Positions 1 to 64,000 of a DNA stretch of 64,000 bases are shown here, piece after piece. How positions within the stretch are numbered: position 1 is the stretch's first letter; each line of letters starts with the position of its first letter. The stretch is taken from the NCBI RefSeq assembly GCF_964213995.1, contig NC_135810.1, forward strand, positions 63,426,001 to 63,490,000, read 5' to 3'. Position numbers and translations under genes: made by a program. This DNA comes from Mustelus asterias. Its lineage: Eukaryota. The notes beneath the pieces are model-generated. The model was not told the origin of the DNA and ran no database searches. It saw only the letters and a program-made list of their open reading frames with translations.

Positions 1-690
1 TGTAGTCTCACTAATTAATGCCTTGTATAGTTGCAGCAACACTTCCTTACTTTTATACTCTACACCTTTAACTATAACTGCCAAAATTCCATTTGTTTTC
101 CTTATTAACTGCTGTACCTGCATATGGTTTTCTGTGACTCATGTACGAGGACACCCAGATCCCTCTGCACTGAAACACCCTGGAGAGTCTCTCCTTTTAA
201 ATAATAAGTTGCCTTTCCATTTTTCTGACCAAAGTGGATAACCTCATGCTTATCCACGTTAAACTCCAACTGCCACATTTTCGCCCATCTATCCTATTTA
301 CATCCTTTTGTTATTTCCTCATTGCAACTTACTATCCCACCTCTGACGAAAGGTCATCTAGACTCGAAACACTGGCTCTGTTCTCTCCTCACAGATACTG
401 TCATACCTGCTGAGATTTTCCAGCATTTTTTGTTTTTGTACTATCCCACCTATTTTAGTGTCATTTGCCAATTTGGCCATAGTACCTTCTATCCCTGTAT
501 CCAAGTCATTATATGGATTGTAAATAGTTGGGGCCCGAGGACCGAACCCTGTGGCACCCCACTTGTTACATCCTGCCAACCAGAAAAAGATCCGTTTATC
601 CCGACTCTGCCTTCATCAGTTAGCCAGTCTTCTATCCAAGCTAATATATTACTCCTAACCCCATGTAATCTTACCTACTGTGCAGCAACT
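1..690 (-). mobile_element. CR1-clade LINE ORF2 (RT) fragment, interrupted by a 96-bp insertion at 343-438
   Basis: Minus-strand translation gives the CR1 RT motif region (..YNDLDTGIEGTMAKLANDTKIGG.., a decayed SKFADDTK motif). Plus strand has the typical antisense GPRTEPCGTPLVT string. Confidence 0.85.
343..438 (+). mobile_element. Short Penelope-type repeat with a minimal hammerhead-like core, 13-bp TSD
   Basis: CTGACGA-aaggtcatctagactc-GAAAC core. Flanked by TACTATCCCACCT at 330-342 and 439-451. Confidence 0.7.
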
Positions 691-1499
691 TATCACATGC
701 TTTCCTGACCCTGGTGTTCCTTGATTTCTGAAATGATAGTCTACTATGATCAAGAATATCTTATCTCTGTTCAGAGGAGACAAACCCAAAACATTCCCAT
801 GGTCTCAATGGAAAGGAAGATGACATCATTGGTTCTCTTGTCTCCTGACACTGTATGCCACAAGTAATAGTATTTGATGTCATCCTTTCAAGCGACTTTG
901 AGAGACCTGGCCACCAGACAGAATATCTTGCTCTGGCTCAACATTTTGCATTGCCTGTTGTATGTTGGTTGTGGCTGTGACTGGCTAAGGAACAGTTGCA
1001 GAGACATTTTACACTCCCCCTCCCACCCGGTGTGTTTTTAGGGGGAATGAAATTGCAGTGACGGAATTCCCTCTGGGTTCCCACCCACCCTGCCGTTGCA
1101 GTGATTTTACGCTGGGGTGGGCAGAGCCTTAGACGGGAAGCCCACACATGCCCCAGTTAAAGCCCATTTAATGGTCACTTCAGGGGCATTTTCCATCTAG
1201 CCTCAATTTTTAGGTTGACAGACCAATTGAAGCTCTGTGGGGGAAGTTTGAAATTAACCAAAGTTAGATCTGGGGTGGAGAGGTGGGTGGAGTGCATCTC
1301 AAATCTCCTTCTTAATTCCCGAGCCCCCAACCTCCCTGAATGCCCAGTGACCTCCAACCTTCCCACCACCTTCCATTCAGTTCAGAAGATGAAACTACTG
1401 ATTGTAAATAACATATTGGGCGAGAGCTTCCAGGTATTCACGCCAGCGGTATCTTCCAGTCCTGACGATGGTGCATCCCTGCTGCGGGTTTCCGGGTTA

Positions 1500-2330
1500 T
1501 GACGGTTATATGATGGTTATAACCTAGATAGTTCTTGATCAGATAGGATTGTTACGTTTGTTCCTGCATCCAATTTGAAATTAGTGATGTGTTCATGGAC
1601 TCAAATGTCCACATTTCAGAGCACATACCTTTATCTGTGATCCCACCTAGGAAGCATTGTTGTTTCTCTTTTTGTGAGACTTCTGTATTTCATTGTCTTG
1701 TGTGCAAAGATTCTCTTGTGAGCCTCTATGTATCTACAGTTTCAGTTCGCCATATCTTTCCAAAGGGTCCAAATCTTTGACAATGAAAGCATTCTGCAGT
1801 GCTTGCAGGACACTCTTTGTGCTCGTGGGGCTTTCTGGTGTCACAGCACTGACATGGTTTACTAATATCTTGAGCTTTTGTTCCATAAGGTCTTTTTTAA
1901 CCCTGGAATGTCTTTGCTTTCTGCAAGTTCTCATCATCATACTCTTCAGGCCAGACATCGTGACATTATTGAGTACTTTACTGAGCACACATCCTTATTA
2001 GTTTTTTCACCAATTTCTTTGGCAGATGCTGGCATATAGTCTTTACATGAAATCTCAAAAGACCTTCTGTATTTGCATGATCTACTGACAAATGGTATTT
2101 AATATTGTAGAGATGGCTAATTTTATCATTTGGCGCTCCCTACACTCTCCTAGTACTTCTTCAATTTCATTCATACTGTTATAACGCTGATGTAAATAAC
2201 TCAGTCTGAGTGAACCATATTTTCTCCAGCCATTCATTAGGGAGATTTTGTTCTCTCCTACTACTATGGATTGTGAGTAATAAGATGCATCATCATATTC
2301 CACACTAACTTCACTTAAAACTGAATCCTG
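1500..2330 (-). mobile_element. Degenerate Gypsy gag-protease relic
   Basis: Minus strand ~1545-1586 reads TNFKLDAGTNVTIL, a decayed retropepsin D-T-G motif. Gag-like fragments lie upstream (ORFs 1734-1988 and 2082-2303). Confidence 0.6.
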
Positions 2331-2399
2331 TTATTGGAATAACTAGTCAGTATCATGCCATTTATGCCTAAGGGAATGTGACTTAAGGACTTCTTATGT

Positions 2400-3150
2400 T
2401 CTCCTTCAGAGATACTGGGCTGCTTTATCAATGATGAATGTCACTCTCCAACTTTCATTCGTACTATGGGCACTGGAATTTTACCTTGAATTCTATTACT
2501 CTTATTTTCCATCAGTTGCTTTTCTTGCTCACTGACTAAATACAAATCTTGACCTTCCAGCTCAATAACATCAAGTTCTGTTTTTATATATATCCTAGGT
2601 GCATTCAAGGATTTCCAGATGTTTGAACTAACTTCAGATCTAACACAACCTCAACCTGATACAAGGCTATGACCTGGAGCTTTAACACAATCAAGAGCAT
2701 TATTACTGATTCCTCTACTCCTACATAACATTTGAATATGGCAGACTTTCTTACAGGCATAACACTTTGATGGGCAGTGGTATTTAAATGATTGGCAGCT
2801 ACTATGGCAATGGGAGCATCTAAATTTATTACTCTGGGACTGTGACCTTGACTACTATGACATAGATCGCACTGAAATCCAGTTGACATCTCCTCCAGGT
2901 TCAAGAAAGTAGCTCCCTTGCAAATTGCAACAATTTCTTTATGCCATTTCTTTGGCTGTGGCCTCACTGAAGGTCTCCTTAAATGACGCTCATAAACTTT
3001 TCCTGGATTTTATTGGTCTTTAGGCCTCCTACAAACATGAGTCCAAGGTTTATTTCTAAGTTTGCATCGTACTCCAGGTGATGAGAGAGCTTCTTTAGTT
3101 TGAGAATGTAATCTGGGATTAATTACCAATTTAAGGACCTCAGTTGGACT
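2400..3150 (-). mobile_element. Degenerate LTR-element gag (several zinc knuckles) plus protease relic
   Basis: Minus strand reads CDLCHSSQGH.., then with a frameshift CSHCHSS..CPSKCYACKKVCHIQMLCRS, then VTFIIDKAAQ (protease-like) at ~2415-2443. Confidence 0.5.
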
Positions 3151-5629
3151 ACAGACAGATGATGCACCTGATAACTCCCTCACAACTCATAAAATAATGG
3201 TGGGAATATAAGAAAATGGGTAGGAGGTGGGTACACTCTGAACAGCTAATTCATGCCCTCACCTGTCCTGTATAATTTAATACTTTATGTTTAACTATCT
3301 TTTTAGACATCAGTTCTGTAATTTTCCCCTTGTCATCAATGTCTCCCCTTATTGTGTTACTTCCTCTGCTCTTCTATCCTGTTTCCTTTAAATTTAGGTA
3401 GCTTAGATTTCTTGTAAATTTCTCCCTAATCTTACTAGTTTCAAGCCTTTGCCATCTCCCTATTTACCCTTTCTGCCAGGACACAGCAGAACCCGTGCCA
3501 TCAGTACAGCCCTTCTTGATCAGAACTGGTGCCAGTCTCCCATGAAAAGGAATCCCTCTTTCACAGACCAGCCCTTTAGCCATGTGTTAGTTCTCCTGGT
3601 CTGTTGGTTCATATGGCAGTTTGCATGTGTTTTGGGTAATAATCCAGAGGGGTATTACAGTCCTCAATTGCCACTCTTCACCTAATTCACTCAAACCTGT
3701 TACAGAAGAAACTTGCACTCAATGTTTGCAAGAGGCAGAGATTTGAAGGCAAAATAGGTCACAATGAGGAGTTCACATTCTTTGGTGAAAGAGCCTTTGA
3801 CTTGTTAGGGAGACCCTACACTCATCCAATGGGTAGCGCTGAGGTCAGGACACCAGTATGAGCACCAGGATAATAGTATACCTGCACAGTTACTGTGGTA
3901 ATGTTTACCCATTCTTAGCTTCAATACTTACTTTCTGCTGTTCCATCACAGCAACAGAGGGCCGACAGCAGAATAAATGAGGAAGTCAACAATAATGAAG
4001 AGGAGGTAAAGCTGGAGAGAAGGGAGATCAGCCTTGTGGACACTGAGGATGATTATATAAAGGAGCATGATGAGGGAGAGAATGTGAAGGTCAGCCTATG
4101 CAGATGTCTTAGGATGCAAACTGTGGTCTGTTCTTCTCGGTCACAACTCCCTCCATCCCACACACTATGAATTGATTTTCACTCCTATGCCGCAACTGAG
4201 AGGAATTGTATAATTTTAATTAGTGTGTGGGTGATTCACTGAGCATAGTATTTTGGTCTCACCTTTGCAGTCACTGATGAGTAAAATGTATTTATTTTTC
4301 ACTGATAAATTACCAGTAGAACACCTCCAACTTACTGCATTTTAAAAGTTTATTTTTCTAAGTCTTACAGATCACTGCTTAAATTCTCGAAATAAGGTTC
4401 ATACTTTAATAGGTCTTTAAAAATAAGATCCAAACAATTTTATTTTTCAGAGCATTTTGGTAGTATTTAGTCCATGAACCATATGCAGGCAGGAGAAATC
4501 CATCTTAGCCAAGGACAATTAGTCTGCAGCAAGGACATCTTGTGAAGAAAAAAAAGATAAAAGCTAGCCAATTTTCATTCAACAATACTAGGAAAGTTAA
4601 TATTTGAAGCAATTTAATATCAATTTCTAAACCAATTTAACAATGAATTGAGCAAATGCCTATCCACTGGAGATGACAGGAGAGCCGACATTTCAACAGA
4701 GGAAGATTTAATCATCATTCACGTTCTGCAGAATGTATTGAAAACCAATTATACATTATAGAACGAAGAAACATTCTTTGTTAGTTAGTCCGAATGCAAA
4801 GCAGAAATCATTTGACTGAATGAGGCTCAGTAGTTTGTTCAAACTGTCACTGATGATTTTTGCTTATTTAGGAGAGACCAAATCTAGTGGACCATTATGT
4901 ATTGCAGAGGATATCATCAGATTGTGGAATTTAATTCTGGCTTTGGAGGATAGCATCTTTTCTTTACTGAGATGCAAAGAAATATTGAGTAGATTGAGCT
5001 TCTGTACAAATCATCATATTACTTTTATTTAATTGTTCATAGATTATCTGACTATCTTAATTCCGTGCTGAAGAGCATTGTCATTTAAAAAAAATGTTAA
5101 GTTGTGCCATAATTTGTAAAAACGTAATGAAATAGAAAAGGCGTCTGAAAAATTTTGTGTATGAATTCTGAACCTTGAACATCTACTGTTGCCTCTATCT
5201 TATCCAAAATGCTTTTAGCACCAATTTAGATTGAAAGAAATGTTGCCATTTAACAATGGATATCATTGTCTTCCTATCTCACTGAAAGAAACATGACTTT
5301 TAATCAAGTCAGTCAGATGCAAAATTAACCTCAAGCGGTAAGGCATTTGTGCTAATGATTTTACTTGATAATAAATTATACTGTCATCTTTATATTTGTG
5401 TATTGTTATTGTCATACACAAGATTCATTTTATTAAGTAAAGTCAAGAGGAGAGGAGAGGTTATGTTAAAGAATCATGTAGTATAATGGGTTAATTCTAT
5501 GGGGTGATGTGCTAATGAGATCCAGCATATTTTATCACGGAAGTGACACAATGTCACATGATCTTGCTCTCTGTAAAAAGTCGCCGTAGTCCCAGATGAC
5601 CAGAGACTGCTCACTACTTTGAGGTGGAG

Positions 5630-5765
5630 CTTTGACAAAAGGTCATCTGGACTCAAAACATCAGCTCTTTTCTCTCCTTACAGATGCTGCCAGACCTGCT
5701 GAGATTTTCCAGCATTTTCTCTTTTGGTTTCAGATTCCAGCATCCGCAGTAATTTGGCTTTTATT
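5630..5765 (+). repeat. Penelope-type hammerhead-like repeat, decayed
   Basis: Same family as 343-438: ttgacaaaaggtcatctggactcaaaac...cagatgctgccagacctgctgagattttccagcatttt. Confidence 0.65.
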
Positions 5766-6847
5766 TAGTTTGCCTAAGCCTGACTTCAAGAACAAAGTAA
5801 GAGAAAAGCAAGACCAAGTGAAGACGAGTCATGATACATGAGGCATGATAGTTAGATCAGTGCTGGTCAAAACGTTATGGTCTAATACCACTAATGTAAT
5901 AACAAAAAGTATGTGGTCGGAGTTGTTGTAAAAAGACTAAGTGCAATCACATATCTAGCAAAGATTGTAAAAAGTCCTCATCAGTGTCATGTAAATGATT
6001 TGCCTGGCAGCAGAAATATGACAAAAGGTGAGCATGGTAAACCTCCCAAATGGCTTCTCCAGCCCAAAGTGAAAGTCAGAAAGAACGTGAATTCACGTGG
6101 AAAGTGAACATTTAATGGTGTGACAGAATCCACTTGGTGAACAAAGTGAGCCAAGGTCTTTGATTAAGACAAACCAATCAATGTCATAGCCCCAACCATT
6201 GGTAGTCAAAGTCGAAGTTCAGATTTGACACAGTCAGGATGTTGAGCAGCAGAGTCAAGCTAGTGGGAATTGAAGGAGATAATAAGACAGAAATAGAAAG
6301 ATGCCACAAATAGGTTAATTGAAAGTTTACAAGAAAGAAGAAGAAATAAGTTGTTGTTTTCATTATTTCTTGTCATATCATGATATTTTACTTAACACAA
6401 TACTGGTGTTAAGGAAAAACATTTTTCTACATGTAAATTACTCTGGTAATGTGTTATGTACTTATATATATTTTGGTTCAGATTAACGTGAAAAAGAAAA
6501 AATCTATTACATTTCAGGTATTGTTGATGTTAGTTTAGCCATTTTGTATTCTGGAAATTATGTACATGCGCCACTTTATATTTTAATGTAATTTTATGTG
6601 GGGAGGGAGTGTAGTGTGTTGCAAGATCTGTGCATTTTAGTATATTGCCCTCTCTGCTCCCAGCTGTTGAACTTGTGTTAATCTTACTCAGTGCAACAGG
6701 GCTACAGCAGGGAAGATATTTGAGGAAAGCTTGGCTAGATGCTCATGGGCAAGGATAAATTCTCTTCCATTTGAAATTGTCACTAAGAGAATGAAGAGAC
6801 AGGATTAATTTTGGATTGCTCTTTTGAACAACTGGCAGAGAAATTGT

Positions 6848-7697
6848 GGGGACTATCTTACTAAACTTTAAGGAAGTGTTGGTTCCGGTGCAAAAAACGG
6901 CATGTTGGTTTTCTCTCCAGACCTTACCATACACTGTGTTTTATGCCGTCATGCAGGAGCTGTGGCCTAAACATGCCAGAAAAGCTCGGTTGCACTGAGA
7001 TCGAACTGCCATGTTTAAAGGATGCCCCGATCAGAACATGAATCATTCTCCCACTCCAGCCCATGGAGGTCTCAGGGGCTTCCCTCCTACACGCCACTCT
7101 GGTCACAGTTGGCATTCACCACCACCCACCCCTCTAATCGGAGTTGGCACCTCTTCCCCTGCCTCCCTGATCTGAGTCAGCATTCACTTCCCCAACCCCC
7201 TGATTGGAGTCAGCATTTCACCTCCCCAACAGTCAGTGCTGGCACTCCTCCCTTCCTCCCGAACATCGGACTCCTTGCCCTCCACCAACCCCTCACCCAT
7301 ATAGCCATGCTGGCACCCACCAACCTCCCAACCCCTCAAACAGCTATCGCCACATCTCTAGGTCCCATATCCTCTCCCAGACATTACCGTATACAAACAA
7401 ATTAATCCCTGGAGGGATCCCCGGGACAGGTTCATGTCTAGGTGAGCCAATGTCAGGTTAACATGTTGTGAATATGCTGTGGGAGGGTTAATATATGGCG
7501 AGGGGCAGGTAATGAAATGTAAATCCGTGGAAATGTATTTGAATCAGATTCACGCCTGTTGCGGGTATGAACCTAATTACGTTGATGGCGAATGCGGCAA
7601 AAATGGGAAGTCGTGATCTCACCAGCAAGATCCATGACTTCCGAGTTTCAATGCATCTTGAGCCCCCAATGGCATCCTCGTGGTGAGAATGGGCTCA
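6848..7697. mobile_element. Non-autonomous Harbinger-like DNA element
   Basis: GC-rich insert with GGG...CC(C)-type degenerate termini and a C-rich interior, like the better preserved copies at 17717 and 47288. Confidence 0.45.
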
Positions 7698-8214
7698 AGA
7701 TCCTGGCCTATGGGTCCAAATGACTTCCTGCTGCATTGTAAACATCTCAAAGTGCAGTCCCAAATCTGGTTCAGGTAAGAAAAGAAACTTTCCAAACAAA
7801 TTCCCCTTGTGTATTCTCCATTGCTTATTTGCAAAGAATATGTGCTTCAGTTGTGTTTAGCTGGTACAAAACCACTGTTGATTAGAGTAATAATTTGAGC
7901 TTTTATCCCATTTCTACAGCAAATGCAGCACAAACCTCAAAGTCACATTTTTCCATGAATTATCAGTTGCTAAAAAAATTAAAATCGGAAATTCATGCCT
8001 AAGTCCTGCCTGTTGTGATTTTCGAGAGGGGGCCATCACACTCAGTCAAGAATCTAAGCAGTCTATTTAAATGAGGATACTGTGACATGTCCAGAAATGG
8101 ATGACAGTTTCTTCAGATTCAATGCTGCTTTCTGAGCATGTCCACAAATCCTGGGCAATGCAGGATGTGAAATGACCAGTGGCAGTGAGACTCAAGGAGC
8201 GAGCTACGTATTTT

Positions 8215-8340
8215 ACTTTAAACCACTGTAATGTTTAACTGAATCTGTTTCTCTCCATAGATGCTGCCTGGCCTGCTGAGTCTTTCCAGCATTTTTAATT
8301 TTTTTTCAGATTTTAAACATCTACATAATGTTGCTTTTGT
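8215..8340 (+). repeat. Penelope-type repeat fragment
   Basis: tctgtttctctccatagatgctgcctggcctgctgagtctttccagcatt matches the 3' part of the 343-438 family. Confidence 0.55.
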
Positions 8341-8786
8341 GCTGAAGACTTGCAAGTGACTGCTATAATGTGCAATATTGCCTAGATGCAGTCCAGACCA
8401 TTACAACCTCGAACATCTTTGTCTTCCGCTCCCTTCAGATTGCAACTGGAGATACCAGCACCATCAACTGAATTGAATCCTTCCAAGCCCAAACAAAATA
8501 ATAACACAATGACCAGTAGTGAGGGTAGTGACAGGGTGTGCAATTAAGAGCAGTGGAGATGTAGTGAAGTTGTGATTAGAGGAACAGTTTGTACTGGGAA
8601 GGGAAGGGAGGAATCGTAATTCTATGGTTGAAGCATGTGTAGTTTCAGGACTGGCACTGATCTGCTTCATCATGTTTTGTGATGCCTGCTGACTTAATTG
8701 GTATTGGACTATCTTAGAGAAACATAATCCCCTTCTTAGCTTAATAAGCAACTCCAAGACACTATTTAAAATTGGAGGCGTGAGAA

Positions 8787-9038
8787 TGTGGTAACCCCCA
8801 TAAGTTCCATGGAGAATCTCTAACATTTCTCCCTGTGGGGCTTGTTGAATACAAGTTCCCTTGGTAACAGGCAATGCCTGCCCATCACCTGAGCCCTTTA
8901 TAAAGCAGACACCAGGAAGGGTCTGCAGAACTGTTGTTCCTATTGGGCCTTGTGCATGTACACCATAGAATAGTGGCTTTATTTTATGTTTAACAATAAA
9001 GACCATTCCTTTTCGATTGGCCTCCCTGAGTTATTACA
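8787..9038 (+). mobile_element. Solo LTR
   Basis: TGTGGTAAC...GTTATTACA termini, internal TATAAA and AATAAA, ~250 bp. No clean TSD. Confidence 0.55.
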
Positions 9039-12000
9039 GAAGAGTCCGGTTTAGTGCACTGACATCAATAATGTGTCCTTTGCTCCACTGCAGCAGTGTA
9101 ACTTCCTCAAACCTCCACTAAGAACACCACTGTTCCTTTAAAGCAGTGCAGTCTGGCTTTAGCAAGCAACAGGCCCATTGGACTTTCCACCCATCCAAAT
9201 GGCAAACTATTATCAGCATTACTGTTGGTTACTCGCTACTCAAATACAAATGAGGCCTGACCATGAAAATCCATTGACTTGCTGCCAACATCATCAGATG
9301 GACATAGTAATTGTCCCACATAATGCCCGCCCAATAGTTGCACACATGTAAATCAATCTCAACACAACAGAAGATCCACCTCAAAGTAATAAATGCTCCT
9401 TGCACAAGAATGAATACTGAAGATGTTACCTTCAGAAGTAGCCACATATATCACCGCCCTACAAGTAATGTTCCCATTTTTCAATGTTAAATAAATCTTC
9501 ATTATTAGAGCTGTGAGACTAGTGGGTATTTGCCAAACATCATTTACAAGAATGTTGCCTTAAATTGTGAAATGTTGTATGTTTTGATTGATTCATTATA
9601 GCACAGCTATTTTGAATACACCTTCTAAAAATAGTTCCTGAGATTCTTTTCATTTGCTATGTTCCATCTAATAACAGAAAAATAATTTGTTTTACGGAGA
9701 AGTCATCTGCTTAAGAGGCTACTGTGATGAAATGTAATATGTTAAGTCACTTTGTTATTCAGTAATTAAATAGCCTTCTTTACTTTAATATAATTTCATG
9801 GTTCTAAGTACTGGAAATGCAAGTAAATAATTCATGTGTTCAGAAGTTGAGTGCATTATAGGCTCCAGATGTAAAAGCTGTGGGAGGAAGAGATTACTAC
9901 CAGCCAACCAAAGAAAACGAAAACATTTATAGAAGAAGGCAAGTTAATCTAATACACCTAATTAGGCATTTTATATTGACTCCACGCTTCAGTAAGTAAA
10001 GCTGCAGTCAATGATTCTTTCACTTATTGATACTGACATTTACAGTTATCAACGACTATGATAAATAATGCTACTTCAGGAGGATAATACCTCATTTTGT
10101 CAGTTCCTTCCTTAATGATCTTCACCAACAGCAGTGTACAGTTTATTACGAGTGATCAAATGGAAACTAATGGTTTGGTAGTCTTCATAACGTCCAAATA
10201 TCCTTCATTAATTAGAGGGTAACCTGTGGTAGATTAGGGGGTGACTACAACTACTGGAATTTGTTTTGACTATTGTTAAATTAATGCAGAAATGATTTCC
10301 TGCATAGAACTTTGGAGGTATTTCATTCAAACTCACCGTAAAAAAAAAGTTTTAATTCAATAATGAAAACTGAAAAGTTTAATAAATATTAGGGACAACA
10401 CTGGAATTTGAATCTGTTAACTTAAACCTTGCAGTTCATATCCAAAGTAGAAAACAGGATGTGACATGATTGTTCATTTTGAAGAGATATGTAAAATTGC
10501 TTGCTGCACTTGTACCTCCTGTGACCTGGGTCATGGTGAAGTCTGTTCACTGCCATTGACTTATTTGGTCTATGTCACATATTAAGACCAGGATTCTGCT
10601 AAAATCTCTTAGGTGTGACCTGTATCACCTCTGCGGACATGACTTGGTTCATGATATGGGAGATCCAACCCCTCCCTATTGATCATTAGCACCTTTGTTT
10701 TTCTCCCCTGCCCTTCCACTCTCTCATCCTTCTTCCGTCCACGAAGCACAATTTTCAGCTTTGGACTCTTAATTTTATTTCCACAATCCCCCAATTGTAT
10801 AAGAGTTTGCAGATTCCATCCTAACCCCTCAAGTAAAAAGTAATCAATTCTACAATCCTGTTCCCTCAACAAGCAACATTTTCCCAGTGGTACATTCACT
10901 GCTTACCATCGCTACAATCTCCCCCATCCTCCAGTAAACAATATTTCCCCAACATCAGGATTTCCACCATTCATCTTGACTCTCCACTGAGGGGGAGGTC
11001 AAGAATGGAGCCATGGATAGTAAAGGGTGGAGAGATAGGAAAATGGGAATGTAGATGGGATGCAAGGGAAGAGGAAAAGGAAGGAGAAAAAGGAGGAAGC
11101 TAGATATTGAGATGAGAGGAAGCATGTTTGTATAAACCTTCACTCTCCCAGCAGGTGTTACCCTAAGCCTATAATATAGGCTCAGGGTAACATACCTGCA
11201 GTTCTTTGAGAGAGTGCGTAAAGAAGCTTCCCTTTTTTATGGTGACTGCCAGGGTGTTGTGTCATCTCCAGCAGCAAGATCTAGCACAGCAAGATTAATA
11301 TTGCCTAGGGCATCCCTCCTCCCCTTTCCACTTCCAATTTTCCCTTTCTTCACACCTCTTCCTCACTCTTCTCCTTTTCCCTCCCCCTTGTTTCTCACAT
11401 TCTCAGTTACTCCTCTCCCATCCCCTTCTTCTCACAAGCTTCTGCTTTGATAAGTTCTATAACAGGAAGGTGATTCATTCCAATGGTTCATGTTGAAAGT
11501 TAAAATTACTCCCATTGAGTACTTCCTCAAATTTTTTTTTGCAAGTGAAAATTTAATCAATTTGAATTTTGAAAGCTCTCTTTGCCACCTGCTTCTTACT
11601 GATTGCTTAAATTTCCTTAACAAAATTACAATTAATGCACCATTAATCCAGTCTTTTGGGGGAGCAAGTTCCAGGTTTCCAATATTCCTTATGCTTCCTG
11701 ACTTCACGACTGAATGACCAAATTCTAATATTATGACTTTTTTTCCCTTTTCTTCTAGATTTCCCTCCCAGCAGGGTACATGGTGGGGTTAGCAGAATCA
11801 GGATCTGACATTTTTAATCACACAATTCCCTTGTGCTTTCTGTGTCTTCTTGCAATATGTTCACCAATTCATGAATAAGCTCATTTAAATAATGAGGCAC
11901 AGTCTGGCTGCAATTCCACATTTCCTGATTTTTCACTCTCAAAGCACTTGATGTAATTTATAAAATTGAATATTTGACAGGATCAGTGGAAGCAGGCAGG

Positions 12001-12334
12001 TCTGTGGAGTTACTAAGCTTGAAGAGTCTTTGGGGGCTAGATTTTCCCAGCCCCTTGGATTCAGGCTGTAAGATGGGGCTGGAAATCTGGTGGGGAAGGC
12101 ACCAGGAACCCAATGTCTTTCTGCCATGATTGCATATTAGCAGCGGTGGGAACCTCAGTAAATGGCTGTTCCAAGGGTGGCCAGATGAGGCAATATGTAC
12201 CCAATGAGCTGTTGTTGCATGAGGAGGCTACCTTCCTGAGGATTTTTTCAGGGAGGGATTGGGTGGTGGTGGGGGGAGAGGGGGGCCCTTTCTTTAATGC
12301 AGCTTCATGGCCGCCGGAAGCTCCTGGGGGATCC

Positions 12335-14010
12335 AGAAACATCCCCATCTTTGATGTTGGCAGAGCCCAATATGTCAGTGCAAAATCTAAGGCTGAAATA
12401 TTCCCAACTGTCTTCAATTGCTTTGTCAATAATCTTCCCTTCAACATAAGATCATAAGTGGGGATGCTTGTTGATGAATGCATCACGTTCAGTACCATTT
12501 GCAACTCTTTAGTCGCTAAAACAGTCTCTTCCTGTATGCTAGATAGCTTAGACAACATTCACTGTTTGGCTGATAAGTGGCAAGTGCAGGAATTTTCACA
12601 CCACACAAGTGCTGGGCAATGACTATCTCCAACAAGAAATAATCTAACCATCTCCCCAAGGCATTCAGTAGTAATATCATCTTTGAGTTCCACACCATCA
12701 ACATCTTGGGGGTTACGGTTGACCACAAATTGAACTGAACCAGCCCTATAAATACTGTGGCTACAAAAACAAGTCAGATGCTGGGAATTCTACAGGAAAT
12801 ATGTCATTCCCAGGCATCCCAAAATCTGTCCACTATTTACAAGTCATAAGTCAAGAGTGTGATTAAATGTTTTCCTCTTGCCTATATGAGTGCAGCCCCA
12901 ACAACACTCAAGAATCTCGATGCTAATCTTTTTTAATCCTTTCATGGGATGTAGGCATCGCTGACTAGGCCAGCATTTTTTTATTACCCATCCTAGTTGC
13001 CCTTGAGAAGGTGGTGTGCTGCCTTCTTGAACCGCTACAGTCCATGTGGTGTAGGTATATCCATTGTGCTGTTAGGAAATGAATTCCAGGAGTTTGACCC
13101 AGTCGCAGTGAAAGAATGGTGATATTTTTCCAAGTCTGGATGGTATGTGGTTTGGAGGGGAATTTGGGGATGATGGTGTCCCCATGCATCTGCTGCTCCT
13201 GTTCTTCTGGATGGTAGATGTCACAGGTGTGGAAGGTGCAGTCGAAGGTGCTGTCCATCCAGTGCATAGCAGCCCACTTGAGCAGCACCACATTCACCCC
13301 CTCTACAATTGGAGCACAGCGGTAGCCGTGTGTATTATCTACAAGCTGCGATGCAAGGACTTCAAGACTCCCTGGACAGCACCTTCCAAACCTGCGACTT
13401 CTCTCACCTGGAAGAACAAGGGCAGCAGATACATAGGAACACCACCACTTGTAAATTCTCTTCCAAGCCATTCACCATTCTGACTTGAAACTATGGCCTG
13501 AATGCTCCAGCCGTTCACGCCAGCGGGATTTTCTGGTCCCGCCGGCAGTGCACTCCTGTCCGTGGGTTTCTCACCAGCGTGGGGTGATATCAATGGGAAT
13601 TCCCATTGTCAGCGGCGGGACCAGAGAATCCCATGGCTAGCAAACAACACGCCACCTCCCGCTGGTGGGTAACAGGCTGCTGGGAGACTGGAGAATCTTG
13701 CCTATGAACGGGATATTATGTCCTCGCTTGAGTGAGGCCAGAAATTCCCACCTGAGGTCAATAGACATTTCCATTGTCCGCCCTTTGCCCGCTCCAATTC
13801 TGTGGTGGGAGGGATGGTAGAATTCCGGCGTATATCACTGTTCCTTCACCGTTGTTGAATCAAAATCATGGATCTCCCTCCTTAATGGCACTTTTGGTGT
13901 ACTTATACCACCTGACTGTAGTGGCTCAAGATGTTGGCTTGCTGGCATTCTCAGGGGCAATTGGGGATGGTTAAGAATGCTGGCCTTGCCAGCTGTGCTC
14001 ACATTCCTAG
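12335..14010 (+). mobile_element. CR1/L2-group LINE 3' region, with an inverted same-family fragment (~12935-13255) and two MITE insertions
   Basis: RT C-terminal-like segments (gacaacattc...ggctgataagtggcaag; aagtcaagagtgtgat) and a 3' tail ending gggcaattggggatggttaagaatgctggcc. The same tail occurs at 26810-26965. Confidence 0.65.
13495..13830. mobile_element. Two adjacent short Harbinger-like MITEs (13495-13702 and ~13706-13830)
   Basis: Imperfect TIRs ggcctgaatgctccag / ctggagaatcttgcc, with TAT trinucleotides at each junction. The host LINE resumes after them. Confidence 0.55.
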
Positions 14011-14140
14011 AATGAATCAAAAAGAAAATCTGCCCCCCTCTCCCTTTCCAAGACATATTAAGGGAAAAAACTGGATGTTGATGGATAGCTGTATGTGACA
14101 TTGGAACCTGCACTCCAAGTGTTAATGCCCCATAAACTAT

Positions 14141-14445
14141 GAAAGTTTATTTATTAGTCACAAATAGGCTCACATTCACACTGCAATGAAGTTACTGTGA
14201 AAATCCCCCAGTCACAACACTCCGGTGCCTGTTCAGATACACTGAGGGAGAATTTAGCATGGCCAATTCGCCTAACCTGCACATCTTTGGACTGTAGGAA
14301 GAAACTGGAACACCCGGAGGAAACTCACACAGACATGGGGAGAATGTGCAGATTCTGCACAGACAATGACCCAAGCCGGGAATCGAACCCGGGTCTCTGG
14401 CACTGTGAGGCAGCAGTGCTAACCACGGTGCCACCGTGCCACCCC
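14141..14445 (-). mobile_element. HE1/V-SINE, tail type B (AATAAATAAACTTT end)
   Basis: tRNA-derived head GGCACGGTGGCACCGTGGTTAGCACTGCTGCCTCACAG with a B-box GGTTCGATTCC and V-domain body. Confidence 0.9.
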
Positions 14446-15208
14446 ATGGTCTGAACTATGGTCTGAAGGGCAGCAGTGAAGTCCCATAGCAAGGCACATC
14501 TACATTCCCTGACAGTGGTCATCTGGTAGACAAACTTGAAAAATGGCATAAAGAGATTCAAGAGACATGCAGTTAACTGGATGAGCAAGACACAATTTCA
14601 CACTTGCCTTCTGCTCTCTCAGATTACTGCTAGTCTTCAAGCAGCACTTTCCCCTAAAGACTGCATTCACATTTCCATGCACTTCAAGAGATCACATCCA
14701 TTTTGCATGGGCTTGTGTCAAATATAACGCTCATGCTGACCCAGGAAATTCTCATGTCAATACCTTGGCAGCATCGGGGAGAACAAATCACTTTGCATTT
14801 TGTAAAAACCAGAGTAAATCTAACTCTCTCTCTCAGCAGTTGAACATCATGACTGTCACAGATCCCTGAATATCAATGAGCAATGGGACAAGAGATCCAC
14901 TTGTTAGGAATAAATTACCAAAATTTTATTGCATCTTGTGAACATGTTATTTTCCAGGAAGTATTATAATAAAATTGTTTGCATTCTGGAAAGAGGAAAA
15001 TAAAGAACATATCTACTATGTTTATATCAAACTCAAATAGACACGGATAGTGAGAGCAGATAGAGTATAATTCTTAATAACAAAAATATCAAAATGTGCA
15101 AAAATATGTGTTTCTTTGCGTTATCAACAAAGTATGCTGTCTGTTCATGACTTCTGAAATGCATCATTGTTATGACTGCTGTTTGCAGTCAACACTGTTA
15201 AAGACGGG

Positions 15209-17281
15209 AGGGGTTGGATTCTCCCAGCCTGCTGTGCTGCTTTTGGAGACTGAATCTCCAGGTCGCGAGCCTCTACTCCCCCCGCCAGGAGTGGTTCACT
15301 CCAGCGGGGTTTACTATATCTCCGCACTTGCGGAGAGCTAGCGGCTCAATCCCACTGGAGTGAAGGGGGCAATCTTAGAAACATAGAAAATAGGTGCAGG
15401 AGTAGGCCATTTGGCCCTTTGAGCCTGCACCACCATTCAATATGATCATGGCTGATCGTGCACTTTCAGTATCCCACTCACTTTCTCTCCATACCCCTTG
15501 ATCCCTTTAGCCACAAGGGCCACGTCCAGCTCCCTCTTGAACATATCTAACAAATTGGCCCCAACAGCTTTCTGTGGTAGAGAATTCCACAGATTCACAA
15601 CTCTCTGAGTGAAGAAGTTCTTCCTCATCTCAGTCCTGAATGGCTTACCCCTTATTCTTAGACTGTGACTCTTAGTTCTGCATTTCCCCAACATCAGGAA
15701 CACTCTTCCCACATCTAGCCTGTCCAGTCCCATCAGGATTTTAGATGTTTCGATAAGATCCCCTCTCATTCTTCTAAATTCCAGTGGGTACAGACCCAGT
15801 CGATCCAGTCTTTCTTCATATGTCAGTCCTGCCATTCCAGGAATCAGTCTGGTGAACCTTTGCTGGACTCCCTCAATAGCAAGAATGTCCTTCCTCAGAC
15901 TAGGAAATCAAAACTGCACACAATACTCAAGATGTGACCTCACCAAGGCCTTGTATGGCTGGAGCAAGACATTCTTACTCATATACTCAAATCCTCTTTG
16001 CTATGAAGGCCAGCATGCCATTAGCTTTCCTAACCATCTACTGTAACTGCAAGCCAATTTTCAGCAACTGTTCCACTATGACACCCAGGTCATGTTGCAC
16101 TTCCACTTTTCCTAAACTGCCACTATTCAGATAATAATTTTCCTTCCTGTTTTTGCCACCAAAGTGAATAACCTCACATTTATCCCCATTTGTCCACTCA
16201 TCCAGCCTGTCTAAGTCACCCTGCAGCCTCTTAGCATCCTCCTCACAGCACACACTGCCACCCAGCTTAGTGTTGTCTGCAAAGTTGGAGATATTGCATT
16301 CAATTCCCTTGTCCAAATCATTAATGTGTATTGTGACCAGCTGGGATCCCAGCACTGAACCCTGTGGTACCCCATTAGTCACTGCCTGCCACTCTGAAAA
16401 GGACCCATGTATTCCCACTCTCTGCTTCCTGTCTACCAACAAGTTCTCTATCCATGTCAATATATTACCCCCAATACCATGAGCTTTAATCTTGTTCACT
16501 AATTTCTTGTGTAGGACCTTGTCAAGAACCTTTTGGAAGTTCAGATACACAACGTCTACTGGTTTGAAGCCCCCCCTGGGGGATCAGAGTAAGGGGGGCC
16601 TCCTGGATTGCCACTTTAGCAGTGCCAGCCTGGCCCTTGGCAACACCCAGGGGGCACCCTGGCACTGCGCACTGGGGACTAGGCCTATAGGGGCAGGACC
16701 TCTGGGAGGACGTCAGTGGAGGTGGGGGTCCTGCTGCCACTCAGGCTGAGCGACAGAGGGAGGGAGGCCAGTGACCGGGGCTGGGCATTGTGGTTGGCTG
16801 GGGTGGGAGGGGGTGTGGTGGGGGGTGTTTGGCCTGCCAGAGGGGTTGGAGTTGCGGGGGGACAATTGGGGCTGCTGGTGTGGGAAGGGAGGGCAGGGCT
16901 GCCATTGGGGGCGGAGGGTCGGGAGATCAGGGCTGCCAGGGGCGGGGTTGGGGGTAGGGGGGGGGGGGGGGGGTGTGATCAAGGTTGGCCCGTACATGTT
17001 CGCGGGGCCAGCCAGTGATTGGGAGGTCAGCAGTGTGGGCTACTACACATGTGCCGATCTCAGCGCTGACATTTCAGCGCATGCACAGTGGCCCGCTCAG
17101 GCGCTATCCTGCCGGCCTCTCCAATGGGGATTGGCCCTGCCCACAGATTTTTGGAGTAATTTACGTTAGTGCACTCTGCAGTGCACAGTGTGGGAGATGC
17201 TCCCGCTGAAAAAAACAGCAGGATTTACTCCAGTTTTTACGTGAATTTGACACTTAGAATTTTTTAGGGAGAATCACCCCC
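15209..17281. mobile_element. Harbinger-like non-autonomous element split by a CR1 insertion
   Basis: Termini gggttggattctccc and gggagaatcacccc. The interior is homologous, in inverted orientation, to 47288-48393. Confidence 0.6.
15376..16563 (-). mobile_element. CR1 LINE, 5'-truncated (RT C-terminal half plus 3' UTR)
   Basis: [30 protein letters not shown] and LEFRRMRGDLIE motifs. (CATAGAAA) tail at 15376-15390. Confidence 0.95.
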
Positions 17282-17716
17282 AAGGTCACTGTGTTTCAGA
17301 CTTTTTTCTGACATTGGAGAAGGACACCATGAATATTGCTGACCAGATTTAAGAGAAACTGAATCTTTATCTGACAGGAACTAATCCACAAAAATTATAG
17401 GGATCTTTGTGATGACCTAAAGTAATTGTTAGACATAGTATTATAAGTACAGTTGGTGGGTCTGGATGCTTCACAATTACAACTATATAAAGTAATAATA
17501 AAGAAATAAAACTAGAGGTGAAGAAGTTATTTGCATATCACTGTCTCAGGTATTGCTACACAGACTAATGTTGATTTCCTGGGGCAGAGAGTTCCACGAG
17601 CTGCGACCTGCAGGGCCAATGTGAATTTCTCCATTGACATCATCAAAGGGCATGAAACAGGTCGTTTGTGTCGTGCTGGATAAAGTGACGTTATGAGAAT
17701 GAATATTTCACTCTTG

Positions 17717-18910
17717 GGGCCCGATTTTACCATTTTGATTCTAAGTGCTGAATCCGGATGCAATTCAGGTCTGATTTGGAAACCTGCTCTCAGGCCCCCC
17801 CATATGCACTTAGCCTGAAAAAAAAAATCGCAGGTCTGAATTGCGCCGTGGGCGGGGCTTATCGCATCCAAAACGCTGGAGTTCCGATCAGAGCTTTGAA
17901 CTGCACATGCGCAAAACAAATTTGAAAAACACACCCCTGTCACATCGCTCCTGGGCCGTAAGAAGCGGATCTAGCCCGGGATCGAAAAGCGGGAGCGATG
18001 GCCCCCACAGACATCACCCCACCCCCACAACATAACTGTCCCCCTTATCCACCCACCCCCACTGCTACCGAGACCGATTGCGACCCCTGCCCCCCTTTCC
18101 CCCCACCGATCGCCCACAGAGAGGCAGCGGACCCCTTGTCCCTGCACCCCCCCCCCCACTAGAGATCCATCTGGCCTCCCTGTCCCCCCATCAGAGAATG
18201 ATCTGGCCTCCCTCCTCCTACCCACCACCCCCAACACCAGAGATGCATCTGAACCACCTCCCTCCCCCTCCCCACCAGAGAATGATCTGGTCTCCCTCCG
18301 CCCCCCCCCCCCCCCCACCAGAGAATGATCTGGCCTCCCACCCTCCCCCACCAGAGAACGATCTGCCCTCCCCTTGCCACCCGCCCCCCTCCCCCCACCA
18401 AAGAATGATCTGGCCTCCCTCCTCCCTGGCCCCCGCCAGAGAATAATCTGGCCTGCCTCCCTCCTCCCTCCCCCCACCAGTGAACGATCTGGCATCCCTC
18501 CTCCCTCCTCCTGCCAGAGAATGATTTGGCCTTCCTTCTCCTCCCCACCTCACCAGAGAATGATCTGGCCCGCCTCCCTCTATCCCCCCCTCAACCACTG
18601 ATCTGAGTCAGAGAGCCGCTGGAAGCTCTGAACTTACCTCTTCAGAAGCTGGAGTGCCCAAAACAGACCTTTGCCGAGCATGTCTGTTTCGTGCCGAATC
18701 TGGACGCGCAACCGCAATGGTAAAGGGGGAAATGCTGGTAAAGTTGGATGGGCAGCCCATTAATTCAAATTAAATGCATGCCATTTTCGGGCCTTGGTAA
18801 AGTGGGCATCTATGCGGACGTGGGTGTGGATCGCGCTAATCGCTTCACGCCCGACTTTACCAAGTTTTCACGCCCGAAGACAGGCGCGACGCAATGGTAA
18901 AATCAGGCCC
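17717..18910. mobile_element. PIF/Harbinger-like MITE with internal minisatellite
   Basis: TIRs GGGCCCGATTTTACCAT / ATGGTAAAATCAGGCCC. 3-bp TSD TTG on both sides. Confidence 0.85.
18159..18600 (+). repeat. Minisatellite, ~11 units of CCAGAGAATGATCTGGCCTCCC plus C-rich linkers
   Basis: Direct reading; period ~32-47 bp. Confidence 0.9.
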
Positions 18911-18944
18911 TTGGTCTTCAGTGGTAGCAGGAATGAAAGCAGGG

Positions 18945-19353
18945 AAGACTTGCAGTTATGTTATGCATCCTGTAATCTCAAGATGTCCCAAAGTACTTCA
19001 GATAAAAGGAGATACTTTTGAAGTGTAATCACCATTTCAATGTCAGAAATGGAGCAGTCAGTTGCACACGGCAAGATCCCACAGACAGCATTTGATAATG
19101 CCAAATAATCCAATGTGGATGTTAGTTGAGGGCTAACTATTGAATGCTCCCCTGCTTTTCTTCAAATTTGTTCCATGGAAGAGGGTAGATGGGACCTTGG
19201 TTTGACATCTCACTCAAAAGACAGCACTTCTGACGGTGGAGCATTCCCTGGAGCGTCAACCAAGAATTTGTTCTCAAGTCCATGGAGTGTGTCTCTAATC
19301 CACAATCCTTTGATTCAGAGGCAAAGGAGCTACCACTAAGCCACAGCTGACAC
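18945..19353 (-). mobile_element. Deu-domain SINE (SacSINE1/AmnSINE1-like), old
   Basis: ggtttgacatctcactcaaaagacagcacttctgacggtggagcattccct and gcaagatcccacagacagc resemble the antisense Deu domain. A tRNA-like head lies at the right end. Confidence 0.7.
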
Positions 19354-19734
19354 CCAGACAGAAAGAAGACACAGGAAAAGCAAATGATTTAATGAAGTCA
19401 TCGGCAAAAGATTGTGCTTTGCATCAACCAGGTGGCATCACTTAGTTCTGTTTTCACAGAATCAGAATCTCTGATTCAGAGCCACTCTTCTGTGATGTTC
19501 GAGTGCAAGCAGCCAAATAGGAGCAGATGGTGACCCTAAAGCTCTTTACATGTACCACAGCAGCTCTCTTGATTCTTCTCCTGGTAAACATGTATAATTA
19601 GTAAACTATATTTGATTTCTGGATCACAGACAATGTGTAGGAAGAACAAAAAGCAAAACAGCTGGAAAAATACAGCAATTCACTCATCATACAGAAAAAA
19701 AACAGTCAACATTTCAGGTGGGGATTATTCACAG

Positions 19735-20050
19735 AATGGCTACAACACGTAAGGAGGCCATTCGTCCTGTCATGTTCTTGCTAGCTCCCTGCAAAGGCAA
19801 CTCAGCACGCCCCACTTTCTTGTTCTTTCCTCATGACCCTGAAAATCCTTTCTCCTCAGATAATTATTCATAAACACTTGTGAGAGCCCATTTGAATCTG
19901 CCTCCACCAGGCAATGAAGTCCAAACCCTAAATACTTGCTCCTTAAAAAAACTTTTCCTCTTGTCACTGTTGGATCTTTTGCCAATCACCTTTAATTGGC
20001 TCTCTATCCTCCCACTAATGGGAACAGTTTCTCTCTTTTTACTCTATCTG
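19735..20050 (-). mobile_element. Old CR1 3' end
   Basis: cacagaatgg...aggaggccattcgtcc tail and the typical CR1 3' UTR antisense pattern. Confidence 0.55.
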
Positions 20051-20350
20051 GGATGGTTAATTATATTGTTGTGTTGCTGGGTTGGAGCAGTTTCAATAAT
20101 TCTCGAATATTGCCAGCTGAAAACACCCTAACTTTATTGTAACTTATTTATAGTTATGAGAACACTGCATTCCACTAGTTTCCTTCCATGCTGCTTTCTC
20201 TGAGATTGCCAGATCATGAGTATATGTAACTTCTTTCTATGACATCAGACTATTACAATTAACCTTTCATGGCATTTAGTCTAAAATGCTTCATTATACT
20301 ACATCTCTGTTTAGATTTCAACATTCTCTGTCTTTCCTGGAAAGCCAGTG

Positions 20351-20571
20351 TGTAATGACCTCAACAAGGCCCATGAGGTTGGCCTCTTGGAGTATGAGCT
20401 CCCTGATTGAGGTAATGAATGCCTTCCCAATCAGGGAGTTTCACCTGTATATATATAGAGGAGTGTCAGGACTACTGATGCTTCAGATTCTGTACCTGAA
20501 GCACTCTTAGGAATGAAATTGAGTTTGTAAATAAAAGGAATCTGGTGAAGGGACACTGAGGAGTTATTTCA
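20351..20571 (+). mobile_element. Solo LTR (same family as 40496-45852)
   Basis: TGTAATGAC...GTTATTTCA termini, TATA and AATAAA. TSD CAGTG/CAATG (1 mismatch). Confidence 0.75.
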
Positions 20572-21249
20572 CAATGCTTCATTCTCCAGGTCATTGTGAA
20601 TATTTTAGTGTTTTGAAATCTTGCAGAAAATGTAGCCTCTTTTGCTTTGTTTTATTAATATCATTCATCTTTCTCAATATTCTAATCTTGCTCTTTCTTC
20701 TTTCTGCTTCCTCCATTCTTTCACCTTCCCTTACACTGACTAACATTGTGATGCCCTCGTTAGTCAACTATACATTGTACTCCTCTCATTGGTAGGGAAG
20801 GAGGTATTTTCATTCTGCTAATCATCCTCTAGACACTGTTGAACTGATTTCAAACTGGTAGAGGATTCAAGAACACCTGCTTCAGTGTCTTCTTCCATTT
20901 CTGATGATTCAGATTACTCTTCTCTCTCATTTTCACTCAGTTTTTCAATGGCAGTCAAAGCTCTTCTGTTTCTTCTTCCTGTGCCCTGTTCCACCTGAGC
21001 AGTGTAAGACCTCAGGTGTGATGATTGCTCTATTTCTCCAAATCTCAATAAATTTCTGGTTCAAACCTGTCCTCTCAGTTATCATGAGGATGCATGCTTG
21101 AAGATTCTGATTTTTTCACTGGCTGAATTTTAAACTGGAACGCTATACAGATAATTGTTTGCATAGAAGGGAACACTCCAGACAGACAACTTCACATTCC
21201 ACAAGGTTGGAATAAAGACAATCGACCCCCTTGGGTGTATGAAATACCC

Positions 21250-21950
21250 ATTCCCTGACTATTCACACCATGATTTTAAAAATGTTTATGAGATGAGACA
21301 TCGCATCACTAATCTGTTCTGAAATAATAACTGCAGCAGACATGAACTAATCTAGACTCTCTGGAATATACAACCAGCAAAGCATTTCAAGAGACCTCTG
21401 TCAAGCAGAAGGGAGGAAGAAGTGAAAAGGACAAAACTGTGTTGAAATAGGCTATTAGAGCTGTGTGCCTTCTCCCTCTCTCTCTTACACTCTTGAAGTA
21501 TGGCACCCAGTTGTAAAGTAACCAACCTGAGAAGAAAACTGCTGCAATCTGAAAGGTTTTAACATGTGGCAATCTGTTATACCTGACTGCATCATCTAAG
21601 CTAAATGGTCATAACATTGAATCGCCGCAGCGAGACCAATTAAGGAATGGCTAAACATCTACTTTATGCTTTTTTTCATGGACTGCAAAATTTGTAAATT
21701 TCCCTCCATCTGTACATGTGTGTGCATGTACGTTTGTGAGACCAGATGAATGTATGTGACCATATGAATGGTGTCACATTTTTCTTATTTTTCTCAGTCC
21801 GAGGATAACTTCAATAAACTTCCTTGTTCTTTGTTTAACCTAAGAAAACCTGTCCCTGTAATTCTCTACAATCTTGGCATGCAAAGAGTGGGACATTTAC
21901 AGGATTAGCAAAGTACATTCTCTCTAAATTCTTTTTAAATGTGAGCCTTG
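21250..21950 (+). mobile_element. Probable old LTR
   Basis: aataaacttccttgttctttgtttaacctaagaaaacctg is a U5-like segment with (GT)-rich U3-like sequence upstream. Boundaries are uncertain. Confidence 0.35.
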
Positions 21951-21959
21951 TTACAGTCA

Positions 21960-24450
21960 AACAAGGAATGGGCGAATAAGAGAGTCATTTCCCCTCCTCC
22001 TCCTAAACTTCTACGAGCAAATCCAAATAATTTTGCAAACTCTTGAAACTCTATATTCCTGAATTGTTGACCGTCATCTGACACTACAACATAGGAACTC
22101 CAAGGTCTGTGGAAATTTCTGTCAATGATGATATTCACTACCCTTTGATGTATGACCACGTATCTGTTTTACTTCATTCCACCTTGAGTAATAATCTCTC
22201 TATGCTCAAATAAATCCATTCCTTGTCATTCCCAAGGCTTTGTAGGAAAATAAGATGACATTCGTGGTTCTTTTGATTCCTGTCGGTGAATTGTACATCT
22301 GGATTTCATTCCTTTCATTGCCTTTGAGAGACTTGGCCATCAAACTGAATATCATGCTCCAGCTCTGCACATGGTTATACCTAAATGACCTTATGTAGGC
22401 ATTGTAAGATCTCAAGTCTCAATGATCTTGGGATTAGTATATTATCATCATGTACCAGTAAATTATCAATCGCTATCAGGTGTGCTGTTTGCTCGATATA
22501 CCCAAGTCTCAAGACAGGACTATATGGTATATATCTGGCCATTCTTTAATGCAAAATACTCTGAGTTGCTTACATTTATTTTTTGATTTTATTCCATATT
22601 TACGTATTTGTCGGTAATGTATGCACTTTGGTATAAAAAACTTCTTGACTTCTTCCACAAATTCAGTGTTGCATTTTTCTGGATTCTCTATTTCATGCAT
22701 GATAATGCTGTGCTCTGTTGTTTCCCTTGAATGTACACCATATGAGAATCAAACGCCATAAATCTTAATTTAAACTTTTGAACTGTTGACGGCATTGCTG
22801 CAAGCTCTTTCGAATTCAATAGTGTGACTGAAGGTTTATGGTCTGATTCTATTGAAATGCAAAGACCTAAGACACAGTCAGCAAATTTCTTGCATGCCCA
22901 CATGGCTGCTAATGCATCCTTTTCAATTACTACATATCCCTTCTCTGCATTTGTTAATAAACGTGATGCGTAATAGACTGGTTTGTGTTTCCCATCTCTT
23001 TTTACCCGAAAAAAGTATTGCTCCCAATCCTGTAGTGGATGTATCCTCTGCTGGGGAATTTCACAGTAACTTCATTGCAGTGTTAATGTAAGCCTTACTT
23101 GTGACTAATAAATAAACTTTAAACGTTATTATTCCAGATAAGTCCATATCGCAATGTGCTAATATTTCGGACAAACTTAGCCTTCATTTTTTTGAATGAG
23201 TTCTGATGTGCTTTTTCCCAACACCATTCATTGTCTTGGTGTAACAACTGATGTAGTAGTTTATTGAGCTCTATTAAGTTTTTTGAGAAGTGTTGCCCTT
23301 GATTCACCATTCCCATGAACCTTTGTAATTCTGTGATGTACCTTGGAGCTGGAAATTTGTCTATGACTCTGGTCTTCAGCGGATCAACCTTTGCTCCTGA
23401 CGCGCTCACAATGTGATCAAAAACACCTGATTGCTGTTTGAGAAAACTAACACTCACTGTGGATTGTCAATCTTGCCCCTTTTAGACTTCTCAGCGTTGC
23501 ACTCTCTCTCATGTCATGCCCCACTTGAGTGAACCAATGTATCAATATATCATCCATGTGACAAACAATACTGTGTAATCACTCTAAAAGTTTTGACATT
23601 GTTCTTTGAAAGATCTCTGGTGTTGATTTTATTCCAGAGGGTAAAACAGAATCTTCCAAATGAAAGGTGTGAGAAATGCTGACTCCTTTTCTAGTGGTAT
23701 TTGCCAGAATTTGCTGTTAGCATCTAATTTAGAGAATATTAAGCCCTTCCTTAATTTTGCTGAACTCTCATCTATTAATACCATAGGATAGACGTCTCTT
23801 TTCACAGCTTTGGTGTGTTGTGTGAGATCAACAAATTCTTATGGAACCATTTGGCTTTGGAACGGGTACCATCCCTGAGTGAAAACTCGCTGGCTCTTTA
23901 ATGGGTGAAATTATTCCTTGACTTGCGATTCAATGAATCTCTTTCTTTATCTTTGGAAGTAAAAGGTGTTGAATCTCTCTTGGTGTATATAAGCATTTTG
24001 GTTTTGCTTCTGCCCTTCGTGTTATGTGATATGCTATTTTTAACTCTCCCAATCCTGTAAATAACTTTGGAAATTCTGTTCTGAAGCTTCCTGATTGACC
24101 TTCACCATTCTTTATTTCTTTCATTCTGCGGATTAGATTCAATTCCATACATGGCTGTCTGCCTAAAAGTGAACAAGTCAGATCTTGAATTACATACGGT
24201 ACTTCGGTAATTACTTTCTCTCTGTGCTTTACAGTAGCTGTTAACTTTCCCAGAACCTTCAGCTCTGATCCTTCTGGTCTGTGTATCTTTTTGTAGAATG
24301 GTTGGAGAACTCTCCTGTGTAACCGTGGTTCAGCATCTGAAAGAATTGCAACTGTTTCTCCAGTATCTAATTTAAAGTGTATTCTGTGACCTTCTTTCAG
24401 GAACTCTGCATTCCAATAGTTTCTGTTTAATTCTTTAATCTCTCCTGAGA
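21960..24450 (-). pseudogene. Degenerate Gypsy pol (PR-RT-RH-IN)
   Basis: Minus strand reads FKLDTGETVAIL (PR), LDANSKFWQIPL and CHMDDILI (RT), ELQRFMGMVN, IESDHKPSVTLLN (RH) and VVSDDGQQF..EFQEFAKLFGF (IN). Many stops and frameshifts. Confidence 0.9.
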
Positions 24451-24454
24451 TGCC

Positions 24455-25118
24455 GGGTTGAATTTTGCGAGATTGACTGTCCAGCTAGCGTGAAAATGGG
24501 AGAGTTCCTGATCCGTTTTTTGGGTGAGTTTTCACGCCCAATCTTATGCACTTAGTCATTGAAAATACGGGCTAGACTGTTTCTAGCTGCTGTAGGCAGT
24601 GAGCTGGGCTTAATTTGTCAGCCAACCTGCAGAGGGCACGACTGCGCGTGTGCTGACCTCTGATGCTGCACATGCGCAAATTCAACAGCAGTTGTCCAAT
24701 GGACAGAGTAAGAGCTGTCAGGCTCCTGCTGTTACAGGCAGCCTCACAAACCCTCCCTCCCCGATCGTAATCATGTGGGCCGAAGGACGATTGCAAACCC
24801 CACACTGTCCAAAATGCAGCCCCCGCCACCTCTCCATCACCCAGGCCAATCGCATTGCAGAGTGGCAGCAGGCCGCCTCTTAACACCCTGCCCTCATAGT
24901 CCCCCATAGTCCCTGCCCCAGTAGGCATTGCCCAGGTGCCAGGCTGGCAGTGCCAATGTGCCAGGGTGGCACTGCCAGGCTGGCACTGCTCAAGGGGCAA
25001 CCCTCCATGCCTTCAGCTTCCCCAGGGCTCTCAATGGCCTCTGGTTCCACCAGCAAGGCCAACACAAACATTTCTCGTTCATGGGGAGTATGTGTTTTCC
25101 TCGCCCGGAGAGAATCTC
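24455..25118. mobile_element. Harbinger-like non-autonomous element inserted in or next to the Gypsy relic
   Basis: GC-rich, with ggcactgccagg repeats shared with 16563-16700 and 47880-48000. Degenerate TIRs. Confidence 0.55.
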
Positions 25119-25549
25119 TCTCTTTAACTGTAAAAGTTACCTTTTAGCACAAGTAATGTCAACAAGGCTTTGCACACAAACAGTCAAGACAGGAGCTGTG
25201 AAGCATATTACCTTGCCAAGTTTTTGGCTCGTTACATGTTACTGAGTTCTCACTTTACTCCCACTGCTAAATTCCTGAAAGTATGACAAACCAGTGTAAC
25301 CACAGTTACATTTTAAAAGCCATATTAATATCTTTGTAAGAGTGATTAATGTACTGAAACTGTGAACCTGCCTCTCCCAAGTTAGTTGTATCTAGCCTAA
25401 CGTACTGCTATCAAATGTGGAAGTCAGTGGGTTGAGCCAGATTTCTAATGCGCTGTAAATTTAGTTTTATCCTGCCAAACATTCTTTAAATCCTTATGTG
25501 CTGGCTTTTGTTCCACTATTAAAATATTCTGCTATTTTGTTTTCAGTCG

Positions 25550-25890
25550 GTGCTCACATTCATTCTGTTATTAACACTTGGTCTGACCAAGCTTTGTGTC
25601 TTTAACGCTATCATTATTATACCCTTTGCCTGTGTTCCATGGCATCTTTGTCATTTTATCTCCCCTGCTCTCCAAAATATCTCTGACCCTCCTTTGCTCT
25701 GCCTGCCTGCCCCCTTTTTCAATGGCATAAAACCCTCTCAGTCCTACTTCTCTACAGTTTTGAAGATGAATCATATTGGACTTGAAACACTAACTCTGTT
25801 TTTCTATCCACAGATGCTGCCAGACCTGCTGAGTGTTTCCAGCATTTTCTGTTTTTATTTCAGATCTCCAGCATCCATGGTATTTTGCTC
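25550..25890 (+). mobile_element. Penelope-like terminal-repeat fragment with decayed hammerhead core
   Basis: ttgaagatgaatcatattggacttgaaac followed by cacagatgctgccagacctgctgagtgtttccagcatttt. Confidence 0.65.
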
Positions 25891-26809
25891 TTTAGCCCAT
25901 CCACTCTTGCACATTAAGACTTGACCATTTATTTTAGCGAATTCGCTGAGGTTCATTTTATATCATATTATGTAAATAAAATAAATGAAGTTTATAAATA
26001 ATTCATTAGAGGGTGTTACCCAGTTGGACCAATCTCCAATTTGGTGCAACATTATGAAGGGCATTGTTAATTATACCAAGTAAAGCGTATGTTGATGAAA
26101 GGACATATAATGGGAAATGATTGCAAATAATACTTTTCTGATTCTGAAATGACATTGCTCAAAGCAATTTCTTTCCATGTTGCTATATAGTCTTAAAGGC
26201 TACTAATTCTAATAAAGGTACATGTTTGCCCTAAGCATAACAAAACACTTTTTATTAATTGTATATTATTCATAAACATATTCTTCTGGGCCCTCTTTTA
26301 TGTTGTTGTGGAAATAACTGTTCAACTTACCATTTGAGTCGCTGATTGCATTAGAATATATCTGAAATGTGATTGCACACAACAGCAAAACATTCCACAG
26401 GAACTTTGGATCCTGCATCAGTGCAGAGTTGCCCTGTGCAGTCACAAAATGAAATTACAAGCTCGCTATCTTTACAGTCATGGTTCAGAAATCTGTGCAG
26501 TGAATCAATGCTTGTGGACAAATTCATAAAACATCCATGAAGGCTAACTGTGTGCATTTTTGCACTGGCAGACGTACTATACTCCAAGTTCAACTCCTGT
26601 GAACATTATTATCCACTCACATGCCAGAAAATCACCTGCAAAAAACAAACAGCAATCTCACAGAGTTGTAACTTTTTCAAAAAATGTTTTCACTGTGGGA
26701 ATGTTTTCCCACACTCGACAGGATGACCTAATGCTGGCAAAAATGCAAAACCTGTGGAAACTCAACCGCTTTTCTCGTGTTTGTCACTTATCAGCGAATT
26801 CAACAACGT

Positions 26810-26965
26810 TGATGGAATTCCCTCCCGAACAGCATTGTGGGTCAACCCACAGAACATGGACTGCAGCGATTCAAGAAGGCAGCTCACCAGCACCTTCTCA
26901 AGGGCAACTGGGAATGGGCAATAAGTGCTGGTCAGCCAGTGATGCCCATGTCCCATGAATGAATT
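26810..26965 (+). mobile_element. 3' tail of a CR1/L2-group LINE
   Basis: ggactgcagcgattcaagaaggcagctcaccagcaccttctcaagggcaactggg...atgaatgaat. Confidence 0.7.
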
Positions 26966-27149
26966 TTTAAAAAGATGGATACCACCAGAAGGGTGCCACC
27001 ACACATCCCACAACAAAAGTAGAGAAAATGTAGCCAAAGCAGAGGTGAATGATCCTGAATATATTTTTGTTTTCTCTTTCAGACACAGCTGGCCACATGT
27101 GTCACTCACCACTGACTGATCACAGGTAAACGCTTTCAGGAACATCTGT

Positions 27150-27870
27150 CATTATCATAGGAGATGAAACATTCAACAAATTTTAGGGCTGCCGTTCTCT
27201 TCAGACCAGGGAATAAGAAAATTTTCCCTTACAACAGTGACAAACCATTGAAAACTCTCAGGCCTTTTGAAATGCCAGATTCATTCAAAGACACTAGAAT
27301 GGGTAATGCATTCTTTGTCATATCTGGAGAATGTAACACATTTATCAGTTTCCACACAGCAACAGATCTGCACATCATTGCAATCACATACACAATCTTT
27401 GAATTATACGCTGACCACTTCACTGGAACAACGGTGAACTAAAAGTTATTACATGCAAGCTGCATGTAGACACCTAATGTGTCCTCAGTCACGCATCAAC
27501 AGCAACAAATATCATTTCATGCTGGAAAGCACAGAGGAAAAACTTCAGTGCTGACTTGACCTTGGCATTACTGAGAAAGTTGGAGATGAGCCAACCCCTT
27601 GGGTCTCATACAAGTTGTCAAGAAACCCAAGAGTGAGAGCCAGGTTAGAACGTTCATTGATATGCAGTCACCCAAACCAAGCCATACAAGGAAAAAGACA
27701 CTTGACACTGACAAAAGGTGATATCATTGAGAAGGGGATTGGTGCCAGATATTTTGCTAAACTTCACACCAATGCAGGGTACCAGCAAATAGAGCTTGTA
27801 GAAGAACTGAGGCATCTTACAGAATTTTCTACTCACATTGCAATTCTTCAATACAAGGGGCTCAGTTTTG
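27150..27870 (+). pseudogene. Degenerate Gypsy pol (RT) fragment
   Basis: FAKLHTNAGYQQIELVEELRHLTEFSTHIAILQYKGLSFG resembles the Gypsy RT block FSKLDL..GYHQI.L....R..T.F.TH.G.F.Y.RL.FG. Confidence 0.75.
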
Positions 27871-29734
27871 GAGAGGGAAAATTGGGAGAAGGGGCAGGTG
27901 GGAGGGAAAGAGAGGGAGAAGAGGGGAATAGAGAGTAAAGAATAGGGGAACAATGCAGGGTGCAGAGGGGGGAATGGAGAGAGGAGAGATGGAGGAGAGA
28001 GAATGGGGAGTAAGACTACTGCAATCCAGGGAATGGGGCGTGGGAGAAAATTGCTCAGGTGGGGGAGGAAACTGCTGCAATCCTGTGGGGGTGGGTAAGG
28101 GGAAGGAGTGTGCTGTCAAGAGAAACATAGGCCCGTAACCTCCGCAGAGTGTCAGTCTCCATCAGATTGCCACTCTCAACAGATTTATTCTCATTGTAAA
28201 TGCACAGCTAGTGTCTCGCCCAAGCTTCCTCACTCAGACTGGGAGAGACAGGGGCTGTGCAACACCCCCTGGCAGCATCAGTACAGGGTAACTGGGCACA
28301 GAGAGGTAAGGTATTCCCCCTTCCTACAGCAGTAGCTGACCAGACGGTAGAGGGTGAGGGTGAGTGGTGAGGAGAGGGTATATGTCCTGGACTGGAGAAG
28401 GGGTCCCAGAGTGGGATAGATGGGGGTATGTGGTTTGTACCAGATCGTAAGGGGGTATCCCAAACAGGAGTGGGAGAAGAGGGGACAGTGCCTCAGACCT
28501 GGTTGGGGGGGCGGGGGGGGTGGGCGCGGGGAGGTGCGGTGGGGAGGTGGTAGGTGCCTTGGACTGGAGAGGGAGGGGGCAGTTCCTGAGACGTGGGAAG
28601 TGGGAGGGCGGGGGGGGGGGGGGGGGGGGGGTGCTGGATTGGAAGTAGGAAGGAGGTGAAGAGGTTTCCCAGACCAGAGCCAGAGAGGGGGGGCGGGGGG
28701 GGGGGGGTGGTGGGCTGGGAGGGGTTTGGAGCTGGAAGGTGGGGGTTGGACTGGAAGGAAGGTTGGGACAATGGCGGGGGGGGTGGGTCGGACCAGTAAG
28801 CGGGCAGGTCAGACTGCGTTGGTGGTTTGGACCGAGAGGGAGGGGGTTGGTATGGTGGCACCCCTGTGAGGCCTGATTTGATATATGAAACCATCGGATG
28901 ATGTGATTGTGACAAGTCTTTCAGTTGCTTGTATTTTGAATATCTGCTTCATCAGAGAATGGGCATGCATCAAAAACAATCAGAGAGAAGTGAGGACATA
29001 ACGTGGGCAAATGTGGAACAGGCTGATGGGCAACACATGGTGACATAAAATCTTAGGCCATTTACCTGGAACATCATACCTTACTGATTGCATAGAGTAC
29101 GTTATCAACTTTAGTATCTTTCCCCACTTGCAGCTAGTGCTTTGAACCCAACTGGCACCTCCTGCCAAGCCTGGCATATTGCTGCTTTGGAGTTCCAAAT
29201 CAGGCAAATGTCCATTCACCTACCTCAAGTAGCAGCTTGTCTATTTCATCCATTATCAGAGAGTTGGGGTGAGCAGATAAACCCCAAAATGTCTTCATGT
29301 AAGACTAATGGAAAATGATGTAAATGGTGCACTTGAGATCGTATCACAGCATCTTCCCAAAATATCATTGTCAAAATGTCATACTGAACCTTGCATTGCA
29401 ATCCTAGTCAACTTTCTCTTTCCGGGGGAGGGTGGAGATTGCAAAATTGACTCAACAATTTCACTGATGATTTACTAACCTTTTTACTTTATAGATGCAA
29501 GTAATTCACAGGGCTAGAAAAGAAATATCTTTTCTTTCTGCCTTCCTTCCATTCATCCTTTGAGATACGTGTATTGAAAACAAGTTCAGAATCAATGAAC
29601 CGTGAGCAAAATTATGAATGTTGGCAAACCAAAGATAAAGATGTAATGTTATAATGTTATTAAATGAAACAGGTTTTACACTTTTGTTCATTTTTCACCT
29701 TATTCCTGCTGAGATATGGCTCCATGAGTGCAGG

Positions 29735-30884
29735 ATGTATAGAGATTTGTATTTGCGACAATCCGACTGCAAGCAATTTTTAACTTAACAAATGGAAGCC
29801 ATTACAGCCAAACCTCATTCAGTCCACATTCCAAATGCACACGTTTCTGCTCGGGGTCACTGAACATCACTCAGGGATAGGAATCCTGGCTGATTTTCTA
29901 CTTCCTAGCCAAGATAATTGAGGGTAATTGGAGCTAACCCTGCTGAGATGAGCTACTTCAATACAGGTAGAGAATCAAACCTGAGATTTTCTGGCTTGTA
30001 TGGTTCACTGGGCATTATTTCTATTTGAAAGCTCCTATTAATAGACCTAATGATATACTACGATGCATTTCAGAGCTATTTGATTCCACACTGAAATAGG
30101 TCAATTTAACCCTGTAAGTCAATTTTAGAATATTGGCCGAGATTCTCCCAAAAATATTCTAAGTGCCCAATTTGCCCAAAACAGGAGTAACTCCTGCCGA
30201 TTTTTCAGCGGGATTTTCGAAATGAATCTCCCACACTCTGAGCACTGCAGAGTGCCCTCGTGTTAATCATGCTGAAAAGTAGTGGGCTGAAGAGGCCGAA
30301 GTCAGCGCGCTGAGCGGGCCCCGCGCATACACCGATCTCTGGGAGATCCCTAAACAAGTCCTCCCAGCATTGACATCACTGGCCCCTCACTCCCCACATG
30401 GACATTGCTGGCCTCATCGCCGGTCTCTCACCACCATCCCCCCCACCCCATGGATATTGCTGGCCTCATCACTGGCCTCTCGAGTGGGGTGAGGGTCTTG
30501 AGTTCTGGCATCACTCAGGCCCGCTCACGCCGTTTGTGCCTGGGTTTGCCCTGCAATGAGACAGATGAAGGAGTGTAGGCAGGAGTTGTGTCAGGTCAGA
30601 TGGGGTGAAGTATGGTATGCGTGTGAAGTCAGTGGGAGTGGGCATTTGAGCTCACAGGGTGCGCATGTATAGAGATTTGTATTTGCGACAATCTGACTGC
30701 AAGCAATTTTTAACATAACAAATGGAAGCCATTACAGCCAAACCTCATTCAGTCCACATTCCAAATGCACACGTTTCTGCTCGGGGTCACTGGACATCAC
30801 TCAGGGATAGGAATCCTGGCTGATTTTCTACTTCCTAGCCAAGATAATTGAGGCTAATTGGAGCTAACCCTGCTGAGATGAGCT
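29735..30884 (+). repeat. 220-bp direct duplication (29735-29954 = 30665-30884)
   Basis: Aligned by eye; 4 substitutions. Confidence 0.95.
29790..30010 (-). mobile_element. LF-SINE-like ancient SINE
   Basis: Minus strand cagtgaaccatacaagccagaaaatctcaggtttgattctc...gctcatctcagc resembles the recalled LF-SINE head. Confidence 0.55.
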
Positions 30885-31248
30885 GGGGAGGGGGTGGCAC
30901 ATGGCAATTGCTGGGACCTACAAGATGGGTGGGAGTGATATCGCCATGGAGGTGTGAGGACCGTGTTAAGGACTGTGTTAAGGGGTGCGACAGGAGACAC
31001 GAGAAGGCAGACTTAACCAGGCTGCATGAAGAAAGTCAATCATCTTCTTACGACACTGCAACCCTGTCCTCTTTTGCAGAGAGCTGGCACTGACAATTGT
31101 TGCCACAGCCCCCCAGGTGGGGTTGGTCACTTTGCTGGCTGGATGTCTGCCCAATCATGGGTAGAGTTTCCCACCTCTGCTTGACCCCATCCAGAAGTTT
31201 GCTGAGGGCTCTCTTGATATGTCGACCTGCAGCCTTTCTGGCAGCCAT
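30481..31248 (-). pseudogene. Harbinger Myb/SANT-like DNA-binding protein gene relic, two exons (31248-31017 and 30550-30481)
   Basis: Exon 1: MAARKAAGRHIKRALSKLLDGVKQRWETL, frameshift, WGAVATIVSASSLQKRTGLQCRKKMIDFLHAA. After a ctcattgcAG acceptor, exon 2: GKPRHKRRERA*VMPELKTLTPL. Confidence 0.75.
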
Positions 31249-31413
31249 CCCCCTGATTGGACTTGGAACATGTGCTGGGGAGGTCTTTAAAAGGAGTGCC
31301 CCACTGATTGTCAAGATTAAGTTTTCCCAGGGTGAGTGAATCAGAGGCAAGCCATCACTTCACATGATGCACATGGAGAAAAAAGGTGTTGTTAAGGAGG
31401 CTGAATATACGAT

Positions 31414-32381
31414 GGGTCCTATTTTACCATCTGGATTCTAATTGCTGGGCGGACTTGAAACTGAGTGTTTCAGATCCGATTTTTAGACCCGTTCTCAGGC
31501 GCCCCCATACCCACTCTGCCTGCAAAAATATCAGCGATTCCGAATTGTGCTGCAGAAGCCTGTGGGCGGGGCTTAACGCACCCGAAACCTTGCAGCTCCG
31601 ATCGGCGCCTCCAACTGCACATGTGCAACAAAAAATAGAATGCTGCTCCCCTGCCATATCGCTCCCAGGCCAGATAATGTTTCCCCCTGGCCTCCACAGA
31701 CATTGCCCCATCCCCCATCATTACTGACCTCCCTATCCCCCATCCCCCTGCCACCCAGACCAATCGCATGCTCCCCCCTTCCCCCCCCCCCCCCCCCCAT
31801 TGATTCAGGCAGAGTGGTAGCAGAGCCCCCTTTCCCCCCGCACTGATCTCAGGCAGAGTGGCAGCAGAACCTTCCCTCCTTCCCCCACTGATCTCAAGGA
31901 GAATGGCAGCGAACCCCCCCTCCCCCCCGCACTGATCTCAGGCAGAGTGGTAGCGGACCCCCCTTGCCCCCCCAATGATCTCAGGAAGAGTAGAAGCGGA
32001 ACCCCCCTCCCCACCGATCTCAAGCAGAGATCCGTTGGATGCTTGGTGCTTACCCCCTCACCAACTGGAGCACCCGAATCGGACTTTTATGGAGCATGTC
32101 TGTTTCGTGCCGATTCTGGATGGGTGAACGTGGTGGTAAAAGGGGGAAGTGCCGGTAAAGTTGGGCGTGCAGTCAATAAAGTCAATTGAAATGCATGCAA
32201 ATGCATTTAAATGGCCGTTGCGCCCCGTTTCAGGCGCGGTCCCGATCGCAGCCATTTTTGGGCCTTGGTAAAGGGGGAACTGGCGCGGAGGTGGGCGTGG
32301 ATTGCGCTACTCGTCTCACGCCCGACTTTACTAAGTTTTCACGCCCGAAAACGGGCGCAACACGATGGTAAAATCAGGCTC
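31414..32381. mobile_element. PIF/Harbinger-like MITE (same family as 17717-18910)
   Basis: TIRs GGGTCCTATTTTACCAT / ATGGTAAAATCAGGCTC. 3-bp TSD GAT. Internal repeat of tgatctcaggcagagtgg units. Confidence 0.85.
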
Positions 32382-33085
32382 GATGAGTTTTCCCGCTATC
32401 AGCTCTGACGAGACTCTCCCTGGTTTTCTCACTGGAACCAACACTTTGAAAAGGTATAGTAAGATTCTGCCCACAGCATTGATTGGTAACCTCTGCTAAC
32501 CATACGGCACAATGCTCATTCAAATCCAAACTGGTTATCCATGCTGACTAATCAGAACAATATATATTCATATTCCATTGCATTTCCTTCCATTTCATCT
32601 TTATCATAGGTTTTTTATAAATAGAATATAACCAATATGATTTATTTACAAAAACAGTATATATTAAGCGTTTAGATAAATTCCCTCTAACAAGTATTCT
32701 ATTCAAAACTAAGTGCAGATTTATGCTGCTGACAGTTGTAAAGGTATGGAAATGTCAGTAGAGCTAATGAAAATCTCCATGAAAATTGAATTACTGAAGT
32801 GCATCACTTTGATCTATACAGAATAGACAAAATGCATTTCACATAACAGTGTATTCCCCAAAGCTTCTGGAATCCTATTAGCATACTCCACAATAAAATG
32901 GTTCAATTTTAGCCCTTGAAATATGAAGAGACCTTGTCAGCTATCAAAGAACGATATCTCCAAAGTCCCCGTGAATCCCTCCCAACTGCCACAATATAGA
33001 ATTGAGACAGAAATATTTTCCCGATGTGCGGTACCCCAGGAACAGATTTACACAGAATATTGGTGCGTCATTGGCAGAACTTAAA

Positions 33086-33281
33086 TATTACTGAAAAGAG
33101 AAACATGTTGAAGCTTTTTGTCTTGCACTCATCAGGACGAAAGCAAGAATGCCAAATTTTTAAACAATCACAGCAATTTATACTACAGCAGTGGTATAAA
33201 GTGCTGTCATCTTTGAAGTTTGGCATTCTTGACGAATACAAGATGAAAAGCTTGGGCAACATGTCACTCTTTTCAGCAATA
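33086..33281. repeat. Palindromic element made of two inverted hammerhead-like units
   Basis: tattactgaaaagag..catgttg..aagcttt..gaatgccaaa is mirrored by tttggcattc..aaagctt..caacatg..ctcttttcagcaata. Confidence 0.75.
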
Positions 33282-35282
33282 CACAGAAAATTTTGTTTAT
33301 CATATTATATACTTGGTGCTGAAATGGTGTTGCAGTCTTCCGAGCAGGAGGCATGGATCAGCTCCCAAAGCAGCCTTCTTGCAGGAAGCATTGTGCTCTC
33401 TAGAATATTAATATGATTTCCCGAGTGATAGCATGGAGATTGAAGTAATACTTCCCCCATTCTGCTCCGTTGGACATGATCTGAATCTTTTTCCGAGCTT
33501 ACTTATTTACCAATATTCACCACAGGAAGTTGAATGAAAATAAACGTATCTGGCCGTTGAGTTATTTCTCTTATCACAGCGCTTCAGCTTGGAAAGATGA
33601 TGACATTGGAGCTTCTCGGAGCTAGTAATGGAAAGCACCTTTTAAAATATTTCTGATGCTTGAAGTGATTTTGAAACTCCTCAGTGCACTGAACCTGGAA
33701 AAGTTTGTTATTGACTGAATGTTTTTGACACATCCAACCACGCAGGCAGAAAATGTCACATTTTCTGTTCCGATTTCCAGCATGAATATTTTATTAATAA
33801 TTTCATAGCTGCATTGTGGAATATAAATTGTCTCGGGGGATTAGATAAAAGTTCTGATTTTCAATTGTAATATGAGCTGCTGGCGAAAAATATAGCTGTA
33901 ATAGTTTCTATTAAATCAGTCTTCTTATTTGAAGTCTGCCTCTGCAGTGTCTGTTGGGAAACTTAATTACTGTACCAAGAAGCAAATAAAAGTATATTAA
34001 TCAAATAAAACAAATAGAGAATTAGAAAAAAATCCATAAATCATAAGCTGTGAATGCTTCAGGCACTACATGCTTCATATTTGATCAGGTCAAAGCAGCC
34101 TCCATAGAAAAATTCTTCATTGATCAGTTGTACTGTCAAATTTGATTTGTAAAGCTTTCACCCATGCTCAGGAATATGTTTATTCTCTTGTAGATTTTTA
34201 AGCATTCAATAAATATGATATTTAGCGTGGGCAAAACTCTATCCCTGTAAGATCTAAACACTCTGAATTGAAGGAGAGACTGAAAATTTGGCAACAGAGA
34301 ATGAACAAAGGAGATAAATTTGTCTGTGCCATTATGACTTCAGCTAGATCCGTCTCTGTCATGAAAAAAAAATGGTGTTTGTCCCAGGGAAGTTTAGAAG
34401 CAAGATATAAGCGATGCAAGTAAGTATTATTTCCTTTCATTCCCTATTTCTCTCTTCCTTCTTCTCAGAGAGGTTGTTTCCTCTGGGCTGTGTTAGTTTT
34501 ACAAGCACTCTGAGTGCCTTCCAGCTTCTGATGCTTCAAGTATTCACAAAAGAATCAATGCATCACAGGCAGCCTTTAATAGAATTCAAATACTTCTGGA
34601 ATAACAAAACTCAGAAGTTGGGCTGATTTGAACAGGCGTGGAATGGACAATTTCAACTGTCGCCATCTGTTTGTACCTTAAAAAACTAAGCTCCATATGG
34701 AGCAAGAATGGGCAGATGGGGCAACCATACCGTCAGTTTTGCCCCCATTTTGGGTGAACATTGGCTAAAAAATTCAGAGCTTATAATTTCTTAATGTGGG
34801 AATGCAAAATGTGTTATTTGCGCACGCCAACATTTTGACTAGGTTAATTGTTTATCATGCATCATTCTATTATCCATTATTTTTCCCTTTACATAGATTT
34901 TCCAAAGCAAAACACCTCCGATGTTGGTGACACAGTTCATTTGCCAGTGCACTGGATAGCGAGATGGTAAATGAGTACTGATGCGGATGACTTAGCTGAG
35001 AACCTAAATGGGGCAGCATACGAGCTAAATGGCCATGCACAGTAAAAAACTGGATGCACTTGGCTGACCTTCCAGGCATTCTTCTGCCACCTTCAAGGAG
35101 TATGGAGGCTTCCAGCTCCAACTTGACAGAGGGTACGGCATGGAATTTCCTTTCACTGCTGCCTCTGCTCCATCTCCCTGTCACACTGGAGATCCATAGG
35201 CACTGCCATTTCTTCCCTCAAACCTTTGTGTTGATAGGTCACTCACCCTTCTGCTATCTCTGTAAGGATGTGGCAACAAGTG

Positions 35283-35980
35283 TGATGCGCTATCAATAAG
35301 GCGAAAGACTACCGATATGCCAATATAAGTGTAGGCTTTTATTCACAACAGAATCAGGAGCAGATCCCAACAAATAACCGACCTGGACTGAACAAGGGGG
35401 AGGAGACAGCCACCTTTATACTAGGTGCTGAGGGGAGGAACCAAACTGGAAGGGGATGTGTCCAGGTATGACAAACACACACAACGGTGGTCCATATAGG
35501 ACAAAGGCACAACTGAGGTCCACCACATTCACCCCTTCCTTTTAAAAAAACAACACGGGGGTGAAGCGGAAACAATATCACAAGTCCAGACGAACCGGTG
35601 GCTTGATCCGTCGTTACGATCGTCGTAGTGCAGGTCGCAGAGTCGTCCGAGCAGGGAGCGATGTCGGCCCAGGCTCCGTACAGTGAGCGTCGAGAGAAGG
35701 CGCTGGGTGGTGTGAAGCAGACCGATCCGTCGTCCCGTCCAGTCGTCGGGTACTGCGTGGCGACGGCTCCGGCGACTCAAGCGAGCTGTACATAGGGGCG
35801 AGAGGAATGAGCAGTGGCCCTGGTGGCGTATGGGGAACAGTGGGAACCGGAGCTGAGGGGTGGGGGGCTGCAACAGGCTCTGGGCACACTACATTGGGGA
35901 CAGGGACTGAGGGAGGAAGAGGCGTAGCAGTCTCCGAATGGACGACACCAGGGACTGTGGGGCGGAAGGACTTCCCACCT
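35283..35980 (-). mobile_element. 5'-truncated Gypsy: 3' LTR (35283-35527), PPT and integrase tail; sister family of the two full-length elements
   Basis: Same termini (plus strand TGATGCGC...CACCACA) and the same PPT (ttcacccct). Proline-rich tail ending LRRS. Confidence 0.85.
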
Positions 35981-36094
35981 CACTGCCGCAACACCCATCA
36001 TTGATTAGACCTCACCCCCACCATGGCGCTCAACTTTAGCACAGAAACCTTCATAAAGTACTTCATAAAAAGTAGTTTGGAATCCAAGTTATGA

Positions 36095-36545
36095 AGTATT
36101 ACATACTATTGACAGCACAGGAACAGACCAATTGGCCCAACAGGTTCATGGCAGTGTTTATTCTCCATACAAGCCCCTCCCATATCACCTTCCCTAACCC
36201 CATTAACATAACCTTCTACTCCTTTCTCCCTCGTATTTATCTAACTCCTTGTTAAACGAATTTGTGCTAGCAGCCTTAACTACTGCTTCCATTTTCCACC
36301 TACTCTTTGACTAAGTAAGTTTCTTCTGAATTCCCTATAATGAGTTTTTTTGTGACTATCTTATATTTATGACCCAAGTTCTAATTTCCCCCACAAGTGG
36401 AAACAGCTTTACAATGCCTCTGAATCAAATCCTTTCATAATCTTATCGACATCTGTTGGATCATCCCTCATTTCTTCTTTTTCTTTTTTTTCCAAGTCTG
36501 TTTACTCTTTCAAAATCGATATAAACTCTTCATTCTGGTAGCATT
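36095..36545 (-). mobile_element. Old CR1 3' fragment
   Basis: cagcacaggaacagaccaattggccc tail; ccccacaagtggaaaca. Confidence 0.5.
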
Positions 36546-37790
36546 CTAGTATTTTTTTTCAAAAGATCAGGAAAATTCCTGGCCTGGACAGCGCTCCTTG
36601 GGAGAATGTTCCGACCGAGGTGGGAGGGGTGGTGGGGATGGGGCCTGCAGAGCCGGCCTGGGATGAAGTGTGGAAGCAGCCACAGGGGCTGCTGGGTGAG
36701 AAGGCAGGCTGTTTAAAAGGGCTGCTTTGGTGCCTTGGGATTATGTCCCAGTGATCGAAAATGCACAAAAGCCTTCCAGCCCTCACCCTCAAGACACTCC
36801 CCATGCCCCATCCATGTCACATGCCAGGCTCTGCCCTTGAACCTAGCCCCATGTCCCCTCATGCCCTCATCTGGCATTTTCGTGCCCACTGAATCACAGT
36901 ACATTTTCCAGAACCAATTAACATTACAATGTAAAGTGGTACGTGTAAAAACAAAGCTTTGAAACAATGCATTGTATCAATATATTTCTTCACTGAAAAA
37001 AGTGCAGACTGAAAGCTGATAAAAGTGTCGAACATCCAGGCCCTTTGAAGTTTCAAAAACCACAAACCACAAGCATTTGATCCCACTGAGCAATGTAAAC
37101 CAACATAGTGAAATTAACCGCAGAGATCAGAGAGCCTGCGCTGTCAATCAATTTTTGCACTAGGGAGCTGGTGTTGTGTTATCCTAATAGATATCTGGGC
37201 TGTGAAGCTAAACCCATGGGTTTATAATTTCCCAGTTATGAATCTAATTCTTGCTAGATAAAGGCACCACAGCCATCCATCCCCTGTTCTCGGGTAAACT
37301 TTATTTACTTGCAATCTCCAACTTGAGCTATTTCTTTCGGTACCCCAGGATAAATTAAAATTTGAAGCATTTTTTTCAGCTCCTTTAGTCTGCACCATTT
37401 TTCTTGGGATATGTAAATGAGCAATTTGACTTTTAGTTTTATATGTTATGTAAGGGGACAATCCAACCCCGTCGCAGGTAAAAGCAGACAAAATATCTAG
37501 TCAACTTTTTTGTTTACTGCTTTGTTTTCATTCATAACGCTATTTGTCCTCAAACTGACCCTCCGCCTTGAAATATTAGCGAAATTGCTTTCACATTATT
37601 TTGATCACATTCAATTTTCCTCCTTCCTGGATTTTCAGCCTGCTTGATATTTATTTTTGTTCGTATCATTTTTGATACTCTCCTTCACTGAATAACCATG
37701 ACTCACTTTATAAACCTTAAACTTTCATTTCTAAGTGTAAGTTGCCTTTCAGGATTTTTTCAAAAATAGCCTATCTCTTTTGTATGTTCG

Positions 37791-37960
37791 AAACATAGAA
37801 ACTAGAAGCAGGAGGAGGCCATTCGGCCTTTCAGGCTTGCTCCGCTATTCATTTTGATCATGGCTGATCATCAAAATCAAAATCCTGATCCTGCCTCCCC
37901 CCGTCCCCCCCCCCCCCCCACCCCCACGTATCCCTCGACCCCTATAGAAACATAGATACA
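37791..37960 (-). mobile_element. CR1 3' tail fragment
   Basis: gaaacatagaaactagaagcaggaggaggccattcggcc...gatcatggctgatc. Confidence 0.7.
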
Positions 37961-38153
37961 TGTTGCAATTATGTTGCAATTATCCAAGTTCCCTCCAGCA
38001 ATTAATTGTTTTGACCTTAGGTTTCTTCCAAATGCCCACTGGTTTAAAAATCATTAAGATCAGCTAATGTTTTATATCTGCCTACATTTCTTCACTCAAA
38101 GGCACTGTCATTAGCAACCAGATGTTTGAATCAAACTGAGTATTTGAAAGATG

Positions 38154-38479
38154 GAATCATAGAATCCCTACAGTGCAGAAAGAGGCCGTTCGGCCCATCA
38201 AATTTGCACTGACCACAATCCCATCCAGGTCCTATTCCTGTAACCCGACATATTTACCCTGCTAATCCCCCTGATACTAGGGTCAATTTAGCATGGCCAA
38301 TCAACCTAACCTGCACACCTTTGGACTGCGGGAGGAAACCGGAGCACCCGGAGAAACCCACGTAGACACAGGGAGAACATGCAAACTCCACACAGACAGT
38401 GACCCGAGGCTGGAATTGAACCTGGGTCCCTGGCACGGTGAGGCAGCAGTGCTAACCACTGTGCCACCATGCCGCCCCC
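38154..38479 (-). mobile_element. HE1 SINE, tail type A (CR1-like TTCTATGA)
   Basis: Full tRNA-derived head, V-domain and CR1-type tail. Confidence 0.92.
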
Positions 38480-38490
38480 ATAAATTTTCA

Positions 38491-38562
38491 TTCCCTGACC
38501 AGGAATCAAAACCAGGCTGTAGCGGTGAAAGCTCTGAATCCTAACCATTAGACCAGCAGGGA
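38491..38562 (-). pseudogene. tRNA-Glu(TTC) pseudogene or tRNA-Glu-derived SINE head
   Basis: Minus strand TCCCTGCTGGTCTAATGGTTAGGATTCAGAGCTTTCACCGCTACAGCCTGGTTTTGATTCCTGGTCAGGGAA is collinear with vertebrate tRNA-Glu. It shows CpG decay and a broken TTCG T-loop. Confidence 0.85.
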
Positions 38563-40754
38563 CGATATCGATATAGATATAGGTCATTTTCGCCTCAATC
38601 TTCTTTACTCCAGTGAACCTGAATTCAGTTTTGATTTATTCTTCATAACTTTGATGTCTAATACGCACAATCATTTTGTTGCACTTCTCTGAATCATCTC
38701 CAATTCACCGACTATATTTTGCATGAAGGATGTCCAAACAACAAGCAACATTCTAATTAATCCTCACCAGCAATTTGTAAATGGTCAGAACTTGTTTAAA
38801 CTTGTAAGAAATTCCCCTCCAATAATTTGTGACTGGCTGCTGATTACAATTCCACACATTTTTTGTAAATAATCAATAATGACTTCCAAATCCTTTTCTT
38901 TTTCCATTCATCATGCAAATATTTATTGTTTTCTGCTCCAACTAATTACTTTAAATTTTGCTACATTAAAATCCTTCTTCCATTTGTGTTCCATTTTTGA
39001 AAAGTGGTTTAAAACCTTTCAAAGTCTATCTTTAATCTAATTTGGCATTATTTGTGGAGAATTTCGTGAAATGCCATCTGAAATTTACATCCAAATTCTA
39101 TTTTATGCAAATAGGAGTGGGATGGCTGAGGTATGACATAAAATTAGATGTGACACCATGCTCTTTGCCTAACCACCATAACTAGCATATTGCTGGTGTC
39201 AGGGGGGGCATCAGACCTAATTACCCATGGACCAATTAAGGCCCTTAATGGCTGCCTAATGACCTTCTACTGCCACCAGAAGGTAAAATCGCATCTGCAT
39301 AAAAATCTTACCTACATTCACCTAGCATTGCTATTTTCTACATAATTATCTTCCCAAGAACTCCAGGAGGTCAGCGAGGCATAATATATTCTTCATAAAT
39401 TTATGTTGATTACTTCTTATAGTCTCTGCTATTTAGATACTCTTTGGTGACAGCATGCCATATAACATTGTTAAGTATTTTACACTGTCGCTGCTATTAA
39501 AGAGACCTACTGCTGGGTGGAGGAGAGGGGGCTGTTGTAGGGGGCTAAAGCACCCATCAAATTCAGGCGGTAAACCCTTTTAACATGGAAATAAGAGTCC
39601 TTTGTTCTCCATTGGACCCCAATCGCCATTTTGGGGGAATAACCAAGTGGAGCACATATTGTGCACATTTCTTCCCGTTTTAATTATTAGTTTAAAATAA
39701 GTTTATGAAACCAGGAAAAGTGCGAGTGTCCCCCTGATACTGAGTCATGCCCAATCCAGGGAGATGCTGTGCACACTCATATCGATAGGCAGCTTGTTGG
39801 TTTGATTTGAGTGACGTTCAAACCAAGATCTGGCTTCTTTGCTCCTGACATGGGCAGACAGCCAGAGCACTCTGCCTAATAGTTAGAATGTACTCGGATA
39901 CCTTCCTCCTTTTCTGATGTCTCAGGAAAATGTACTATCCATCAGTAAACTCTGTTGTTCACGAATCTCCTAAAAATATTCAGCAAGAATTCATTGATCT
40001 CCTCTCATTTTTTTGGTGATTCTATCCAGCTGCATGGAACAATATATTCTTATTGATCTGGCCCTCATATTTAATCATATTAAAGCATTTAAAGATTTTT
40101 ACTTTCCAACTGCAGTTTTGTTGCAATAATACTTATTAGGATTTTACTGACAATCTGATGTTCTTCAAGTGAAGCCATTAATTGGACAAGGACACTGTGT
40201 TCTTGTGGAAAATAGCAGTCAGCAATGACAATGGCTTATCGCAACACAGATCTTTGAGAACAAGCTTAGCAAGTGCCTACCATAGTGACTTTTAAAATTT
40301 TGACTCCTCCACAGTGTAATTCTTTACTAGCTAATACTGTCATGTCCACAAAAGCATATGCCGTCTTTTTTCGAATGTACTTTTTCACCGTCTAAGCATT
40401 GACTAAAAAGCAAATCATGTCTCAGTCAAAGGTTCATTGCCATCCTCACTATTTGCTGCAACAAGTGGTCATCTTTCAATCATGAAGGAAGTCTGTGTAA
40501 TGACTTCAACGAGTCCCGTGAGCTTGACCTCTTGGAGTATGAGTTCCCTGATGGAGATCGCAAGGTGTGCCATCTACAGATCCAGGCAGCGGGCGATCGA
40601 GGGGGTCATCCAACCTTCTCTGTCTGCCCCCCTACTGCGGCTATATTCGCAGCTGGGTGTCCCTGGAGAGGGAGCATGAGGTGTCTGAGGACACTGTTGA
40701 TGCCTTCCGTGCCCGCTGGGCACCTCAGGGACTGGGGTGTATTATTGACCCCCC

Positions 40755-43700
40755 TGATGCGCGTTATCACACACGAGGCTTGAGATGCTCAGGAAACAAA
40801 GGCTTTTATTTGCTGTACAACGAAGCTACTAATTATATACACGATCCCAGACTGAGGGGTCCCAGACAGAGCAGAGACCTTTATACCTCTCCCAGGAGGC
40901 GGAGCCCGACTGGGATGTACCACAATAACTATAATACAAGGTGTAACAGCCCAACCCTAACCCCAACAGCAACAAGTAGAACAACCCATCCCTAACCCCA
41001 ACAGCAACATATATACATACTTGTAGTACTGGCCAGACCCTGGCTCAGTACTATCTAGTGGGAACCAACGATGGTTCACCACATTCACCCCTCCTTTGAA
41101 GACAAAGGCCGGCGGGGTACAAAAAAACAGAATAATTTGTCATCAGTCTATAAGTTCAGACGGTCAGGGGGACCGCACCGTCGTTGTGACCTCCTCAATA
41201 CCGGCGATGACACCGGAGTAGGCACTCGCGGTGGCGTTCTCCCCAAGGCGATGTCCAACTGTTCCTCCACAGTTTCACAGGCCGGTTGACCCTGAGGTGA
41301 CGGTAATCCATGGAGTTCCGACACGCCCTGAAGTGGCGACCATCCTCTGGACTCAGGCAAGCTGTACACGGGAGTAAATGGGTTAAGTAATGGTCCCGAT
41401 GCTGCCCGCGCCGTGTCCGGAGGGGAAACAAGAGTTATGGGGTTTGTAACAGGGGGTATGGGAGCGACAGGGGTTTCTACGTCCCCTGCTGGCGCCAGGT
41501 CTCGGATCGAGACTGTGTCCTCTCGCCTGTCAGGGTATGCCACATAGGCATACTGAGGGTTGGCGTGGAGGAGATGGACCTGTTCGACCAACGGGTCGGA
41601 CTTGCGGGCCCTTACATGTCGCCGCAGGAGGACAGGTCCTGAGTATGTCAACCAAGACGGTAATGAGGTCCCAGAGGAAGACGTCCGAGGGAATGAAAAC
41701 ATCCTCTCATGGGGAGTAGCATTGGTTGGCGTACACAGGAGTGAGCGTATGGAATGGAGCACATCAGGGAGCACCTCTTGCCAACGGGAGACTGGAAGGC
41801 TTTTTGACTTCAACGCCAGTAAGACTGCCTTCCAGACTGTAGCATTCTCACGTTCCACCTGTCCGTTACCCCTAGGGTTGTAGCTCGTGGTTCTACTAGA
41901 GGCAATCCCGTATGAGAGCAGGTATTGCCTCAAGTCATCGCTCATGAACGACGAGCCCCTGTCGCTGTGAATGTAGCTGGGGTACCCGAACAGGGTAAAA
42001 AGATCACGGAATGCCTTGATAACTGTGGGAGCGGATGTATCAGAGCAGGGAATAACAAAAGGGAATCTCGAGTACTCGTCAATGGTGTTGAGGAAGTACA
42101 CATTCCGATCTGTTGAGGGAAGGGGGCCCTTAAAATCGACACTCAGTCTTTCGAAGGGACGAGTGGCCTTGACTAATTGTGCCCGGTCAGGTCGGTAAAA
42201 GTGCGGTTTGCATTCCGCGCATACCCGACAGCTTCTTGTTATGGACCTGACATCCTCCACCGAGTAGGGCAGATTGCGGGCTTTTATAAAGTGGTAGAGC
42301 CGAGTGACCCCAGGATGGCATAGGTCATTATGGAGAGCCTGCAAACGGTCCTCCTGTATACTGGCGCATGTTCCACGCGAGAGAGCATCCGAGGGCTCAT
42401 TGAGTTTCCCTGGACGATAAATGATGTCATAGTCATAGGTGGAGAGTTCAATTCTCCACCGCAAGATCTTATCGTTCTTGATCTTGCCCCTCAGCGTGTT
42501 ATTAAAAATGAACGCCACGGACCGCTGGTCCGTGATCAGGGTGAACCGTTTTCCCGCCAAGTAATGGCGCCAGTGCCTGACGGCCTCCACAATGGCCTGG
42601 GCCTCCTTTTCCACCGCTGAATGCCGAATTTCGGGGCCTTGGAGGGTGCGGGAAAAAAAAGCGACGGGCCTGCCCGCCTGGTTAAGTGTGGCAGCCAGGG
42701 CGAAATCAGATGCATCGCTCTCCACCTGAAAGGGGATGGACTCATCAGCAGCATGCATCGTAGCTTTCGCGATGTCGGCTTTTAGTTTATCAAAGGCCAA
42801 TCGGGCCTCTGGTGTTAGGGGAAGAGTCGTGGACTTGATGAGCGGACGGGCTTTGTCCGCGTAAATGGGAACCCACTGTGCATAGTAAGAGAAGAAGCCT
42901 AAGCATCTTCTCAGTGCTTTTGCACTAGTGGGCAGGGGAAGTCCAAAGAGGGGACGCATACGGTCTGGATCAGGGCCAATTACCCCGTTTTCCACCACGT
43001 ATCCGAGGATGGCTAAACGGCGCATACGAAACACACACTTCTCCCTGTTGTAGGTCAGGTTCAGGCGAGATGCAGTGCGTAGGAAATTCAGGAGATTTGT
43101 GTCGTGGTCCTGCTGGTCATGGCCGCAGATGGTGACGTTATCCAGGTACGGGAAGGTAGCCCGCAGCCTGTTCTGGTCCACCATTCGGTCCATAGCACGC
43201 TGGAAGACCGAGACCCCATTGGTGACACCAAAGGGAACGCTGAGAAAGTGATACAAGCGACCATCCACCTCAAAAGCCGTGTCTTGTCAGTCCTCTGGGC
43301 GAATGGGGAGTTGGTGGTAGGCAGACTTGAGGTCTATGGTGGAGAACACCCGGTACTGCGCAATCTGATTGACCATGTCAGATATGCGCGGGAGGGGATA
43401 CGCATCCAGCTGCGTGTATCGATTCATGGTCTGACTATAGTCAATGACCATCCGGGGTTTGTTCCCACTCTTGACCACCACGACCTGCGCTCTCCACGGA
43501 CTAGCGCTAGGTTGTATGATCCTTTCCTTGAGGAGCCGCTGAACTTCAGATCGAATGAAGATCCGATCCTCAGCGCTGTAACGCCTACTCTTAGTTGCAA
43601 TGGGCTTGCAGCCTGGCACAAGATTCTGGAACAGGGAGGGTGTGGTGATCTTCAGCGTCGAGAGGCTACAGGCGGGGCGCGTTGGGCAATTTGGAGGCTG

Positions 43701-45523
43701 CTGTTCTCCCACTGAAAGCAAAGGGAGTGGCCCACCGTACTGTAGGGTTACACTCCTCAAGTGGACCATGAAGTTTAGTCCGAGAAGTAATGGCGCGCAA
43801 AGGTGCGGCAACACCAGGAGCTTGAAACGCTCGTAAACTGTGCTTGCACCGTTTAAGTTACCACGCAACTCCCTAGCACAGTGACAGACCGGGACCTTGA
43901 TGCCATAGAAATTGTCTGTTTGACAGGTTGAATCCGCAGTCCACACCGCTTCACAGCGTCTGGGTGGATAAAACTCTCAGTGCTCCCGCTGTCAAACAGA
44001 CAATAAATCAAGTGGTCGTTTACCTGAATGTCCATCATAGACTTGTCAAGTCTATGAGGCTTAGCCTGGTCCAGGATGATCGAACCCACCGTTGGTTCAT
44101 GAGCGCCACTGCAGGCAGCTGAGATTGACGAGGACGACCCCTGCTGGTCGTTCGCGGTCGGTGCCGACCAACATGGCCGCTCCCATAGGTTGCACGTGGG
44201 TGATGGCGCCAAACTCAGCGACCCCTGGTGGTCACACGTCTCCGACTCCGTCGACCGTAATGGCGTCGTCCTGGCCTCGCACATGGACGAAACCCTCGAC
44301 GATGTCGACGATGAAGAACCGGGCTCCGGGGAATCGCAGGCCGCACTGCTGTTCCGAGAAGCAGATTTAGATCGGCACACTTTCGAATAGTGCCCCTTCT
44401 TACCGCAGGCGGAGCACAACACAGCTTTAGCGGGACACCGTTGCTGAGCATGCTTCGCTTCCCCACAGAAGTAACACCGCGGGCCGCCCGGAGCTGCTGC
44501 CATCGTCTGGCCTGAGTGTGAGCACGCCATCACGCAGCATTTCGAACCCGAGGGACGAGGAGGGATTGGCGACTGCTCCTGCCACGTTGTCTCCACGTGG
44601 TCGTCAGGATACAATACTAGGCTTTTGGAGGCCGTCTCCAACATATCCGCTAGTTCTATTGCCTGGGTGAGGTCAAGATTACCTTTCTCCAGTAGTTTGA
44701 GTCGGATGTAAGATGATCCGACTCCCGCCACAAACGCATCTCGAGCGAGGTCATTCATATTCTACTCTGCCGACACTGCTTTGCAGTTACAGCCCCTGGC
44801 GAGCTGTAGGAGCTCGTTGACGTATTCCTCCGTCGTTTCGCCGGACTGCCGTCGTCGAGTGGCTAAGAGGTAACGAGCGTGTATTTCGTTGGGCGGTTTA
44901 ATATAACGCTTCTTAAGAAGCTTGAGGGCCTTTGTGTAGTCGGTGGCCGCACGGATCGCGAGGTAGACAGTGTCGCTTACCCTCGCATGGAGGACCCGGA
45001 GTCTGTCATCATCTGTGGTGACCGCTGCGGAGGCTGCCAGGTAGTCCTCAAAACATTTCAACCAGTGGTCGAAGGTGTTAGAGGCGCCCGCCGCACGTGG
45101 ATCTAGTGTAAGGCGTTCAGGCTTCTGTATCTGCTCCATACTCTCTCTATATCGTTTTTTTTTTCGACGAGAGTTTATTTACAGCAAATAAAATTGATGC
45201 GCATTATCACACACGAGGCTTGAGATGCTCAGGAAATAAAGGCTTTTATTTGCTGTACAACGAAGCTACTAATTATATACACGATCCCAGACTGAGGGGT
45301 CCCAGACAGAGCAGAGACATTTATACCTCTCCCAGGAGGCGGAGCCCGACTGGGGTGTACCACAATAACTATAATACAAGGTGTAACAGCCCAACCCTAA
45401 CCCCAACAGCAACAAGTAGAACAACCCATCCCTCACCCCAACAGCAACATATATACATACTTGTAGTACTGGCCAGACCCTGGCTCAGTACTATCTAGTG
45501 GGAACCAACGATGGTTCACCACA
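40755..45523 (-). mobile_element. Full-length Ty3/Gypsy LTR retrotransposon, copy 1
   Basis: 329-bp LTRs at 40755-41083 and 45195-45523 (TG...CA, 5 differences), TSD CCCCC, PPT next to 41084, gag-PR-RT-RH-IN order. Confidence 0.98.
41148..45139 (-). pseudogene. gag-pol of copy 1, disrupted
   Basis: Two CCHC knuckles, LFDSGST protease, RT YLDN, RNase H ESDAS, integrase HHCC and D,D35E. Stops at 44762 (CAG>TAG) and 43287 (CGA>TGA), and a stop plus frameshift at ~43845-43855. Confidence 0.95.
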
Positions 45524-46367
45524 CCCCCTTAATCACATTTTAATTTGGTGTTTTAAGTTTTCTTCCTACTTTGTCTTTCGGGCGGTTCCCTTCCTTTTAG
45601 GGAGCTGCCCTTTTTGAGTTGTTCCTAAGTTAGTTTGATTTTGTTTATTTGGTTGGACACAAAAAGAGTTCCTGATGGATGTCATAATTGTCTGCCCAAT
45701 CAGGGAGCATCACCTGTATATAAAAGTGGGAGTGTCAGGTTCACTGGTATTCTGGATTCTGACTGTGTACCTGAAGCACTCTAGGAGTGGAATTGAGTTT
45801 GTAAATAAAGGGAATCTGGTGAAGGGACACCAGCCTCTGAGGAGTTATTTCAATCTGTACCACACTCAGCTTAGAGTTATTAATTGCAGTCAGATCAGAC
45901 TGGGAGTATGGTCCTTATAACCTGTAGTCTTTTCCAACTTTAAGATCTCCCCAGTGCAAGTTTCAAATGTACTTGTTTATAACAATTCCAAATATTAGAA
46001 ATGAAAAACATTTGCTTTAATGCTCAATGTTGGCCTTTATTTAATTAGGTGAAAACTCCATCATCTTTCCTTTTCATTCATAGACAGCCCTCCTATTAAC
46101 TCAAAAGCACTGACTGGGTCAGGCAACATCAGTGGCGAGAGTAACAGAGTAAATAAATGGGGATAAACGTAACCCTGAAAAATAGATGAGTTTGAGTTTG
46201 GGTGGGGGAGGAGTGAGGTGCTGTAATGTCCAGCCCATCTACAAGTTAAGTGAGTGGGCAGCAAGATGGCAGGTGGAGTATAATATGGGGAAGTTTGAGG
46301 TCATCAGAATAGAAAAGCAGAATATTTTTTATAAAAACCATGAAACTTGATGGCCAGTGGGATTTGA

Positions 46368-46564
46368 GTCCAAAGATGTGCGGGTTAGGTTGATTGACCA
46401 GGTTAAAAATTGCCCCTTAGAGTCCTGGGATGCATAGGTTAGAGGGATTAGCGGGTAAAAATGTGGGGGTAGGGCCTGGGTGGGATTGTGGTCGGTGCAG
46501 ACTCGATGGGCCGAATGGCCTCCTTCTGCACTGTAGGGTTTCTATGATTCTATGATTCTATGAG
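46368..46564 (+). mobile_element. 5'-truncated HE1 SINE (tail type A)
   Basis: gtccaaagatgtgcgggttagg...gggccgaatggcctccttctgcactgtaggg(TTCTATGA)3. Confidence 0.9.
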
Positions 46565-47287
46565 TGTGATAACTTTACCCCCGATGTAGAATCTATCTTC
46601 TTCTCTGAGGAAGCACTTCCGGGCACTCTTCTTACGATGGTTAGTCTCTATAGAGTTGTCGCTGGCAAACAAAGGATTACAGTAACTTTTATCCACAAAT
46701 CTTCCACTTGCTTCCAAAAGATTCTCATCATCCAACCAATTGTGCAACCCGAAACCGGTCACACGGTTCGAACATCCAATGAACTTACTTGTGAATGACG
46801 CCATTACGCTTACTTCATATGACCTGTACCACACATAACGGTAATGAAAGTCGAGATCACAATGTCTGTTCGGATGTAAACAACTTCCCTTATTTGACCA
46901 ACACAGGAAGCTTCAAATTACAGTTCCCAGACAAGATACCTGACTCACCACAACTTTACAACCTGTATCTGGTTTTAATTATCAGTTGACCAAAAATCCC
47001 AGCATGCTTAACTCTCAGGCAGAATAGCCATTTTAAAGCCACTATTGCCATTATTGTTGTTAAATCATTGTCGTAGCCAGTCTTTCTTCATCTACAGACA
47101 GTATATACTTGTATTGAATATCATCAGCCCAGGTTCATCAGATTGTTACCTGGGATGAGAGAATTATCCTCCGATAAGAGGCTGTGCAATTTGCCCCACA
47201 CCACATGGAGTTTGGAAGAATGAGAGGCGATCATAGTGAAACCTGCAAGATTTCGAAGAGGCTTGACAAGTTAGAGATTGAAATGCT

Positions 47288-48393
47288 GGGGCGATTCTCC
47301 CAAAGGTGCTGAATTGGTGGGAAAACTATTCCAGATCACGATTCTTTTTTCAGTGCAGCTTCTCATTCAAATCTCCCCACTCTGTGCAAAGCAGAGAGCA
47401 CAATTGGGAATATCATTAAAAGCCCAGGGGGGGCGGGGCCTATTCGTGCCGGAATCTGACAGCTCCAGAACTCGGTGCATGCGCAGTGGTCCCAATCTGT
47501 CAGTCTCCCCATTTGCTGGCCAGCCTGGGACCCTCACGGTGCTGCCCCTCCAGCCCCCCCATGGCACGATCACAGCCCCCACAATAATTCCCCGGCCAGC
47601 CCTGACCCCCCCGCCACGGAGCGCCCCAGTGTACAACCCACCCCCCCAGCAGTGGCAATCCCCTCACCCCAGCAGACCTCTCCCGTTGATCCCACCCGGG
47701 ATCAGAGCCCCCCCCCCCCCCACACACCCCCTCAGAGGCAGCGCCCCCCCCCCCGCCCCTCCCCCAGCAGACCACCTTGATCGCTGGCTTCCATCCAACC
47801 CAGACCGATCCCCATGTAGAGTTGCAGCGGGACCCCCCATCCCCACCAATCATTCCTTGGCCCCGTCCATAATTGGCCCCGCGCCTTGGCACTGCCCAAT
47901 GCCCAATTGGCAGTCCCGAGGTGTCACCTGGCCATGGGCACTTTGCCCCTTGGGCAGTGCCAGGGGGCACAGGCTGGCACTGCCAGGGTGCCCATGCCCA
48001 GGGGGCACCACCCCACCACCGCCCAATCCCCTGAGGGGCCCCGTTGCCTCGCTTCACTCTGGCGGGGTCTCCCGCTAATTTCCCAAACATGGAGAGATAC
48101 TCTAAACCCCACCGGAATGAAGTACTCCTGGCGGCGTGGGAGATGCTATCGGGGCCGCCATGTAATGGATAATCACATTGAAGTCACATTTAAATTACAT
48201 TTAAAACATATTCAAATTACTTACCTCACTTTCCGCTGAACTTCTGCACGTTCCCGGTGGTGCCATTTTCTTCCGGTTGGGAGATGCGCGCGGGTGATAA
48301 ATACTCGCCGGGAACCCGCAAAATGGCCGACACGAGCATCTCCCCAACCTGACCCACCAGAAAAGTGCGGGTCGCAATGGGAGAATCGGGCCC
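47288..48393. mobile_element. Harbinger-like non-autonomous element
   Basis: TIRs GGGGCGATTCTCCCA / TGGGAGAATCGGGCCC. Interrupts a CR1. Confidence 0.75.
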
Positions 48394-48667
48394 ATTGTTT
48401 CCCCTGGTTGTGGAATCTAGAACACCAGGGCACTATTTCAAGATAAAGTGACGATGATTTAGGACTAAGACGAAGAGAAATTTCTTCACTGAAAAGTCTG
48501 CAAATCTTTAGAATTCTTTACCCTACAGAGTTGAGGGTGCTTCATCAGTGAATATATCCGTGGCAGAAATAGACAGTTTTTGGCCCCTTAGGGAATCAAG
48601 GGATATGGGGAGTGGGTGGGAGAGTGGAGTTGTGGTCATTGATCAGCCATGATTGTGTTGAATGGCA

Positions 48668-48972
48668 GAGTAAAGTAAAGTAAGTAAAGTTTATTTATTA
48701 GTCACAAGTAAGGCTTACATTAAACACTGCAATGAAGTTACTGTGAAATTCCTCGAGTCACCACAGTCCGCCGCCGCCTGTTTGGGTTAATGCACCTAAC
48801 CAGCACGTCTTTCAGAATGTAGGAGGAAACCGGAGCACCTGGAGGAAACCCACACACAGACATGGGGAGAACGTGCAGACTCCACACAGATAGTGACCCA
48901 AGTCGGGAATCAAACCTGGGTCCCTGGTGCTGTGAAGCAGCAGTGTTAACCACTGTGCTACCATGCCGCCCC
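48668..48972 (-). mobile_element. HE1/V-SINE, tail type B
   Basis: Same head and tail as 14141-14445, ending in (CTTTA)n. Confidence 0.9.
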
Positions 48973-49710
48973 AATCAGCTGAGGAGCTGAATGGTCTACT
49001 GCTGCTCTAAAGACTTTACCACATTGAAGGTTTGACCACTGCAATCTATTTTTCACCCTTTTCAGTTAAAGTTAACACTAACTCATCAGAATCTCACAAA
49101 TAGCCTCGAAATTAAAATTAGAATAGAACAATACCTCGTGAATCTTCAGAGAAATTACAAGTGTACTATATTGGATCTGATTAGGGCACCAGCAGCAGCA
49201 GAAAATTATAAAATGATGGGATAGAGTAAAGAGCTGATTTGGACACCAACAGAAGCTACAAAAGATAAGAGAAAGAGCAATGGAGAGCTCAGACCAGCCA
49301 GTGGTGCATTCCAAAAAGAAGCAAGGGACAATTAAGGGCCACATGTGCCACTGCTGATATTCAACCAGTAGTGGAAGCTGCCCAGCAAATCCTGTCCTTA
49401 CACTGGAGGTATCCCTAGCTAAGGGGGACTCTGTGCTCAGTCAAGGAACCCCACATTGGGAATGATTTGGGGGGGTGTGGGATGTGGGGGTGCGGAGGCT
49501 GCTGAATGCCACCCCTTTATCCTTGTTTCTGACACTTCTTCTTCCACCACCCCCATCACCGGCGACCACCGCCCTGCAACTCCCGAACTGCCCACACTCA
49601 CCTCTATGAGGGGATTCATGCTGCTGTTGGCCCAAATGTTATACCGGCAGTGGTCACCACTCCTGGTGACACTGCCGGTACAGGAGAGTCAGTGGTTGGT
49701 CTATGAATGG

Positions 49711-50858
49711 TCGACAGCTCTTGGGGGTGGTATTTCAATCCTACTGAGGGCTTAATGAAGTGGGAGGTCCAACACTGTCCAGGTAAGTGACTGATTACCT
49801 CATAGTCACACTGAACTTCCCAGAGTGATGTGACGCAGGGCTTCCAACTGATTCTCCAGCCAGTAGGTTAGACCACCATTGCATCCTGCCAATTCCATCC
49901 TATATTGCTGATATATTATCAGTACTACGGGCAGTGAAATTATTATTCATCATCTGGAAGTAAATGTATAAATCTATGTTCTACCAAGTTGATTTCTTTT
50001 TTACTTCATGATGTCGGAGATGGAAATTAATCTTAACATTTTCAAATTTGGAAACTTATTATTCATGTCATGCTTACACATTAAATGATTCATTATTACA
50101 TTTGTCATGATTTAATTCTCATTACAAGGCGATAAACATTGCATCATGCACAAAGTGGGTGGTGATGGTGTACGAATGAATATAGATAGGGAAAACTTCC
50201 TACACTAAATCTTTAATTGCATTACTTTGTGGCAGCAGTCAAAACTGAAAATAAGTACCCCTAGGCCATTACATTAATACAAGGAACAGGCCCTTTGTTA
50301 TTTTGAATAGATGCCTCATTTTCTAATTTACAGTGAAAAATACTGCTTGAAGTCAAAAATAAAAATATTGAAAGCATGTTGGTCAATTAGAAATAACAGG
50401 TTCATGATCAGAGGCACACTGACAGAACAGATACATTTCAAATGAAATACTTTCTCGTGATACACCGGTCTAAATCTTCTGCTCAGCAGCAATGCTATGC
50501 GCAGTGCTCTTTCACACAAAGATTCTCCCAGCCCGACACTGCTGTCCATTTATTCTGAACCCAGCTGTCAAAGAAATATGCAGCACAAGAGTCTGGTGGG
50601 GAACTCACAGAGTTTCCAAAAGACCAACACCTGCCTAAAAGCTCAAGGCAGAAATGGCCTCTTGCTGAGAGTCATAGGGCCCTATTTTACCACTTTGATT
50701 CGACAGCTCTTGGGGGTGGTATTTCAATCCAACTGAGGGCTTAATGAAGTGGGAGGTCCAACACTGTCCAGGTAAGTGACTGATTACCTCATAGTCACAC
50801 TGGACTTCCCAGAGTGACGTGACGCAGGGCTTCCAACTGATTCTCCAGCTAGTAGGTT
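49711..50858 (+). repeat. 159-bp direct duplication (49711-49869 = 50700-50858)
   Basis: Aligned by eye; ~4 substitutions. Confidence 0.95.
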
Positions 50859-50959
50859 TTGGATTCTACGAGCAAGGTCTTCCTGTCCTGCTCGCCCTGA
50901 GAACGGACCTTTAAATGGTCTGCCAAATTTTCTAACCCACCCATGACAGACTTCAATGA

Positions 50960-52024
50960 TTCTGTGGAAACCTTTTTATCTAATCTTTTTGGCCAGGTAG
51001 TTGCTTCCCTAAGTTTGGCAAATTGAATTGAAGCCAATTTTTGCTCTGACTTCTCTTTAAAAAATTGTTCCTATACATGCATGGTTGTCACTTGTGGTAC
51101 TGACTCCGGATCTGGGCTGCAACGTTCTTCAAGCCGTGCTTGTTAAGACACTCAGGATGAGATTTTCCAGCTGCACATGCCCCAAGACTGGAAATTCTGC
51201 CTGAGCTCAATGGATCTTTAAATGGTCTGCTGAATTTTGTGTCTCACCCGCTAGGATTGCTGTGGCGGGCGGGACAGGAAATTTCCAGCCTCAGTCTGTC
51301 CGTGCTGCCTGATCATTTTGCCAAATTTAAAAGCGTATTTCAGCAGTTTTTTTTGGAGTTTGCTCATCCTTTTGTGATTGGGCTAAGACCTTCGATTCTG
51401 CTTTCGATCGGGTCTTGCCACAGACCCTAATGTACTCTTTTACGCTACAAAGTGAATCTTTCTTCTGCCTTTCAGCCTCATGCCTGTACTGGAGTTTCTT
51501 CAGCAATCTCTCAGGTCAGATTACAGTTTCTTTATTTCTGAATTCTTAGGGATTTTGGACATTAACCTGTTGCCATCATGTTGTAAGGTTGTCTCATGAA
51601 GAGGTCTGGAGGCTTGTATGGTTGAACAATAAATGTTTATTAATAACACAAACTATATACAGTATATAGGACTGACAAAGTGCCTTCTTTATGCCAACTT
51701 CTCCCAGATTCACACTCACACACTCCTATGTAACTCTCCATCTCACAATATGGGTGGTACTACTGTTTCCCATTCCCACATTAACCTTTACGGTCCAGTC
51801 TCACTGCACTCTCTCTCAGGGCTTCCTGTTTATACCTGCCGGTCTTGCTGTGCTCTCTTTCAGTCCTGATATATTATACCTGCTGGATTTAGTGCGCTCT
51901 CTCTCAGTCCTGATATATTATACCTGGCAGATTCACTGTGCTCTCTCCCAGGGCTGCTTTCTTTCGCCTGTTACCAGTCTTGCTTATCCACCTTTTCTTT
52001 CCTTTCCAGCAACTTGACCCCACA
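50960..52024 (-). mobile_element. Old LTR (51579-~52024) with a PBS-like TGATGGCA and a decayed gag
   Basis: Minus strand reads ..AATAAA..CTTACAACA|TGATGGCAACAGG. The LTR holds ~40-bp tandem units at 51795-51955. Confidence 0.5.
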
Positions 52025-52778
52025 TGTGTTGCCTCTTTTTATTCTCCCTGCCATGCTATCGGCCAAAATGGATACAAATCCCTTTATCCTTGTGTGCGAA
52101 CAAGAGGTTTCTGGAGAATCCCTGAGCTCAGGACAAATTCCTACAATGGACGTTGCAGGCAAGGGCAGTATTTGTTGCCTTTTTTTAATTGCCCCTGAGA
52201 AGGTGATAGTTAGCTGGGGTATTAACTGAGCTTCACAGTGCCAATGCTGGTGTCAAATCAGTGTTACACCAGCCAGCACCAGAAGTGTTTATGTGCACTG
52301 CAGAGGTCATTTTGAAGGTATTGTGCCACTCCTAGCACTGAGGAACTGGGTGTCTCAGAGCCCAACTAACCGCCCTGATCTCTTGCACACACCACAAGTC
52401 CCCTCTGTGTCATGGCAGAGCACATCTGTCTGAAACTGGCCATCATCAAGCGACTGCTGTTATATTTTAGCAGGGGATTAACTTTATCTATTTCCCAGTG
52501 GAAATGAAATATCCATTGGAGAGGAAACAGGTTTTCATTTACTTCATGTTAGCTTCCCCAGTAGTGCAGGACTTTCTGAGTGGTACATGAATTGCATCGC
52601 CAGAAGGTTCCTTAGTATAATCCAGATGTATACACCAACTAAGAAAAAAAAATGCTTCATTCATGCCATTCATATACAGCCGGTTTATAAGCACAAAGTT
52701 GTTATTCTACACCTTAATACCCATTCTACAGAGACTAGCCACAATGGGCCTGACTTTAACTGGGGGTTTTCAGAACGA

Positions 52779-53068
52779 GGGGTCACAGTCTAAGAATAAG
52801 GGGTAAGCCATTCAGGACTGAGATGAGGAAAAACGTCTTCACTCGGAGAGTTGCGAACCTGTAGAATTCTCTACCACAGAAAACTGTTGAGGCCAGTTTG
52901 TTAGATATGTTCAAGAGGGAGCTGGACGTGGCCCTTGTGGCTAAAGGCATCAAGGGGTATGGAGAGGAAGCTGGAGTGGGATACTGAAAGTGTATGATCA
53001 TATTGAATGGTGGTGCAGGCTCGAAAGGCCGAATGGCCTCCTGTTGGTACCTATTTTCTATGTTTCTA
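52779..53068 (+). mobile_element. CR1 3' end
   Basis: Nearly identical, in inverted orientation, to 15376-15670. TTTCTATG tail. Confidence 0.92.
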
Positions 53069-53574
53069 ACTTTGTGATGGTGGGAGGTTTTTGAATCTCA
53101 CCCAATAGTGCATTTATCTGCTGCAGATCTTTTATATGAAGGAGGCAATAAAATGAATAGTTGGATCTTGAGTGACCAAGGTTGTTAAATAGGTGAATAT
53201 CCATTTACCGAATCAAGCAACAGAAGACATTCTGATGGTTCACAACATTGTGATTATTGTGGTAAAATAGCTCAGTTCAGTAAAAACAATGGTCTTCACT
53301 TTTCCCTTCTGGATCCTTGCCCTGCACAGAAGCAACCATCCACCCCCTACCTCCCCCCCATTGGCCCCCCCGTGCCCCCCCCCCGCCCACCACCGTCCAA
53401 CACCGTCCAACACCATCAGAGGAAACCTCAGCTCTTAAATACAAGCTTCAGTGAGCATCTCCTGCTAACTTCACCGCCTATACCATTCACCCCACTTGGA
53501 AACACTCACACAGCAGTGGATATGGTGATATTTTGGTTAATTTATTCAACTGAAACTCCAAAAGCTTCACGAAT

Positions 53575-56225
53575 AATAGAACATAGAACATAGAACAAAT
53601 ACAGCACAAACAGGCCCTTCGGCCCACAAGTTGCGCTGGTCATGTCCCTACCTACCTAGGCTTATATATAGGCTTACCTATAACTCTCAATCCTATTAAG
53701 TTCCATGTACTCATCCAGAAGTCTCTTAAAAGACTCTATTGAGTTTGCCTCCACCACCACTGACGGCAGCCGATTTCACTCACCCACCACCCTCTGAGTG
53801 AAAAACTTACCCCTGACATCTCCTCTGTACCTACTCCCCAGCACCTTAAACCTGTGTCCTCTCATAGCAGCCATTTCAGCCCCGGGAAAAAGCCTCCGAG
53901 AATCCACCGATCTATACCTCTCAACATCTTGTACACCTCTATCAGGTCACCTCTCACCCTTCGTCTCTCCAAGGAGAAAAGACCGAGCTCCCTCAACCTA
54001 TCAGCATAAGGCATGCCAACCAATCCAGGCAACATCCTTGTAAATCTTCTCTGCACCCTTTCAATAATTTCCACATCCCTCCTGTAATGAGGCGACCAGA
54101 ACTGAGCACAGTACTCTAAGTGGGGTCTGACGAGGGTCTTATAAAGCTGCATCATTATCTCCCGACTCCTAAACTCAATCTCTCGATTGATGAAGGCCAG
54201 CACACCATATGCCTTCTTAACCACCTCCTCTACCTGCGAGGCCAATTTAAGAGTCCTATGGACCCGGACCCCAAGGTCCTTCTAATTCTCTACACTGCTA
54301 AGAGTCTTACCCTTGATATTATACTCCTTCATCCCATTTGACCTGCCAAAATGGACCACTACACATTTATCCGGGTTGAAGTCCATCTGCCACTTCTCCG
54401 CTCAGTCTTGCATCCTATCTATGTCACGCTTCAGCTTCTGACATCCCTCCAAACTATCCACAACACCCCCAACCTTCGTGTCATCGGCAAACTTACCAAC
54501 CCATCCCTCCACTCCCTCATCCAGGTCATTTATGAAAATGACAAACAGCAAGGGTCCCAGAACAGATCCCTGGGGCACTCCACTGGTGACCGACCTCCAT
54601 TCAGAAAAAGACCCATCTACAACCACTCTCTGCCTTCTGCAGGCAAGCCAGTTCTGGATCCACAAGACAACAGCCCCTTGGATCCCATGCCCTCTCACTT
54701 TCTCGAGACGTCTTGCATGGGGGACCTTATCGAACGCCTTGCTGAAGTCCATGTAAACCACATCTACTGCTTTTCCTTCGTCAATGTGTTTAGTCACATT
54801 TTCAAAGAACTCCACCAGGCTCGTAAGGCACGATTTGCCTTTGACTAAGCCGTGCTGACTACTTTTGAGCATACTAAACTTCTCTAAATGTTCAGAAATC
54901 CTGTCCCTCAGGATCGTCTCCATCAACTTACCAACCACTGAGGTTAGACTCACTGGTCGGTAATTCCCTGGGCTGTCCCTATTCCCTTTCTTGAATATCG
55001 GAACCACATCCGCAATCCTCCAATCCTCCGGAACCTCTCCCGTCTCCATCGACGACGCAAAGATCATTGCCAGAGGCTCTGCAATCTCTTCCCTCACCTC
55101 CCACAGTCACCTGGGGTACATCCCATCCGGTCCCAGCGACTTATCATAGAAATCATAGAAACCTACAGTGCAGAAGGAGGCCATTCGGCCCATCGAGTCT
55201 GCACCGACCACAATCCCACCCAGGCCCCACCCCCACATATTTTACCCGCTAATCCCTCTAACCTACACATCCCGGGACTCCAAGGGGCAATTTTTTAACC
55301 TGGCCAATCAACCTAACCCGCACATCTTTGGACTGTGGGAGGAAACCGGAGCACCCGGAGGAAACCCACGCAGACACGAGGAGAATGTGCAAACTCCACA
55401 CAGACAGTGACCCGAGCCGGGAATCGAACCCGGGACCCTGGAGCTGTGAAGCAGCAGTGCTAACCACTGTGCCACCGTGCCGCCCTCCACTGTGCTACCG
55501 TGCCGCCCTTATCTATCTTGATGCTATTCAAAATTTCCAACACATCCTCTTTCTTAATGTCCACATACTCAATCTTTTCAGTCCACCTCAATCCTGTAGT
55601 ACAACCACCCAGGTCTTTTTCCACCGTGAATACCGAGGTAAAATATTCATTAAGCACCTCTGCTATTTCTTCCGGTTCTGTACAGACTTTCTCACCTTCA
55701 CATTTTATAGGTCCCATTCCTTCACACCTCATCCTTTTACTCTTCACATATTTATAGAACGCCTTAGGGTCCTCCTTAATCTTACCTACCAAGGCCTTCT
55801 CGTGACCCCTTCTGGCTCTCCTAATTTCTTTCTTAAGTCCCTTCCTACAAGCCGTATACTCATCTAGATCCCTATCGTCACCTAGCTCTCTGAACCTTTT
55901 GTACGCTTTCCTTTTCTTTTTGACTAGGTTCAGCGCAGCTTTCGTGCACCACGGTTCCCGTAACCTACCAAAACCTCCCTATCTCATCGGAACGTTGTCA
56001 TGCAGAACTCCAGACAAACATTCCTTGAAAATCTGCCACCTTACTTTGGTACTTTTCGTCGAGAATACCTCCTTCCAATTTACGCCTCTAATCTCCTGCC
56101 TGATGGCTTCATATTTCCCCTTACTCCAGATAAACACTTTCCTAGCTTGCCTAATCCTACCTCTTTCCAATGCTAGCGTAAAGGAGATAGAGTTATGATC
56201 ACTATCCCCAAGATGCTCCCCCACT
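53575..56225 (-). mobile_element. CR1 LINE ORF2 (end of APE domain plus RT), 5'-truncated, with a SINE insertion
   Basis: [49 protein letters not shown] and VRPHLEYC motifs. (CATAGAA)n tail. Confidence 0.97.
55146..55507 (-). mobile_element. Young HE1 SINE inside CR1, TSD CTTATC, duplicated 5' end
   Basis: CTTATC at 55140-55145 and 55508-55513. Intact A and B boxes. Confidence 0.95.
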
Positions 56226-56904
56226 GATGCTCCCCCACTAATAGATGATAAGTGATCTCAAATCGCACCATAGAATTCAGTTTAAAAAAGTACATTAGCT
56301 GAAAATAAAAAGCTGGCATCAATCAAATAACTATGAAGTGACTAAATTGTCAGAAAAATCAAACTGATCCATGAATCTCCTTTTGGAAAGCAAACTGACT
56401 GCCCTTAACTGATCCACCTATGTTCCTTAGCTCGTGGAAGAATGGATTGAAGGTTATAAATTTTTGCAGCAAAAATGTACCTGCACCACATAATCCCAAT
56501 TTTGCAACGATTGTAGAATTAGGGCATTTATATCTGTGCTGTAAAAGTAAATTTTGTTGTGTTCAATTGAATGCAGCATTTACCTGAGGGATGGCCAGCA
56601 TCTGTCCTCTTGTTTTCTTTGAATTCCATGTCATTGATCTAAAGCCAAAAGAAAAGGTTCATTGAATCTGCCACTGGCATGATTAGACTTTCTAAGCATT
56701 ATTATTATTGTTCGGAATACTGAATTCTGTTCCGTCATACAGTTTCGTGAAAATGGTTAATTTTGAAAATGCAGAAAATGTTGAAAGAGAAACAAAAAGT
56801 CAATTGGTATTCATAAGACAACAGATGAGGGATGATTTCTATCGTCCCGTTACAAGTGTGAAACCATACTCATGGACAGCACAGGACAGAAAATTAGTGG
56901 TGCA

Positions 56905-57209
56905 GGAGTGAATTTTAACCTCCCCCCCACTTCCCATGTCCACCTCCAACCCCCGCTTGGCGGAAACCAGGTGGGCAAATAATTAAGATGTCCCGTGTGA
57001 TTTACTGGCCTGCCCCCCCTTCCATGGCGTGTTTCGCAGCGGCAGAGGTTGCCTGCCATTGGCTGCAGCAGGGTCTTCTTGTCTCATTGCTGCCAACGGG
57101 GTTTCCTGTTGTTTGCACCTCCTTCCACCGGGGAACATGTAGTGGGGAGGTTCACCGTTGACGGGACTGGACGATCTTGCCAGGGTGAATGGCCGGAAAA
57201 TTCCGGCCA
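56905..57209. mobile_element. Short Harbinger-like MITE(s)
   Basis: Related in inverted orientation to 13495-13702 and 1400-1500. Ends in ggaaaattccggcc. Confidence 0.5.
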
Positions 57210-57923
57210 CTATCTCTGATCTCACCAGTTCCTTCACATTAACCTGTCACTCTGTATAGATAAGCCAGGCACCATGGAAAAGAATTGAGACCCTCCTTTA
57301 ACTTTGACAACCGGCCTCCAACTATTGTTGCCTGCCAGCAATCTTAACCTCAGACCTTAGGTATGGTTCCTCTTGCTCACTATGATCCCAGACACATACC
57401 CGTCCCATTTCCTTTAATGTCAGGGATCATTTGAGTACGATCCTGGAATTGGCTTCCTACCATATGCTGGGTCGGAGCTGGAAACTGAGTCTGAACATGT
57501 TCAGATCTCCTGGTCTCGTAATTCTGTAGGCCTCTGATGCGCGTTATCATACACGAGGCTAGATGCTCAGAAAATAAAGGCTTTTATTTGCTGTAACAAG
57601 GCAGCTACCAATTATATACACGATCCCAGACTGAGGGGTCCCAGCCAGAGCAGGGACCTTTATACCTCTCCCAGGAGGCGGAGCCCGACTGGGATGTACC
57701 ACAATACTACAATACAAAGGTGTAACAACCCCACCCTAACCTCAACAGCAACAAGTAGAACAACCCATCCCTAACCCAACAGCAACATATATACATACTT
57801 GTAGTACTGGCCAGACCCTGGCTCAGTACTATCTAGTGGGAACCAACGATGGTTCACCACATTCACCCCTCCTTTGAAAACAAAGGCCGGCGGGGTACAA
57901 AAACAGAATAATTTGTCATCAGT

Positions 57924-60626
57924 CTATAAGTTCAGACCGTCAGGGGGACCGCACCGTCGTTGTGACCTCCTCAATACCAGCGATGACACCGGAGTAGGCA
58001 CTCGCGGTGGCGTTCTCCCCAAGGCGATGTCCAGCTGTTCCTCCACAGACTCACGGGCCGGTTGACCCTGAGGTGACGGTAATCCATGGAGTTCCGACAC
58101 GCCCTGAAGTGGCGACCATCCTCTGGACTCAGGCAAGCTGTACACGGGAGTAAAAGGGTTAAGTAATGGTCCCGATGCTGTCCGCGCCGTGTCCGGGAGG
58201 GAAACAAGAGTTAAAGGGTTTGTAACAGGGGGTATGGGAGCGACAGGGGTTGCTACGTCCCCTGCTGGCGCCAGGTCTCGGATCGAGACCGTGTCCTCTC
58301 GCCCGTCAGGGTATGCCACATAGGCATACTGAGGGTTGGCGTGGAGGAAATGGACCTGTTCAACCAACGGGTCGGACTTGCGGGCCCTTACATGTCGCCG
58401 CAGGAGGACAGGTCCTGAGTACGTCAACCAAGACGGTAATGAGGTCCCCGAGGAAGACTTCCGAGGGAATGAAAACATCCTCTCATGGGGAGTAGCATTG
58501 GTTGCCGTACACAGAAGTGAGCGAATAGAATGGAGCGCATCAGGGAGCACCTCTTGCCAACGGGAGACTGGAAGGCTTTTTGACTTCAACGCCAGTAAGA
58601 CTGCCTTCCAGACTGTAGCATTCTCACGTTCCACCTGTCCGTTACCCCTAGGGTTGTAGCTCGTGGTTCTACTAGAGGCAATCCCGTATGAGAGCAGGTA
58701 TTGCCTCAAGTCATCGCTCATGAACGACGAGCCCCTGTCACTGTGAATGTAGCCGGGGTACCCGAACAGGGTAAAAAGATCACGGAATGCCTTGATAACC
58801 GTGGCAGCGGATGTATCAGAGCAGGGAACAACAAAAGGGAATCTAGAGTACTCGTCAATGATGTTGAGGAAGTACACATTCCGATCTGTTGAGGGAAGGG
58901 GGCCCTTAAAATCGACACTCAGTCTCTCGAAGGGACGAGTGGCCTTGACTACATGTGCCCGGTCAGGTCGGTAAAAGTGCGGTTTGCATTCCGCGCATAC
59001 CCGACAGCTTCTTGTTATGGACCTGACGTCCTCCACCGAGTAGGGCAGATTGCAGGCTTTTATAAAGTGGTAGAGCCGAGTGACCCCAGGATGGCATAGT
59101 TCATTATGGAGAGCCTGCAAACGGTCCTCCTGTATACTGGCGCATGTTCCACGCGAGAGGGCATCCGAGGGCTCATTGAGTTTCCCTGGACGATACATGA
59201 TGTCATAGTTATAGGTGGAGAGTTCAATTCTCCACCGCAAGATCTTGTCATTCTTGATCTTGCCCCTCTGCGTGTTATTAAACATGAACGCCACGGACCG
59301 CTGGTCTGTGATCAGGGTGAACCATTTTCCCGCCAAGTAATGGCGCCAGTGCCTGACGGCCTCCACAATGGCCTGGGCCTCCTTTTCCACCGCTGAATGC
59401 CGAATTTCAGGGCCTTGGAGGGTGCGGGAAAAAAATGCGACGGGCCTGCCCGCCTGGTTAAGTGTGGCGGCCAGGGCGAAATCAGATGCATCGCTCTCCA
59501 CCTGAAAGGGGATGGACTCATCAACAGCGTGCATCATACCTTTCACGATGTCGGCTTTTAATTTATCGAAGGCCAATCGGGCCTCTGGCGTTAGGGGAAA
59601 AGTAGTGGACTTAATGAGCGGACGAGCTTTGTCCGCGTAATTGGGAATCCACTGCGCATAATAAGAGAAGAAGCCTAAGCATCTTCTCAGTGCTTTTGCA
59701 CTAGTGGGCAGGGGAAGTTCAGAAAGGGGGCGCATACGGTCTGGATCAGGGCCAATGAACCCGTTTTCCACCACGTATCCTAGGATGGCTAAACGGCGCG
59801 TACGAAACACACACTTCTCCCTGTTGTAGGTCAGATTCAGGCGAGATGCAGTGCGTAGGAAGCTCAGGAGATACGTGTCGTGGTCCTGCTGGTCATGGCC
59901 GCAGATGGTGACATTATCCAGGTACGGGAAGGTAGCCCGCAGCCCGTTCTGGTCCACCATTCGGTCCATAGCACGCTGGAAGACTGACACCCCATTGGTG
60001 ACACCAAAGGGAACCCTGAGAAAGTGATACAAACGACCATCCGCCTCAAAAGCTGTGTATTGTCGGTCCTCTGGGCGAATGGGGAGTTGGTGGTAGGCAG
60101 ACTTGAGGTCTATGGTGGAGAACACCCGGTACTGCGCAATCTGATTGACCATGTCAGATATGCGTGGGAGGGGATACGCATCCAGCTGCGTATATCGATT
60201 AATGGTCTGACTATAGTCAATGACCATCTGGGGTTTGTTCCCGCTCTTGACCACCACGACCTGCGCTCTCCACGGACTAGCGCTGGGTTGTATGATCCTT
60301 TCCTTGAGGAGCCGCTGAACCTCAGATCGAATGAAGATCCGATCCTCAGCGCTGTAACGCCTATTCTTAGTCACAATGGGCTTGCAGCCTGGCACAAGAT
60401 TCTGGAACAGGGAGGGTGTGGTGATCTTCAGCGTCGAGAGGCTACAGGCGGGGCGCGTTGGGCAATTTGGAGGCTGGTGTTCTCCCACTGAAAGCGAAGG
60501 GAGTGGCCCACCGTACTGTAGGGTTACACTCCTCAAGTGGACCATGAAGTTTAGTCCGAGAAGTATTGGCGCGCAAAGGTGCGGCAACACTAGGAGCTTG
60601 AAACACTCGTAAACTGTGCCTTGCAC
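57924..60626 (-). CDS. pol: Gypsy Pol: PR C-terminus, RT, RNase H, integrase
   Basis: 900-aa open frame with FSTIDLKSAYHQL, PFG, YLDN, ESDAS, TDQRS, H-H-C-C, VDFKGP, HSDRG and NGQVER. No chromodomain or env. Confidence 0.95.
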   Translation of the reverse strand: MQGTVYECFKLLVLPHLCAPILLGLNFMVHLRSVTLQYGGPLPSLSVGEHQPPNCPTRPACSLSTLKITTPSLFQNLVPGCKPIVTKNRRYSAEDRIFIRSEVQRLLKERIIQPSASPWRAQVVVVKSGNKPQMVIDYSQTINRYTQLDAYPLPRISDMVNQIAQYRVFSTIDLKSAYHQLPIRPEDRQYTAFEADGRLYHFLRVPFGVTNGVSVFQRAMDRMVDQNGLRATFPYLDNVTICGHDQQDHDTYLLSFLRTASRLNLTYNREKCVFRTRRLAILGYVVENGFIGPDPDRMRPLSELPLPTSAKALRRCLGFFSYYAQWIPNYADKARPLIKSTTFPLTPEARLAFDKLKADIVKGMMHAVDESIPFQVESDASDFALAATLNQAGRPVAFFSRTLQGPEIRHSAVEKEAQAIVEAVRHWRHYLAGKWFTLITDQRSVAFMFNNTQRGKIKNDKILRWRIELSTYNYDIMYRPGKLNEPSDALSRGTCASIQEDRLQALHNELCHPGVTRLYHFIKACNLPYSVEDVRSITRSCRVCAECKPHFYRPDRAHVVKATRPFERLSVDFKGPLPSTDRNVYFLNIIDEYSRFPFVVPCSDTSAATVIKAFRDLFTLFGYPGYIHSDRGSSFMSDDLRQYLLSYGIASSRTTSYNPRGNGQVERENATVWKAVLLALKSKSLPVSRWQEVLPDALHSIRSLLCTATNATPHERMFSFPRKSSSGTSLPSWLTYSGPVLLRRHVRARKSDPLVEQVHFLHANPQYAYVAYPDGREDTVSIRDLAPAGDVATPVAPIPPVTNPLTLVSLPDTARTASGPLLNPFTPVYSLPESRGWSPLQGVSELHGLPSPQGQPARESVEEQLDIALGRTPPRVPTPVSSLVLRRSQRRCGPPDGLNL

Positions 60627-61908
60627 CGTTAGTTACCACGCAACTCCCTAGCACGGTGACAGACCGGGACCTTGATGCCATAGAAATTGTCTGTTTGACA
60701 GGTTGAATCCGGAGTCCACACCGCTTCACAGCGTCTGGGTGGATAAAGCTCTCAGTGCTCCCGCTGTCAAACAGACAATAACTCAAGTGGTCATTTACCT
60801 GAATGTCCATCATAGATTTGTCAAGTCTATGAGGCTTGGCCTGGTCCAGGATGATCGATGCCACCGTTGGTTCATGAGCGCCACTGCAGGCAGCTGAAAT
60901 CGACGAGGATGACCCCTGCTGGTCATTCGCGGTCGGTGCCGACCAACATGGCCGCTCCCATAGGTCGCACGTGGGTGATGGCGCCAAACTCAGCGACCCC
61001 TGGTGGTCACACATCTCCGACTCCGTCGACCGTAATGGCATCGTCCTGGCCTCGCACGTGGACAAAACCCTCGACGATGTCGACGACGAAGAACCGGGCT
61101 CTGAGGAATCGCAGGCCGCACTGCTGTTCCTAGATTTAGATTGGCACACTTTCGAATAGTGCCCCTTCTTACCGCAGGCGGAGCACAACAAAGCTTTAGC
61201 GGGACACCGTTGCCAAGTATGCTTCGCTCCCCCACAGAAGTAACACCGCGGGCCGCCCGGAGCTGCTGCCGTCGTCTGGCCCGAGTGTGAGCACGCCATT
61301 ACGCAGCATTTCAAACCCGAGGGACGAGGAGGGATTGGCGACTGCTCCTGCCACGTTGTCTCCACGTGGTCTTCAGGATACAATACTAGGCTTTTGGAGG
61401 CCGTCTCCAGCATCTCCGCTAGTTCTATTGCCTGGGTAAGGTCAAGGTTAACTTTCTCCCGTAGTTTGAGTCGAATGTACGACGATCCGACTCCCGCCAC
61501 AAACGCATCTTGGGCGAGGTCGTTCATACTCTGCTCAGCCGACACAGCTTTGCAGTTACAGCTCTTGGCTAGCTGTAGGAGCTCGTTCGCGTATTCCTCC
61601 ATCGTTTCGCCAGACTGCCGTCGTCGAGTGGCTAAGAGGTAACGAGCGTGTATTTCGTTGGGCGGTTTAATATAACGCTTCTTCAGAAGCTCGAGGGCCT
61701 TTGTGTAATCAGTGGCCGCACGGATCGCGAGGTAGACAGTGTCGCTTACCCTCGCATGGAGGACCCGGAGTCTGTCATCATCTGTGGTGACCGCTGCGGA
61801 GGCTGCCAGGTAGTCTTCGAAACGCTTCAGCCAGTGGTCGAAGGTGTTAGAGGCGCCCACCACACGTGGATCTAGTGTAAGGCGTTCCGGCTTCAGTATC
61901 TGCTCCAT
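60442..61908 (-). CDS. gag: Gypsy Gag (two CCHC knuckles) plus N-terminal part of the aspartic protease
   Basis: 488-aa ORF with CYFCGGAKHTWQRC, CSACGKKGHYSKVC and CLFDSGSTESFI. The last ~63 aa are out of frame. Confidence 0.9.
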   Translation of the reverse strand: MEQILKPERLTLDPRVVGASNTFDHWLKRFEDYLAASAAVTTDDDRLRVLHARVSDTVYLAIRAATDYTKALELLKKRYIKPPNEIHARYLLATRRRQSGETMEEYANELLQLAKSCNCKAVSAEQSMNDLAQDAFVAGVGSSYIRLKLREKVNLDLTQAIELAEMLETASKSLVLYPEDHVETTWQEQSPIPPRPSGLKCCVMACSHSGQTTAAAPGGPRCYFCGGAKHTWQRCPAKALLCSACGKKGHYSKVCQSKSRNSSAACDSSEPGSSSSTSSRVLSTCEARTMPLRSTESEMCDHQGSLSLAPSPTCDLWERPCWSAPTANDQQGSSSSISAACSGAHEPTVASIILDQAKPHRLDKSMMDIQVNDHLSYCLFDSGSTESFIHPDAVKRCGLRIQPVKQTISMASRSRSVTVLGSCVVTNGARHSLRVFQAPSVAAPLRANTSRTKLHGPLEECNPTVRWATPFAFSGRTPASKLPNAPRL

Positions 61909-64000
61909 ACTCTCTTTTTTTTTCTTCTTCGACGAGAGTTTATTTACAGCAAATAAAATTGATGCGCGTTATCATACACGAGGCTAGATGCTCAGGAAAT
62001 AAAGGCTTTTATTTGCTGTAACAAAGCAGCTACCAATTATATACACGATCCCAGACTGAGGGGTCCCAGCTAGAGCAGGGACCTTTATACCTCTCCCAGG
62101 AGGCGGAGCCCGACTGGGATGTACCACAATACTACAATACAAAGGTGTAACAACCCCACCCTAACCCCAACAGCAACAAGTAGAACAACCCATCCCTAAC
62201 CCCAACAGCAACATATATACATACTTGTAGTACTGGCCAGACCCTGGCTCAGTACTATCTAGTGGGAACCAACGATGGTTCACCACAGCCTCTCAGCTTG
62301 CCACTTAGCTCAGCCCCTGGCCGCACCCACCTTGCTCATTCTTATAATTTACCCCGCAATCTACAACTGGCACTTCTTTCCCTGCTGATGGTGAAAGTCA
62401 CAAAATCACCCTATTGATTAAATCTTTAAGCATAAAGCTTTGGAACGCAGCTATGTTCTTTTCTGGTTCAAGTAATGATTGACTCACTCTGCAGTTCCAG
62501 CATCTCTGACTGGAAATTTCCCAGTCTCATAAAGGTGACTTAGGAGGTGCGGAGTCTGGGAATTTTAGAAACTGAGGGCCAAATGTTTGCTCCTGTTTTG
62601 ACAGGAAAATTCCCAGCTCTGCCATTCCAGCATTTAGAATTGCTGCCCACAGGTCAGATTTTCACTTTTGTGTGGAAGGCCTGTCTCTGTATTCTGGCAG
62701 TGTGTTAAGAAAAATTTCACCCCTCACCTCTTCAGACTCCGCACATTCATGTCAACCTATGCCATCTCATGTCCCTCACCCCCCATGGCCTCTCATACCC
62801 CTTACATCAACCCTTCTGCCTACTGGCTATTGACACCCTTTATGCTACCCATATTCTCATGGCCTTTTATAGTCCTGAAGCCAACAGTGCCAAACCATGC
62901 CCTTTCCTGCCACCCTTTTCCCTTACTGCCTCCAAACCAACTTATCTAGTATTTTTTGACAGTCCCTTGACAGCTTGACAGATCTTTGTCAGCTTCAGTA
63001 AGTTTCAATGTGTTTACACATATTTTGTGCACAATCATATTAATTTTAACAATCTCAAAGGGTGCCTTTCCTCCCAAAAGGGTCCCAGGGCCAAATCCAA
63101 AGGGGTACTTTATTTCAGCAAAGGGGTAACTTGGCCATCCAAACAGATCAACCAAGTTAAGACCACCTCTTACCTGGTCTAATCTGCACACTCCAGGCTT
63201 TACATTCCTGGTCTACCATAATCCCATCTGGTAATTTAAATGGCCAGCAAACCATGCATACACTAATCCTGGCCCAACCCCATTCCTGCCCTTTGCGAGA
63301 ATGGAACAGACTGTGCTCAGGGACAGGATTTAGAATTTCCAGCAATTTCTGGGATTCTCATCACAAGAGTCTCAGAGAGGCTCTCCATCGTGGTGAAAGT
63401 CTGGGCCTAAATCATTGGCACACTTTCTTATGAATTTCCCGGATGTATGAGGGCAGCAGCAATGGCAATGTGCCTAGCGTCAACGGCAGTTAGTTAAGCC
63501 AATTAATGAGGTGTTTAGCAGGTTTTTGTAAACGGATTGCAATTTTTCCTGCATCGCATGGGCCTTCCACCATGTCCACAACCATGGTTAAATGAAAGGA
63601 GCTGGCTGCACCGTGGGATGTGGCGGCTGGTTTACACATGAGTGAGTTTTAAATAATGCCAACAAAAAATGACAAGGCTGAAATTGTCTCATCTCACACA
63701 CTTGCTGCTGAGTGTGGAATTCCTGGAGATGGATGTCCCTGATTGCAATGAGCCTCACCCCTGATGCCGATGGTGGTTGTACAGCTCCCCTGAAACTCCT
63801 GCTCCTTGGGCCTCAGCAGCCTTCCCCTTGGGAAGCTACATTATTGTGCTCACTTCATCATCTTCTGACAATATATATTTTAAATGCTTGCACTTGCAAT
63901 GAGTTTAATAAATGGTATTGCAATTCAAATTCTCTTCAATATCCTCAGGCACACTCACAAAGAGGTAAATATTTTCAGGAATTTAGGTATCGGGTCACTA

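Follow-up and report, generated by a model that had tools for sequence, protein, structure and literature searches.

In the sections of the literature available to us, self-priming is shown only for Tf1 and is held to be a mark of the Tf1/sushi chromoviruses. In Tf1, the primer site is paired with the first 11 bases, and the RNase H cut falls between bases 11 and 12 (PMC7175516), and about half of the cDNA carries copied primer-site sequence (PMC11042837). As described there, the Tf1/sushi group combines self-priming with a chromodomain and a three-duplex ‘pretzel’ leader (PMC10085805, PMC4600332), while the plant Tcn1 (Gypsy) and TAR (Copia) lineages are predicted self-primers (Neumann et al. 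2019, PMC6317226).

We analysed a stretch of 64,000 nucleotides from the genome of the shark Mustelus asterias (hereafter the window), which carries two copies of a compact Gypsy family, and then compared these copies with relatives in the same genome and in other organisms. The comparisons make it very probable that the family starts minus-strand synthesis without a tRNA, by self-priming in one form or another.

Elements in the window and their primer-site duplex

Element 2 is a Ty3/Gypsy element of 4,753 bp on the minus strand, with LTRs that are 98.5% identical and a flanking target duplication GAGGC. It shows the gene order protease, RT, RNase H and integrase, TG..CA LTRs, a short target duplication and a polypurine tract, as expected for Ty3/Gypsy, and the top solved-structure match of its protein is Ty3 Gag-Pol (E 1.7e-66). 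Its reading frame changes within the protease region; many relatives encode a single polyprotein of 1100–1450 aa. Element 1 (40755–45523) belongs to the same family as element 2 (57535–62287), lies 16.8 kb away in the same orientation and has the same LTR identity of 98.5%. The two are separate insertions because their target duplications differ. The main structural features are as follows.

61960..62287, minus strand: 5' LTR of element 2 (TG..CA, 328 nt), with target duplication GAGGC
57535..57861, minus strand: 3' LTR of element 2, forming a pair with the 5' LTR
57862..57875, minus strand: polypurine tract before the 3' LTR of element 2
60442..61908, minus strand: gag of element 2 (two CCHC knuckles) and start of the protease; the frame changes in the protease region
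57924..60632, minus strand: pol frame of element 2 (remaining protease, RT, RNase H and integrase); no match to a chromodomain
45195..45523, minus strand: 5' LTR of element 1 (copy 1), with the arm at 45257–45244 and target duplication GGGGG
40755..41083, minus strand: 3' LTR of element 1, forming a pair with the 5' LTR

Other repeats also occur in the window. Two C-rich tandem arrays (18136–18582 and 31785–32003) lie within a related repeat pair (17848–18908 and 31562–32379). A stretch of 91 nt with a TATA-like core is present at 20402–20492 and 45671–45761 (75% alike); one copy adjoins the 5' LTR of element 1, and the stretch is perhaps the LTR of another element.

The sequence-only reading of this DNA had described a site behind the 5' LTR that is not of the TGG tRNA type and that is complementary to a part of the LTR overlapping an AATAAA signal. 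This description holds: there is no TGG behind the 5' LTR in either window copy, and the pairing stretch of the LTR (the arm) includes AATAAA. The 15-bp match of element 2 is exact, with a lower coordinate of 61944 in place of 61945, which was one base short, and the 14 bp of copy 1 (45180–45193 versus 45244–45257) were reproduced. A slash marks the predicted cut here and below.

61959..61959, minus strand: spacer of one base (A, as in 62/63 shark elements)
61944..61958, minus strand: primer-binding site TTTTATTTGCTGTAA, the exact reverse complement of 62021–62007 (15 bp)
62007..62021, minus strand: primer arm in R, 15 nt, with AATAAA at 62013–62008; predicted cut between 62007 and 62006 (A/GCC)
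61960..62006, minus strand: rest of R plus U5, template of the predicted strong-stop DNA; the GCC at its start is predicted to open a second helix
45180..45193, minus strand: primer-binding site of element 1, 14 bp with arm 45257–45244

The 3' end of the arm of element 2 lies 47 nt upstream of the LTR end. Neither match length was reached by any of 1000 dinucleotide-shuffled LTRs, and the host DNA behind the 3' LTRs of the two window copies, used as a control, has self-matches of only 5 and 6 bp. The published criterion for a self-primer asks for at least 10 bp complementary to the 5' LTR, beginning 0–5 nt behind it, and no tRNA site; element 2 has 15 bp at an offset of 1. The window's family has a local hairpin that competes with the duplex for the arm: the minimum free energy (MFE) fold from the predicted transcript start lacks the duplex, the centroid keeps 12 bp of it, and in another sequence context the mean pair probability of the duplex is 0.74. 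The arm may fold locally with the U-rich bases behind it (62018–61993), and this hairpin would hide the poly(A) hexamer in either LTR.

Covariation of arm and site among relatives

An LTR query of the host genome (3.68 Gb) gave 2635 first-look candidates, 40 of which were scored. The shark sample consists of 82 stretches of ∼7 kb each, namely the two window copies and 80 places picked from hit lists. In 63 of the 82, the LTR end is fixed, independently of the primer site, by an LTR pair flanked by a 5-bp duplication with no more than one mismatch; 11 have no LTR pair and eight no duplication. None of the 63 has TGG in the first eight bases after the LTR, and 62 have A as the spacer. Pair counts use 59 of these elements at positions where both LTR arms agree; four are left out because of a deletion, a shift by one base or decay of the 3' LTR. 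Duplex positions 1–12 comprise 677 Watson–Crick pairs, one G-U pair and 10 mismatched pairs. Pairing continues at positions 13, 14 and 15 in 49/56, 47/56 and 36/58 elements, and at position 16 in 2/55.

The arm and the site change together. Positions 8–13 show two to four Watson–Crick pair types each among 23 shark haplotypes, and paired arm/site changes distinguish shark copies whose gag DNA is 93–96% alike. Compensated pairs are found between several near relatives (i.e. L175/L176, L173/L177, L344/L181, L326/L325/L337, L106/L109 and L092/L094). When arms and sites are combined across elements, a full match at positions 5–12 (8 of 8) occurs in only 9/1332 non-cognate cases; cognate pairs match in 295/296, but the elements were chosen for the duplex and this second count is not independent support. 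A stricter exact-match test finds 12–16 bp in 13 of 19 shark elements and 5–9 bp in the other six, where single changes break the match. The arm end was set to maximize pairing within 40–56 nt, and a rule based on the AAA/RCC motif only (83 of the 90 5' loci parsed) gives the same register wherever both can be used.

Two TGG-site Gypsy families of the same genome served as controls, and their self-match is 5–7 bp in 9/9 elements with fixed ends. From their RT and primer-site motifs, we take these families to be Mag-like (Mag-A/B-like) and Gmr1-like. One control (L276–L286 and L289) is a second high-copy Gypsy family with long open frames and 4-bp target duplications, in which the TGG site lies three bases behind the LTR's CA plus spacer Ts.

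Correction between arm and site is not strict, because there are 11 mismatch or wobble positions where both LTRs agree, five of them at position 7. This position, the first A of the hexamer, forms a mismatch cluster (5/56 of the elements whose two LTRs agree there), and the arms of two families show an identical A-to-C change; the elements concerned are L178, L077, L338, L339, L310, L330, L185, L340 and L347. Some copies also differ between their own parts. L296 (= L087) has a private hexamer change in its 5' arm that is matched by its primer site, while its 3' LTR is unchanged; L317, its closest sampled copy, has a changed site and two unchanged arms. This pattern fits copying of a primer into the site, and chance could also produce it. 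In L186, L301, L302, L333 and L334, the 5' and 3' LTRs, or the arms and the site, carry alleles of different subfamilies while the target duplication is intact or nearly so, which may reflect strand transfer between two co-packaged RNAs.

More distant relatives came from a metagenome scan (80 kept of 505 confirmed loci) and from prokaryote-labelled assemblies (eight loci). Their RT is 47–73% identical to that of the window's element, and 47 of these 88 non-shark loci were usable, with a locatable gag start and enough DNA before it. An exact inverted repeat of 11–19 bp, with its right arm just behind a CA, is present in 37 of the 47, and one of 8–10 bp in six. The remaining four have none: one is truncated by the end of its contig, another carries a deletion within the 5' LTR, the third has no LTR and in the fourth the gag start is misplaced. 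Where target duplications fix the ends, the repeat is 13–19 bp long in 11/14 loci, and two of the remaining three do not represent LTR pairs of the clade. The distance from arm end to site is 26–69 nt, mostly 39–56 nt. Covariation of LTR and site in sister families, which had been proposed as a check, is thus present and is lost in neither the shark nor the non-shark relatives.

Several candidates were set aside as LTR pairs of the clade: the ‘repeats’ of L095, L117, L121, L132 and L151 are contig overlaps or internal duplications, and that of L107 belongs to an outer TGG-site element. L140, a distant member, has a match of 13 bp whose start is shifted two bases further on and which lies ∼78 nt from an LTR end that has no target-duplication support. 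The eight contigs from bacteria-titled genomes that carry the clade (L356–L363) are most likely host contamination. A 5.3-kb record listed as a Wolbachia plasmid also contains a Gypsy-like RT.

These relatives appear to form one group. In a quick tree of 55 RT rows (unrooted and with no named reference), a long branch (SH-aLRT 99) separates the window's element and the non-shark relatives from the TGG families. RT identity is 84–90% among the sampled shark family representatives and 26–35% to other Gypsy families sampled in the same genome. The best Gag matches carry the label Mustelus asterias, followed by Scyliorhinus, Nematostella, Trichinella and Oratosquilla at 32–43%. A protein search with RT–RNase H gave 2117 matches among 7985 scored candidates, and the labelled sources among the 120 matches listed include rays, sharks, cnidarians and Trichuris. 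No relatives were found in viral contigs, and a protein-atlas search (ESM Atlas) returned generic RT clusters only. A chromodomain was detected in none of 38 aligned polyproteins (E ≤ 0.01), nor in the window's pol protein, nor in the domain lists of the 120 matches listed. The DUF4939 profile had no match in the host genome and none in the controls either, an uninformative result, and five SH3_Tf2-1 neighbourhoods contained no chromovirus RT.

Predicted transcript start, cut and primer

Three motifs bear on where the RNA might begin.

62084..62089, minus strand: TATAAA box, the likely promoter, conserved in shark families
62055..62059, minus strand: initiator-like TCAGT, 32 nt behind TATAAA; motif-based predicted start at 62057
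62036..62043, minus strand: TATATAAT, 22 nt before the arm; not conserved and probably not the main promoter

The distance from a TATA box to the transcript start is ∼30 nt. A TATAAA box followed by an initiator-like YYA(G/C)T at an offset of 31–34 nt is present in 7/7 shark families (one copy each), an arrangement found in 2.5–4% of shuffles in each case, and the same spacing occurs in 76 of 83 parsed 5' loci, 30 of which are near-identical copies of one family. These motifs, in shark families of shared ancestry, suggest that transcription starts ∼36 nt upstream of the arm in element 2 (35–60 nt across families), or 50–75 nt before the arm's end. No clear TATA box was seen by eye in the invertebrate-type LTRs. 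Contigs from three runs, when aligned to the LTR, were uninformative as to where the RNA begins or ends. The box TATATAAT, which had been noted ∼20 nt before the LTR target, is indeed there but is missing from most sister families and is not a conserved feature.

The arm, mostly 13–17 nt long, almost always has AAA as its last bases, and GCC or ACC comes next (GCC in 54/63 shark elements and also in most non-shark loci), which places the AAA/RCC junction ∼45–55 nt before the LTR end. With the duplex enforced, the bases behind the arm are predicted to be paired and to open a second helix in 29/33 elements, compared with 333/990 shuffled loops; the counts at the −1 and +1 positions of the junction are partly built in, since the 33 folded elements, which are related sequences, were pre-selected for the duplex and an A/G or A/A junction. 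In the predicted folds, many non-shark elements form the second helix as a local hairpin, and in most shark elements the U5 end is the partner. The AAA/RCC junction with its second helix is a likely cut site in this model. The arm holds AATAAA in nearly all shark families. Among non-shark arms, AATAAA or ATTAAA is present in 15/24 and neither in 9/24; one of the arms (L129) ends in GAAGA, and three of the nine without a hexamer (L092, L093 and L112) have a separate hexamer downstream of the arm. Register, distance and junction are conserved while the hexamer varies, which indicates that the poly(A) signal is not required.

Self-priming is favoured because a fixed start one base behind the LTR suits a minus-strand primer and because the arm's 3' end pairs next to the LTR. 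The proposal that a chromodomain-less element primes from its own RNA is well supported by the covariation and by the lack of a good match among the tRNA genes compared; the Tf1-like start that it implied, at the arm behind TATATAAT, is not favoured. Judging from motifs and alignments, the primer is probably the element's own RNA, cut at A/RCC within the 5' copy of R, in a transcript that starts upstream of the arm. The steps would be that (i) the RNA starts ∼36 nt upstream of the arm, directed by the TATA box and initiator; (ii) the arm anneals to the primer site and the RCC behind it opens the second helix, which puts the scissile bond at a helix–helix junction; (iii) the element's RNase H cuts at this junction, by analogy with Tf1 only, and releases a 5' fragment of ∼50–75 nt, the last 13–17 nt of which are the annealed primer; (iv) the RT copies U5 and distal R, ∼48 nt in all, and transfers to the 3' R via the stretch between the cut and poly(A) sites; and (v) the primer is copied back into the primer site during plus-strand synthesis, so that both sides would stay Watson–Crick matched. 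The near absence of G-U pairs suits such copying, as in Tf1 cDNA, and selection alone could also account for it. Families whose arm holds the hexamer would, as a by-product, also conceal the 5' poly(A) signal.

A start of the Tf1 type, with the transcript beginning at the arm's first base, a 5'-terminal piece of 13–17 nt as the primer and the upstream TATA box and initiator serving another transcript, is unlikely. The sharp end of the pairing at 15–16 bp, which is a caveat for an internal primer, is also what a 5'-terminal primer would leave. TATATA is found ∼20 nt upstream of the arm in two shark families, and Tf2 uses alternative start sites, with no primer at one of them, according to the part of that report available (PMC5341516). 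However, none of the seven shark families has a TATA box 25–38 nt before the arm, all seven have the TATA box and initiator further upstream, and with a start at the arm the poly(A) hexamer would fall ∼8 nt from the cap.

The primer could instead be supplied by the 3' R copy, or by an independent short RNA that terminates at the poly(A) signal of the 5' LTR. The arm, close to the 3' end of such an RNA, would pair with the primer site, the tail beyond the arm would be cut or trimmed, strong-stop DNA would run to the cap, and the 35–60 nt of R upstream of the arm would be used for strand transfer. This would explain both the usual hexamer in the arm and the upstream start. The sequence data do not separate the R copies (5'-only matches number 12 and 3'-only matches seven), and copy-level variants that might tell which copy supplied the primer (L296/L317, L338/L339, L333 and L334) are few and point both ways. 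We nevertheless regard a 3' R or short-RNA primer as improbable: the 5' arm copy lies 48 nt from the primer site, its predicted mean cis pair probability is at least 0.87 in 31/33 elements, and the canonical hexamer is absent from the nine non-shark arms mentioned above.

It is very unlikely that concealment of the 5' LTR poly(A) signal is all that the duplex does and that some other, unseen primer is used. Such masking has in its favour the AATAAA in the arm, in the window and in nearly all shark families, and the position of the partner outside the LTR, which gives a duplex at the 5' end only and hence the asymmetry that masking needs. Yet masking has no need for a fixed start one base after the LTR (the A spacer of 62/63 shark elements, with the same register in non-shark loci), and the duplex is kept in arms without a hexamer (e.g. 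the GAAGA arm of L129, and L092, L093 and L112 with their separate hexamer). The gag gene starts ∼20–55 nt after the LTR in most shark elements, so a second primer site has no room. G-U pairs are common in purely structural helices, but they make up just 1/688 pairs here. Masking cannot be the conserved purpose because 9/24 non-shark arms have no canonical hexamer. Thus, of the suggestion that the duplex masks the 5' LTR poly(A) signal, the presence of AATAAA in the window's arm stands, while the arm is not always a poly(A) signal and masking is at most secondary.

Priming by a host tRNA, a tRNA half or another small RNA, with the LTR match incidental, has next to no probability: although direct comparison took in just 33 distinct tRNA genes with 10 anticodons, it gave no good match to 3' ends or halves (7 nt internally and 1 nt at the 3' end at best), a full tRNA needs the TGG that is absent in 63/63 elements, and a tRNA half or other conserved host RNA would leave one site shared by all families, whereas the site varies by family and follows each family's own LTR, as the 9/1332 non-cognate matches show.

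Comparison with known self-primed and tRNA-primed elements

A search of open-licence papers and preprints, with subscription journals and Repbase outside its scope, turned up no description of self-priming for any animal Gypsy clade other than chromoviruses, and a motif search of papers likewise gave nothing. A broader proposal, to which we give somewhat less than an even chance, is that a large animal non-chromovirus Gypsy clade (in sharks, rays, cnidarians, nematodes and crustaceans by protein labels) evolved tRNA-free priming independently and with a geometry unlike that of Tf1, its primer being cut from inside the genomic RNA at a conserved AAA/RCC helix junction that usually coincides with the poly(A) signal. 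A single RNA fold would then position the primer, define the end of the DNA and conceal the 5' poly(A) signal, all of it so far unpublished. In retroelements, the position of the minus-strand primer sets the DNA end. A widespread non-chromovirus animal clade with the self-priming signature would mean that tRNA-free priming arose again or predates what is assumed. Self-primed elements would presumably escape host 3' tRNA fragments that act on tRNA sites, and an internal primer, if true, would broaden the action of a Gypsy RNase H on an RNA duplex. For biochemistry, the conserved junction affords an exact and inexpensive test; for programs that find LTRs by requiring a tRNA site, it supplies a rule.

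The Mag lineage has a TGG-type tRNA primer site, which is absent from the shark elements (0/63). With the tRNA-primed non-chromovirus animal Gypsy clades (i.e. Mag A/B/C, CsRN1, Cigr-1, Tor2 and MolGy), the shark element shares compactness, the lack of a chromodomain and two CCHC knuckles, as far as the available parts of the descriptions go (PMC6238403, PMC8556966, PMC3601003), but it has no TGG site. The LTR motif TGTGGYG tabulated for CsRN1 (PMC3601003, Table 3, the part of that source available) opens the window's LTR (shark LTRs start with TGTGGT, which is close to it) but not those of most non-shark relatives. The clade may already bear one of the known animal Gypsy names.

The plant Tcn1 and TAR elements were recognized, according to the accessible text, by the same sequence criterion (at least 10 bp, 0–5 nt behind the LTR; PMC6317226), but they belong to a different lineage and live in different hosts. 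A close likeness is to Tf1/Tf2 (Schizosaccharomyces pombe), Tj1, Tosmo1-3, Tcry1 and the Tf1/sushi group of chromoviruses, which, from the portions of the reports available, are also Ty3/Gypsy elements without a tRNA site, with a site behind the 5' LTR that is complementary to the LTR and with an extra adjoining helix (PMC10085805, PMC7175516, PMC4600332). By contrast with Tf1/sushi as described in those portions, the shark clade (i) has no chromodomain (0/38); (ii) has a duplex of mostly 13–17 bp as opposed to 11; (iii) has its arm predicted to lie 35–60 nt inside the RNA and not at the 5' end; and (iv) has an arm that usually contains a poly(A) hexamer and ends at a conserved AAA/RCC, with a second helix that is often a local hairpin. 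We do not file the element under Tf1/sushi, because it has no chromodomain match and probably lacks a 5'-terminal primer; what it shares with that group is a primer site that pairs with its own LTR.
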